The notes under the pieces: generated by a model
Told to the model about the DNA's origin: nothing
Databases searched by the model: none
The model's input: the letters and a program-made list of their open reading frames with translations, nothing else
In this document: positions 1 to 64,000 of the stretch, piece by piece
How the letters are laid out: each line of letters opens with the position of its first letter
Numbering within the stretch: the first letter of the stretch is position 1
Assembly (NCBI GenBank): GCA_030390025.1
Contig: CM059446.1
Span: 13,950,001-14,014,000, forward strand
From: Squalus acanthias
Taxonomy: Eukaryota
Direction: 5' to 3'
Length of the DNA stretch: 64,000 bases
Position numbers and translations under genes: made by a program

Positions 1-199
1 TTCATTGAGGCATTCACAGTTTATATGGAGCTAGGTGATGTTAATCATTACTACTATATACCCATCTTATCTCATTGTATAAAATGCTATAAAGTTATTT
101 TACATTTCTGAAGGTGATGCTGCAGTCTTGGTAACACAGGATAGGTGTGCAGCTAAAATGCTTCAATAGAAGTTACTGTTGAAATGGTCTTAGCTAAGA

Positions 200-735
200 T
201 TAGGATGGTTAAAGCTTACGGGGCAGCTAGTCCCGACTCCATGTTTCCCAGAGTACTAAAAGAAATTGGGGAAGTCATATGGCTCATGTTCAACAGTTAA
301 TTGAGATCTGGGCTGGTTCCCATGGATTGGAGGGAGGCTCAATGTGTCTCATTATTTAAGAAACAAAAGAATCTGGACCGAAGAAAATATAGGCTGGTGA
401 ATTTGACATGAGTTGCAGATCAGAAATATATGGGGTGTGATTTTTAATCACTTGGAGAGTTTGGCAGTTGTTAAAGATTCCTAGCATGGCTTCAGGAAAC
501 ATAAGTCCTACCTCACTAACCTGTTCTGAGTTCTTTGAGGAAATGGCCACCACAGTTGATGATGATACTCCTAATATTCTATATCTTCACAAAGGTGTAC
601 CTTTCCTCCAGAAAGCATTGAATAAAATACTATTAGATAAAATTGGGCTCATATGGGTTTATTGGACAGATATTAGGCTTTACGGGTAAATGGCTGAGCA
701 GAGGGTTGTTATTAATGGGAGTGAATCTGAATAGG
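200..735 (+). mobile_element. Decayed CR1-type LINE ORF2 (reverse transcriptase) fragment
   Basis: Frameshifted translation gives CR1 RT landmarks: PRVLKE (cccagagtactaaaagaa), DWREA, YRLVNLT, HGFRKHKSYLTNL, EFFEEM..VDD, RVVINGSESE. Confidence 0.8.
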
Positions 736-741
736 GCCTCT

Positions 742-1304
742 TTTTTATTCCTTTAAGGGATGTGGGCATCACTGGCATTTATTGCCCATCCCTAGTGACC
801 TTGAGAGGATGGTAGTGTGCCTTCTTCTTGAATCGCTGTTAGCTGTTCGATACAATGGCTTGCTAGGCCTCGTCATTGGTGAGGTACTGGTGTCACATGT
901 AGGCCAGACTGCCGTCTTTCAGATGAGACATTAAACCGAGGCCCCATCTGCTCTCTCAGGTGGACATAAAAGATCCCATGGCATTATTTCGAAGAAGAGC
1001 AGGGGAGTTAACCCCAGTGTCCTGGCCAATATTTATCCCTCAATCAACATCACAAAAACAAATTATCTGGTCATTATCACATTGCTGTTTGTGGGACCTT
1101 CCTGTGCACAATTGACTGCCGCATTTCCCACATTACAACAGTGACTACACTTCAAAAGTACTTCATTGGCTGTAAAGCACTTTGGAACGTCCGGTGGTTG
1201 TGAAAGGTGCTATATAAATGCAGGTCTTTCTTTTCGTTTCAGTGTCCGCCCTTAAAGAATATTAGTTTTTAAGGCAATCCAACAGTTTTCATGGGCACTT
1301 TTAC
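742..1304 (-). mobile_element. Shark tRNA-SINE-like element (minus strand) split by a DeuSINE insertion
   Basis: 742-910 (gatgtgggcatc..atttattgcccatccct..tcacatgtaggccagac) is the reverse complement of the tail seen at 37310-37430. 1240-1304 (cttaaagaatattag..caatccaacagttttcatgggcacttttac) resembles the continuation of this family as I recall it. Confidence 0.55.
911..1235 (+). mobile_element. DeuSINE (SacSINE1/AmnSINE1-like), 5'-truncated
   Basis: gatgagacattaaaccgaggcccc..aaagatcccatggca..gtcctggccaatatttatccctc..aaaggtgctatataaatgcaggtctttctttt; aligns by eye to the full copy at 17704. Confidence 0.9.
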
Positions 1305-2164
1305 TAGAGTAACCATACGTCCCCGTTTTCCAGGGACAGTCCCTGGATGAGGTACTGTGCCCCTGAGCAAACAATGTCCCCGGAAAATTCCCCGGTTCAC
1401 AAAACTCGTCCCTGAAGTGTACCCCTGGGCAGTTAGAGCACCCCCTAAGTGGTCAGTTTGTGGCTCTAAGGCTAAATTAAACAATAACTTGCACAATGGC
1501 CAGAGTGACCCACTGCGCACGCGCGACTGGGCTGTCTTCCTGCGCATGTGCCAGTTGTTGTTTCTGAGTATCCAGCCGAGCTCGTGCTGCTGGAGTGTCG
1601 GCGCTGGAAGTGCTGAGAGTGGCAACCGGAGCGGGTGAGGGAGAGGCTGTGGGGGGCGGGCCCGGTCACAGTCACCAGGGGAAGGACGGGGGCGGGCTAA
1701 TCCTAGACGCTGTGGAGGGTCAGGTGTGACATCAGTCATGGGGGGGGGAGGGGGCGGCAGTGGGTCAGGTGTGACATCAGTCATGGGGGGGGGGAGGGGG
1801 CGGCAGTGGTTCAGGTGTGACATCAGTCATGGGGGGGAGGGGGGATAGTGGGTCAGGTGTGACTTCAGTCACTGGTGGGTGGTCAGGTGAGAGCTCAGTC
1901 ACCGGGGGGGGGGGGGAGCTAGATGTGACCTCAGTCACTGGATGAGGGTGTCTGAATGCGCTTCAATAGTGTGACCTCACATCCGCGGCAATTAAATGCA
2001 CATTTGTTTTGCATTTTTGGTGTATATGTGCAACTGTTGAAATATAGGCAGCTAAAAAATTTTGCCTCGCTACGCTGTGCAACCTACATTTTCCGTCCTG
2101 GCTACTTTGCTGCGCTCCCGCCTTGTGTGGCCCCGGATTCTGTTTAGAAAATATGGTCACCCTG
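1305..2164. mobile_element. Non-autonomous hAT (Blackjack-like) DNA transposon
   Basis: Imperfect TIRs TAGAGTAACCATA (1305) and TATGGTCACCCTG (ending 2164; rc CAGGGTGACCATA). Subterminal GTCCC motifs. No 8-bp TSD recognisable. Confidence 0.65.
1715..1945 (+). repeat. G-rich tandem repeat (~40-45 bp unit, ~5 copies) inside the hAT element
   Basis: Repeated GGTCAGGTGTGACATCAGTCATG(G)nAGGGGGCGGCAGTG units. Confidence 0.9.
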
Positions 2165-2417
2165 GTGTAGCAGGCCCAGCTGCCCAACATGGGACCTCAC
2201 CTAGGCCAAAACTAAACAGTTTATATTATAACTAACCCAGAACAAATCAGTAAACTGAACCAGATTGAAATGAATGCTGAGTGCTAATCAGTGGGCGACT
2301 GTAAAGAGCCACAGCCCAGGAACAGAAGTGCTGCATGCAGCTCACAAGGCACGGGTTGTCCACCCCATATGAACTACATGCTCCTCCCCTCATCTACCTT
2401 TCTTCAATAACAGATTC

Positions 2418-2527
2418 CAACAGTGGCTCCACTTCAAAAAATAAAGTACTTAATTGGTTGTAAAGCGCTTTGAGATATCCGGTGGTCGTGAAAGGCGCTG
2501 TATAAATGCAAGTCTTTCTTTCTTTCT
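2418..2527 (+). mobile_element. DeuSINE 3' fragment
   Basis: caacagtggctccacttcaaaa..gtaaagcgctttgagatatccggtggtcgtgaaaggcgctgtataaatgcaagtctttcttt. Confidence 0.85.
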
Positions 2528-2836
2528 GCACAGTCACACCCACCTTCTGGGATAAGCTAAAATTCCATAATTCCCAATATGTATCTTCCTTTGTTACATA
2601 TATTTCCAGTCCATGCTTCAGCAATTCGGTAAACACACTTAAATTGTGCTCATTACGTCTATCTTAAATTTTTTGTACCTCTTTCTGTCTGTTTGTGTTG
2701 CATAAATTTATTTCCCATTTACCTTATTTCTCTGTCCCCTTTACCACTTCCAAGTTCTGCATATCCAATTCTGATTCATCCCCCTTCCATATCTTGCTTA
2801 CAAGAATCTGCTTCCTTCCTCTTTATTAGAGTCTAA

Positions 2837-3403
2837 AGGCGAGAAATTTGGTGCATTTGCAAATGACTTTTTGCCCGGGCGCAGCACCGCTAATGATGTC
2901 ATCACCTTGCGCAGCACCCCGTTTTCGCCCCGCCTACAAAATTGGCCCGCACCCACTGAATCTGCGCCAGGCAATGACAGCGACCGACTTACTTGTCGCA
3001 GCCAGTTGAGTCTTTGAACATGGGGTCTGTGCCGCGATCTGGCAGCCTGGCACTTCTCTTGAGTGCCGGGCTACTGCCATGGCACCCCGTTCCCTGGTGG
3101 TCCAGGTAGGGCCCCAGTGGTCCAGGTAGGGCCCCGCAGAGTTGTGAGCTTGGGCTCTCCCCTTTAATGAGGGGAATAGCCTTTCCATGCAGCAGCGCTA
3201 CGTAGCCCAGTGCGTAGCGCTGCAGAACACACTGCCCCGATATTCGGGGTTAGCACTCCAAGAAGGAAGTGGTGCACTTGATTTAGCGCTCCACCTCCCT
3301 CTTGGGATGCTAAAACTGAAGTTAGCGATCGCCGGTGCTATTTTGTGCCAGGCGCCCAGGTGGTGTTAGCAACCCAAAATGGTCGCTACCGAATTTTTCC
3401 CCC
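2837..3403. mobile_element. PIF/Harbinger-type MITE
   Basis: TIRs AGGCGAGAAATTTGGT and ACCGAATTTTTCCCCC (12/16 match). TAA on both flanks (2834-2836, 3404-3406). CpG-rich interior. Confidence 0.75.
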
Positions 3404-6400
3404 TAAGTGTCTTTGTTTCTTATCCTATTTAGATGCAATATCTGTCCTATACCAGCCAAATTTATCCCAAAAATAATCTCAACCATTTAGAAAACCAACA
3501 CGATGCGACTGAACTCAACAAGCCAGCCACTCAATTTCTTCTGAAATTCTACTCAAGAACTCACTACTTTAATGAAAGTCTGGCAATAATCCAGAAAACA
3601 CAACTTCGTAAGGTAAATGCAATAACATTTGCAGACGTCACGTGGTCAGGTGCCATGTGCTCAGAATGCCATGTGATCAACCCTCCAGGAATACCTCCAA
3701 CCAGAGTTGGCAATGCTACGGCTAACTTAATGCCTCACCCTATGAAAGGTAGATAGAAGGCAGGCGGAGAAACTAAAGAGGGGACAAGAATAGATGAAGA
3801 AATAGAACAGAATAAAATAGATCAAAATTCAAAAATTGTACGTAGCTGTGAGATTCCTGTACATATGAAGCCTTCACCCATGAAAAAGCATAATGTACCA
3901 TCACCAGTGCAATAAACTATACTGATTAAAATAACCAAGGAGACAACTGCACCCATATTTTATTTGGGCCGCAAACATCTTTCTAGGGCAAATTTCTACA
4001 CTAATTGAAAGTGTACAGTTTTCTTAAATTTCTACTTTTTAAAAATAAGTATCTATTCTCACCAAAGTGAGGATGTTAGTACAAGGGAATGACTAGCCAC
4101 CCAATATCAGCATCAAACGTTTCCCTGCCCCCACCCACCCACAGTTCTATCGCAGTTAGGTGCCGAGAAAAGCTTTCTTTTCTCAGCCCATATAATGTGC
4201 TTTCCCGGCAAGCTTAGAAAAGCAACTCCTTCCATTTCCCACACCGTCCACCCTTTTATCTTTGACGGGTGAGGCTGTTAACTTAGTGCCATGCTGTGCC
4301 AAATTGTAGCGAGGTATGCGCTGTGCATCCATACCCAGGTATAGATGGCTTCTATGACTGGATAGCCCACTGACATGCGCAGTCTAGATTCAAAGATAAA
4401 GAATGCCCACTTGTTTGAGTTACTGGAGGCTTGCTACTGGCTGTAGAACTGTACCTGAGCAAGTCTCGAGAGCAGGAGAAAAACTGCTCACAGAACCCGG
4501 ATTGTTTTCCGCAAAGGCTCCCACTTTACACTCTCTGCTTAATTACTTGCAATTCAAAGTCCACAACAACATGCATTTAAAAGTCTCAGTAATGCTCAAT
4601 TAACCCTTCCAGTTTAGTGTGCTAACAGTCTGTTATTTTTTACTGGGTTAAATATTTACAAAGGAGAGTGGTGCTGCAGCATAAAATTTTGATAATGAGA
4701 GAGTTCACTGTATCAACAGTAAGAGTTTAGATGCAAGTATTGCAGTCTGAATGAAATTAAATCCCCAGTGTAAGGGGGATACATTGCAAGTAATCAAGTA
4801 TACACTTCACTGCTGAAGCTTTTAACAAAGTCAAAGGATAGTTTCAAGAGCAGTTATTTCAAACTAGGATCACTTCAACAAGTTATGTCATTTTTTTCCC
4901 CTTAATGAGCGCTTCCAGCTGAATTGTGGCCATTCAGATTAATAAATTGTAACAGTTACCATCAATATGCATTTGTGAGTCTGTCAGCTTTGTGACATGT
5001 GTTGCCCAATGGGACAGTTTATCCTGTATCCTTGCAAATTGCTAAACAAACAAAGGACTTGATTTTCAGTAGTGCCCCAAAATGTCAAAAGTGAGCTATT
5101 TTCAGTAAACTCATGACACAGATCTGAAAGTGATGGAGTGTTTGAACTTAGCTCTATAAACTACATGCTACTGATACAAGAGCATAACATATGCATCAAA
5201 AACACTGTTCTCCACAGATACAAAGAAAGCACTGTAGCAGGCTGGCACCAGTATGATGTTAGTATTACTCCGTCTTGTGAGAAGGCCTCAGAACAGGCTT
5301 AAACTGTTTGAATGGTTTTGCTGTACTGCAGCCAAAAATGACATGGAACTCAGCAAAACCCTAGCCCTGAATCCATAATCCTATGACCTTGTTAATGCAT
5401 ACTCTGAAAATAGGAAGTGGGTCTAAAAGCATTAGGAGGCAGGTTTATGACTTTCAACCACTAATGGCCCTGCAAGACTGCAAACCTTCGGGGTCCACCT
5501 AAGCTGTTGATAACAACATTAAAAAGTAAACAGCCTGGTAACACAGCACTTGTTTCCCAACTAGATGCTGTCAGACATTCTGGGGTAGCTTATCACAAAA
5601 ACAGGCTAACTTTAGCCAGTGAAGTATTATTAGCTCTCGACTGTTGGCTATATATTAACATGGTATTCCAACAGAGAAGAAAAATCTGACACTGTCCATC
5701 TTGCTTGACTTCAATCTAGCTGCCTTGTGGCCAAATCATGGAGTGGCATTATAGGCAATTGCAAAAACAGCAAGGGGTTTAATTTCCTCTAATGACACAC
5801 TTCTAACCACATTTGTATAATTATTCCTCTATATACGATTGTAACAGATGTCGAGCCTTTTATTTTTTAGCACTAGGCAGTGCCCTACCAGAGGAGATCA
5901 AACCCCTGAATGTCCAGGATGTCCAATCCTCTTGGCCGCAGGAAAGATGGTGGTGTAGACTGAGCATTGTGGAGGGGGGAGGGAGTGGAAATCAATGGAA
6001 GAAGTCAAAATTACTGGAACACCTCTCCTTCAATTTTGTCTTTCATGTACTCTCACATTCTGATACAATACGCAATTCAACCATACATGATCAGCGACTA
6101 GAAGTCAACCTGTTTGACTGCATACAATTGTGGGTTCATTCCCCCACTTAGAAACACTACCAGAATATTTATGATAAGCATGTTTCTAATCATTATTGCT
6201 TTCTGAAATTTCACCCACATGAATTTCAAAGCATAAATGTAAGTTATTTATCAACGTAATTGCAGTGGTTAAAATTTATGTTTTGAGCTAAATGTAAAAC
6301 GTGCTCCTGCGTTGGTGACAGCTGCCCATGCAATATGATTCATTCATAAATACTGCTTAACTCAGCCAATTCATAATGTTGTAAGTGAATGCAGTCTGGC

Positions 6401-7181
6401 TTTATTAAGATCTCTGCTGCAAACAAATTTAAATCACACATTTCCAATGTAAAACGTTTGTAGTAAACTCTAGATCAAGCAGAACAATTAAGGTGTATAT
6501 AATATTTTGGATTTAGACAGTTGCTATTTGTGTACCACAGCTAATCAAGCACATGGATATGATTATTTAGGCCAGATTATAATCATACAATCATAAAATT
6601 TGTTTAACAACACCCAGTTTCAGTCAACCTAATACCTTAATGTGACTTTAATGAAAAAATCCTGCATGAGGAATGTCGATGGAGAAAATTAAAAAAATTA
6701 CCAGAGTCCGAAATTCTGAAACTGTGATAAGAAGAAATATCAACACAGAGACCTTTAAGCACACTGTGAACTGAAAATGTCAAAGCTTTTCCTTACTTCA
6801 TCTTTTAGAATACACAGCAAAAGGTATCATTTGGAGGAAAAATTAATGCTTGAAATGAGCTGGATGGTAAAGAAAAGAGCGGAAGTTAAATTGGCTGCAA
6901 TGTTGTCCTCGGAAAGTTTCAATAGCTTTGTCACAAAGGCTTCCATCTTCTTTTACTCTCTGTTGAATTTGGTACATTGCAGGCCCAACTCCAAGTTACC
7001 ATGTGACCAGAAGGCAGCAAAATGCTTCAACACTGTGGTCTCGCTTTTTCCTGCCTTTTTAAGTTCCCATTCACCATCCATTTCCTTTTGGAAAATGCGG
7101 TCCCTGAACTGTTTGTTAAGATGTGTGTGAAAGGGGCATGAATTAACACACACAACAATTTTCACTCTTTATATAGAGTAT

Positions 7182-7353
7182 TACATAGAATTTACAGCAC
7201 AGAAACAGACCATTCAGCCCAACTGGTCTATGCCGGTATTTATGCTCCACACGAGCCTCCTCCCACCTTACTTCATCTCACCCTGTCAAAATATCCTTCC
7301 ATTCCTTCCTCCCTCATGTACTTACGTCGCTTCCCCTTAAATGCATCAATGAC
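7182..7353 (-). mobile_element. CR1 LINE 3' end
   Basis: acatagaatttacagcacagaaacagaccattcagcccaactgg.. is the reverse complement of a CR1-type 3' UTR and tail. Confidence 0.7.
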
Positions 7354-8135
7354 TTTGCTGTGGGATCAATGATATTTGAACACACACAATTACACCCACA
7401 TTGCGTCACACAAGAATTGATCATCCCTTTCTTCCCTGGAATCCAGTATCCACCTGGCAACTTCCCCTGAAGTGTTAGTTGAGGGTAAGAAATCATAATG
7501 CAGGGGATGTAAAACATTTCCTAGCATTCCACGTGAAGCACGTTGATATATCTCTGCGTTACACCACCAGATATTTCCTTTATTAAAAAGATAAAACCAC
7601 ACGTTACGAGAAAAGGGCATTTAACCTATTAAGCCTGCTCCTTCCACAGGCAATGTACAATCTACCCGTTCATGGATTCTACCAGACTTATTCAATCCCT
7701 TCAGAGAGAAAGTTCTGCCGAATTTCTTCCCAAACTCCACAAGTGAATGGAATCCAGATATCTATTCAAATCAAATCTCACCTATTCAATCCTGGCTGGT
7801 TGCTCTCCAAAGATGGGAGCTTCCTGGCCCAACAGCATAGGGTCAATTATGGTCCACCTCATCAGTGAGCGCATTCATGAGAGATGGTCCTACTGCTGTG
7901 TCTATACTTGTGTTACTGCACGTACCACCACAAACTACCTACCTAAGCCTCATCATGCACTGGTCCTGTTTTTGTGTCTCGGTAGCCATCTGCTGTGGTA
8001 TATCCACTGACTGAGTAGCTTGTTCTGCATATGGTGCTTCTGGACAGCCCACTCAAGATCTTGTTACACTGCGTAAGAACCGGCAATAGCCACTTCAGCC
8101 ATGCTATAAGGAAACAACTCGGATGTATTACTTAC

Positions 8136-8206
8136 CTCTTGTGCTGAAATTTTGAAATCTTCCCCTTCCTTTGTCGAACTAACTCACACAGTTGACTGTT
8201 TTCATC
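8136..8206 (-). CDS. Possible small internal exon (weak)
   Basis: Minus strand: tagcag|GATGAAAAC...CACAAGAG|gtaagtaa. Open frame DENSQLCELVRQRKGKISKFQHKR. Strong donor, poor polypyrimidine tract. Confidence 0.2.
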
Positions 8207-8614
8207 CTGCTATGCACAAGCCTCTTTTGGACTGACTTATGACTTAGCTTGAAAAGTCTAACAAGCAACTTTTTTGGAGTTAATTTTTGTAAACTCCTTT
8301 TATCCTAGAATCAAGACACAGATCTACAGCTATATACTGGTCTTACTCACTCTCTGAAGGGATTGAATAAGTGTTTTGTACTAACCAGCCCACAGAGGAA
8401 GATATGGTCTTAATTTATTTAACCAATGGGAAATGTGCTTCTTGTGAGCTGCAGCAGGAAATATGAATCTTCTCCGACCCCGAGATGAGATGCACATTTA
8501 AATAGAACTTTTGACCTAGTGGTTGGACAAGAATGGTTAAAACGTCATCAATACCTATAGACCAGCCAGTGAACCCCAAGACTCAGACCAGTGACCTCAG
8601 CAAAAGAACAAATC

Positions 8615-8988
8615 AATGAGCATCTTATCAAGTCTTCAGGACATCCTAAAACATTTTACATCCAAAGAATTGCTTTTGAAGTGCAGTCAGGTTGTCATGT
8701 AGGCAAAGATGGCAGCCAATTTACACACAGCAAGATCCCGCAAACAACAAATGAATGACTGACCAGTTAACCTGTTTTGGGCAGTTATGGTTGATGGAGA
8801 AATGTTGGCCAGGACATCAGGCAAATTCCTTGCTCATTTCTGAAATACTGCATGGGATCTTTCACATTCACTTAACCAGACCGACGGGACCTTGGCTTAA
8901 TGTCTCATCTAAAATACAGCACCTCTGATAATACAGCCCTCTCTCATTACTGCAATGAAGTGTCAGTCTAGATTTTGTGCTCAAATCC
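8615..8988 (-). mobile_element. DeuSINE, diverged copy
   Basis: Reverse-complement match to the SINE body (ttttgaagtgcagtc..ggcagccaattt..tgggatcttt..gtgtcagtctagattttgtgctcaa). Confidence 0.8.
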
Positions 8989-11122
8989 AAGAGAAGAGAC
9001 ATGTTTTTAAACCAAACATAGCACTTGAAGCTGTACAGAATTAATATTTACTTTAGTTAGGTGATGGCTGGATTCATTAATAAACTTCAGATATGACAAT
9101 GTGATAACGGACACAATAATAACACAACAGCAATAATGTATTGAAATGTCAATACCTGATGAGAAAATAAATAAACTAACAGTGAATTCATGCACGCCAC
9201 TTAATCCTAATCATTCCACAGAGCACTAAATTAATTTTCTCCAGGCACATAACATTGCAAATTAAAGATAATATATTTACTGGGCATTAATAACCAGCCC
9301 AGCAGCAAACACTCTAATGCAGTTTTACCTTACAAGTAAAGAAGTGGAACTCTGATATTTATTCTCTTTTCAATTTGTTTGGTAATGCATGTTAATTATT
9401 CTGAACCTGAGGACATAAATTTCAGCAACATAGCAGTTGCTTTTTCTCTGATAATGCACTGCTTCTTGTTACATTTCCAAACGCACCTCCATCATTCAAA
9501 ATGGGCTATTCCAGTAAAACCATTAATTTGACACACTCGTTAACAGAAACCTTTAAGGGCAACAGAATTTACATCAACTGTTTGACCCTAATGTCTGTGT
9601 TTTATAGATTTTTTTTCCCTGCACAACTGTGTAGTGTGTATCCAGAACTCTGTGCTTCTTTGCAAGCATCTCAGATAAGCAGTTTGACAGCCATGAAGTG
9701 ACAGACATCAATAGTAATCTGCCAAGGTTGCCCGTAACTGGACTCTCAGACAGCATAATCCACACCTGCATGACTGGAGGATGAACGCCTGGTTTTGTGC
9801 CCGACAGAAACCACTAACAACACTTATTAGATGTTTCCCAGCCTGATAAGTGGTCTGTGCTATTTTCTGGTTCACATTATTATATTCATTTTATAATGCC
9901 TCCGGAAGCTTGATACCTCAATACCTGAGGGTCCTGCTTCTGCCACCAAACGATGATTTAACATGACATGGTGACAGAAAACAGGGAAAAGGGATGGAAA
10001 TAAAAGAACAAGGGATCAAAACAACCATGTTTGGCTCACCGCATGGGGTGTGCCTATCAACACCAATAACTGTTAGCTCAAAACCTAGTGTCACATTGAT
10101 GGAAAAGGAAGATCACTCAGAGGGGTGCATCATCTGACTGGAAGATATCATTCCTATCCTTTCCCTTCCCTCTATGTATAACCCCCAGCCTTGTCATCGT
10201 ATGACCATCAGAAGCCTGCATGCAGATCTCTGACACATAGAATAATAATGGTTGTACATCACTGCTCTGAAAGTCCAATCATGTATCTTCACTTGGCACT
10301 ACCTCTGAGAGTCAATTACTTTATTGACATGCAATCTTCATAAGGAGAGAAATATTGTGCATGTAAGGTCATCTGGTTATGAAGACATATTATCATATTA
10401 TCTGCATAAAGGTTGTAGGGCCAGAACCTGACAGAGCTAATTATAGCAGTACATGATGCAGAGCTCACAGTATATTATGTACTTAACTGCATGACTGTAT
10501 TTTCTAGTTGAGAAATGAAGGCAATGTGATAAATCTGCAGTGTCACAAGCGAGACAGTGCAGTTTGTGTAATGCTGAGTTTTCTTCTTCAAACATTGGTA
10601 ACCAACATTTGGAAACAGCAGCTGGGATTAAAGGTGAGTTTAATATTCGTTCTGTAGCAAATCGGCCAACTAAAGCCAAGGCAACCAGTTATGCACATCA
10701 CTCTCCAGCTGGGGAACGGGGACTTAGTTCTGTGTATGAGTGCTTGCACACATGCAAAAAGCTCTGCTCAACAGAATCCAAATGCTAGTTAAAATTTAAT
10801 GTTAGCACAGAGCTAACCGTCCCGCTGGCTCTCTGCTAACATTAAGGTGATTAAAAATGAAGGTTAAAAACTTCCTGGACCGGGGGAGTCAATGGACCAG
10901 CTGGAACATTTTAACCATTTGCAGTTTATACTGTAGTGTGAAGCTGCTTCCCGGAAGTGGTCTCATCGACCCACTTACCAAAAGCTGCTTTTGCACTGCC
11001 CAGACCTGTGCCACAGTGGCACCAGTTCCCAAAACGTGGCTGGCACGCAGCTGGCTGCCACCTAAAAAACAAACCGAGCGGAATTTGCTACGGCTGATTG
11101 CTGAGAAGACCCATTTGTACCA

Positions 11123-11330
11123 GATCCGGAACGCACTGCCTGAAAAAGGGTTGGTGGAAGCAGATTCAATCGTAACTTTCAAAGGGGAATTGGATATTGT
11201 ACTAGAAAAGGAAACATTTGCAGGGCTACTGGGAGAGAGCCGGGGAGGGGTCAAATTGGAGAGCTCTTTCAAAGGGCCGGCACAGGCATGATGGGCCGAA
11301 TGGTCTCCTTCTGTGCTGCATGATTCGATC
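11123..11330 (+). mobile_element. CR1 LINE 3' end
   Basis: NALPEK..VEADSIVTFKGELD C-terminal motif followed by gatgggccgaatggtctccttctgtgctgcatgattc. Confidence 0.8.
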
Positions 11331-14300
11331 TGCTTGGCTGTCAGCTTTAGCAAATCCCAGTAAGTGCACTTTCAAGTTGCAGCCAGCTGCATGAAACCCG
11401 TGCATCAGGAGCCAGTGACACTAGCACAGGTCTTGTGCAATATTAAAACAACTTAAATGCGATTCATGTGATTCCACAACCGAATTACACTTCACAGCTT
11501 GCATCGACACAAAGCAAAGACCACGTCATATCCTAAATTTGCAATTCCTGGAAGGCATTTTCTTTTTTTTTTAAGTCATTCTGAACATTTATTTGCCTTC
11601 AGAAAGACAAAACACAATTTATTTGTTAAGTTCTAGCCATCTCATTGAATAAACATTTTGGTTTGTAATGGCAGGAGCTGTTACCAGTGCAAAGGTTAAC
11701 CATCAGCTTTTATGCTATTTTAGTCACCAGCTCTGTGAAAATCAAAGATGTTAGAGAATGAAATCACGGTATCCTGAAATCAACAGTTAAAATTGGATTC
11801 AGTGAACTGTATCATCTTGTAGTGACATTGCATGTCAAAACTGATCACCCAATCAAATCCTGAAATAGAAATGAGTTGTCCTTATTTATTAGAATGATGA
11901 GAGATGTTGTACCTTACATATAAAACTAGAATGTACAAATTCCATGACAGGCATAACCATACATGTTGTTTAACACTAATTAACAAAAAATAATTTCCAG
12001 TTGACAACTTAATTATCAAAATTAGAGATATTATTGCTTCTCTCTAATGTTAGATATGATACTTATCTTACAGCATTCCTCCTATGTTCCTCTTTTTATT
12101 AATATACTTTCCTTACATTTTGAGAGAGGTTTTTTATTTTAACATGTATTAAATGTGATTTATCGGAATAAATATTTCTCTGAGCCAGCAGTTTTTATAA
12201 CACAAATCATACTCTAATTAAAACATAATTAAGGGTAATTGGGTATGGCTTGGTTTTCCTTTAAAATGACAAGCTATTCCACATCTGCCAGGACATTAAT
12301 ATTTCTACATTACTCAAAGAAAGTCAAGCAGTTCCCTGGAATAGCTGATATATTAGATTCTAACAAGGCAATGACATGGGTCCAATCAGGCCCACGCCAG
12401 ACCAGCAGCTAAAATACCCAGACCATCTGGATGTCTGTCCCATGATAAATCTCCATGATAAATGTCTTCGTTTTGATGTTCTAAAGGAAATACAGACCTG
12501 CTCAAACTTCTGGCACAGCTGAAAACACGTTGGTAACACTAGAATAGAACTCAGATGTCTAAACTATATGAAGGTCATTTCCAAGCTAATCATTATGACA
12601 TGTGAGTATTGTTTCATTCCAGCAATAATCTCTTTAGAAAACCTGATAGTAATGAAAAAAGTTCTGACACACCATAATTTCTAACACACTTGTGCCAAAA
12701 AAAGAATTCCATGCTTTCACGGTATGGTATTGAACTTTTTACTTGTCGCCATCAATCACTGACTTAGGTATTGTATTTGTAGATAAACCGAGAGAAAGAG
12801 AGCTGCTTTTTTTTTTTGCCTTTCTCTGTAGATTTCCATAGCTACAGGAAATTTTTGGGTCAAAAAAAAAGTAACAAAACTACATCTGAAATTGAGCAGA
12901 TTTTTCCACCTAAAATACAAGAACACAACATTCCTTCCAGATGTCCATTAAGGAGCTGAAGTCACACAACTCCCAGAAACTAGTGGAGTTTTATAGGCTG
13001 GAGCTGATAAGCCCAGGCCAGATTAATTCTGCAAATGTAAACAAGGAACTCTCATCATTGATATAAACATTGAAAATTAGGAGGTTATTTTCTTCTATTC
13101 AAAGTACATAGACGATGGCCATTACAAATAATGCCTCTGTGATGAGAACTTGCATTCTCTAAGACAAGGCCAATAAATGGCTTTATCCTTAATATTTGTG
13201 GAAGCCGTATTTCCCCCCATTATTCACGCTATGGAAAGCATCTTGATCTGGTCAATTGTACAACATTGCTGAAACTGGACATTTCTTTGCTTAGCCTTTC
13301 TGAAAGCAACGAGTAGCAGGAGGTTCAGAGAATCCCGCTGTCAATAAAGAAACAACCAGACTCTACCTCAGCCTCTGACACATGGCGATGATGGTGGTCC
13401 CTATTGGGAAGCTAACCCCCCCAAATATTAAAGCAAATAAGCAATTATTAAAAGTATAAATAGGGGTGGTATCAAGGCCAAAAATACACCCCGATGTCTG
13501 TAATTTAGTGACTAAAATCTCTTGCAACTTGTGCTATCAATGATTGAAAATTCAACATGTTCCATTTTGCATTGTTTCACCCTCTTCTACTCGTTTGATG
13601 CAAATAGATTGCAAGGATGGACTGCAGACCTGCTCCCAAGCTTCCACCAATGCAGCTGGGAGGTTTGCAAGAGTGCCCAGGGTGTCTGGCCATCCTGATT
13701 CTGTTTCCATCTCTCCCTCCTTGTGGGGAATGATTTCACTTTGCACTGCTGCAGTAAGTCAGCAACAATGCAACATTTTCCCAAATTCAAAACACGTCAT
13801 ATAAAGGGGAATTTTCTGTTGTAAGGCTTGCTCTACCAATCATGTGAAGTTCATTGCTATTTAACAAGGTAAGGATTCAAGCACAAGGTTGATGGTGCAT
13901 TTAAAAAAAATTGGGGATACAAAATTGTTCCTTTTCCTCCCACTAAAGCAATAGTTTCACAAACTTTTATGTGCAGTAGGGCCCTCTACAAATATTGTGA
14001 CACTCTTAGGGACCATCTATCCTAGAGTCTGAAAGAGTGTCGGCTACCCAAAGATAGCAGAAAGCATTTTTATTAGTATAGTGCTACAGAAACGATCTGC
14101 TGATAAGTCAACAAAATACCTAAATAATATGGACCACGGAATTATCGAGACATTGTGCTTCCCGTCTGGGTTATGCCTCACCGCAAACAGATAAAAATCG
14201 GATGATCTGACAGACCCCATGGGATCAACAGCCCCCTTTTTTAAAGCCTATGCGGTAAAGATCCTCTGGGCCATGTGCCTCCTCCAACCTATCAATGGAT

Positions 14301-14999
14301 CGCCCACTCCTAGCCTTTTCCATTGTCAGCCTTCAGTCAGTTGCTGGGAAGTATAATGTGGCTGAGATTGAAACGTCCGCCATGCAAAGGATCACATAGC
14401 ACCACTATATCCTGTTGCATTGCATTTGCTGGAATAGGGAGCTCCACCATATATACAACCAGCATTCACTTCTTTTAAAATACGCTAAATCCATTTAAAA
14501 AACTGAAATTCTATGCATGCATTTCTCAACACAGAAGAACAAGATACTTTTGCAGAGAACAATGATCTGTAATCTGCACATATACAGATGTACATGGATC
14601 AATCCAACATATCAGAGCAAAAGGATGTATTGACGTTATGGTTGGACTGAGACTTTCCTATTATCTCTATAAAGAATATTAATTAATTAAAATAGTCAAA
14701 ATTATGCCAGAGGAATCACCCATTGTTAACTGCCTCCTAGCATTCTGCAAAAGCAGCCCCTGATCTGAGATTTAAAACAGAATGATTTATGCCCCAACAT
14801 GCTCTGCTTAGGAGGACCAAATCGCCATTACTTTACGCTGTTGACTGATGTAGTACAAAGAACTGAAGAGTACATGGATGGTGGGAAAGAAAGTTTAGAT
14901 GTAAAGATCACTGCCACCGAGGGAAGAGAATGCAATTTCTGAGCAACCTGAACACTGTCACCTTATACAAACAGCATAGGGAAGGAAACAACCAATCAA

Positions 15000-15230
15000 A
15001 TGTGCATTTAGATAGCACCTTATCACAACTTAAAGTTTCAAAGTGTTTCACCTACAATGAATTACTTGGAACTGCAGTAACCTTGTTATGTGGGCTAACA
15101 TGGCAGCAATGCGATTAATGACTGGTGAATCCCTTTTTTTGGTGATATTGATTGATGGTGGTTGGCTAGGACACTGGGAGAACTCCTGCTCTTCTTCAAG
15201 CAGTGCCACTGGATCTTTAACGTCCACTTG
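15000..15230 (-). mobile_element. DeuSINE, strongly diverged
   Basis: gcatttagatagcacct..ggacactgggagaactcctgctcttcttcaa..ggatctttaacgtccac. Confidence 0.7.
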
Positions 15231-17703
15231 AACACTGCTACTTTATACAATGGTCTTTATGCTACAGTACATCACTCTATTGTCATAATGTGAGACACCA
15301 TCTGGGAATAGACAACTGAAGTATCTAGTCACATGGTAAAAATATGATTTGGTTGAATTTTCAGACTTTTTCAATTCACTACTGGTCCTAAATAATCCCT
15401 CAAAATAAACATGATAATTTCTTTCAAAATAATTGTTTTTCTAAAGTTCTACATTACTTCTTTTGTTTACTTGCCATATAGTGAGATGAAGCTAGAATGG
15501 TGTGAAATCAGGTCACACAAGATGGACAACGTAAGAAAAGGCCATTGGTCCTATCAAGCCCATTCCTGCCCCTGTTTTATCTAATGCCACGAGAAAAGAT
15601 CCTGCAGAGTTTCTCCCCTCCGTCTCAAACAGTAAATCAAGCAATATTTTAGAATAGCCATCCTACATTGCATTCTGCACTATTTATCCTTGACCAGTTT
15701 GGCACGGCATTTACACGGTCCCAGCAGCTTTAATTTTACATGGTGTTGCCATGCCAAGATTTTCATGAAATTGCCTAGTTTTGCTAGTGTGGCAGGAAAT
15801 CTATACAAGCGGTAGATTTGTACAGCTTGTACACATTTCCCAAGACATTTTTACAATTCCAAACAGATGTATGAATAATTTATTCATTAATTTGAAAGTA
15901 CTGAGGTAAATGAAGATACCTCCCACAGTTGGTAATGTATCAATTTTGGGTTGCACTAATCGTAGTATAACTACAGTTGGCACAAAACCCACCCTTTATT
16001 GTTTTAAACTTAGAATGGCAGTACAAGACACTGCCTATTTTCTACTGATTGAAAAGAGTTGATTGTTCCGTCAGACTGCCTTGCCAACTCTTTCAATCAC
16101 AGAAAATTCACCAGTAGTACACAAGGACACTAAATTGCATTAATGTACTGCTTAAACAAAAAGCAGATTAATGCAATAAAATTTGCAAGGCTTTCGAAAG
16201 GGAAATTTTTCAGTAAAACAATTACAGAAATCACAACAGGGAATTTTTTTTTCCAGCGTGTTATGAATATCATAATACAACATCCAGGGCAAGGAAATTG
16301 TAAACACAAATGGATTTATGTTGTGGAGGTACAATTTCATCATATATGGACCACATGTCCCCTGCAAATGAGTGGTATATCTCTGCACAGTCACACATAA
16401 GCATTGCAAGTGCTGTATGATAAAGGTATAATCCTATTATGACACCACTATGATGACTGTGTGCCAATACACTACTACTGTAACTGCTTGTGCACAAAAG
16501 CATGTTCAATTTTGTGCACAAAGACATTAAAATGTATGAAATAAGAGAAGCCCATTCAGCCAGCCCATTCCTTGCAGCAGATTGTGAAGGATTTACATTG
16601 TGTTGGATTGGACTCAGTGGGAGATGAATCGCCATTGAAAAATGCTCCAAGTACTAAAACTCCGATCTCCCTTCCTGCTCTCCCCACCTACCCTTCCCAA
16701 AACCAAGTAATCAAAAGGTACTGTCACATTAATCCAGCATATTAATGTAACATTAAAAAAAATCTATATTATTCAAATCTAATTGGTATTTTGTAGGTGA
16801 CATTTCCTTGGTCATGTAAGGAGTGGAACAATATTCCTATCTTTTTAAAGGAATGAATTTACAAACTATCAACTGTTCTAATGCCTTTAGTATGCTGTGG
16901 ACATAAAAACACTCACTTAAGGCTTGGCAACTTTGTACTTCCGTCCTTTGGTTTGACAATTATTTATATTAAATAACTTGATTACATTTATATTATCCAC
17001 ATCTTTCAGCATTTTAAGTACTTGGATCACGTCTTTTCATGATCTTCCTTCTTCCAACAGAGATTTTTAAAACACTTTCCAATTTATTTAATTTAACTTT
17101 TCACGGCCAAATTTAAATTTACCATGTGAATGCTAAGCAATGCAACCTTATCTGGGGTTAGACATGGCAATATGAATTGTCATGATTCATAATGAGAACA
17201 TTCTAAAAAGGAGATGATTATCTTTCCCCATAAACCTATATAAATTCAAAATGAAACATTATTTTGAGTACTGCATGCAACAATTGCAGAGGAGATTGTG
17301 CTGAATCAAATGATGCACAACTTCCCATAAGTTGCTAACTTCCCACTGGTAGGTTATTTTATCTACCGAATAACATTCTGTGGTTTACACTTAAAGTTTC
17401 CTCCCTTGTGAATGAAATCACTTCCTGTAAAGCAGGAAACATTTTTGAATTGGGGAAAATGATTATTTTAAGTTTTGACACTCTGAATGTGAAGTCAATT
17501 CTTTCCTGTCGCCTGTGTGTTTGTGAATGAACCACAGGATAAAGTTACAGTTGTGTGCAACAAAACTGCAGTCTTTGCACCAATGAGTTGGATTAGGACT
17601 CAATTATAGTATGACTGAATGCTTCTGTAAATTTACAGCGCTCCACAATAACTTCTGAAAATTTTAGCTGCGATACTGTTTCAGAAGTGATACTGTTTCA
17701 GAA

Positions 17704-18153
17704 GTGTCAGTAGTGGCTCAGTGGGTAGCACTCTCGCCTCTTAGTCAGAAGGTTGTGGGTTCAAGTTCCACTCCAGAGACCTGAGCACAAAATCTAGGCT
17801 GACACTCCAGTGCAGTACTGAGGGAGTGCTACACTGTCAGAGATGCCGTCTTTTGGATGAGACGTTAAACCAAGGCCCCGTCTGCCCTCTCAGGTGAACG
17901 TAAAAGATCCCACATAGCACTGTGTCGAAGAAGAGCAGGGGACTTCTCCCGAGTATCCTGGCCAATATTTATCCCTCAACCAACATCACTAAAAAACTGA
18001 CTATCTGGTCATTGCTGTTTGCGAGACCTTGCTGTGCATAAATTGACTGCTGCATTTCCTACATTACAACAGTGACTACACTTCAAAAGTACTTCATTGG
18101 CTGTAAAGCGCTTTGGGACATCCTGAGATCGTGAAAGTCACAAGTCTTTCTTT
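17704..18153 (+). mobile_element. Full-length DeuSINE with tRNA-derived Pol III head
   Basis: A-box TGGCTCAGTGG (~17714), B-box GGTTCAAGTTCC (~17758), Deu-like core, and 3' tail ..caagtctttcttt. Confidence 0.92.
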
Positions 18154-19541
18154 AAAATACAGAAGGGAAATCCAAGCAGTGTGACTTCTCAGTAAGGTAT
18201 GGTTTATCAGATGAATAGTATGAATGCCCAGTTTTGGTTGTGTCTGCATATACAAATCAGCCATTTGGAAAAGCAAACATTTGATGAAAATTATAGAAAA
18301 TGTGGCAGAGACAGAAAAGTGAAGCCACAAAATGACTGCTGGTCATATTAATGGTTGAATGTGTGGCATATTAGTATAACATTCCTCTATTCTCCATTTT
18401 CATAGAGGTGTTAAACCATTTATCTTAAATGGATTAATGCCTCGGTTAAAATAGCGGAACCAAGCAGTGATCTGCTAACAATTTCTAGACTAGACAGAAA
18501 GAGAAACAGATGGAGAGAGAAATCGAAAGATCATGGAATCAGAGAGGAAGCAAAGGCAGAGGAAGAATAAGCAAAGAAGTTGCAAAGATCGACAGAAATA
18601 AATAAAAACAATTACAAGGCAAAAATAATAATCGGGAGAAAAGAAAAAGATAAAATAAAGAAATATAAAATAAATGGTCCTGGTGCCTTTTCTTTGACTA
18701 TGTTGGGGGGGGAAGAAGTTCAAGTCTCAAAATTGCTAGTGAAATTCTTTGGACAATATGTAAATATGCATGTTACCAATAAAATCAATTTGTTAATGTG
18801 TTTATGATAATATACCTAAGAACGTATATAGGAACTTGAGAGATATGTCAGAGAACCCCATCCTAACTCCTTCCTTCCATATCCCTGTCCAGGCAATTGG
18901 CTCCTTTGAACAGTTTATGTAGTATATTTTATCCAGTATATGTTTCTGACAAGTGCCCTAATGGATTCGGGCAGTTGTACATATGCAACAAATCATGCTG
19001 AGGTGGGAATTTTGGATGCACACATCTGGTTGGCAATTTGAAAGCGGATTAGGCAAATGTTGTTATCTTTTAAAATGGGCATGGCATCGCTACTTAGTGT
19101 CTCACCAGAGCACTAAAGTCACTGTGACCATACCTCAACAGGAACATTCTGTCTTGTATACGTGTTAAATATGACTTTCAAATAGATAGAATAATGTGTT
19201 CTAAAAGTGACTTCAGTTAGCAGTGGTTGAGATTGATCTCTTTTTTCTCCTGGTGTCAGGGAAGAAAAAGAATACACAAAGCAGTCTAGAGAGAGTTTCA
19301 GGAGGCAGCCAGCTGGCCGTTATTTTTGGTGTTACGCCCTGATCAGAAACTAATCAGGCCCAGTTTGTTTGGCAAGTCCTGCATGTTTTTCAAGTGCAAG
19401 GTGTGCAAACGTACAATTTCACATCAGACAGTAAGAATCGTTTTTGTGGCCAGGTGTCAAGAGTAAATGAGACAGCAGTCAGCCAAGAGATTGCTGTTCA
19501 CACCTGACCTAATTGAGTAGGTTGATGCTCTGATCATGAAT

Positions 19542-19768
19542 GAAAGAGAAAGACTTGGATTTCTATAGTGCTTTTCACGACCTCAGGATGTCCTTATGTG
19601 CTTTATGAAGCCAATGAAGAACTTTTGAAGTGCAGTCACTGTTGTAATGTAGGAAACGCGGCAGCCAATTTACGCACAGCAAGGTCCCACAAACAAGCAA
19701 TGTGATAATAACCCGATAATCTGTTTTAGTGATGTTGTTGAGGGATAAATATCAGAGAACTCCCCTCC
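19542..19768 (-). mobile_element. DeuSINE 3' half
   Basis: gaaagacttggatttctatagtgcttttcacgacctcagga..agggataaatat. Confidence 0.88.
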
Positions 19769-19769
19769 T

Positions 19770-20237
19770 CTGAAGGCACGGTTACACTGGTTGGGTCACG
19801 TGGTGCGAATATCTGATGAACAAAATCAGATTAAGATCATTTTTTATGGAGCATTAACAACTGGGAATCGATTTTGTGGTGGACAGCAAAAGAGATCTAA
19901 AAAGACTGCTTAGAAGCGACTCTGAAACAACGCAAAATAGACACCCAAAAGTGTGTACAACTGGCTCAAGATAAGAAAGCATGGGGAAAACCATCCATGA
20001 AGGCACCTCCGACTATGAGGCGTGTTGCATAGCTGATGCTGAATGTAAATGCCAGCGAAGCAAATCTCACCTGAAAAAATCAAGATCCCCAACCTGGTGT
20101 ACCGAGAACCCACTGTTCACTCTGTGGACGCTCATTCCAAGCAAAAATCAGTCCATCAGTCATCAAAGAACTGACTGCAGAAATGAGGTGATATTCTGGC
20201 TGTCTTCTTAGATGTCGAAGGACGAACAAAAAAAAAC
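19770..20237 (+). mobile_element. Decayed RTE-clade LINE 3' end
   Basis: Translates with frameshifts to RLHWLGHVVRI..IFYGALTTGNRFCGGQQKR..LAQDKKAW..IHEG..CSLCGRSF; ends in an A-rich tail. Confidence 0.8.
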
Positions 20238-22497
20238 TGAACTCGTAGAATGAACTAATACTCGGATTGCTTGACTAACAACAAAGAGCCTCTTTGATTT
20301 TGGTCTTAGAAGCCTGTCTTTGGAAGTCCCAGAAAGTTGTATAAGACCTGGCAGGGTTTTCCTGTAGAGACTTTAGATCCCTTGTTTTGATTGCCTGTTG
20401 CCATATTGAGACAGAAAACGGGACTCTGTAGACCTTTGCCGTATAACATTTCATTGCAAAGAACTTCTAAAGATTCACCACTCTTTTATTCTTTTGAAAC
20501 AGTTAATGTAATAAGTCATATACTGGGCTTTTAGCTTCTTCATGTGTCTTTCTGCTTTTCTGTAATTACCTTGTAAATAAATTTGACTGAATTTTGGTCT
20601 GAATGATACAGCCTGACAGTGTGGCATTTATCACCTTTCGGAGTGGATAGGATAACTTGGCGGGCAGTTCTGTGGTCTCTGGTACTTAAGACTGTGGTAA
20701 AAGTACAGTTGTTAGACCTGTGGCACACACATCACCATTCACATCTTATATAAGTTTGCAAGTTTCAGATCATTCGAAATGCCAGTCTTAAATAAAGTGC
20801 CTTTTTGCTGTAAGAACAAGTTAAAATTGTCGAGAGAAAAGCCCAAATTGCAACAGTCGCATCAAATTAATATCAGCTGATCAGCTCCATATGTCGTATC
20901 AAACCAACATATAGCCTTGGATTAAAATGTTTCTGAAATGTGCTTTTCAACTACTCCCACCAGCGTACAATACTCAAACCTTAATGTGACAAGGAAAGCT
21001 ATAATCTGGTCTATTTGACCAAACATGTTCACCTATATCAAAATAAGGAATGTATTAAAAAAAAGATATTGACATTTAAAGCCTATATAGATTGTTCCTC
21101 AATAGTTACTGCTTAAAAATGCATTCCATTCCTAGGACCTTTCTAGTGGCATTTTGGCTGATATATCTTGCTATCTGACTGGTGACATTTCATTGACTGA
21201 ATTGATGTGTTCAAGAAACGACTTTCATTATAAGCAACCTCATAGCCTTGATAAAATTCCATCTAGCAGGGTGAATGTTAGTTGCCACTATTACATTTTA
21301 TTTGTTAATCTCAACTGTGCCACAAATTATTTTTTGCTTATTTTGATGGTTTGACATATTATTAATATGACCAGAGGATGCTGCCCATTATAATGATCCA
21401 GGTTGAACACAAAGCAAATTTGGTTGTGCTTTCTGATGCTTTCCAGAGCAGGGCAGTTTCAAAAACAAAGATCAAACTGACGGAGCTGTCAGTTATTTTG
21501 CATTATCTACTGCACCTCTCTATTTTGATTAACCAACTGTAAAACAACCAGAGCTTTATGTTGTTGCATTCACATGAGGGCTGCTTACAAAGTGGCCGCA
21601 GTCTCGGCAGAAAGCTCATTTCAGGGCTCATCGGAAAATAAATTGTTGGTTGTCAGATTTATACTGCACTGCACCATGGGTCTTTTGTAGGCTGCCACGT
21701 TGGTATCCAGGCAGCAGTGCAGTGGCACGTAACCACACGAGCTTCCCCTGTTGTCGGAAAGAGATTCGGGTCAAACGACTACTAGTGTTATTCTAAGCTT
21801 TCACTTATATAGTGATATCACCATGAGAAACCTGTGACCAGAGATACAAGGTTCATATCAATAAAACCCCGGGAGTGGGAGGGGGAGGAGGTGCAGGACT
21901 GCCAGAATGTGGTTTACACCAAAATAAACCTTGTGGAAAAAAACAGAGCTGAAGATATCAACACAAATCTGGAGCATTTGGTCACTTGAGTAAACCTCAT
22001 GCTGTCTTAGAACCTTATATTTAAAAAGTGAAAGACAGATTGTGTATACATGTGTGTTACATTTTCTTCAAAGCACAAGGCAGTAATTCTACTGCCAAAA
22101 TTGTGCCTTTGGCATCCTGGATACACCAGTAGGTAAAGGTAGCATCAATTTGGTCAGCAGAGCCACAAGCAAGCTGGATGCATACATGCCAACTGTTTGA
22201 ATTTGACATGGAGAGTCAGTGTCACAGGGATTTGGTCCACGGATGAAAATCAGCCCGGACCATGCACCTCCCCAAGTGCCGCTCTCGAGCTCCTACCTGT
22301 TGCGTTTGACAGGGCTGTATAATGTGGGAGAGAATCCCTGTTCACAGCGGACAGCCCTGTCAATTCTTAATAGGGTCTCCAGCAGCGATTAAAGGAAGGT
22401 GGAGCGATAGGGGAGGAGGGTGTGGGGGTATTGTGAGCAGCACTTTTCGGAGGTGGAGAGGAGAAGAAATCCCAGGATCACTATCTGAAGAAAGGTG

Positions 22498-22724
22498 CCA
22501 TGATGCGGAGATGCCGGTGTTGGACTGGGGTGGACAAATGTGAGAAGTCACACAACACCAGGTTATAGTCCAACAGTTTTATTTGAAATCACAAGCTTTC
22601 GGAGCGCTGCTCCTTCGTCAGGTGAAGTCCTGACTTCACCTGACGAAGGAGCAGCGCTCCGAAAGCTTGTGATTTCAAATAAAACTGTTGGACTATAACC
22701 TGGTGTTGTGCGACTTCTCACATT
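22498..22724 (-). mobile_element. Palindromic Penelope-like mini-element, copy 1
   Basis: 95-bp inverted arms (22535-22629 / 22632-22726, 1 mismatch), ~37-nt unpaired tail, and 12-bp TSD TGAAGAAAGGTG (22486-22497, 22725-22736). Confidence 0.85.
22636..22672 (+). ncRNA. Minimal type I hammerhead ribozyme motif (mirror copy on - strand at 22589-22625)
   Basis: TCAC-CTGACGA-A-GGAGC-AGC-GCTCC-GAAAGCTT-GTGA: stem I TCAC/GTGA, core CUGANGA and GAAA, stem II GGAGC/GCTCC, palindromic AAGCTT in place of stem III. Confidence 0.75.
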
Positions 22725-23328
22725 TGAAGAAAGGTGGAGAGAGATAGAAATAACGAAAGAGATAGAGATGCAGACAGAGACAGAGAAAGCCATTAGCAAC
22801 AGTTGGTGGAGGGGAGGAAAGGAAAGAGTGCATGCCCTCAGATCCTCCTAAAAAATAAATGATACGCCTTCAACACCAACCACCCCCTTTCAGCCTTTCT
22901 TGCAATTAAAGCAAAGGAATATTGGGTATATCTACAGCTTACATTACAAGCCCATGTCCCAATGTGCTTTCAGTGCAATTACTTTTTTTCCACATGTCAT
23001 GGGGCCATTTTTGAGGCTGCATCAGTTTTTTTGGAGCTGATCAATCAGCTTTTGCTAGTTTTCTCGGTTGGCATGTATGTTACTGAGACATAACAATTTA
23101 CCCAGTGAAAGAAAGATTTTTAGTTCAAATAAAGTTGATATGTTCGTGGATAGATGTCACGATCATAGCTGAGCCAAATTCTGTGCTCGCCTGACTTATT
23201 TATATAGATGTACCTGTGACAGGAGTTGCTGGAAAGTGATCAGGTATGCAAAGAGTGACCGATTTTCCCTTCCCGCATACTTGAGACCTATTATAGAATC
23301 ATAGACGAGAAAATAACAAGGTCCATCT

Positions 23329-23464
23329 ACAAAGGCAAAATACTGCAGATACTGGAAATCTGAAATCTGAACAGAAAATGCTGCAAATACTCAGCAGGTC
23401 AGGCAGCATCTGTGGAGAGAGAAACAGAGTTGACGTTTCAGGTCGGTGACCTATCGTCAGAACT
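23329..23464 (-). mobile_element. Penelope-like terminal fragment (second family) starting with a hammerhead motif
   Basis: Minus strand AGTT-CTGACGA-T-AGGTC-ACC-GACCT-GAAACGTC-AACT then ctgtttctctctccacagatgctgcctgacctgctgag... TSD GGTC(C/T)ATCT at 23320-23328 and 23465-23473. Confidence 0.8.
23428..23464 (-). ncRNA. Minimal hammerhead ribozyme motif
   Basis: Stem I AGTT/AACT, core CUGACGA, stem II AGGTC/GACCT, GAAA, GUC cleavage triplet. Confidence 0.72.
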
Positions 23465-23897
23465 GGTCTATCTGGTTCACCTTCTAGCATCCTGGTAGTT
23501 GCATGATACACTGATCATGGAATTGTTGACTAATCATAGCAATCAATCTCTATTAATTAGTCTACAACAGACCCAAACATGACACGAGAAAAGCCCAGTG
23601 GTGGAGAGCTTTGGGAACCAGAGGTCCAAAGTCACCTTTTTCCTCTCAAGCATGCTCGCTTATCACGTCATGTCTCAAATTACTCAAACACTGCACCCCA
23701 AAATGTTATTTTCTGATTGGCATTTGAATGAATCAAAACAAACTGCTTCCACTGTCTCCCTAGGGAGTCTGACCACCCGCTCACAGAAATATTGTTTCCG
23801 CAGATTAATTTTGAATTTATTCCCTCCCCCCCACCACGTCAAGGGCAGGCGTGTCCTCTGGTTCTACTGTTCTGGACAAGGTGAAATAGCTTGTCAT

Positions 23898-24097
23898 ATG
23901 CTCTGGAACTCCCTCCCTAAACCTCTCCGCCTCTCTCTCCTCCTTTAAGACACTCCTTAAAACCTACCTCTTTGACCAAGCATCTGCCCTAATTTCCTAT
24001 GTGGCTCAGTGTCAATTTTTTTTTACTTAAAACACTCCTGTGAAGCGCCTTGCGACGTTTTACTACGTTAAAGGCACTATATAAATACAAGTTGTTG
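23898..24097 (+). mobile_element. L2 LINE 3' end
   Basis: LWNSLPKPLRL..FKTLLKTYLFDQA, tail aaaggcactatataaatacaagttgttgttg, duplicated TTGTCAT (23891-23897, 24098-24104). Confidence 0.88.
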
Positions 24098-24647
24098 TTG
24101 TCATGGTCCATACATTATCTCGTCCCTTTAGAATCCTAAACACAGCAATTATATGACCTCTCCACATTCTCTGCCCATTTCACCAGTCTATGTTCTCCTG
24201 AAGTCTGGATTATAGTAGCCATTTCCAGTTGTGGCCGGTTAAATTAGCATTGGCTGGTCTGTATGGCTCCATTGCTCACTGGATAAACTCGATAAGCCAT
24301 GTTTTTATGTTATTTTGTGATTGGGCGTCCTAATAATGCAGCATCAAATTACATTTATTATGGTTGAAAACAACTTTACGTTCAGCAGCTCCACCTTTGC
24401 TCACACAGTCCATCCTGCAGATGGATTTGTTCTCCAGTCTCACTCCAACAGATTGTGCTTAATTAAAACACTAAGGAGACATATTCAAACCAATACATCA
24501 TAGTACTTCCCTTCCTTCAAAGCAAATAAGCATTTGCACCTACCTATAACTGAATGGTTCCCTTACTATTTATTATTTACAACATTAGTAATCTTGTAGT
24601 ACAACATATCTATATTGTAATTTAGAATCTCTACTTCCTGAAATTAA

Positions 24648-25007
24648 GTGCACTCTCTGTTGTTATGTAGGGAAACACGGCAGCCAATTTGTGCATTGCA
24701 AGGTCCTACAAATATCAATGAGAGTAATAACTAGATCATCTTTTTTAGTAATGTTGATTGAGGGATAGTTATTAAGCAAGATACCGAGCGAGCTGCCCTT
24801 CTCGCCTTTGAATAGTGCTATGGGATCTTTTATGTTCACTTGAGGGGGCAGACGGGTTTTCGGTGTAACTTCTCATGTGAACATCTCCCTCAGTGTTGCA
24901 CTGAGGTGTCGGCCGAGATTATGCACTCAAGTCTCTGGAGTGAGACTTGAACCAACAACCTTCTGACTCAGAGGTAAGAGTGCCACCTCTAAGCCAAGGC
25001 TGACACC
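24648..25007 (-). mobile_element. DeuSINE (minus) including tRNA head
   Basis: gtagggaaacacggcagccaattt..cttgaaccaacaaccttctgactcagagg..aagccaaggctgacac. Confidence 0.85.
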
Positions 25008-25285
25008 TGCGGATATAAAAGATCCTGTGCTACTATTTCCAAAGAGCTGGGAGCTCTCCTAGTGTCCTGGCCAACATTCGTCCCTCAACAAACACCACCA
25101 AAACGAAGTAACAGATCGTTTTTCTCATTGCTATTTGTGGGACCTTAGTACAGGTAAATTGGCTGTCATGTTTGCCTACAAGACCATAGTGGCTACACTT
25201 CAAATCTCACTCATTGGCTGTGAAACACTTTGGGATGTCCTAAGATCGTGAAAGATGCTGTATAAATGCATATTCTTTCATTTTC
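25008..25285 (+). mobile_element. DeuSINE (plus), 5'-truncated, abutting the previous copy head-to-head
   Basis: ggatataaaagatcc..gtgtcctggccaac..tgtataaatgcatattctttc. Confidence 0.85.
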
Positions 25286-25888
25286 CTTTCTGTAAATGAC
25301 CAGAAATGCATAATTCTTACTGGATAGGTAGATTGTCTCTTATTATCCATTCCATGAGTAGTTGCAATAGTGATAACACATTCTCTGATGTGGTACTAAA
25401 GTAAACTAGGCATCTCTTATGCACATCATTTTCATGGCCCCATAGCTTCTGTAACAGATTGCAAGATCAGCTATATCTCAAAGCAAAAGACTCTATTTTT
25501 AATGTTTATTTACCCATGGGATCTTACTGTTCACTGTAACTTTGTTTCCTGCAGCAGCCCGTCTGCCCATAATACATGAAATTACCATTTTGGGGGATTG
25601 AGATCAGAGACAAAATATTCTTTTTATGCAAATCTGTTTTGGAAACCACTTAACACAGGCTGCTTGCTTTGTCTTGAAAATCACCAATATAAGGTAAATG
25701 TACTTGGAAGCATGTGCAAATGGAATTATTTCTAGTATCATTTGGGGGTTAAGGAAACCAACATTTTAATTTGATAGTTTTGTTCACTTGCGACTTCCTA
25801 TATCCCAGAACTTCAAAGGGAACAGGAAGTAAGTCGCACTTGGCCTCCTGCAGCTCTTTAGTTCTTCTGGCAGCATCTTAATAAGAAT

Positions 25889-26339
25889 AAAGAAAGACTT
25901 GCATTTATATAGCGCCTTTCATGACCACCGGACGTCCCAAAGCGCTTTACAGAGGTACTTTTTGAAGTGTAGTCACTGTTGTAATGTAGGAAACGTGGCA
26001 GCCTATTTGCGCACAGACAGCAATGTGATAATGACCAGATAATCCGTTTTTTTTTAGTGATGCTGATTGAGAGATAAATATTGGCCAGGACACCAGGGAT
26101 AACACCCCTGCTCTTCTTTGAAATAGTGCCATAGGATCTTTTACATCCACCTGAGAGAGCAGACAGGGCCTCGGTTTAACGTCTCATCTGAAAGACGGCA
26201 CCTCTGACAGTGCAGCACTCTCTCAGTACTGCACTGGAGTGACAGCCTGGATTTTTTGTGCTCAAGTCCCTGGAGTGGGAATTGAACCCACAACCTTCTG
26301 ACTCAGAGGCGAGGGTGTTACCAACTGAGCGCCGAACAC
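25889..26339 (-). mobile_element. Near full-length DeuSINE
   Basis: aaagaaagacttgcatttatatagcgcctttcatgaccaccggacg..gaacccacaaccttctgactcagaggcgagggtgttaccaactgagc. Confidence 0.92.
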
Positions 26340-26409
26340 CTGAAGACTCCATTAGTATAGACTAAATTTTACATGCAAGTTGTGTTACAGACACTTGTCC
26401 AGGTTCATT

Positions 26410-27044
26410 GGCCCAGAAATTTGACTCGGAGGCTTGCCGCGGGGGTAAGGATCTTGCGCGATATCACACTCTGCGCCGGTCGTTGTGTTTCGGGCCCACA
26501 GGAACTTCTGGTCCTGGGCCTCTCCCTGTCAAATCTATGAATACAAATTGCCCCCAAAAGAACAGCTAAACCTCAAATAATTTTTTTTTAAACCATCACA
26601 TTAATAAAATAACTATAGTTAAATAAATTAACCATTTTAAACAAAAATTTAAATTTTTGAAAAAATTTAAATTCTTTTTAAAAGTTATAAAAATAAACTT
26701 ACCTTTCTTTAAAGTCTCTAAAAAAGATAAACCTGTCGGAAAAAATTTAACATTATACTTAATTAACTACTTACCTTGTTAAAAGGGGGTCTTACGCCTC
26801 CTTTTTTCATGTGTAAATTCTTCCATACTTACCCTCGCGTTGAAACCTGAAAAAAAACCTAAGTGCGCTGCGTGCGCACAGCCTGTAGTGTGCACGCGGT
26901 TCATCTAGGAACCGCCCCCTTCGCCATACCGGAAGTGCCGGTTTCCCGCGCATGCGCAGTGCATGCAGGAAACCGGCACTTCAGGAGGCCTTGCGGGTGA
27001 GTACACAGTGCGCACTCACCCGGCAAGTGCCGAAGTTTTGGCCC
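26410..27044. mobile_element. PIF/Harbinger-type MITE
   Basis: Imperfect TIRs GGCCCAGAAATTTGAC and GCCGAAGTTTTGGCCC. GC-rich ends, very AT-rich middle, internal hairpins. TSD imperfect (ATT/AGT). Confidence 0.65.
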
Positions 27045-28475
27045 AGTATCTTTAGGAGAGTTAACAAAGAGTCACATCTTGCAAGTTGGAAGTTCTATAA
27101 TCAAGTGAAATTTTCTGCATCAACTTTCTGCTACTGCATCATTTTTTACTTCTAATAAACCTGATTTGGGTTTATAGCCTAAATCACACGTCCTGATAGT
27201 GTTTATAGTCTTCAGCTATCCAAAGGCTAGAAGAACATTACAGGGCTCATGTCAATTCCTGTGACAACAGTGTCCTGTCCAACCTCTGTGCAATGCTATA
27301 TTACCAGCTACTGTGCACATACGGTCACACCCAGCTTCATAGGGAGTGTGGGCTCACTTACAGAAGTGGCCCTTGGCAGTGAGCAGAGAGGAAATATTTA
27401 TTGGAAGCCCTAAAATTGTAACAAATTCTTTGCCATCTGCATTGACTTTTCCATGAGTTAATTTTACTGCGGTAATTAAAACCTGAAGTTGTGCAAATGA
27501 ATTCTCATTCTTTCACAAACTGTCTGAAATCAGTACTTGCAAACTGTGACCCATCGTCATTAATGGTTTCAATAGGGATTCATTTCTGGGGGAAATAGCT
27601 TTCATGACAGTTGATCACCATTTTGTTTGTGATGTTAAATATAATGCACATCAATGGGTAATACTAGTACCAAGCTTTCTGGTGCTAATATTACCAGTTG
27701 ATATGATACTGGGTGAGGTTTCAGTGCTTTTGCTCATTAGTTTGATCTACATTTTAAGCACACGAATGATATCCCGATTTATTCAGCGGCAATACATGAA
27801 CTCACATTAACCCTTTTTGACATTTCTCCCTGCCCGTGTGTTCCTATAATGTTTTAGTCTTTTCTGTACTACCTAAAATGGATTTTGTTAATTTATATTA
27901 TTTATGTCCTATTAAATTCAACTAGCTATCTTAAAATAAAGTCAAGAGGCATGAATCTAGATTAGTTAACATAGTTATTTGGGATGATAATAGCAAACAA
28001 AAGGGGGATCATTGTATACAACCTCAAGCATTTCACACCTTTCTGATAGACTGGTTCCAGGGTGACACCTCAAGTGTCAGCAATGAAACCTCATGTTTTT
28101 GCAAATTTCTGCAGCTTTGAACAATGGAAAGATCCCAGAGTATCAGCCATTGACAACCATGTTAAGCTATTCATTCAATGCTGATGGCCAATTATTCTGG
28201 GTTAATTGATCAATGAGAGATATTTCCCCACAGTTCCAAAGAGGGGGGAGATTTAAATTTGAGGATCTCTGTGATTGACAGCTCAGCAGGTCGTACGCAT
28301 GCCCTCACAATCTTCAGCGGCTAGCTCTCTGATTCTTTCAATGAATCACCAAACAGGCAAGTGAGCATGAGAAATCAGTTACAGAAAGTTAGAACCAGTT
28401 CACTTTGAAATAGCTTAGCTTGAAAAGAGACTTTACATACGACATCAGTAAGTCTGCGTCTTTATTATTTTTCAT

Positions 28476-28936
28476 GAAAGAGAAAGACAGAAAGAAAAGA
28501 AAGACTTGCATTTCTATAGCGCCTTTCACGACCTCAGGACGTCCCAAAGCGCTTTACAGCCAATGAAGTACTTTTTGAAGTGTAGTCACTGTTGTAATGT
28601 AGGAAATGCAGCAGCCAATTTGTACACAGCAAGCTCCCACAAACAGCAGCATGATAATGACCAGATAATCTGTTTTAGTGATGTTGATTGAGGGATAAAT
28701 ATTTGCCAGGACACTGGGGAGAACTCCCCTGCTCTTCATCAAAATAGTGCCATGGGATCTTTTACATCCACCTGAGAGTGCAGACGGGGCCTCGGTTGAA
28801 TGTCTCATCCAAAAGACGGCACCTCTGACAGTGCAGCACTCCCTCAGTACTGCACTGGAGTGTCAGTCTAGATTTTTGTGCTCAAGTCTCTGAAGTGGGG
28901 CTTGAACCCACAACCTTCTGACACAGAGGCAAAGTG
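28476..28936 (-). mobile_element. Near full-length DeuSINE
   Basis: (GAAA)n tail, then aagacttgcatttctatagcgcctttcacgacctcaggacg..cttgaacccacaaccttctgacacagaggc. Confidence 0.92.
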
Positions 28937-29244
28937 TAATAAATTAATTTCACCATGAAAACTGTATTTGGTACATTTTTGTATTTTATGTAAAATAATA
29001 GTTTGTAGGTTTGCAGTCATGCTTCATTTCAGCAGAGTGTTTTCCAGTCCATCGTCATTAAAGTGCAAAATTTCAATAGCCAGTGTACAGGGCAGGGGTT
29101 CTATGTTATAATTCCCAGGTCATACTATTGTTTAACAAGATATTGGGCAATAAAAGGTGCATTCTGGATCATAAGGTATGTGGCGCCTACTTACTGTATG
29201 CATTATTCCATCGATTACTATTAACTCCTCTTTACAGTTTCTTT

Positions 29245-29393
29245 CCTTTAAGACGTTTCTTAAAACCTACGCATTTGACTAAGTACCTGTCCTAATACCT
29301 CCTTATGTGGCTCGGTGTCAATTTTTTTTTGATAATGCACCTGTAAAATGCCTTGGTACGTTTTACTATGTTAAAGGCACTACGTAAATACAA
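29245..29393 (+). mobile_element. L2 LINE 3' end
   Basis: cctttaagacgtttcttaaaacctac..ttttactatgttaaaggcactacgtaaatacaa; similar to 23898-24097. Confidence 0.8.
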
Positions 29394-29489
29394 TTTCAAC
29401 AGTAAAACATGGCCATACGGAAACTTTCCGACATACTGACATATGGGCCGATAAACCAATTTGTTCTAAAACTTTGCAGATGTGCCTAC

Positions 29490-31000
29490 AGTAACTTGCA
29501 TTCATACAGTGCCTTTAATATAAAAAAGATCCCAAGGTGCTTTACAAACAAGTGTTTTGCCAGAGGTGGGCAGCATTACAGAGGTGGAAGTAGGCAACCT
29601 GTGTCTGGGTTTTGTCAGCTTACAAGTGGAAGCATCCTCATGTCTACGATAATGTCGCCATGGAGTAGCATGTAGATGAGGAAGAGAAGGGAGCCAAGAA
29701 TAGATCCTGGTGCAGCTTCAGAGGCAACGGTATGGCAGTAGGAAGCTTCTTCTTAGGCGGAACCGAGGATGACTTGCTTCCACATTAAAAATGAGTTCGC
29801 AGGTGACTGATGAGTCCAATGCGGTCTCTGTCACAGGTGGGGCAGACGGTGGTTGAAGGGGCGGGTGGGTGGGGTGCTTGGGTTGACGTGCGCTCCTTGC
29901 GCTGCCTGTGCTTGGCTTCCGCTTGCTCCCGGCGAAGAGATTCGAGGTGTTCGGCGCCTTCCCGGATGCTTTTCCTCCACTTTGTGCGGTCTTGGGCCAG
30001 GGATTCCCAGGTGTTGGTGGGGATGTTACACTTTTTTAAGGAGGCTTTGAGGGTGTCCTTGAAGCGTTTCCTCTGCCCACCTGGGGCTCTCTTGCCGTGC
30101 CGGAGCTCCGAATAGAGCGCTTGGTTTGGGAGTCTCGTATCGGGCAATCGGAAAATGTGACCTGTCCATCAGAGCTGATCGAGCGTGGTCAAAGCTTCGA
30201 TGCTGGCCTGAGCAAGAACACTGACGTTGGTGCTAAGCTAAGCCATTGCTGGAGATGCTCTGGCTATGATTGAGTAGGTAAGAATGGAACCAAGAGAGGG
30301 CAGTGCTACTGAGCTGGACAATGGAGGAGGATGGTGTGCTCGACCATGTCAAAGGCTGCAGAGAAGTTGAGGAGGACAAAGAGGGATAAAGCATGATGGT
30401 TAAGGTTACAGTGGATATCATTTGTAATTTTTCCAAGAGCTAGTGCAATGCTGTGGCAGGGTGGAAACTTGATTTGAGAGATTCAAACGGAGTTGCGGGA
30501 AAGATGAACATGAACACATCTGACAATACATTCAAGGATTTTGGAGAGGAAAGAGAGGTTGGTGATGATGCAGTTGGTTTCAAGGACAGAGGGGTTGACG
30601 ATGGGTCTTTTGAGGAGGAGGTGATGATGGGAGTTTTGAAAGAAAGCGGGCCAGCACTCAAGGAGAGGGAAGCATTTACAATGCCAGCTAGCATGGGGGC
30701 CAGGAAGGGAAGTTGTCTGGTCAACAGCTTTGTGAGAATGGGGTCAAGGGAGCAGGAGGTGAGTCTCATGGACAAGATGAGTTTGGTGAGGGAATGAGGG
30801 CAGATGGGAAAGAAATTTAGCAGAGATGTGGGTTCAGGGCTAAGGCAGGGGATGATTTGGCATGGTGGGAAATGGGAAGTGGGGAAGCAACAGAGGCAGC
30901 TGAACGAATGGTCTCAATCATAGTGACAAAAAAGTCCTCGTTATTGGAGGTGAGGGTGGAGGGGGCAAGGAAGAGGGGTCTCAATAAGGCAGTTGGCAGT
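29490..31000 (-). mobile_element. Decayed, internally deleted L2 LINE (RT region) interrupted by RTE
   Basis: Minus-strand frames give SCSLDPILTKLL, a YADD-like motif (~29620), LSWFHSYLLNHSQ; L2 tail rc at 29490-29548. Confidence 0.8.
29748..30234 (-). mobile_element. Relatively young RTE-clade LINE 3' end
   Basis: QL.WTGHIFRLPDTRLPNQALYSELRHGKRAPGGQRKRFKDTLKASLKK..CPTCDR..IGLISHLRTH, (AAG)n tail, AAGCT duplicated at 29743-29747 and 30235-30239. Confidence 0.9.
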
Positions 31001-32255
31001 GGTGATATGAAGGTGGGGGGGTTAATTTTGATCTTGAGGACTGTAAATTTATGAGCAAGAGTGTGAGTTGGAAGGCACACAGCTGCTTTCAAAAACAGCT
31101 CCATTATAAATGAAACGTACATCTCCTCAAGCTGTACACCATTCCTGGGGCTGAAGGGTGCAGGCCTTTGTGACCTACTCCTTAGACTCTGGCCATGCCA
31201 GCTTTAAGAATGTGTACAAGAACAGATCAAGGCAATTCATTCTCTGATTACCCCTTCCCAACCCATGGAGAATGATGTGATCTTATTTTGGCACTTGATG
31301 GTATAGCCAGAGTCTGAATCAGATATGAATCCATATCCTATTACTCCACAGGCCAGTACACTACGCCATTCTACCATCAATGCAGTTTTCCTATTTTATC
31401 TCTCGGAATGCAGCAGCAATTATTCATCAACATTTCAAAACAAAACTAGTTGGGGGGAGTCGGATTAAAAATGTATTTGAAATTTAATTCGAGGAAAGCT
31501 CAAATAAGAAAAAAATGGTTTCAATCCATTTATTGTCTTTGTGATATTTAGCAACAGAACATAACTGAGCATGTAATCTGTTAGACAACAAGTAGTTCGA
31601 AGCAGCAGAGGGCTTTCAAGCAACTCAGAGGATTAGGTGACTATTCATAGTATGCTCAAGTGAGCAATGCCATACAAAAAATATATAAAACTTTAGTTAT
31701 CACTTTTACAAATTACATCTGAAATGATTATTACAGCTGAGTGGTACAGCGTAAGTATTCCGCTGCAATCAAATAAGTGAGATCCTGAGAACTAATGCTA
31801 TTAAAGTACAGGCGGGCTACTGCGAACCAGGTGTGAATGGGCCTGACACGTGAGAGATGAACAACGAGCAAAATCCATTAACCTATAAACTAACATAGGT
31901 TCAATTTCACAAGCTCAAATAACACGGATCCAGAATCAATAAAGCAGCAGATAGCTGTGCCTCCGAGTTTTTTCCATTTCTTGTTTTGTAGAGAAGTATT
32001 AATTTTCAGATACGAGGTCAGCAAATAAAAGATATGCAAAACAAAAAGGTTTAAAGGATTATTTGCATTCTCAGGAAAAAAAAGGAAAAACTCGAACCGT
32101 GTTCCTTTTCTGTGAAATGGTACAATTACAAAATGAGCATCGATTACAAGTCCCTTGAAAATGATACAAAAGGTTTCAAAAGCCAGTTTGAAAGCAGGTC
32201 TTATGAAGAAAGAAAATGACACACACATGCCTGCAGATGTCATTGCAAACACTAA

Positions 32256-33990
32256 GGACACGATTTCCCCTACCTTGGCGGGTCCGGTGCGGGTGACGGG
32301 TCCTGACCCCGCTGCTGGTTCCAGCCCACTCTGTGAAATGATTTTACGATGATTGGCCTTGTTAAGCCCGCCCAGCGCGTTTGCCGGCCAACTGAAGGAA
32401 GTGGGTCTCATGACGTCATTTGATGATGCATCATCTGCCAGTTTCCTTAAAGGGACCATGCGCAAATTGATTTTGACAGTTGTGCTGTCGGTGTTCTACA
32501 GCATTGAGGTGCTGCAAACACTGACAAGCACTGCACAGGTGTGAACGGCTGCACCCAAGCTATTGCATGTCTCCCTCCATAAGCACAGCATGTAGGGAGG
32601 TTCTCTTCCCTTCCAATGGGCAGAAGAGACCTCCCCAGGAGACCAACACAGCCTGGTTGTACATTGCACAGGAGGGCACAAGCAGGGATGTCGTCAGGAG
32701 GACCAGGCTGCAGTGGCGCAAACCTTTCAATGACCTCTTTAGATCACGAAATGTTACTGCAAGACCACACTTAATCTCATCCTCCTGTGCCACTCATCAC
32801 ATCCCCATCACTCTGCCTTCCCCTACCCTACTCCTGCACATCCTTACTCACACCAACTTATCTTGCACCTCCACCCATCCTTCTCTATCTACATTATCAC
32901 TTCCCCATCTCTCTAGCCACCCCTCACACTCACCCCCATCCTAGTCCAATCATACCAACTAACAACACACAAGGGTAGGCACTTGGGTGTTTTATGCAAT
33001 GTTCATGTAAAGTTTCTGTTAATGTGCTGTCAAACATTGAAACCTTTATTTTCAACACTTTGCTTTCTTGGACAGATTTGTGTACACCTTTGGAAGTGGC
33101 TTAGTGAGTTGCAGTGAATGGTTAGACATAATGGTACCCCCCGCAATGGTCATGAGTGTGAAATGAATGGCTTGGGCATTGTAGGGATGCTTTATGTTGT
33201 TGGTGTGGGGTGGTGCCAACCTAGCGCATTATGTGACACCCAGGGTGTACAGTGTCAAGTGAAGTAAATCTGGCCATGGTGAGGCCATCCCTGGCATCCC
33301 AGGCAGCAATGTGGTCAAGTGCTGATGCCCTGTGTCCTGTGCAGCATCAGTTGTTGCGGAGAAGGTTGGTGTCGTTGTTGGTGCTGCTGGTGTGCCTGGT
33401 GTTGGGGCTGATCGTGGTGGGATTCTGAGGACCAAGGTGAGATAGTTTCAAGGGCACCAATGCTGATGTAATAGATGGCAGGTGAACTTGAGATGACAGA
33501 AGCGATCTGTCAATGGCGAGCAAGGTTGTTCCAATGAGGTGACACTGGATACAGAGTTTACTCCAAACACTTGTAACCTGCATAAAGCTCAATCTTTCTT
33601 CCAAATGCAGTAAGCAACAGCTTCTGAGCTTGGAAAGTGAACAGCTGTGAGATGAGAGCTTTTATAGCACATTTGCAGCTGTCAAGTAATGAGATGATTC
33701 CATGCTCATACAACTCCCGACCTCCTTACCTGACGTGATCCCCGAGCAGCGTGGATCTTGTGGGTGAGCTCGTAAAATGGTAAGGTGAGCTCAAAATACT
33801 GTTTAATGGGCTGTTAACAAGGTCATAATGTCCTAAATTGCCTCCCCCGCCGCAGCGTGTCAGGTCTGTTCAGCCCCTACAGACCCAACATCTGAGAAAG
33901 TCCCGTGGTGGTAGGTTGCGACCCACTGTCAGGAAAAAAAAAAGTTTCCACCTGACCCACCACCTGCGGAGCCCCTGAAAAATTCCCCCC
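32256..33990 (+). mobile_element. Internally deleted PIF/Harbinger transposon
   Basis: Ends TAA|GGACACGATTT and AAATTCCCCCC|CAA. Myb/SANT-like remnant on + strand; possible transposase-end remnant on - strand (~33230-33620). Confidence 0.7.
32545..32750 (+). pseudogene. Harbinger Myb/SANT-like (NAIF1/MSANTD-type) DNA-binding domain remnant
   Basis: REVLFPSNGQKRPPQETNTAWLYIAQEGTSRDVVRRTRLQWRKPFNDL matches the LF..W..IA..R...QCRK.FNDL pattern. Confidence 0.75.
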
Positions 33991-34772
33991 CAAAGCTTTG
34001 AATTTTGTCCTCGACTTATAGAGGGCACATTCAGATTTCTAAATCAACAAAAGAGACAATTAGATTCACAAGAAAACACTAGAAACATGTGAGTATTGCA
34101 AAGAACCATACTTTACATATTGAATTTTCTCACACATCTTGGTTTCTAACACAATATTATCTGCAGCACACACAAAGAGAAGAAGCTCGAGTGCCGTGTT
34201 ATAGGATTCCAAGTAAAATATGTCAAAGGAGAGCGTAATAGTTTAATTATGGGAAATGATTAAGATAGAGCAGGTTTATTATTAAATACTGTGATATATG
34301 ACAAGTTGATAAAAGTGGATTCAGCTGCGTGCTCGCACTGCAATCGCTCACCTCTGCAAGAGAGAACTGCTCAGCTAACACCTCTCATTTCTGCGATGGA
34401 GACGTTCCCAACATGTCATTAATGAGGAAATAAGAACTTCAAACTGTGCTGAAAAACTTGTATTAGAATACACTTCAAGCCCCACTCATGTTGCACAACT
34501 CCTACCAGTGGAAATGGTTCCACAATATGCAATAGCTGCTAGTGTCCTGAATTTGCCTGTATGGTAGATTTAGAGCTTAGGCAGCAACGCTTAAACAACT
34601 GTGCGTGCATTTCTGATTTTAGAATTCTGCTCTGGATCTTTCTAGGTTTCAGGGGAGGCCAGCAAAATACACTGACCCTGTTCCAGAATTACCCAAGAGA
34701 AATCAGCAGCAGGACCCAATCACTGCCACCCTGTTGTGATTAATACAAATCGCTCCGAGGAAAGTTAAATAT

Positions 34773-35512
34773 TGGGCCAGATTTTGCTGTCAAAATAACA
34801 GCAAGGCTCATGGCGCTCGCCGTTATCTATGCGTAAATGGTACAGCAAATTCAGGCGTGGGGCAGATGCATGGTTAATTGCCAATATCCAAAAATTACTG
34901 TCTGAGTTGTGCCACTCCGCCGTTCGCTTTGTGAAAATGACATTTCACTGGTCTGGCTCACCATTGAAATGCATTGAATGGTATGAAATTGCTGTATTTG
35001 CGAGGTAGATACAAACTAAACCTGCCGTAGATATTTAGGGCTAGTTATTACAAGCATAAGTACCTTTTTTTAAGTGTTATCAACCTCTCTGGCACCAAAA
35101 AATAACCACTAGAAGTGTGGTGTCTCATTCCTTCAGGTTGTGAATTGTTTTAGGAGATTTTTAAAAATGTTAATTCAAATTTGTTTTTCTTACTTTTCCT
35201 TTGTCTCTTTTTTCTCTCGTAATCCAATCTTTCTTTCCCTCTCTTTCTGTACCTGATTTGACATTGAATTCACCCCCTTTAATTCACCCTCCTTCTCAGT
35301 CCTTCCCATGTTTATTTCCCAATCCTTAAATCTCATTGGTTAAGGAGATAGCCTGTTGGTTGCCCTGTTCACTCAGTTCCCAGATGCCCTGTTTTCCTCG
35401 CTTCGCCGTTATCAGCTCGCACTTTCAGCAACTTAGTGGGCAAAATTCTTTTGAGCTGAAAGGTGCAGGGGCAAGTCTAACTAATGGCAGATGCCATTAG
35501 CTGCCCTGCTAT
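34773..35512. mobile_element. Harbinger-like MITE, right end eroded
   Basis: Starts GGGCCAGATTTTGCTG; repeated CGCCGTTA motifs near both ends; AT/pyrimidine-rich middle. Confidence 0.5.
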
Positions 35513-37301
35513 CGTTGAGTTTTGAACAGAAACTGGCACGCCAGCTTTGTATCATTATTGGATGGTAAGCTCACCACCTATGTGACAATTGAAATCATCC
35601 CACTTGCCAGGTTGAAATGGCTGATTTCCAATCTTAGTAACAACAGGGTGGATGCAACACATAGACCAGTGAGGAATTGTCTTAACCCAGAATTCTAAAA
35701 ACATTATGGGGGATGGGTAGTCTTATGGAGACAAATATAAAAAAGTATAGCTGACTACCATTGTGCTAAAATTTGAGCCTACAATTATTTATATAAATAA
35801 ATAAAGGTTTTTAGTTTGTTTACACTATCCAACTTGCATTTAAACTTTTTTTTCCCCCGATAAACAACAAATGAGCTTTAATTAATTTATGTTAAGTAGT
35901 CCTATTAAAAACATTGTTAAAACAGAAAGCTTTGACAACAGAAAACAATTAAATGAGACATTTTAATGAAAATTGTCTTACGGTTGATCTAGCTTGTTCC
36001 ATTATCCAGGTAGGACCCGAGTCTTACTATTTCTCACCTTCTTACTACTTCAAACCCATATCTCGAGATTGAATCAGGAATTGATCCACTACCCTTTTGA
36101 ATGCTTCAATTGATACCATTATGTGAGTTTTACTAGGTCACTAGGGATAAACTAACAGTTGTATTAGAGTGTTTTACAATGCTGTAATACAATCTCAGGA
36201 TTTTGATGGCAAGAACGGTAAAAGCATACCTCAAGCCATTTCTGTAGTGAGAAGAATCCCAAGATTGTATTATAAGCACTGTAACATGCCCTAGCACATC
36301 TCTTGTTTTATACACTGCTCTATTTTGGTATTTGGTTACGGTTCTCTGAAGTCTGCCATTGTCCGCCATGACAGTCTTCTGAAGACAGCGGTGGTCGTTT
36401 TGTCATGTGGCATGACAAGCGAGTACAACAAAAGACTAAGTACATACTGCAACAGCAGGGTCAGTGACGCAAGGGCATGTCTGCCCGTCTGCTCTCTTCC
36501 AGTATCAGTCACTATATTAAACAGGATTTTGAGTTGCAATAGTTTTCTGGATAATCAATTTCCAATAAATCTGCAACTAGCTTCATCAATGCTCCAACCA
36601 ATGCACCAGTTTTCTTCCCCCAAATAGACACCCTCATGATAAGTAACTTCTGACTCAAAATTGCATTGTAAATATTTAAGGAAATAAACCATAGTAGCTT
36701 TGATATATTTGTATGAGAACCCATCAAAGAGGCAGACAACATGAATGTTATTAAATCTCCTGGTGTGGTATAATACTTACAATTGGTGCTTGCCAAATGC
36801 TGTCACTCAATTATATTGCAAACAAAGGAATCTAGCATTTAGGAAAACATTCAGGCGACCTGAACAGTATATGATTTTACTTTATGATTGATGATAAAAG
36901 GCTGTAAAAAAAATAAATTTGCACAGTCCTTAGGATGTCCATTAACGGAAAACATTCAGATTAATGTAATTTGTAGCCACTGAAAAAGGGACATGCCACG
37001 CTCTTCTGTTTAAAATAATCAAATACGAATAAATAAATGCTGCGTTATTTCTCTGTAACATGCTGTGAAATAAAACTGGGAAAAAGTACAGTTATGAGTG
37101 ATGTGGTAATGTCACAATCAACTTGCGTCTCTTCATACCGCTGTGTAAACAAGAGCTTTAGATGACTGCTGTGCGGTCTCCAACGCGCTAGCTTTTCAGA
37201 ACTATGTGGTTCCATTCAAAGTGGGGTACAGCACACCTTGGGTTTGATCTCCAGACACTGCTCTTCCAGACCAAGTGTGATTTGCAGAAACAAATCTAAT
37301 C

Positions 37302-37433
37302 TACCTTCACCACATGGACTGCAGCAGTTCAAGGTGACGGCTCACCACCACCTTCTCAAGGGCAATTAGGGATGGGTAATAAATGCTGGCCTTGCCAGCG
37401 ACACCCACATCCCAGGAACAAATATTTTAAAAA
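37302..37433 (+). mobile_element. 3' end of a CR1-group LINE
   Basis: ggactgcagcagttcaaggtgacggctcaccaccaccttctcaagggcaattagggatgggtaataaatgctggccttgccagcgacacccacatccc plus A-rich end. Confidence 0.75.
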
Positions 37434-37457
37434 ATTCCAATATCTCCAAGAGATGTA

Positions 37458-39535
37458 GGGGTAGACATTTTGTGGGCCTGAGAAGCCTTGACAGTGCTTA
37501 CCTAATCACGTGGGTGCAATTAACAGATGCAATTGGTTAGGGGCCCTCATTATCATGAAATAGGCAGGCGGCGACGGTACACCCGCTGTTGATTGGCAGT
37601 TCGCCTAATTGGGAGCTTGAGTATAAGGCGTCCCTGACGATATTTAAAGGCAGCCTGCATCTCGAAACGGAGAGGTGCATTTTGAAGGAAATTTAGGAGA
37701 TGGCAGGCACAAAGCATGGAGGAGTCCAGCTCGAGCTTGGTTGTCCACCAAAGCACTGGGACCATGCAGTCAACCATGGAGTGAGTGGTCAGCTCTATGA
37801 ACACTGCAGTGGGGCCCACAATATGGAACCATAGGTAACAGCTCTGACAGCTTCACTGGGAGCTCAGACTGCTGCCATTGTAGCTCTGGGGACTAGCATC
37901 TCCTCAGCCATGTAATCCATGAAAGAGAGCATGGATTGAGGTGTGGAGAGCATGGATAGGGGCTTCCAGAGCATCACTATACTCCTTCACTCTATTCTCA
38001 CGCAGACCAGAGGCAGTGTAGGGGCGCAACCCCATGACAGTGGCACTGGTTCCATGGCAGAGGTTCATTCTGTCCTCCCTCAGGATGACAATACGCCTTC
38101 TCCTTTGCCACCCTCTGACCCAGTGTCTTTGTTGGTTCCACACAGCCAGCTGGTCCAGACTGCTGTCTAAGCCGGGCCCTCAAGGCCCAAAGCTGCTTCA
38201 GGTCATTCATCGCGGCCATCTGAAGTGCCCTCAGTGGATGCCCAGCAACCTTCCACCTCCCAGGTTTCTGTGATAGGGGAACCAATGCATAGGAGCACTA
38301 GAATAGGGAAATGAGCAAAGGTCAGACACTCATGGATTGCACTAGGTTAATTTCAAGAGAAGGAAAAGTTAAATCCACAACATGCACAACGTGAAGTAAA
38401 GAGGTTTTTTTTGCATTGATGTTGGACTTCATATTCTTAGGTTTGTAAAAGGAAGACCCAGGAGGTAGTAGTGTTGGAGGGTATTCGGAAGGTGGGTGGA
38501 AGACATGGGTCAAATGGTGGGATTGTTGGTCTGTGGGGGAGAGGAGGGTATGCTTAGGAGAGCATGATTAGAATAGGATGCTCTGGAAGCCCTCTAGATG
38601 TTCTCCATGCTCCTAACCATGTTCTCCTTAGTAATTTGTTGCCTTTTAGCTCTGGCACTACTGCTCGACCTTGGTCTTTCCCATCATCCTCCTCTTCATC
38701 TTGTTCCGGCACTTCTTCCTTCTGTGGTAGCTACGTGGGCCCTCTGAATGGCATAGTTGTGTAGCAAACCACTATAGATCTGGGAGACTCACTCGAGGCT
38801 ACATGCACCACTCAACTGGGTTGGTTCAGGCACCAGAACCTTTGTTTTAGGATGCCTACGGTTTGCTCAGTGACAGCTTTGCTATGAGTGTGGCTCTTCT
38901 TGAATCTGCACTAAGTGTCTGAACGCGGGTTCCTGACAGGAGTCATGAGCCAGGTTTAGAGGAGATACTCCTCGTCTCCAAGGAGCCAACCTAACCCCCA
39001 CTGGTCTAGGATGAAGATGGGGGCAGGGGGGGTTGGAATGGGGACTGACGCAGTATGAAGGCATCATAACTGCTGCCAGGAAATCTCTGCCTGTGGTCAT
39101 AGACCAGCTGTACGTTCAGGGAGTGAACCTTCACAGCCACAGGCAGAGCTGTGTGCACCCTGGTATTTGGCTCCACTTCCTGCTGCTCCAGGTGACAAGT
39201 TGGTGATCGCCTGCCTGCTGAAATGCAGCCTCCTGATACTCTGCTCCTCTGTTGTGCTGAGTTAAGATGTGCTGTTCCGGAAGACCCGTATGTTGTAACT
39301 CCTCCTTGGCCCTTGCCTCCTCCACCATCTTCTTTGAGCCTCCACAGATCTGTGCTGCTGTGCTTGCTCCTGCTGCCACCACTGTGGCAGCTTCAATGGC
39401 AATCCCAGCAACATTTCCATCTTTAGTCCGCTCTTCAACACCTCAGTTGTATCTGCCAAAACTCAGCCAAAAGAGGAAGCTTGCTGGGGAGAGGAGCAAG
39501 GCTTTTTGAGATAACGGAGAGAGACTGCATAGGCC
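37458..39535. mobile_element. Decayed PIF/Harbinger transposon
   Basis: Left end GGGGTAGACATTTT. Plus-strand remnant of the second ORF; minus-strand transposase remnant. Right boundary uncertain. Confidence 0.75.
38600..39135 (-). pseudogene. HARBI1-like DDE transposase remnant
   Basis: HSLNVQLVYDH..GWLLGDEEYLL*TWLMTPVRNPRSDT*CRFKKSH..EQTVGILKQRFWCL (DDE_Tnp_4-like motifs with stops). Confidence 0.88.
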
Positions 39536-40545
39536 TGGAAATTAAATATATATATATATTTTTAAAGAATTAAATTGTTTCAGTATGTGAATGTCATGGA
39601 CTAGGTTCGAAAGTGTAATGGGGAGGTATTTAGTGACCTCGCTTTTAATGAGACTCATACTATCTGGATTTTGCCATTATAAAGTCAAATCCAACAAAGT
39701 TCGAGAACAATAATACCTTTTAAACTATGCCTACTTCCACATGTACTAACATAGTATCACAACTCAAACTCTCCTGTGTTAGTACTATGTACCCAGGACT
39801 GGACTTTGATGTGTAGTGGTAGCATCTGGATTAAGTAGATCTATAGTTATTGTTTGGTGAGTCAGCGCCGCACAATACAGCAGTCTGAGCTCCAAGATTC
39901 CCAAAATGAAATGTAAAAAATGAGGTTTTAAAGCTGACGACATGTTTCTCAGTTGGGGCATTGGCAACACAATCTAGAGTAGCCTCAGTACTTGGTAATG
40001 CAATTCAACACAAATGGAACTGTATAAATCTTCAGAACATCCATTATTCACTATAACTATTGTAGAGAAAAGCATCCTACACAATCTCAATTACAATTGA
40101 TAAATAATTTCAATTTAAAAGAAAGTCATGCACCTTTAAGGTACAGAAGATATAACTATTAGTCAAGTATTCCAGTGTTAATTACTGCATTATACTCTTC
40201 ACAGTGAGACTGTATGCATCAAAACTAATCATGACAAATTAGTTGTAGACAATATGGGGTCATTGCCGATTAAAACTAATAACAGAATTGATGTATAGAT
40301 TACTCCAAGCCAGTCATAGCAATACATCTGCAAATGTAACAGCCCCAGAAATGCATAGCTGAAAAAGAGTGGCAATATTAATAACTGAGAAAATTACCTA
40401 TAATTTAGTGGCAACAAAAACTATCGCTGTGTCTTTATTTTAAATAAGTAGTGCTCCTGTGGTATCAAGTTATCTGTTTTTGTTCAGATTTCACCTTTCA
40501 AAGACATTTAACAATTACCTCCACTTTCGCCATGTTTGTTCTTAC

Positions 40546-40633
40546 CTTTGTGATGAGTGCCATCCCGACTTCCTTGAGGTAGTGGGGTATACTGCTGAAC
40601 GCCTGGTGAGTTGGAGCCAAAGTCACTGGAGGC
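40546..40633 (-). CDS. Candidate internal coding exon of an unidentified host gene (88 nt)
   Basis: atctctttaccatgcag|GCCTCCAGT...CACAAAG|gtaaga. Two open frames (ASSDFGSNSPGVQQYTPLPQGSRDGTHHK or PPVTLAPTHQAFSSIPHYLKEVGMALITK). GC-richer than flanks and not repeat-like. Confidence 0.5.
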
Positions 40634-40944
40634 CTGCATGGTAAAGAGATATGTCAATATAATGCCTGAAAGTCAAAGGTAACCAAAAAAAAATCATCTT
40701 TCTCTCTTTATTTGCAGGGAGTATACGTTTGTCAAGCTAAGTTTCTTCAAATAGGAACCTTCCAACATCGTAACCTCACTCAAAGATGCACACAGCAGGG
40801 ACACGTTTCAGCAATGTTGGGTTTCTTCAACATTCTTCATGAAGCTTTATAAAAAAAAGCATGTCGCACAAGTCATAAGTATAGACACTTTGGCATATAG
40901 GTTATAATAGAAGAAAACCAACTTGTTCACTTGTTGAGGTAGAA

Positions 40945-41023
40945 GACCAGCCATGGTCATACTGAATGGCGGAGCAGGCTCGAGGGGCCATATCGCGTAC
41001 GCCTGCTCCTATTTCTTATGTTC
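40945..41023 (+). mobile_element. CR1 3' tail fragment
   Basis: cagccatggtcatactgaatggcggagcaggctcgaggggcc..ctcctatttcttatgttc. Confidence 0.8.
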
Positions 41024-41877
41024 ACTGTTAATATGGTGATTAGAAAATGTTTACACTTCAGTATCTATTCATTTACCCCATACCTGCATTTGCCAACCAC
41101 TTACAAGATAGCCTTCCTACTTTCCAGCCAAAAATCATAAAACAAAGTTGGGGTGAATCAGATACATGAGGGACAACATTAAACCGCACCATAGGCTGTA
41201 CAATAGCAGATGACAGAACTTGAAATAGCTGACCAACTTTACAAGATTTTGAGAAGCCACACAAGAGTTGGCTCTGCATGGGTCATATCACCTCCTCTTG
41301 ATCAAGACTGCCATATGTTCTTAAGCATAGCTTAGGCTGTATGATAATTGCGCTTCTAGCTTCTGCCATCCCATTTCCCTCTCAAACTCTTAAGTCTGTT
41401 GCTCCCTTCTTTCCAATATAAGATTAAGTTTATACTGCTAGCTAACTTTGAATCACTATCCTTGTGACATGTCATCTTGCTAGAGGAAAAGGTACTGATT
41501 TCCATTTATAAGATTAATTTTTTTAAAAGAACACCCGGTCTCTCACTCCCCAATTGTGTTCATGCACAATGCAAAAAACAGTACTAAACTGGAGTAAAAT
41601 CAAATTTCCCATTCTGTGGGACATAACCACATCACTTCCGAGAGACTAGTAAATTTAATTTTAATGCATGTTGTTTCATGCACTGCTGTTACGCTGCACA
41701 AATATAACTGGGGAGCGGAAAACCAGAAATTAAATTATTTTGTTTCTCCTTCAGAAAAGAAATCAGTACCTTTACTTCCAGTAAAGTGACTTGCCTGTGA
41801 GGACAGAGATTCGAAATTACATAGGATTTTAAACATATCCATAGATTAGCAGAGTGGAAGCCAGAGATCAAGAGCAT

Positions 41878-44084
41878 GAGAGGAGGGGAAGACTAGCACT
41901 GGAGAGAGGAGAGTGGAAGACTAGCACTGGAGAGAGGAGAGTGGAAGACTAGCACTGGAGAGAGGAGAGTGGAAGACTACCACTGGAGAGAGGAGAGTGG
42001 AAGACTAGCACTGGAGAGAGGAGGGTGGAAGACTAGCACTGGAGAGAGGAGGGTGGAAGACTAGCACTGGAGAGAGGAGGGTGGAAGACTAACACTGGAG
42101 AGAGGAGAGTGGAAGACTAACACTGGAGAGAGGAGGGTGGAAGACTAACACTGGAGAGAGGAGAGTGGAAGACTAACACTGGAGAGAGGAGAGTGGAAGA
42201 CTAACACTGGAGAGAGGAGAGTGGAAGACTAACACTGGAGAGAGGAGAGTGGAAGACTAACTGGAGAGAGGAGAGTGGAAGACTATCACTGGAGAGAGGA
42301 GAGTGGAAGACTAACACTGGAGAGAGGTGGGTGGAAGACTAGCACTGGAGAGAGGAATGGAAGACTTGCACTGGAGAGAGGAGAGTGGAAGACTATCACT
42401 GGAGAGAGGAGAGTGGAAGACTAACACTGGAGAGAGGAGAGTGGAAGACTAACACTGGAGAGAGGAGAGTGGAAGACTAACACTGGAGAGAGGAGGGTGG
42501 AAGACTAACACTGGAGAGAGGAGGGTGGAAGACTAACACTGGAGAGAGGCGAGGGGAAGACTAACACTGGAGAGAGGAGAGTGGAAGACTAACACTGGAG
42601 AGAGGAGAGTGGAAGACTAACTGGAGAGAGGAGAGTGGAAGACTAACACTGGAGAGAGGAGAGTGGAAGACTAGCACTGGAGAGAGGAGAGTGGAAGACT
42701 AACACTGGAGAGAGGAATGGAAGACTTGCACTGGAGAGAGGAGGGTGGAGACTAGCACTGGAGAGAGGAGAGTGGAAGACTAGCACTGGAGAGAGGAGAG
42801 TGGAAGACTAACACTGGAGAGAGGAATGGAAGACTTGCACTGGAGCGAGGAGGGTGGAGACTAGCACTGGAGAGAGGAGAGTGGAAGACTAACTGGAGAG
42901 AGGAGAGTGGAAGACTAACACCGGAGAGAGGAGAGTGGAAGACTAGCACTGGAGAGAGGAGAGTGGAAGACTGGCACTGGAGAGAGGAAAGTGGAAGACT
43001 AGCACTGGAGAGAGGAGAGTGGAAGACTAATACTGGAGAGAGGAGAGTGGAAGACTAGCCCTGGAGAGAGGAGAGTGGAAGACTAGCACTGGAGAGAGGA
43101 GAGTGGAAGACTAACACTGGGGAGAGGAGAGTGGAAGACTATCACTGGAGAGAGGAATGGAAGACTTGCACTGGAGAGAGGAGAGTGGAAGACTAGCACT
43201 GGAGAGAGGAGAGTGGAAGACTAACACTGGAGAAAGGAGAGTGGAAGTCTATCACTGGAGAGAGGAATGGAAGACTTGCACTGGAGAGAGGAGGGTGGAG
43301 ACTAACACTGGAGAGAGGAGAGTGGAAGACTAACACTGGACAGAGGAATGGAAGACTTGCACTGGAGAGAGGAGGGTGGAGACTAGCACTGGAGAGAGGA
43401 GAGTGGAAGACTAACACTGGAGAGAGGAGAGTGGAAGACTAGCACTGGAGAGAGGAGAGTGGAAGACTAACACTGGAGAGAGGAAGACTATCACTGGAGA
43501 GAGGAGAGTGGAAGACTAGCACTGGAGAGAGGAGAGTGGAAGACTAACACTGGAGAGAGGAGGGTGGAAGACTAGCACTGGGGAGAGGAGAGTGGAAGAC
43601 TAGCACTGGAGAGAGGAATGGAAGACTTGCACTGGAGAGAGGAGGGTGGAGACTAACACTGGAGAGAGGAGAGTGGAAGACTAACACTGGAGAGAGGAAT
43701 GGAAGACTGGCACTGGAGGGAGGAGAGGGGAAGACTAACACTGGAGAGAGGAGAGGGGAAGACTAGCACTGGAGAGAGGGGAGTGGAAGACTAACACTGG
43801 AGAGAGGAGAGTGGAAGACTAGCACTGGAGAGAGGAGAGTGGAAGACTTGCACTGGAGAGAGGAATGGAAGACTAGCACTGGAGAGAGGAATGGAAGACT
43901 AGCACTGGAGAGAGGAGAGTGGAAGACTTGCACTGGAGAGAGGAATGGAAGACTAACACTGGAGAGAGGAATGGAAGACTTACACTGGAGAGAGGAATGG
44001 AAGACTTGCACTGGAGAGAGGAGAGTGGAAGACTAATACTGGAAAGAGGAATGGAAGACTAGCACTGGAGAGAGGAGAGTGGAA
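41878..44084 (+). repeat. Purine-rich minisatellite, 28-bp unit, ~80 copies
   Basis: (CTGGAGAGAGGAGAGTGGAAGACTA[G/A]CA)n with 26- and 27-bp variant units. Confidence 0.98.
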
Positions 44085-45178
44085 AGAGTAAGACTGAACA
44101 GAGGACAGTCAAATCAAGAACAGATAAGAGCAGGGGACCAGGCCAGGAGCAGGTGAGTGTGCTCCCCAGAGTGAGCTGCAGTGTCATTAACCACAATGAC
44201 GTACATATGATACCCCGCTACACCGCCAAAGAGTAATCTAAATTTCTCATCTTATATACAAGTATATATAGTTCATGATCTATACAGGTTAGGTCTCAAA
44301 TTGAAATAATGCCGGTACTACAACTCATATTAACAGGAATCATTGGTGTATCTACAATATAGGTCTCAAAATCATGTAACTAGTTTTCACAAGCCATAGG
44401 CTTATAATCAAGGCTGTTCTCGAGTTGTCAACTTTCTGGGGACTGTGTCAGCTTTTCGAAGCTGTTAGTCAGCTTCTGCTAGATATCTAAATTGACATGG
44501 AAGGTTTAATGAAGCACCTTGAAATGCTTTTGTTCACATTAAAGGAGTTACATAAGCCAAGTTGTTGAACCTATTTCTGTTGTGTTACAAGTCAAAGCTG
44601 CCTTTCCACATACTTGGTATTTATATCAGCAAATATATTCATTTTTGGAACAATACTTAATCAGATTCAAGTGATAATTCAATGTGTTTAGCTCAAGAAT
44701 TAATTAAATTCCCATTTTGATTGCAATTATTTAATTGAGTTTTAACGTATCCAGTTGGAAAATGGAGTTCCAATCTCAGACTTGACTATCATTTGCACTC
44801 ACACTTCTCTCAGAAATGGATTGACTGATCTTCCCTGAAGGTGAGGTATTTATTCCACATTACTGAAATGTGCCAAGTGTGGTGTCGACTAAGGAGCAGT
44901 ACTAATAGCAACCATGGAGATATCTGTGAGTGAGATTATCCCACTTGCCACACATCAAATATCCTCCTCAGATTGCTGAGCACCAATTTTTGGGAAGGAA
45001 GGTGAAGTACATAGGACCAGGAGTCGGCCATTCAGCTCCTCCAGCCTATGAGGAAATACTAACTTGAGTTAGGGATCACTAAATTATTATTTTTTTTTTA
45101 AAGATCGCTTGACTGGTGTGAATACACAAGTGCGTTAATACAGTACAAATACAGTAGAAGCAAATTAAATCTCGCTCT

Positions 45179-45346
45179 TCAACAACAACTTGCATTTATA
45201 TAGCGCCTTTAAAGCAGTAAAAATGTCCCAAACGTTATCCGAGCCACATAAAGAAATATTAGGGCAAAGAGGTAGGTTTCAAGGAGCAACTTAAAGGAGA
45301 AAAGAGAGTTAGAGAAGCAAAGAGGTTTAGGGAGGGAATTCCAAAG
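45179..45346 (-). mobile_element. L2 LINE 3' fragment
   Basis: caacaacaacttgcatttatatagcgccttt..ggtttagggagggaattcca. Confidence 0.8.
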
Positions 45347-45622
45347 TCCCTAACTAGCTGCCAAGTGTTGAAACCCTATTTTACAATCAGCATAGACCTC
45401 AATGAGTATTATTCCACAGGAATATTCACAGAAAAAGTGTAACCGGGCAAAGAATAGAAATAATATGTACCACAAATACTTTTTTTAAATGTTGCGTTAT
45501 GGCAGAAAATATAGTTCTGCACATTTTGCATCATTAAAGGTAATAATTTTTGCAATCTGCTTCACTCTGCAGTGTTAAAAGGCCAGCACACTCAACAGGA
45601 CCATCCTATGGCACAAGGTTTT

Positions 45623-45835
45623 AACAACAACTATTTGCATTTGTATAGAGTATTTAGCATAATAAAATGTCCCAAGGTGCTTCATTTCTGAGAGAAAGGA
45701 CCGAGAGATAGTGGAAGAATTGGCTGAAAGCATGCTTGAAAACATAGGCTTTGAAGAGGCTTTTAAAGACAGGGAGAGATATGGCAAGACAAAGGTTTAG
45801 GGAGGGACTTCCAGAGAGTTGAACCCAGACAGTTG
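45623..45835 (-). mobile_element. L2 LINE 3' fragment, older
   Basis: aacaacaactatttgcatttgtataga..gtcccaaggtgcttca..ggtttagggagggacttccagag. Confidence 0.7.
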
Positions 45836-46279
45836 AGAGCCGGAAACAGGTTGGGCGTCTAGCAATAATCTATTATAGGAGTTTATGGCTGTGCATGTGA
45901 CAACAAAGAAATCTTTTTACTCTGCCTTGCTTCTGTAACATGAGAAGTAGTTTGAAAGGTTCATATTTGGTTTTACAACAGTTAAATAGATTCAATTGGA
46001 TCTGTTTACCTCGATTCTCTTTACTTGTCTAAACTCATTTTTAAGGTTGGAGCAAAATGCTTGGTGGTAATGATTTATGCAAATGTAAACTTACTTTAGT
46101 AACAAATTAAATGGCAAATCTGAATGGACATCTATAGTTGAATTAAAAATGTGCAACATACAAGTGAAAGAACAGCTTTCATGATTCTTTAATCACTAAA
46201 ATAAACAAAAGTGAAATTCAATCCAGCTTATGCAGCCAGTATTAATTTCGTATCAGGAGAGATTTCTTTAAAAGGTCGA

Positions 46280-46363
46280 TGATCAGCCATGATCTTATTG
46301 AATGGCGGAGCAGGCTCGAGGGGCCATATGGCCTACTCCTGCTCTAATTCTTATGTTCTTATG
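46280..46363 (+). mobile_element. CR1 3' tail fragment
   Basis: gatcagccatgatcttattgaatggcggagcaggctcgaggggcc..ttcttatgttcttatgt. Confidence 0.85.
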
Positions 46364-47289
46364 TGAAAGGGATAAGCTTATAGCGCAATTGAAGAGCATT
46401 ATGTTCTCGATTTAGTTCAGGCTAATTTCATATGAATTTGATTTCCCTTCTTTTTCACTGTGTGCAGTATTCTACTGTGAGTTCCTCTCCATATTATTAG
46501 TGGGGGAATTTCCATAGTTAAGTTGGTCCAGTACAGGGCTTTAGGAGTTCTGCATTTTGCCTCATACAGGAGATTCCTTTCCCAATATCTCAGCCTGTCG
46601 AGGATCCTTTTTTTCCTTGCAGACTAGCCTTCCCTTCCTATTACAGGAGAGGTATGGGCTATCACAGTTTAAGCATAGACCTTTGTCTCTCATCCTGTGG
46701 GATACCAGCTGGGCTTAATGTATCTTGTCAAATACCTTGGGTCATCATGGATTATTGGCTCTTGTAGCACAGAAGTCTTCTGTGAATCTGGGACCCTCAC
46801 GCTGAATGGTGGGTGACTTTTTTCTCCCAATGGATTTTTTGCAGTAAATGTTTGTACCATTACTGTTAAAATGATTTCCATTCCAACTTGTTTTAGCTGG
46901 AATTTATTTTCTCCACATAAATGCACTATTTTTGTTCTGCTTGTTATGCTATTTGGATTGTTATTTCCATCTTATCTGCAGAAACAATCACAAATAGTAA
47001 GCAAAACTAAAGCATAAGCTGTTTAATGCATGAACTATATCACCCTTTATTAAATTTTGAAGAAAAGGTCCAGATTGATAGAGTAGTCTTTATGAGCCCT
47101 CCAGACACAAAACTCCTTTGAACCAGCCCAAGTTCTGAATAACAGATCTATAATGTGACACGGAATATTTATTTCCAGCAGCTCTATGATCTACACAAGG
47201 CACTATATAAAAATGTTGCTACAAATGAATTACCAATGCACAAACATGTTTCCTTAATTTGGGATTATGTATGGGTAACATCTGATTAT

Positions 47290-47751
47290 CGCAGATCCAT
47301 CTCCAGCGCACCAAAAACGCCTAAAAAATCTCCAGACGATTTTCAGGTGTCCGGAGCAGCCACCCAAGTCAGACATTAGGCCCCTAATGCGCAGCCTAAC
47401 ACCTGTTTTAGGACCCCCTCAGGGAAATTGGGCTACTCTGAGCGGAGAAGGCATCGGGCCTGCTCCGCTCAAGTTTTCCAGGTGTGAATGTGGCCTAGCA
47501 AGCGGCCACCACCATGATGGAACGTTTACATTATTTTTTGAACCTGAGGGCCACGGCTGGTGAGGCAAGTGGCCTGAAATCCATTTTCTGAAATGGGTAA
47601 GCTGCCTGCTTAGCGGGCAATTCGCCGGTCATTTTGAAATGAGGCCTAAGTCCAATCTCCGGCTGGCCTTGGGCTTTCCCAGTTGAGGCGCGCGCTGCCT
47701 GCGCAGCACTGATTCTGGGCCCAAGAACGGGCCTAGATTAAATTTCTACCC
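47290..47751. mobile_element. Harbinger-like MITE
   Basis: CpG-rich block ending AAATTTCTACCCC (rc GGGGTAGAAATTT, similar to the left end of the 37458 element). Left TIR not evident. Confidence 0.5.
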
Positions 47752-48835
47752 CACAGAATTGCCAACTGCCCTCTTGTGAAGTGGAGATCAGTGCTTCCAG
47801 CCCCCCGTTCGCTCGTGGCTGAAAAGTCAGCTGTTTTTTTGGGGGGGGGCTGGTTGAAATCACCCCATAATCCTGCACTGTGGAGCTCTTCCACTGGGGG
47901 CCCACGGGGGGGGCAGGTATGTACATAACCGATCAGCATCAGCAACACGAGTACTGCTCCTCAGTATCATTCATCCAGCACAGCTGCAGTGGCATAACTC
48001 TCGTCAGCAGTTTATGTCTAACAACCTCATAAGAGGCAAGGTTTGTACTTATAATGGGAATAACCCAATCATGTGTGAAAGCTGAGAGCTGTACTGCTGA
48101 TCACAAATCACAAGGGTCTCGAAAATTCTACTTCTTTAGAGTTTTGTCCTTCAACCAAACAGCAGAGTGCAAGCAGACATTAACCCGAAACAGGAATGGT
48201 ATTCATGATCCTGAAAACTGTAATGCTGCTGAATAAAAGTCTTTGGGGAAATAATGCCATTTTTGGGATGTTACTTTTCAAGGAAAGACACAACCTACCA
48301 TTTTAAGTGATCAAGTTTTAAACTCAGCTCTAACTAATATATACCAAGAAACTATTGTTGGGGTATAAACAATCGCATGGCATTCCTTTGCCTGCTGTTT
48401 TAGTGGAGACGTAATCTATTTATTTTAAATGGACTAATGCCTGTGTTAAAACAACAGACAGGGGAACGTCAGACGATTGTTGATACCCCGCTCGTGGGTG
48501 CATCCTGGGAGGCCAGAGTCAATTCCCTGTGTGGGAATTCCCTCCACTCAGCTCTACCTGTCTATAGATCCAACATTTCTGGGTCCCGCCAGAATCCTCA
48601 CCTCTCTTGGGCCTCCTGCACCCAACTTGCACGGCACAACCACCAGAGGCGCCGAGGAGTTTTGGTCCCTGTGTCCTCAATGTGAAGTAAACTTGACACT
48701 TTTCCCAACATCTTCTCACGGTACTGCTGCCTTTCTAACACCGCACCAGGGCAGCTCGGTGCCAGTTCTCCACAGAGAGGGGTAACAGTTCAATCCAGCA
48801 AGATGCGAACAGCCACTGAGTGCAGCCCTCGACCA

Positions 48836-49000
48836 CTCTCAAAAGGGAATTGGACAAGTACCTGAAGGAAAAAAATCTGCAGGGCTACGGGGAAAGGGCG
48901 GGTGAGTGGGACGAGCTGAAGTGCTCTTACAGAGAGCCGGCACGGGCTCGACAGGCCGAACGGCCTCCTTCTGTGCTGTAACCATTCTATGATTCTATTC
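48836..49000 (+). mobile_element. CR1 LINE 3' end
   Basis: aaaagggaattggacaagtacctgaagg..ggccgaacggcctccttctgtgctgtaaccattctatgattctattc. Confidence 0.85.
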
Positions 49001-49069
49001 TTGGTCTATAGACATGAAGTAGCTCTCAGACCTACAGCGCAGGGAGAGGAGTGCAAGCCCTTCCTGAGC

Positions 49070-49493
49070 CCCTATAGTCATTGGAATTTAGAAGAATGAG
49101 GGGTGATCTTATTGAAACATATAAGATACTGAGGTGGCTCGACAAGGTAGATGCAGAGAGGATGTTTCCCCTCGTGGGGAAATCTAGAACTCGGGGGCAT
49201 AGTTTCAGAATAAAGGGTCACCCTTTTAGAACTGAGATGAGGAGGAATTTTTTCTCTCAGAGGGTCGTAAATCTGTAGAATTCTCTGCCCCAGAGAGCCG
49301 TGGAGGCTGGGTCATTAAATACATTTAAGGTGGAGATAGACAGATTTTTGCAAGATAAGGGAGTGAAGGGTTATGGGGAGCGGGCGGGGAAGTGGCTTTG
49401 AGCCCAAGATCAGCCATGATCTTATTGAATGGCGGAGCAGGCTCAAGGGGCCAAGTTGCCTATTCCTGCTCCTATGTCTTATGTTCTTATGTT
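49070..49493 (+). mobile_element. CR1 LINE 3' end (ORF2 C-terminus and 3' UTR)
   Basis: LEFRRMRGDLIETYKIL..SRTRGHSFRIKG..FRTEMRRNFFSQRVVNL; (TTCTTATG)n tail. Confidence 0.93.
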
Positions 49494-52400
49494 CCTGTGC
49501 TCTCACAAGCACCAGTCAAGGTGGGTGGCGGCCAGGTCAAAAGCAAATGCAAACCAGCAACAATGCAGAAATGAGTGAACCATTGACAATTTACGTGCTC
49601 CCGATGTTCTTTGGGCCTGCATGTGAAGAGTCTGGAAAACCTGATGTTTGCCCCGGAAATGGACAGTTGGCAATTATGCTTACGTGAAGCCACTGAAATT
49701 CAGTTTTCACCGAAAAACAAACTGAATTGTAAACATGATCCCAAAACGCTAATAAAAAAATCCTACAATGAAATGTAATAAAAAGTAATTGAACTTACTC
49801 ATTCACAGTGGAGCAGTGGCCTTGGTTAAAGGCCTTTATTCAGGGCTATTTGTCAGTTGTACAGTGTTTTTGTGTTGTCAGCTTTCGGAGGGCTGCGTCA
49901 GCTTTTTTTGAAGCTATTTATTAGATTTTCCAAGTTTTGCAGGTTACCATGTATATAAACCTTCAAGATCATCACCCCATTCCTCGTGATCCTTAACCAC
50001 TCAGCATTTCACCATGGCCTCATATTTATAACAGATAGAAAGTCCGTGTTTTCACGTGGCGAATGACTGCAGAAAGTGAGCTTCCGGCATTTGCAATTAG
50101 ATCGACTGAAAAAAATGCAAAGGCTGAGCAGCGAGAGAGAGAGAGAATGGAAAACCTGGATCTTTGGGGGGCATTTTCAAACATTGTATTCACCACAAAC
50201 AAAAGGTCAGCGTAAGATGTAAACAACAATGCTGGGTGACTTGTAAGAGCTTAAAAGGTTTCCTTTGTGAATCACAAAAAATAACGACCCAGTCAAGGTC
50301 GCCATTTTCATTTCCGTTTTCAAAACACACAAGTCATTAATAAGATGTACTTTTGCAGCTTTCCTGTTTACAGAACTTAAAGGGCCTATGCTGTTGAACT
50401 GTGACTATGGAGGAGATGACATTAATAGGTAGCTGTCTGCAACAGCATGACAAATTACCTTGGCAACAATGTTCTGACACGGTACTACTGGCAAACACAG
50501 AGTGAAGAATGAAGCCAGTACTCTTTATAAAGAGATCACAAAGTCATGCATAGTCTAAAAATGGCATATCGAGACATCTGGTAGTGCAGTGCAGTGGAGC
50601 ACTGGCATGCTGTGCCAATGAATGTTAAGATGAAGGTTCTCTCACATAATTTCCCTGCACAGTGGCTACCTATTCTTGGCTGGGCAATCAGTAAGAAGCA
50701 CCAAGTGTAAGCAAAGGAACCTGATCTGACAGCAAAAAGCAGAAGTTAGCAGGAAAATGAATTCACTGCTCGCAGTGTACTAGGAGCAGACTGGCTCCAA
50801 GAGTATCAATTGCAGAGGCCCGTTCTCCCTCTCGGTCACAAGGTGATTGCAATGGTTGGCGGGGGGGAATGCACAATATGGGAGAAATAGCTAAAAAAAT
50901 ATGGTGATGGAAAGGAAAGGAAAGATAGCATTTGAGGTTTTCCACATAATTTTATTCCCACCAAAAACAGTTACAGTTAGGCAAGCACTGGCTGCTCTCC
51001 ATAACCTCAACGAATGGCCATTTGTCATGTGTAAGTCCAGAAGATGATTGCTTATAGCTGACTCAACCAGCGAACTCAATAAAGACCAGGGATCGCACCT
51101 GGCACCCTCCTGCTCTGCACGGCTCAGTATAATATTAGCAGCTTGGCAGCAGTGTATGATTTATTTTAAATCTACCAATGAAGAAGTTATGTCCTTTTCT
51201 TGGTCTGTTAGGTGCCTGATGTGATGATTATGTCTCTGTATCCCTGACAGGTACCAACAACCAAGAGATTCTGCTTGCTTGATATGGAGTTCACCCTCTC
51301 TCCCTGTATCTATATAACTCACTTACCTAAACTCAGAGCTTAGTTTAACTGGCTACAACTACACAGCTTGCCTGAACTGATAAACTTCCAGATGTGTATC
51401 CAACTCGGACCACCCTGTTAGGATGTTGACTTGCATGGTTATATGGAACCATGGGGAAGAATCCCTGCTCCTTGTGATGAGTCCACCACTCCTGGTTCAG
51501 TTAGGCTGAAAAGTCAATCGCAAAGAGTGCTCTGGAGTACTGCAGATCAATCCAGCTCGGATATCAGATCAGATCGATGTGCCATAGAGGACTGACTCAA
51601 TTCCAACCTTCCAACCCCAGATGCATCAGCTTGCATCCAACTTAAGCCCAAGAAGACAATGCTTACTTTTCCAGGGTCGTCACAAGTTGATCACTCGGCA
51701 ACTGACGAGTGAAAATCTGAATCCTGGCTAAGTAGGTAGCAGATACTCTTTCCAAGTGGCATGATAATCAGCACAACTCATGTGAGTGCATTGCTACCAT
51801 CTGCCTGACCACAGCATGGACACACCCCATACCCCATTAATGGGCAATTCCATTAACTGCAGGCATTGAGCTTCAGCAACAACTGTTTGCTTCTCTGTAA
51901 CTCAATCAAGATAAACGCTAAACCCTGGATGTATGAGTGTCTGTTCACATACGACACCTTGCAGCAGCTGTCATCCCAAGCCTCCGAGTTTCCTCATTAG
52001 CTATACGATAGCCCAATACAGTTCCGCTAGGAAAAAAAATCCAGGTAGCTTCACCAGCAACAAAAAAATTACAGAAAGCTACGCAAAACAAATAGCAATG
52101 TGCTAGCCATTATTATATTCTACACATCAAACTCCAGTGCCACAGGCTTACTCGTCACCACATGCTTAATCCACAACCTCATGTAAAGAGTCCTTGCAAA
52201 GGAATGCCAGCTGTGAGCTTGGTTCTGCTTACGAGTGCTGTATGCAGATAAGTACAAGTTTGGTTTTAGGCTGCAAACTAAACTGAAAATTCCCAAATAG
52301 TGCTGATCTCTAATTGGCTGAAGGAACAATACTTCTATCAATCTTCATTAAGATAACATTTTTTATACTATGCGGAGTATGTGCTAGCGATCCCTTATCA

Positions 52401-53369
52401 GTGCTAGCTTCTCTCTTGTCTACATTTTGCTGCCAGAATTGATCGATGTTCACTGGACTGAGGAGTGCTGGTGCTCCTCTATTCTACTGCTCAAAAATCA
52501 AGTGACAGCAGTTCACTGCTCACTGATGATGTCATCATGTCTGCTAACCTGATTTTCTCACTTACTCAACCAGTGATACCAGTTCATTAATTGTCTGCAC
52601 ATGCACAAACCATGGTTTGCTCCACAGATTGTTATTGCATGCCCTGTACCCCACAGCGAGTGTCTGGGTTTGGGGAGGCTGCAGGCTGGTACATTTTGTT
52701 TTGAAGATTTTCTATTCATCTGAGAACCACCTAACGTGGGAGAAATGGTGACATTGTGGGTTGCCCGGAGGTTGCATGTGCAAGCAATACAGGAAATGCC
52801 CATTCTGTGTCCATATGTAAGCTCATTTCATTTCATTTGTATGTTTGGACCTTTATTTTTGTGCCTACTACACTTGGAGAATATAGGTTTCTTCCCCCCT
52901 CTCCTCCAAATTTTCCACTTTCACCTGTACTGAAAGTAGTGACTCATGGTAGGGGCATCATAGGATGAGACTTAATCTGCTAACTTCAGACACACACACA
53001 TACACAAAGACAGAGACACTTCTTGCAGTGGGCCAGCCCTTTCTGATCAGGTGCAGAAATCCAACCAATTGTTTCCCTCCCTATCCCAGGGCCATTAGGA
53101 CAGTCCCAGCTCCACCCTGACCTTATGAATTGTGCAGGGCGGGTTTCAGACAGAAATCCTGCTCCTGCCTCGTTGTCCACTGCGGGGGTGGGGGTGGAAT
53201 CTGTTCCAGTTGCGGCAGTTAAAAGGTTAGAAGCGCAGCAGCTGGATGAGAAAAGGAGAGAGCAAACGGGAAGACTGCGTGCAAGAGGCCTGGAGCTAGA
53301 TCTGGACCTTAAGACAGAATTGCAATGGCAGAAGGGGGAGCAACATCAAGGGGGTTTGACATGGCCAAA

Positions 53370-53586
53370 GCCCCAAGATTTTCAGAAGCTGAGGTGAAGG
53401 TCATGTTGGCTGGCATAAGGCCAAGAAGATAAAGATTCCTTGGCACCCAGGGAATGAAGCCCCAGAGGAAGGAGGTTCAGGAATTTTGGAAGGAGGTGGT
53501 GCTGGTGGTCACTGCCAACTCAACCACCTCTTGAAAGCGTATTCAGTGCCATAAATGTTGTAATGATCTCAGCAGGTTGGCTAAGG
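53370..53586 (+). pseudogene. Harbinger Myb/SANT-like exon remnant
   Basis: PRFSEAEVKVML..FWKEVVLVVTANSTTS*KRIQCHKCCNDLSRLAK followed by the donor gtaagt. Confidence 0.8.
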
Positions 53587-54688
53587 TAAGTGAAGGCATG
53601 AATGTGCATGCAGATGCAGAAGCACGACTCACTTCCATACCATCCAGAACCACATAATGTAAAAGAACAGATGGATGAGACGGTTATTAAGCACAAGATA
53701 CCCTCACTGTTCCCCTCATGGCAATGCCTCCTCTCCCAGCATTCCACTGTCCCATATCAATAGCATCTTCACAAGGGGAATATCTGTAGAAACCTGGGTG
53801 GAATGAAACTGTGAATGCGTCAGTGGCCTGTCTAAATCTTTGTGTTCTTTGCAAAAGAGATGCATGTGCACAAAGCAAAGTGGTGCCACAAGTGGAGGAA
53901 CGGCAAGCATCAAGCCCAAATAGACATGAGGGGGATGCTCGACAACTCATCAGCAGGGAGGCAGCGGGAGATGGAGAGGTAGGAGGAGAGCTGTCAGGTT
54001 CAGGTTGGTAATGGGATGTATCTCTTACAGTACTGTAAGTGTTTGCTGTCTTCAGACATTCGGATGACTTGAAAGGCCTCCTATTATTGCTCAGTCACAT
54101 CTTCTCATTTGCAACTCAGAGTGCTTCCTCCTAAAATTCATGTCTCTGTATCCCTGACAGGTGCTGAACACTAACAGAAAGAAATATCTGATGAGCTGCT
54201 GGCACCTCCAGAGAGCATCTTCCTGTACCTGATTCACTCATTCCACGAGGACACCTTACATCTTGAAGCACCAGCCCAGATACACCCACTCAGGAGGAGG
54301 TGAAAAGTGAGACAGACTACATCATAGGGTGAATCACAAAGCATCAGTGAGTAAGAGGAGCTGGGAGGGAATAATGTGGAAGCAGTCATCTCTCCTCAAA
54401 GGGGGCAATAATAAATCCCCTCAGCTGAGGAACCCATGCACCAAAATGACAGGGGCACAGTGCGTAAAAAATCTATGATTCAGAAGCACTGATCACATAC
54501 AGGCTCTGCATGATCAAGAGAGTCTCATCTTGTGTTGCAGACAGGGGATAAAGTTGAAGGGATCCAAAAACCGCATCGGCAACACCATGCAGGATGTGTG
54601 GCATGACGTGAAGAACACCTTGGTGAGTGTGGCAGTCCAGGAGATGAAGGTAGCATCAAGACATCAGGAATAGGTCCTAAGGACAACT

Positions 54689-54755
54689 CTGTTTCTCTCT
54701 CCACGGATGCTGCCTGGCCTGCTGAGTTTTTCCAGCGTTTTCTGTTGTTATTCCG
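54689..54755 (+). mobile_element. Short Penelope-like insert (family of 23329-23464)
   Basis: ctgtttctctctccacggatgctgcctggcctgctgagtttttccagcgttttctg, flanked by 10-bp TSD AAGGACAACT (54679-54688, 54756-54765). Confidence 0.8.
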
Positions 54756-55459
54756 AAGGACAACTGTTGCTTCTAGAGTGGCAGCAATGACTGCTTCTAC
54801 AGATGTGCTGAAGAACAATAGCTCAGGGTTTTCAGGACTTAGCTGGAACTATTTGGCCTGCTCTTGCACGCTTGTGGGCTGCAAGGAGTGGTTGCAGATG
54901 TCGCAATTTTTCATGGTAGTGACTGCATCAGTACAGCCTCCTCCAATGCCAGCACAGGAGGGAGCTTCTGATCTGGGCCTGGCAGGCACTGAACGCATAA
55001 GAGGCATGGCACTAGAGGCAGACCCTGCAAGGACATCAGCATTACTGAGACGAATGCTACCTCAGTCCTCAAGGGCTCCATCCGTACAGTTCCAGCTACA
55101 AACCTCACAATCCCCTGACGCTGAAGTAGCACCACACTGCAGTAACAGGGTAGGGTTATTTGTGAAGAGAGTTTTAGGCACAAAAGGTAGACACAAAAAT
55201 AAATCCGCTCAGCTGAGGAGCCTATGCACCAAAGACATAATGAAGGGACAAATTGAAAGTAAAGATGTACATACTTGGTGCGCTTTGTGTATGTGTGTTT
55301 TTCCAATGCAGGCCTCCAGTTATATATTTTACATGATGATTCACATTTGCAATTATCTTCTCCTCGAGAGGATATGAGAGATGTCACAGATTTAAAGATC
55401 GGTTATCTGAGAGGCAAGGGATCATAAAGAGCCTTTTGTGGTACGCAGATGCGGGACAC

Positions 55460-56590
55460 CCTGGAAGAAGTTGCTGATGATCTCCTGCCTGATGGCACGT
55501 GTTGCTGATGGTGGATGTGTCCAGGTCGACCTCCTCTCTCTCCTGGGCATCTTTGCCTTGATCAGGGGACTGTTTTTTTCGACCCCCCTTCTTCACCTTG
55601 TGTGTTTGGAAGGCAAGTCCCATTACAAAGGGAGGATGTAGCAAGCCACTACAATTCTTCAATTCTTTGCTGGACTGTATTGCAGGGCTCCCCCTGACCT
55701 GTCCACCCCATGCAAACAAGACGTGAGAATTTCAATGGTCTGCTCAACTATTTTTCAGATAGCATCCAAGACTTCGTTGTACCTGTTTTCAGCTGTCTTC
55801 AGCCTCTGCCCTTGGATGACAAAAGGGAGTCATTTGACAAAGCTGCCATGTGTACATCTAGTCTCCAATCAGCCATTTTGCTCTGGCTGATCAGTGTAGG
55901 TATCCTGGATTGCCTGAGGATAAAAGAATCATGGCTACTTGCTGGATAGCACACGTTGACGACAACAACAACAACTTGTATTTATATAGCGCCTTTAACG
56001 TAGTAAAACGTCCCAAGGCGCTGCACAGGAGTATTTTAAGATAAAAAATTTGACACTGAGCCACATAAGGATAAATTAGGTCAGGTGACCAAAAGCTTGG
56101 TCAAAGAGGTAGGTTTTAAGGAGCGTCTTAAAGGAGGAAAGAGAGGTAGCAAGGCGAAGAGGTTTAGGCAGGGAATTCCAGAGCTTAAGGCCTAGGCAAC
56201 AGAAGGCACGGCCACCAATGGTTGAGCGATTATAATCAGGGATGCTCAAGAGGGCAGAATTAGAGGAGCGCAGATATCTCGGTGGGTTGTGGGGCTGAAG
56301 GAGATTACAGGGATAGGGAGGGGCGAGGCCATGGAGGGATTTGAAAACAAGGATGAGAATTTTGAAATCGAGGCGCTGCTTAACTGGGAGCCAATGTAGG
56401 CCAGCAAGCACAGGGGTGATGGGTGAACGGGACTTGGTGCATGCAGAATGAGATGGGTTGCATCACATGACTGTACATTGAGTGAATGAAATCATGTTCA
56501 TGAAATTGATGCTACTTTCAGAAGGGGCTTTAATTATCACATCAATGACTTGTACTTGGGGGGGTCCAGCCACTCTGAAGATCTCTGTCT
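55460..56590 (-). pseudogene. HARBI1-like transposase remnant split by L2
   Basis: FRVAGPPQVQVID..IKAP, FHSLNVQ..CDATHLILH | VNVCYPASSHDSFILRQSRIP..KWLIGD*..MTPF..ENRYNE..VEQTIEIL..DRSGGALQYSP. Confidence 0.85.
55961..56440 (-). mobile_element. Young L2 LINE 3' end
   Basis: Open C-terminal frame LHWLPVKQRLDFKILILVFKSLHGLAPPY..LRSS..GGRAF..LWNSLP..FKTLLKTYLF; (TTG)n tail. Confidence 0.95.
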
Positions 56591-57085
56591 CTACTGATTA
56601 AACATAACTCTCTTTAAATTTTCTGCAAGATTCAATACCTTGAAATACTCAAATATTTGTAGTGGGAGTGACTTCTAGCCAATGCAATGCTACAAATTGT
56701 AAGCCAATATGATCTTTTACCTTCCCGACCTTTTCCCAACTGTGGGACATTGTATTGGCGCACCACCACCACCTTTATAGTGAAGGTGATTTGTAAGGAT
56801 AATAATTTGGCAGAAACTCAGGAGAAATCCCTGGGACGACTCGGTCATACCGTCAACCACCTTCATGCGCATGCTGTGTGACACACTTAAGGCAGTCGAC
56901 TAAGAGTTACAGTGGGGTCATAGGAAGGAAATCATGGCTGCCATTTGGGATGGAGTTTTGACAGAAGGGCTTTCAGTCCCATTTCCCTTACCAAACCTCT
57001 TCAGTCCTGTCTGAAAATGGGCTGTTTTTGCAAGGAAAATTCAGGCCCAGGAATCAGCCCACCATGCAGTGCATTTGCCCACTCA

Positions 57086-57136
57086 AGTGAGAAGTCGCAA
57101 CACCAGGTTATAGTCCAACAGTTTTATTTGAAATCA
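57086..57136 (-). mobile_element. Single truncated arm of the palindromic Penelope-like family
   Basis: gtgagaagtcgcaacaccaggttatagtccaacagttttatttgaaatca; CACTCA on both flanks (57080-57085, 57137-57142). Confidence 0.8.
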
Positions 57137-59029
57137 CACTCAGGCATCGGACAGGAACGTAAGAAAGAGATCTTTTTGCGAACAAATGCAAGTGAGGTCT
57201 GTCTGCACCTGAATTTGTTATATTTTGCTGGCACAAATGGAGGCCAGAATTGGGGTCCAGGTCTTCAACGGATGTTCTGTGTCACAATCACTTTGCAGCT
57301 TGCAACAGTTGGACAGTAAATGGATCCTCAGATTTCTTTCATCTTTGTTTGCAAAGAGGGTGGTTTTGATTAGGTAAAGAAAGATGAACGTAAGCACATC
57401 AGCTATGATTAGAAGCTCCATTCCCTCTCTCTCTCTCTCTACACCCCCAGCTGTTTTTGAGGAGTCTGGGGCAAGATTCATTTGCTGTCACTGATCTACG
57501 AACTGGGTCAGAGGTTAACAGAAGGTCAGGCTGTGACTGAAGCTGACACTTTGATCCCCTGTTGTCTGCTAGGAATCCAACAGGTGGCATGACATCACCA
57601 CACTTTAAAGAATATAGATGAGCGCTAACTTCATTTGCATGCAAAAGAGTGTAAAATACTTTTATACACACTTGAATCACCCAAAGCAATTCAAACCCCT
57701 TTGGCTTATTTCTAGATCAAACGAAGGATCCGCTTTCACAAATACAGAGATGTTATTTTGCTTTAGAGACGTGCTCACATCTCAAAATGGATTTTAAATT
57801 AAAGAAACGTGCATAGGACAGGTTTAGCTGCATTACATGTGAATTCCATCCTTCTGTGCGAAGTCATCAGATGTTTATCTTGAACCTTCAATGTTTTTTC
57901 TTGTTAACTCTTCTCATATCCTCTCACCATTTGGCTTTAATATCCTAAATGCTTTTTTAAGCTAACTCCTGTCTGCCCTGACTAATTTCCTCTCTAGCTG
58001 AGAGATCAGAGGCTTTCCTCACTGCTGTTCCTTTGCACCGGTGAAGCCCCTCGTAATCCTGCTGCTTGTCTACAATTAATCTTTCCAGTTGCCACATTAT
58101 TAACACTACCACCCACAGACAGAGAATGCCTGAGCTCCACTGGACATTAGCTCCTGCGGGAGAGGCAGAAATGTCAATCAAGCTCTGGTCAGAAAGCTCC
58201 CTGCTGTCAACATCAGAGATTTCATACCCTTCCGACTGCTGATCAAACATTTCTTTCCTGGAAGATTAATTCACAATCCCACCCATTTCCTCCCATATCC
58301 TCTCTCCTTTTAAGTTTATTCAATGACCCATCCTGTATCGAAGGAAGAGGCTCTGGTACCCTTTAAAAATTGAGCAAACCAAAGTAGAAATCCCGTGTGC
58401 TGTAAAATTTATTTTCCCTTTAAAGCTGATCAGATTAGGCATGACCAACAAGGGTTCTCTTTGATCGTATGCTATAGAAGTTCACACAGAAAAATAATCA
58501 CAAGACAAGGTTGATTTGGTTGACAGGACTACAGTAAACCTCCTTACAAGCTAATCGATTTTACTTTGATATCTTTTTGTTATTCTTTTCTCAATTGGCA
58601 CTAAGGCACTTTGCAAGCCACAAAAAGCAAACCTCCTGAGACCTAAGCATCTATGCTGTCATTCATCATTCCATTTGAAAACATTATGCACTAATGTGGA
58701 TAACATCCTGTGCTCCTTGAGTAAGCACTTCTCTATCCAACCTTGAGCCAAAAAGCATCACACGCTTACACACAAAGCATAAAGACAAGCCCTTTTCATT
58801 AATTCAGGTGGACATACGCCACACCCTATAGTGAGCAGAAGAGGGTGCTGTGTGCAGTGATTTGCATTTAAGACAAGTCAGGTCACAAAGTCTAATGAAG
58901 GGAAGCCATGAGGTACCACAATGGCCCCACCACCCCCTGTGCCAAATGTATCATATCTGCCAGGTGTTAGTAGTTCCCTTGTTACTTCATAAATAATTAA
59001 AGATTGTATTACAAAATAGAACACATATA

Positions 59030-59316
59030 ACAACAACAACTTGCATTTATATAGCACCTTTCACATAGTAAGAATTTCCCACGGCGCTTGACAGGAGCGT
59101 TATCAGACAAATTTGACACCGAGCCACATAAAGAGATCTTAGGACAGGTGATCAAAAGCTTGGTCAAAGAGGTAGGTTTTAAGGAGTGACTTAAAGGAGG
59201 AGAGAGAGGTGGAGAAGCGGAAAGGTTTAGAGAGGGAATTCCAGAGCTTAGGGCCTAGACAGCTGAAGACACGGCCGCCAATGGTGAAGCTTTGAAAATC
59301 GGGGTTGCCCAAGAGC
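59030..59316 (-). mobile_element. L2 LINE 3' end
   Basis: acaacaacaacttgcatttatatagcacc..ggtcaaagaggtaggttttaagg..gggaattccagagcttagggcc. Confidence 0.9.
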
Positions 59317-61204
59317 TCACAATGTATGTTTATATGTTATTATTTAATATTTATAAGCAATATTGAGCATTTGCAGAAAACAGTTTTCTTCATATTTGTA
59401 TTATTTATTTACAAAAGATCTGTTTTTTTGTACATGTACCTTTGATTATTTACTTTGACCACCAGATTAAAATAAATTTCAAACCACATTGATAACTTCA
59501 GCATAAAACTGCTCATACGACACATGTTCCTAGAAATTAAGCAACTGCCTCACGTGCCAATGTTGGAACTACAGTAACTTTCTCTTCTCCTCCTTCTCCC
59601 CAAATCATCACGGTGAACACTTCACAACAAGGTTACCAACTGACTCTGTGTTGTCCCTCTTTCTCTCTCCCTGCTGTGCCACACTCCCCGCTCCCCAAAG
59701 TGTAGTGCTGTCCTACTCTTTTCGTTTTACCTACCTGCCACTGCTCAATCTTTTTTGGGTCTGGAGGCCATTTTGCCTCCAGTTGCTGTTGCTTTCCTTA
59801 TTTGCATTTTGCTTCCTTTTACACTTTTTTGAATCTCTCAACTTGCATTTCTCCACACCAGAACTGCCACTTTCTTCCAGCTTGTTTTTTTCCACTGCAT
59901 GTGAAATTTCTCACAGTCAAGTCCTCTGTATTGCTCTCCTTACTCTCACTCTTGTCCCAACATCTCCTTGGTGCCATCTCTCACTTTCTTACAAAGTTGT
60001 CTGACGTTTCACAAACAAAGACCACACATTCCATATTGATGATCAATATTGCTAGTATACTAAACTTAAAAACATTTAAATGTGCAAAATAAAATCCAAA
60101 CCTCTTCCCAACAGCTCAGAGGAGATCAGGGACTTGTAAGTTCATGCCCAGAAATTGCATCAGACCATTCCTCATGCTGCATACTGGTCAAGAATTAATC
60201 AACAAGCTGGTTAACTAATGGTATGCTTCACCAGTTTCACGACCGTCTTTACAGGGAAAGCACACTTTGAAGCAATTTCAATTGACAAAAGCTGACCGAA
60301 GTAATTCAGCCCAATAGTGCCTTTATACAAGGACAGCAAATTAGGACACATCAAGTTACTTTAAAAACCAGGCACTGATCACACACAAAAGCATTCTTGT
60401 CACCAATGAAACAGGAGTCACATTTCAGTAGTAAATTACATATTATTAGCTAAATAAGAAACTGTGAGTAAAAAAGACCAGAACACTTTTAAAGAGATAA
60501 AAGATTTGGGTTTTGACAGTTAAAAGTGAACTGGAATTATTTTAATAATAACTATGTAACAACTTTGCATCTTTTAAGCTATTAAAAATATAAATAAAGA
60601 AATGACTCTGGAATCATCTGTACTTTGAGCCACCGCAGCGCTGAAAAATAGGTACAAGCGCAGCACTGTGCTGAAGGGAAATGTAAATCTGCAGAGCAAA
60701 ACAATAATCATGGGTACAAAAATCTTCTAAATTATGACCAATATGTTTTTCTTTTCCTTTGAATGCAAAGCCGACTAGCAACAGAATTTGTAGCATATGA
60801 AGCACAAAGTTTAAAGAAATATAATATTTGTGAGTTTTGCCAGTAAAAGATGAAATGTGATCTATTTTACTGGAAACTGTACCCAGCTTAAACTCTTAAA
60901 GCTAGCCCTGACTGATCTTAGTATTTTTCATTGAAACCTAAGCCTAATAAAATCTAATAAAGATGACCTCTATGCAACACATATCTTTATTTGCCAGCCC
61001 ATGAAAATGTACGTTCAGAAGAGGAACTGAACACTGCTGTCTGAGTTGTAAACTGAATAACTGTGATGTAATTCTGGTAACCAATATTAAACAGGCAGCC
61101 GCTTGTCCGCAAAAAGCCTATTTTTCAAATGATCAAATTAATGTGACACGCCAGCTTTTTGTTTGGCTTGGTCTTATGTTTAGATCCATAGGCACTCTTA
61201 CAAG

Positions 61205-61670
61205 TGGCTAACCGCCTGACTCTTACCATCTAACAAGGTTCAATTCAGGAGTGTGATGAAATGCTCAGCACTGGCCTGGAAGGGTGTAACCGCAAAAAGA
61301 CTCTAGAAGGTCAACACCAACCATAGCAAAACAGGCCTCTTGATCGGCACCCCTGCCACAGAACTCAATAAACACCTCCTCCACCGTGGGTGCATTGTGG
61401 CTGCAGTATGTACTATGTACAGGGTGCACTGCAGTAACTCTGCAAACTTACTTTGACAGTAACTCCCAGCCCCGCAACGTCTACCACCGAGATGGACAGG
61501 AACATCAATGTCATGGGAACACCATCACCTACAAGTTCTCCTCCAAGTCCCACATCATCCTGATTTGGACATATACCACTGTTCCTTCATCATCGCTGGG
61601 TCAACATCCTGGAATTCCCTACCCAACAACAGCGTGGGAGCTCTATCACTGCAAAGAGTACAGTGGTTGA
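61205..61670 (+). mobile_element. Decayed CR1-group LINE ORF2 C-terminal fragment
   Basis: caggagtgtgatgaaat..catgggaacaccatcacctacaagttctcctccaagtc..SFIIAGSTSWNSLPN; lies upstream, in family terms, of the tail at 37302. Confidence 0.7.
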
Positions 61671-62880
61671 AAGAAAAGATGTTGAACCAGATACCCAACT
61701 TCCTCACAGGGTACAAACATGAGCTCATTCAACTTTCTAAAGCAGGACGTATGCAGCAAGTTCACTTGGTCCCATTGTTTCTCGTCTTCATCAACAGTAC
61801 ACATTTAACATTTTAAAGACATAAGGGAATTTCTGATGCAATTGTAAGTGAGAGACATTATTACTTGGCACTGGAAATGCTAAAACTGCTGACTAAAATG
61901 GCTGGGCAAGGATTAACAAACACACTACCTGGAAAAAATGCAACTTCTAACCAGAAACCCAACATAAAACTGAAAGATGCTTAAGCCTAAGGTGGGTGCA
62001 ATACGAGCTAACTAAATGTTGTGCAGAGAAGGAAGACTTGGGGATTTCAACACTGTGATGAAGTTCTTTATTTGCAGAATACATATATAGAGTACAGTCG
62101 GTGATAAAAAAACATATAGAAAGTTACAGGGAAATTTGAGAACTATCAGCCAAGGAAAAAAATACCTGAGAGAGATGTTTTTAATTCAACAAAATAAGAA
62201 ATTGGGAAATTGATTACTAACTATATTATGGTGTTGTAGAACCCTGCAAACACTGTGATTTGATGAATAAAAGGAGTTGCATGATTTGTGCTTGAATTGT
62301 GTTTAGAGTCAGAAACAACAATGCCGGATAGAGGCTGCTGAGAGCTGGACCCCACGTTTAAGAACGTTGCCGAAATGCTATATGGTAAGAGCAGCTGAAG
62401 TTTCACAGTCTCAGATGAACCTAGCAAACACAAGTCCAAGCTAGTTACAGCTGATTTGGTTGACTACGGTTTTGTTTTTATAAAGAAACACCCTAAATTA
62501 TAAGACTCAGTGTCCAACATTTAGACAGGCAAGTATGGCTTAAATATAATTTTAATGTAAAAGTACGAGAAAAAAAAACTTCATTTATATAGTGATTTAT
62601 ATATCTCAAAAAACATCTCAAAGCATTTCACGTACAATCCAAATTAAATATCAAAATCAAGTTCTATAAAAATTTAAATATACTGTTCTGACTAAATGGC
62701 CAAAATGATGTTCATCCTAATATTGAAGAGGACCATCATGAACTGTCTATTTATGATCATTTGTTCACAGGAAGCAGAATCATTATCCTTAAAAATGTAA
62801 TGCCAGAGATGATGCGTTCATTATGGCCTTACTGGGACTGAAAAATAGCAATGGAAAATATCTCTCTCTCTATGAACCTT

Positions 62881-63143
62881 AATGAGAAGTCGCACAACAC
62901 CAGGTTATAGTCCAACAGATTTATTTAATTTTACAAGCTTTCGAAGCAGTTCGCTCCTTCGTCAGGTAAGTTAGGTAAATTGTGAATTCTGGGAGATTCT
63001 CTCATTGCTAACTTACCTGATGAAGGAGCGAACTGCTTCGAAAGCTTGTAAAATTAAATAAATCTGTTGGACTATAACCTGGTGTTGTGCGACTTCTCAT
63101 TTTTGTCCACCCCAGTCCAACGCCGGCATCTCCACATCATGAC
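62881..63143 (+). mobile_element. Palindromic Penelope-like mini-element, copy 2
   Basis: 94-bp inverted arms (62881-62974 / 63008-63101, 1 mismatch), 33-bp spacer, ~40-nt tail, and 13-bp TSD CTCTATGAACCTT (62868-62880, 63144-63156). Confidence 0.85.
63013..63051 (+). ncRNA. Minimal type I hammerhead ribozyme motif (mirror copy on - strand at 62931-62969)
   Basis: TTAC-CTGATGA-A-GGAGC-GAACT-GCTTC-GAAAGCTT-GTAA. Confidence 0.75.
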
Positions 63144-64000
63144 CTCTATGAACCTTCTCCATGCTGGAGATTGGTATCAAGTGCCTTCCACACTTTCCGT
63201 TCTCTGCACAGATGTTGAAGTTCCCCAGTCCTTTTCATCTAGCCGTATACTTCCTTGCCTATTACCTTTACCCTTTCCAGACAGTAACAACCCCAACCAC
63301 TTTCTTTTTGACTCGAGAATAATGTGCCCACAACGCTATTGTTCTCACTGGAATCAACCCCATAACTTCTCTCTTTTCTTGTGCTAGCTCAAGGATGCTC
63401 TTGTTAGGATGTAGAAAATTCATTCCAACCATATTGGGGTTAAAGGAGTGTCTGCACTAAGTGAGAGATGTTATATATTTGCTGACATTATAGATTATAT
63501 TCTGTGTGTGGTTTTTGTAATGTCCACTGCAAATTACAGATGAAGTAACCACAGCAACTCAAGAAGATTGAAAATCAGGAACCACCACCATCTCAAACAG
63601 AAGAAAAGACACAAAATGGCAGATTGATCAAACTTTTATAAAGCTGAAAGACTATGTTTAATAAAATGTGGCTTATAGTAAATGAATACAAGACCATACT
63701 AAAAGGGGGATCTAAAAAAAAGTTTGTAAGTAAACACTAACATAGCTTTATGGTTAACATACTTTCTTTACTAAGAGATGCAATCATATTGACACAATGC
63801 ATAGAAAAGAGTGAATCTTATGCTCTATCTAGCTGTTAAATTAGGTTATTCATATGTATCTGTTGAGTACAACGAGTTAGGACCAGTTCTGCGCTCAGTG
63901 TTTTAAGGCTCTGTGTATTACATGAAGCTTGGCTAGAAATAAAGACACCAAGTGGTGAAGAACCTGCTGAATGTGCTGAGACATCCAAAACCACCATTTA

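What the first reader, a model, noticed from the sequence alone, without database searches (positions are those of the whole stretch)
22486..22736. Palindromic mini-retroelement with a hammerhead ribozyme on each strand
Seen: a 227-bp non-coding insert with a 12-bp TSD, made of two 95-bp inverted arms (2-nt loop, one mismatch) plus a ~37-nt tail on one arm only. Each arm holds CUGACGA / stem II / GAAA with a palindromic AAGCUU in place of stem III. Established: Penelope-like elements carry minimal hammerheads thought to act as dimers, and often form an inverted terminal copy lacking the tail. Inference: this may be a minimal non-autonomous, retrozyme-like unit. Read-through from either strand gives a ~95-bp dsRNA hairpin that would mask the ribozyme and could feed Dicer/ADAR, so cleavage and self-silencing would compete. 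It could instead be an extreme 5' truncation of a full element.
Basis: partly seen in the sequence, partly recalled or inferred. Interest (0 to 1): 0.75.

Follow-up and report, generated by a model that had tools for sequence, protein, structure and literature searches.

The report
Mirror-image stub of a Penelope retrotransposon
This 227-base palindrome is a real insertion from a very abundant repeat family, most likely a dead-end stub left when a Penelope-like retrotransposon copied only the first ~130 bases of its RNA onto both cut DNA ends; the shape is already described, but the joints of such stubs may record where the element's RNA starts and where its predicted ribozyme cuts.

Summary
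The anatomy is real: 12-bp duplication, 37-nt tail, 94-nt arms with one mismatch, and one minimal type I hammerhead motif per strand. Two related organisms lack the insertion. It fits the published Penelope-like pattern of inverted pLTR, 30-40 nt tail and short duplication. A second palindrome in the window has the same arm ends but a 33-nt centre. Contigs of related runs show many joints (198; the 15 listed fold to 12 classes) and at least five centre variants at this position. That argues for repeated de novo formation, not a self-copying unit. It fails the retrozyme test: there are no same-strand tandem ribozymes. On either strand the antisense arm is made first, so the ribozyme is predicted never to fold in read-through RNA. 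The useful residue: arm 5' ends cluster at -7 (likely the RNA start) and at the predicted cut site. Two solo stubs begin at that site, and the deepest listed joint links the two positions. This hints at two-ended priming and cleavage in vivo. The parent ORF was not found. This scan has reported such elements often before (199 findings, at least 22 genomes).

The parts
22486..22497 (+). Left target-site duplication, 12 bp
   Evidence: Exact repeat of 22725-22736; the empty-site contigs of X6 and X7 align up to 22497
22498..22534 (-). 37-nt tail on one arm only (3' end of the sense copy, which is on the minus strand)
   Evidence: homologous tail in copy 2; many contigs leave the family at 22497-22500 into unlike flanks (table 7)
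22535..22628 (-). Tail-bearing arm (pLTR-like segment, 94 nt), sense on the minus strand
   Evidence: longer family members continue past 22628
22593..22621 (-). Minimal type I hammerhead core; predicted cut between 22593 and 22592
   Evidence: helix II probability 0.86 when arm plus tail are folded alone
22629..22632 (.). 4-nt junction, not family sequence at this position; possibly a short slippage copy of the neighbouring arm (inferred, may be chance)
   Evidence: loose ends at 22628/22633, G>C at 22632; centre variants
22633..22726 (+). Tail-less inverted arm (94 nt; last 2 nt shared with the right TSD)
   Evidence: 1 of 94 positions differs from the other arm, at a CpG
22640..22668 (+). 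Minimal type I hammerhead core; helix I 22636-22639 with 22669-22672, helix II 22648-22652 with 22656-22660; predicted cut after 22668
   Evidence: helix I C-G pair is U-A in copy 2
22725..22736 (+). Right target-site duplication, 12 bp
62868..63156 (+). Second palindromic copy, another subfamily: 13-bp TSD (62868-62880 / 63144-63156), arms 62881-62974 / 63008-63101, 33-nt centre, tail to 63143
57080..57142 (-). Solo tail-less stub of the same family whose 5' end lies at the predicted ribozyme cut (within 1 nt), with a possible 5-6 bp TSD (57080-57085 / 57137-57142)
   Evidence: a 6-bp match is not significant on its own

Best explanation
This is a TSD-flanked, head-to-head insertion of a high-copy hammerhead-bearing repeat, likely a dead-end stub of an endonuclease-bearing Penelope-like retrotransposon whose two arms were likely built anew at landing by priming from both nicked DNA strands. 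Steps: (1, inferred from the TSD) the element's protein nicks both target strands 12 nt apart. (2, inferred from the Anolis PLE biochemistry in PMC11167929) each 3' end primes reverse transcription inside the element RNA, one at the tail end and one at the pLTR end, which gives a tail on one arm only. (3, inferred) both cDNAs run off the RNA 5' end, 7 nt before the hammerhead core, a likely transcription start, or stop at the ribozyme cut if that RNA was cleaved. (4, inferred) the two cDNA ends are joined with a few added bases or by microhomology, not jumping to the rest of the element. (5, predicted by folding) any read-through RNA forms a 93-bp hairpin that masks the ribozyme, so the product is likely inert as a ribozyme and as a template.
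For: Shown: anatomy; empty site in organisms B and C, one contig each running from 22497 to 22758, where the 257-bp net gap equals 239 plus one 18-bp unit of the adjacent tandem repeat. Copy 2 has the same outer ends and symmetric arms ending at -9 (copy 1: -7) but a different centre and 13-15 of 94 differences, while each copy's own arms differ at 1 of 94. Junction diversity: 198 joints, the 15 listed folding to 12 classes, 11 of them asymmetric; centre variants at this position (exact, 1 shorter, 1 longer, one substitution, 5 shorter), the exact one being minor (depth 45.6 against 205 and 2755 in X1). The class with most summed X1+X5 depth among the 12 joins an arm ending at -7 to an arm ending at +29, the first base after the predicted cut, through 2 shared letters. 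Two solo stubs in the window, from two families, begin at their predicted cut within the TSD overlap. Literature: inverted pLTR + 31-bp tail + 8-10 bp TSD (PMC3846280); 30-40 bp tail and adjacent inverted truncated copy (PMC8557442); PLE protein cuts and extends both strands, starts RT at two internal sites flanking the tail, and is predicted to be a dimer (PMC11167929).
Against: No RT/GIY-YIG parent was found: 0 of 40 ORFs scanned hit Pfam and no genome is held, so PLE identity rests on non-coding hallmarks. Some junction classes have contig depth tens to about 200 times the flank depth, which copying of a palindromic master could also give; the tool warns that summed contig depth is no copy number. 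One listed class is symmetric at +37/+37, which fold-back explains more easily. The RNA start at -7 is inferred from end clustering and a recalled initiator consensus only. In Anolis no RNA reads ended at the hammerhead cut, and cleavage was dispensable in vitro. Only 15 of 198 joints were visible, and the cut-site pattern was noticed after the fact. Run X1 may be the assembly's own source.
Confidence: 0.6

Rival explanations
1. Same Penelope-like stub, but the mirror arm arises by self-priming: one cDNA (or an antisense template, as Arkhipova et al. proposed) folds back at its end and copies itself, and the endonuclease resolves the intermediate at the pLTR/tail border.
For: Published proposal for head-to-head PLE junctions (PMC3846280; resolution idea in PMC8557442). 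Arms within a copy are near identical (1 of 94). Short centres and one symmetric joint at +37/+37.
Against: 11 of the 12 visible joint classes are asymmetric, and the deepest pairs -7 with the predicted cut site, which two separately ended cDNAs explain directly. The 33-nt centre of copy 2 has no local source in the window (best other match 10 nt, or 12 of 13). Tail-less ends recur at a fixed place matching a second RT start.
Confidence: 0.28
2. One reading: a self-propagating, non-autonomous palindromic mini-element, whose whole hairpin RNA is transcribed and re-inserted as a unit by a PLE protein.
For: Unit-like size in both window copies (arms 94 nt). The exact centre has about 3 times the flank depth in X1, and a centre 5 nt shorter about 200 times (X1) and 80 times (X5). 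Non-autonomous PLE derivatives exist (PMC8557442; bioRxiv 2026.07.22.740005).
Against: Many different centres sit at the same position. One ribozyme per strand cannot release a monomer or circle. The ribozyme is predicted to be masked. Copying would need RT through a -181 kcal/mol hairpin. Fixed RNA ends plus microhomology would make the same joint recur without any master copy.
Confidence: 0.08
3. Assembly artefact, or two independent insertions that landed back to back or were homogenised later.
For: Long perfect palindromes can be mis-assembled (general knowledge). No listed contig piece spans the whole locus in organism A.
Against: One TSD bounds the whole unit, the tail is on one arm only and the arms differ at a CpG. 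A contig holds the exact centre (record 7). Relatives have an empty site. A second copy shows the same plan.
Confidence: 0.04

Closest known systems
EN+ Penelope-like element insertions with inverted pLTR, tail and TSD (Adineta Pen2a, PMC3846280; general scheme in PMC8557442; passages read)
   Same: Head-to-head inverted copy at the 5' end, 30-40 nt tail on one arm, short TSD bounding the whole unit, palindromic junction
   Different: No ORF and no direct second pLTR; TSD 12-13 bp against 8-10 bp in Adineta; both arms stop at the same place just 5' of the hammerhead
Minimal type I hammerheads of metazoan PLEs (Cervera and de la Pena 2014, PMC4209133; parts 1-2 of 4 read)
   Same: 4-bp helix I, unpaired base between positions 9 and 10.1, G10.1-C11.1 pair, palindromic 15.2-16.2. 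The paper already reports pairs of motifs 100-700 bp apart on opposite strands and links them to truncated PLEs
   Different: Helix II is 5 bp (7-8 bp in Schistosoma); the cores are only 18 nt apart; the predicted cleavage triplet ends in U; activity untested here
Poseidon PLE of Anolis (PAc), Frangieh et al. 2024, PMC11167929 (parts 1-2 of 4 read)
   Same: Hammerhead upstream of two internal RT start sites bounding the tail; similar spacing (here 95-96 nt from cut to tail end, 56-58 nt to the tail-less end; PAc start sites 85-92 nt past its cut)
   Different: PAc's ORF starts at stem II, and no such ATG is seen here; PAc cut AT-rich sites; that paper saw no RNA ends at the cut site and in the parts read proposed no model for inverted copies
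Animal non-LTR retrozymes (PMC7229834 passages; bioRxiv 10.64898/2026.07.22.740005 parts 1-3 of 5)
   Same: Non-coding, 150-450 bp scale, type I hammerhead, PLE pLTR ancestry
   Different: Retrozymes are direct tandem repeats with at least two same-strand ribozymes that release monomers and circles; this unit is inverted, with one ribozyme per strand
L1 twin priming (Ostertag and Kazazian 2001; recalled, not read)
   Same: Both nicked target strands prime cDNA synthesis and the two cDNAs are joined, giving a 5' inversion inside one TSD
   Different: L1 inverts a different part of the RNA and primes at poly(A); here the same segment appears twice and the ends are fixed

Membership tests
EN+ Penelope-like element insertion | Inverted 5'-truncated pLTR copy adjacent to the 5' end | tested here: met
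   definition
EN+ Penelope-like element insertion | 30-40 nt tail at one end only | tested here: met
   37 nt in copy 1, about 42 nt in copy 2
EN+ Penelope-like element insertion | Short TSD and an empty orthologous site | tested here: met
   12 bp; empty site in X6 and X7
EN+ Penelope-like element insertion | Minimal hammerhead in the pLTR | tested here: met
   criteria
EN+ Penelope-like element insertion | Parent element encodes telomerase-like RT plus GIY-YIG endonuclease (also needed to name the clade) | not testable with these tools
   No genome held; 0 of 40 ORFs hit Pfam; no related loci in metagenome, viral or prokaryote collections
Minimal type I hammerhead ribozyme | Core CUGANGA / GAAA / UH with helices I and II | tested here: met
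   Helix I 4 of 4 and helix II 5 of 5 standard pairs; one compensatory change in helix I between copies 1 and 2; only two subfamilies compared
Minimal type I hammerhead ribozyme | Palindromic helix III allowing a dimer | tested here: inconclusive
   AAGCUU self-duplex -4.3 kcal/mol, but the two-molecule minimum-energy fold pairs through stem II instead
Minimal type I hammerhead ribozyme | Self-cleavage | not testable with these tools
   Only indirect: stub ends and one joint class at the predicted cut
Non-LTR retrozyme | Direct tandem units with at least two same-strand hammerheads | tested here: not met
   One core per strand; no tandem array over the element; definition
Non-LTR retrozyme | Expressed as monomeric linear or circular RNA | not testable with these tools
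   No run on record as RNA; contigs only
Self-propagating palindromic element (MITE-like unit) | One shared centre across dispersed copies | tested here: not met
   Centres of 4 and 33 nt in the window; at least five variants at the same position and 12 other classes; some classes recur, so partial amplification is not excluded

The most novel reading that the evidence does not exclude
These stubs are a dense fossil record of the PLE insertion reaction. A dimeric PLE protein primes from both target strands at two internal RNA sites and makes two 'strong-stop'-like cDNAs. The cDNA ends mark the RNA start (-7) and the hammerhead cut (+29), which would be genomic evidence that minimal PLE hammerheads cleave in the germ line.
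Probability: 0.3. Interest if true: 0.55.

Novelty: new member of a known kind. Interest (0 to 1): 0.25.

Why it matters
As an object it is ordinary: one of very many stubs of an abundant repeat. Its value is as a handle on two open points in PLE biology that the papers read here leave open: how inverted pLTRs with a one-sided tail form, and whether the weak minimal hammerheads cut in vivo. A genome-wide tally of arm ends would test both without bench work.

Tried and rejected
Own-genome search: no genome held, so no copy tally. Pattern scans of metagenome contigs, viral contigs (44) and prokaryote genomes (45): 0 hits each. Rfam: nothing at gathering score; the E-value scan gave only generic hairpin matches (e.g. 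mir-1597, 50 bits against a cut-off of 93), rejected as due to the palindrome. Pfam on 40 of the 42 ORFs of 100 aa or more (the two in the 28-bp tandem array left out): 0 hits, so neither a parent ORF nor a host gene was identified; whether the locus is intronic is unknown. No RNA holder listed; in the guessed-RNA run X10 no listed piece spans the centre; neither is evidence on expression or editing. Presence of the insertion in a second individual (X5) is suggested by a contig starting at 22702, but it falls short of the tool's 31-letter bridging rule. A TATA box upstream of -7 appeared in one run's loose-end consensus but not in the others, so it is not used. Source of copy 2's 33-nt centre: none in the window. 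Lunse et al. 2017 was not held; its dimer result is taken from a review passage (PMC6765202). PMC13343379 has no Penelope content. PMC2377424 passages show an internal PLE promoter in Drosophila but nothing on this family. Earlier-findings search by sequence gave nothing. Supplements of the papers were not read, and those of the bioRxiv preprint are closed; they may list this family.

Full report
Observation. The element is as described. A 12-bp direct repeat (22486-22497, 22725-22736) bounds a 227-bp insert. The insert holds a 37-nt tail (22498-22534) and two inverted arms that the repeat finder gives as 95 nt with a 2-nt gap and one mismatch (22550, a CpG site). The RNA hairpin is -181.5 kcal/mol, z -27, with 0 of 200 shuffles as stable. 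Two refinements: the last 2 nt of the right arm are also the first 2 nt of the right duplication; and longer family members continue with other sequence beyond 22628 and before 22633 in all 4 runs laid (table 7), so the family-derived arms are 94 nt and the joint is 4 nt. No Rfam family scores at threshold. The host looks like a cartilaginous fish; that label is recalled from shark repeats and echoed by earlier notes on this genome, and I did not test it.

The ribozyme motif. Each strand has one core: CUGACGA, an unpaired A, a 5-bp helix II, GAAA, GC, UU, with a 4-bp helix I. This matches the traits of minimal PLE hammerheads in PMC4209133 (parts 1-2 of 4 read): an extra base between positions 9 and 10.1, G10.1-C11.1, and a palindromic 15.2-16.2. 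That paper also reports pairs of motifs 100-700 bp apart on opposite strands and attributes them to truncated PLEs. It found no cleavage for a single motif and low cleavage for dimers. Between the window's two subfamilies, helix I shows one compensatory change (C-G to U-A) and helix II keeps its pairs with one G-U. This is two sequences only. The AAGCUU self-duplex is worth -4.3 kcal/mol, and the two-molecule minimum-energy fold does not use it, so the active dimer is not shown.

It is a real, lineage-limited insertion of a very abundant family. In organisms B and C one contig each runs from 22497 to 22758 (records 17 and 24). The net gap of 257 bp equals insert plus one duplication (239) plus 18, the period of the tandem repeat at 22740-22786. 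Summed contig depth over the arms is 0.8-4.0 million in X1 against 13-14 on the flanks. That is not a copy number, but it marks a high-copy repeat. X1 may be the assembly's own source.

Is the palindrome a unit? The window holds a second palindrome (62881-63143, 13-bp duplication) with the same plan. Its arms differ from copy 1 at 13-15 of 94 positions but from each other at 1 of 94, and its centre is 33 nt. One search reported 198 joints, of which 15 were listed; these fold to 12 classes once mirror images are merged, and 11 of the 12 are asymmetric. At this copy's own centre, searches show at least five variants: exact (depth 45.6 in X1), one base shorter (205 in X1, 161 in X5), one base longer (20), one substitution (28 in X1, 22 in X5) and five bases shorter (2755 in X1, 1510 in X5, 140 in X6). 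One search listed 32 of 723 pieces, and none meets the 31-letter bridging rule on a 60-nt stretch. So junctions are neither unique nor uniform. They are diverse but recurrent, as expected if RNA 5' ends are fixed and joined with a few shared or added bases. Against this, amplification of some palindromic masters would also give recurrent joints, and I could not test linkage between joint and arm haplotype.

Where the arms end. Relative to the first C of the core, both arms of copy 1 stop at -7 and the symmetric part of copy 2 at -9; one arm of copy 2 may extend into its centre. The class with most summed X1+X5 depth among the 12 joins -7 to +29 through two shared letters, and +29 is the first base after the predicted cut (X1 605, X5 972, X7 63). 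A solo stub of this family (57086-57137) begins at that cut within 1 nt. A solo stub of a second hammerhead-bearing family (54684-54746, 10-bp duplication) begins at its own predicted cut within the overlap with its duplication. These patterns were seen after the fact, on few loci and 15 of 198 joints. Other classes end elsewhere, and one is symmetric at +37/+37.

Mechanism. PMC11167929 (parts 1-2 of 4 read) shows that an Anolis PLE protein cuts and extends both target strands and starts reverse transcription at two internal RNA sites that bound the tail; it is also predicted to be a dimer. Applied here (inference): two nicks 12 nt apart prime at the tail end and at the pLTR end, both cDNAs run to the RNA 5' end or to the ribozyme cut, and their ends are joined. 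This gives one duplication, a tail on one arm and a variable centre at a fixed place. The published rival is self-priming (PMC3846280, passages) with endonuclease resolution (PMC8557442, passages). Identical arms and symmetric joints fit it, and I leave it at 0.28. The same Anolis paper found cleavage dispensable in vitro and no RNA ends at the cut, which weighs against the in vivo cleavage reading. That the element is a PLE-derived stub made at insertion, by either route, I put at about 0.9.

Fate of the RNA. The arms are head to head, so on either strand the antisense arm is transcribed first and pairing starts before the core emerges. Predicted helix II probability is about 1e-17 to 1e-18 for the five plus-strand prefixes tested and for the whole minus strand, against 0.86 for the tailed arm alone and 0.08 for the tail-less arm alone; copy 2 gives 0.22 and 0.10. 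So cleavage and hairpin would not really compete in read-through RNA. One ribozyme per strand cannot release a monomer, which is the defining step of retrozymes (PMC7229834 passages; bioRxiv 2026.07.22.740005 parts 1-3 of 5). Whether the locus is transcribed, edited or diced is untested.

Novelty. The architecture is in print. In seven paper searches I found no listing that describes this family in sharks, applies twin priming to PLEs, or maps stub ends to the hammerhead cut. I saw only listings for most hits, the library lacks most subscription papers and repeat databases, and supplements were not read. The scan itself has 199 findings with these words in at least 22 genomes, and the 8 shown reach much the same verdict; these are unchecked notes, not independent support. 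My two-ended priming idea was noted before I read them. Verdict: a new member of a known kind, interest 0.25; the mechanistic reading has probability 0.3 and would merit 0.55.

Noticed in passing
window 23336-23467 (minus strand; core 23460-23432): A second, unrelated family with its own minimal hammerhead (CUGACGA-U, 5-bp stem II, GAAACGUC), single arm, 700 bp from the finding; no TSD of 5 bp or more found; outer boundaries approximate.
   Followed up: partly
window 54679-54765: Solo stub of that second family with a 10-bp TSD; its 5' end falls at the family's predicted ribozyme cut, within a 4-5 nt overlap with the TSD.
   Followed up: partly
window 57080-57142: Solo tail-less stub of the main family starting at the predicted cut site, possible 5-6 bp TSD.
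   Followed up: yes
window 22498-22628 (minus): The tail pairs with a segment of the arm (9-bp stem around an inner hairpin); in folding predictions this frees the hammerhead helices in copy 1 (0.86 with tail, 0.08 without), much less in copy 2 (0.22 against 0.10).
   Followed up: partly
window 62975-63007: 33-nt centre of the second palindrome has no source elsewhere in the window; it may be filler or one arm's longer parental sequence.
   Followed up: partly
window 41878-44084: 2.2-kb purine-rich tandem array, period 28, about 80 copies, with extreme GC and AT skew.
   Followed up: no
window 910-1243, 8619-8988, 17704-18137, 19538-19752, 24646-25293, 25883-26330, 28487-28936 and others: Other dispersed repeats of 200-650 bp, 80-93% alike, in both orientations; not classified.
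   Followed up: no

Follow-up and report, generated by a model that had tools for sequence, protein, structure and literature searches.

The insert at positions 62868-63156 of the analyzed stretch of DNA (64,000 nucleotides in full; hereafter, the window) is almost certainly a 5'-truncated insertion of a Penelope-like element (PLE), built as a head-to-head pair of 5'-truncated element ends inside one target-site duplication (TSD; Table 1). We infer, with somewhat more confidence than doubt, that the element's enzyme cut a nick in each target strand, at sites 13 bp apart, and that reverse transcription was primed from each nick. The layout of the insertion and the motif it carries are already known, and copy 2, as we denote this insert, is ordinary as an object. 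The formation of inverted PLE copies and the role of the hammerhead are named as open questions in PMC11167929 and in PMC8557442; a high-copy, seemingly lineage-confined subfamily, whose inserts are probably polymorphic and whose empty sites can be recovered, is material that could separate two-ended priming from fold-back of a single cDNA and map the target preference.

Table 1. Coordinates of copy 2, copy 1 and a third terminus fragment in the window
Feature	Positions	Strand	Basis or remark
Copy 2, left TSD copy, 13 bp	62868-62880	.	Target-site duplication flanking the insert
Copy 2, inverted arm: element terminus, short 3' end without tail	62881-62974	-	In 4/4 runs, short ends are concentrated at the homologous positions 63097-63099
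Left-arm minimal type I hammerhead motif (predicted)	62931-62969	-	Core CUGACGA
Spacer, 33 nt: upstream pseudo-LTR sequence of the tail-bearing copy	62975-63007	+	Contig depth in run X2
Right arm: element terminus, sense orientation	63008-63101	+	
Right-arm minimal type I hammerhead motif (predicted)	63013-63051	+	Fits minimal-hammerhead traits in PMC4209133
Stem I	63013-63016/63048-63051	+	Right arm of copy 2
Core; extra A	63017-63023; 63024	+	Right arm of copy 2
Stem II; loop II	63025-63029/63035-63039; 63030-63034	+	Right arm of copy 2
GAAA; palindromic AGCU; predicted cut	63040-63043; 63043-63046; after U63047	+	Right arm of copy 2
Tail, 42 nt, on one arm only (long 3' end)	63102-63143	+	Long ends cluster at 63139-63141 in 4/4 runs
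Copy 2, right TSD copy, 13 bp	63144-63156	.	Contigs of four runs begin matching exactly at its first base
Short (CT)n run, left edge of the target site	62861-62871	+	Similar run at copy 1 in the same relative place
Copy 1	22486-22736	-	Same layout, opposite orientation, other subfamily type
Copy 1, TSD, 12 bp	22486-22497 and 22725-22736		
Copy 1, arms	22535-22629 and 22632-22726		2-nt center; tail on the left
Third, shorter terminus fragment	57085-57138	-	Without hammerhead or tail

Architecture of the insertion

The two arms of copy 2 are identical at 93 of 94 bases, the sole mismatch falling on the free core position N7 of the hammerhead motif, and local inverted repeats with arms of at least 25 bp number two in the window (copies 1 and 2) versus none in five shuffled windows. 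The 13-mer of the TSD occurs just twice in the window (the chance at a fixed site is ~2e-8), and both this duplication and the 33-nt spacer were found where the preliminary description of this DNA had placed them; the 42-nt tail is an addition to that description. The inserted element sequence comprises only the last 169 and the last 94 nt of the element and contains no ORF; a Pfam search of the 150 longest of the 238 ORFs in the window yielded sub-threshold matches only, none above the cut-off.

Both palindromic inserts adjoin a short (CT)n run (22737-22743 in the case of copy 1), which in each lies to the same side of the tail-bearing arm; such a position at the edge of a (CT)n run is shared by 0.13% of random sites, a post hoc estimate with n=2. 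Elsewhere, the window holds many dispersed SINE-like repeats, a large purine-rich minisatellite with a 28-nt unit and strong strand skew (41764-44000, ~2 kb), and ORF remnants at 29788-30168 and 56079-56462 that have no Pfam match above the cut-off and in which we see a likeness to the 3' ends of LINEs of the RTE and L2 types.

The hammerhead motif

The motif in copy 2 comprises the core CUGANGA, the GAAA and UH segments, and stems I and II. The traits of minimal hammerheads are present as well: an extra A (A63024) follows A9, G63025-C63039 corresponds to G10.1-C11.1, and positions 15.2-16.2 are the palindromic AGCU, the self-duplex of which has a computed energy of -6.5 kcal/mol. Stem II has 5 bp, position 17 is U, and the two motifs of the insert are ~43 nt apart; N7 is U in the right arm of copy 2 and C in its left arm and in copy 1. 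The predicted assignment as a hammerhead is based on the core letters, the two stems, the published traits of the minimal form and the context, not on a curated model, and a match to an Rfam model does not define the minimal form. Rfam gave no matches over the window at the gathering score; at the copy-2 locus, up to E 10, it gave three (MIR396, MIR5062 and Teg49), none of them a hammerhead, which we rejected as chance hairpin resemblance far under the cut-off. The predicted folds of the monomeric motif are weak (z from -0.8 to -2.9). If the insert were transcribed by read-through, the predicted structure of the RNA is one long hairpin of -177 kcal/mol (z -26), and, because this 94-bp hairpin would mask the motif, the inserted copy is probably inert.

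Between copy 1 and copy 2, stem I changes from UCAC/GUGA to UUAC/GUAA, that is, one C-G pair is replaced by U-A; stem II keeps five pairs, one of them G-U; loop II changes from AGC to GAACU; and AAGCUU is common to both. The compensatory pair in stem I, the G-U pair in stem II and the changed loop had all been noted in the preliminary description and are borne out by this comparison. The same description held that AAGCUU and the core were retained, which is the case for the former, the core not being identical at N7. In the context of copy 1, neither stem I change falls at a CpG.

The element and its protein partner

Relatives in the records of other species suggest that the terminus belongs with an RT-endonuclease ORF. 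The closest DNA relative among the matches listed, L115 (80% over 74 columns, E 7e-11), contains the end of the same ORF ~210 nt upstream of its hammerhead; most relatives of this ORF come from sharks, and RT domains are present in some of them. One of these proteins, P0028, is a shark gene model that has absorbed element sequence and begins just past the linker; its GIY-YIG domain is 85% identical over 109 aa to that of P0014, which carries RVT_1, and is followed, ~80 residues further on, by a translation of the hammerhead-to-tail sequence of the window (E 4.7e-6). A putative RT/GIY-YIG partner with the same terminus, the search for which had been proposed as a check, was found indirectly, via P0028, P0014 and L115. 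In two scanned loci (L022 and L012), a Penelope-type RT ORF or a GIY-YIG ORF is followed directly by the same motif class. Of 34 homologues, many of which are fragments, 15 carry the CX2-5CxxC linker, P0014 and P0022 among them. This linker speaks for Neptune or Nematis and against Poseidon, and the element is probably of the Neptune type. Judging by these named relatives, the host is probably a cartilaginous fish.

Several shark host-gene models (P0015, P0016, P0019, P0028, P0033, P0039 and P0040) contain the endonuclease sequence of the element, and the host-gene names among them include XRCC5, PPP1R12A-like, FAM210B, septin 5a, FSTL5, USP8 and FAM204A isoforms; these are either annotation artefacts or cases of exonization. 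At another scanned locus (L027:1505-4206), the same motif class lies downstream of an RT-like ORF, and the frame before this ORF weakly matches a GDSL lipase, at a score below the cut-off.

Subfamily, abundance and age

The genomic abundance of the element was assessed in four whole-genome runs, one with the same organism label as the window (X2; this label accounts for ~80% of the sequence words of the window) and three from other organisms (X6, X8 and X9), using contigs that cover the right half of the insert only. The summed contig depth of the spacer in X2 is 0.41-1.57 million, compared to 12.5 on the unique flank (these values are depths and give no copy number), and lies between 0 and 22 in X6, X8 and X9. 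The spacer is multi-copy upstream sequence of the element, on the strand of the tail-bearing arm, which answers the question, raised earlier, of whether it derives from there. At stem I position 63050, the copy-2 letter accounts for ~97% of the summed depth in X2, and the copy-1 letter G for 39,503 of 1,438,059 (2.7%), with copy-1-type contigs possibly under-counted at the 80% match threshold; in X6, X8 and X9, the share of G is 93%, 98% and 89%, respectively. The variants of copy 2 are the letters of a high-copy subfamily rather than of a single copy, so that the view of the two arms as carrying copy-specific variants stands for the comparison of the two window copies and fails genome-wide. 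The copy-2 subfamily seems to have expanded in the host lineage, and the stem I change is most likely fixed in its master elements.

Loose contig ends with mixed flanks form the two clusters given in Table 1 in all four runs: the element has two preferred 3' ends, one tail length (~42 nt) apart. The consensus of the loose ends in X2 suggests, at 63035, a third subfamily with the stem I 5' strand of copy 2 and a different stem II and loop (agreement 0.58). In contigs of X2 and X9 at 63056-63102, the short end is joined back to 63056-63071 with few letters in between, one of these contigs having a depth of 1333 (X9); these joins are short partial repeats, in tandem, of the terminus and may derive from it in the manner of a satellite.

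Each run has one flank contig that matches the window from 63144 (the first base of the right TSD copy) and extends for 1313, 905, 865 and 227 nt in the four cases, unlike the tail. From these contigs, read from the TSD onward and able to conceal a second allele, we infer what appear to be empty sites in another sample under the same label and in the three further organisms. The X2 contig differs from the window at 63245 and therefore represents another haplotype. Given that the site appears empty in four runs, the insertion is probably polymorphic and very young.

Covariation in the hammerhead stems

A general motif scan of metagenome contigs, with a pattern that leaves everything free apart from the core and pair 1 of both stems, identified at least 119 loci; among the matches listed, 79 have a stem II of at least 4 bp, 32 have no stem II, and 8 with a 3-bp stem II fall in neither class. 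Families were delineated by average linkage at two thresholds, which yielded 21 and 18 families among these matches and the same result; the family statistics ignore relatedness between families, and a few chance matches remain among the families. In the 21 families from the matches listed, stem I pair 2 is Watson-Crick in 18 (shuffle mean 5.6; p ~5e-5) and stem I pair 3, the pair that is changed in copy 2, in 15, with all four pair types represented (shuffle mean 5.8; p ~5e-5). The corresponding values for the control, 30 families without stem II from the same matches, are 11/30 and 10/30, at chance, and a stem I of at least 3 bp is found in 16/21 families compared to 5/30 controls (Fisher p 3e-5). 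Stem I pairs 4-6, Watson-Crick in 11, 6 and 6 of the 21 listed families, do not reach significance. When groups are instead selected on stem I, again among the matches listed, 19 result, and across them pairs 2-5 of stem II covary. Chained clustering of the 79 loci produced 6 groups and no significant pair (p 0.07-0.7). The family-specific 19-mer had no matches in metagenome contigs, and the general motif had two in viral contigs, neither with stems.

Judging from this covariation, selection on the RNA fold holds for the motif class, as already stated, along with covarying hammerheads, in PMC4209133, and selection on the stem I pair of copy 2 in the host lineage is likely. The suggestion in the preliminary description that the fold is under selection in active lineages draws its support from the families, at the level of the class, and not from the two copies in the window. 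That the stem I change is a coincidence, produced by drift of two transitions with no selection on the fold, seems to us quite unlikely. The change is one pair between two copies, and in the three-sequence comparison of copies 1 and 2 with L115, where two compensatory pairs are seen, 66 of 500 shuffles reach the score, which is not significant; furthermore, the monomer folds are weak, and catalytic mutants had no effect on insertion in vitro (PMC11167929). Coincidence is at odds with the covariation seen in the listed matches for pairs 2 and 3 of stem I (21 groups) and pairs 2-5 of stem II (19 groups), with the controls at chance, with the location of both changes outside CpG, and with the second compensatory pair, which is contributed by L115.

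Origin of the palindrome

Under the favored scenario, a staggered cut leaving 13-nt 3' overhangs would provide a free 3' end on each side of the target. The nick at the right end would prime at the distal internal start, giving rise to the tail, the right arm and the 33 extra upstream bases, and the nick at the left end would prime at the proximal start, 42 nt further in, giving rise to the tail-less arm; the two short cDNAs, copied from one RNA or two, would be linked through their truncated ends. Element cDNA can be read on the top strand from 62881, where it begins at the short-end start, and on the bottom strand from 63143, where it begins at the long-end start. We favor priming from both nicks because the enzyme of the Anolis element primes both strands, the spacing of the hammerhead is similar, and short ends are common in an unrelated family. 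As assayed in vitro, the Anolis element cuts both strands and extends both, with two internal starts bounding the tail, and its enzyme, a predicted dimer, requires no homology to the cut (PMC11167929). In the unrelated family, 21 of 27 copies among the matches listed were scored, with 11 short and 9 long ends, and many short-ended copies in these matches have no inverted partner in view; therefore, the short end is an ordinary start site. Among the observations that count against priming from both nicks, the 2-nt center of copy 1 resembles a hairpin tip, and the ATT motif preferred by the Anolis enzyme is at neither target site of the two copies. At L039:1-1211, the terminus of an unrelated family lies in nested inversions, and one arm lacks the hammerhead.

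The same head-to-head layout is found in L091 and L119, and a head-to-head pair in L101, among the matches listed. The preliminary description inferred repeated generation of fold-back inserts; the repeated origin of head-to-head inserts is supported by these loci and by the two window copies with their different TSDs and centers, and fold-back becomes one of two live mechanisms. In that alternative, the single-template reading of the preliminary description, which we regard as a close contender but on balance doubtful, a single cDNA that starts with the tail and takes in the whole spacer folds back, primes itself and is copied as far as the proximal site; there it is halted or cleaved and attached to the left flank. 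Fold-back predicts outright that the tail-bearing arm is the longer one, which two-ended priming only permits, and this arm indeed reaches further upstream in all three scorable inserts (copy 2, L091 and L119), a count that omits L035 (no clear tail aligned), L039 (nested inversions) and copy 1 (2-nt center). The near-identity of the arms and the tight center of copy 1 are likewise in its favor, and self-priming, in that case on an antisense template, is the interpretation that PMC3846280 gives to junction palindromes. It is opposed by the junctions, with no overlap on the testable side in copy 2, a blunt join in L091 and ~7 nt of filler in L119, and by the extra stop or cut that would be required exactly at a known RT start site. 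The C at N7 of the left arm, which accounts for less than 3% of the X2 depth and is the copy-1-type state, is a weak hint of a second template that CpG decay explains as well; the one base at which the arms differ is CpG versus TpG in each window copy and does not discriminate between fold-back and two-ended priming.

An older insertion, or two insertions, with the arms kept identical by gene conversion within the hairpin would account for arms that are closer to each other than to copy 1; we consider this barely credible, given that one TSD encloses both arms, that the site appears empty in all four runs, one of another sample under this label and three of further organisms, and that the shared letters are the subfamily majority. 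Homogenization is unnecessary because the orthologous sites are apparently empty and the insert is probably very young. The initial proposal that the arms were made from a single template or homogenized is not borne out by the argument given for it: two RNAs of the subfamily would look alike. A non-autonomous unit, MITE-like or retrozyme-like, that moves as a whole palindrome and inherits its hairpin is suggested by the occurrence in 64 kb of two palindromes that resemble each other and each have a TSD, and is nonetheless very improbable: the centers are unlike (2 versus 33 nt), the TSD lengths are 12 and 13, the tail lies outside the inverted repeat and on one side only, the motifs are inverted instead of tandem, and the terminus is tied to an endonuclease ORF in relatives. 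Two known kinds of element were rejected as candidates for copy 2, namely a MITE or other non-autonomous DNA transposon, as the 42-nt tail parts the right arm from the TSD and the TSD length (12 and 13) is not fixed, and a non-LTR retrozyme, as the units are inverted and are not at least two tandem direct units.

A broader reading, which we put forward as speculative and unlikely, is that the minimal hammerhead is retained chiefly because it pairs RNAs: AGCU would join two element RNAs in a dimeric RT-endonuclease complex, and each nicked strand would prime on its own RNA at one start site. If true, RNA pairing would account for the head-to-head inserts, for the one-sided tail and for selection on the fold even though cleavage is dispensable for insertion in vitro. 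A search of titles and abstract beginnings, with subscription papers outside its range, found no paper that proposes such a role. Young polymorphic stubs with subfamily-diagnostic letters would permit a genome-wide two-template test.

Comparison with known systems

In L1 twin priming, both nicked target strands prime cDNA, which results in an inversion inside one TSD, and the inverted part comes from non-overlapping upstream RNA. Unlike this case, both arms of copy 2 copy the same 94 nt. Another parallel is with insertions of endonuclease-positive (EN+) PLEs, for which an inverted, 5'-truncated, head-to-head copy, a tail at one end and a short TSD of variable length are the standard layout, as described in PMC8557442 and PMC3846280; copy 2 is alike, with a tail of 42 nt compared to 30-40 nt and a TSD of 13 bp compared to 8-10 bp in the rotifer examples. 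Pairs of minimal hammerheads on opposite strands are already present in the accessible part of PMC4209133, which does not mention sharks by name. Among the papers searched, none gives a shark-specific account of such an element. Non-LTR retrozymes, according to bioRxiv 10.64898/2026.07.22.740005, are non-coding, contain a type I hammerhead and derive from PLE pseudo-LTRs, in all of which they resemble the present insert; they consist of tandem direct repeats, whereas copy 2 is an inverted pair with a tail and a TSD.

With respect to PLE clades, the combination of a C-terminal GIY-YIG domain and a CX2-5CxxC linker, which PMC8557442 describes for Neptune, is the same in the shark proteins tied to the terminus; according to the same source, Nematis also has such a linker. 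The location of both window copies at a (CT)n edge fits the microsatellite bias proposed for Neptune, with two sites only. The Poseidon element PAc of Anolis carolinensis (Frangieh et al. 2024, PMC11167929), the main text of which does not treat the inverted arm, has a hammerhead followed by two 3' ends that bound the tail, and the same order is found here. Counted from A9, the predicted cut in copy 2 is at +25 and the long end at +117 to +121; in PAc, counted from the start codon, the respective positions are +26 and +111 to +118, the mapping of A9 onto the start codon being our own. Copy 2 differs from PAc in that there is no ATG where stem II begins, and Poseidon lacks the CX2-5CxxC linker that the putative partner ORF possesses.
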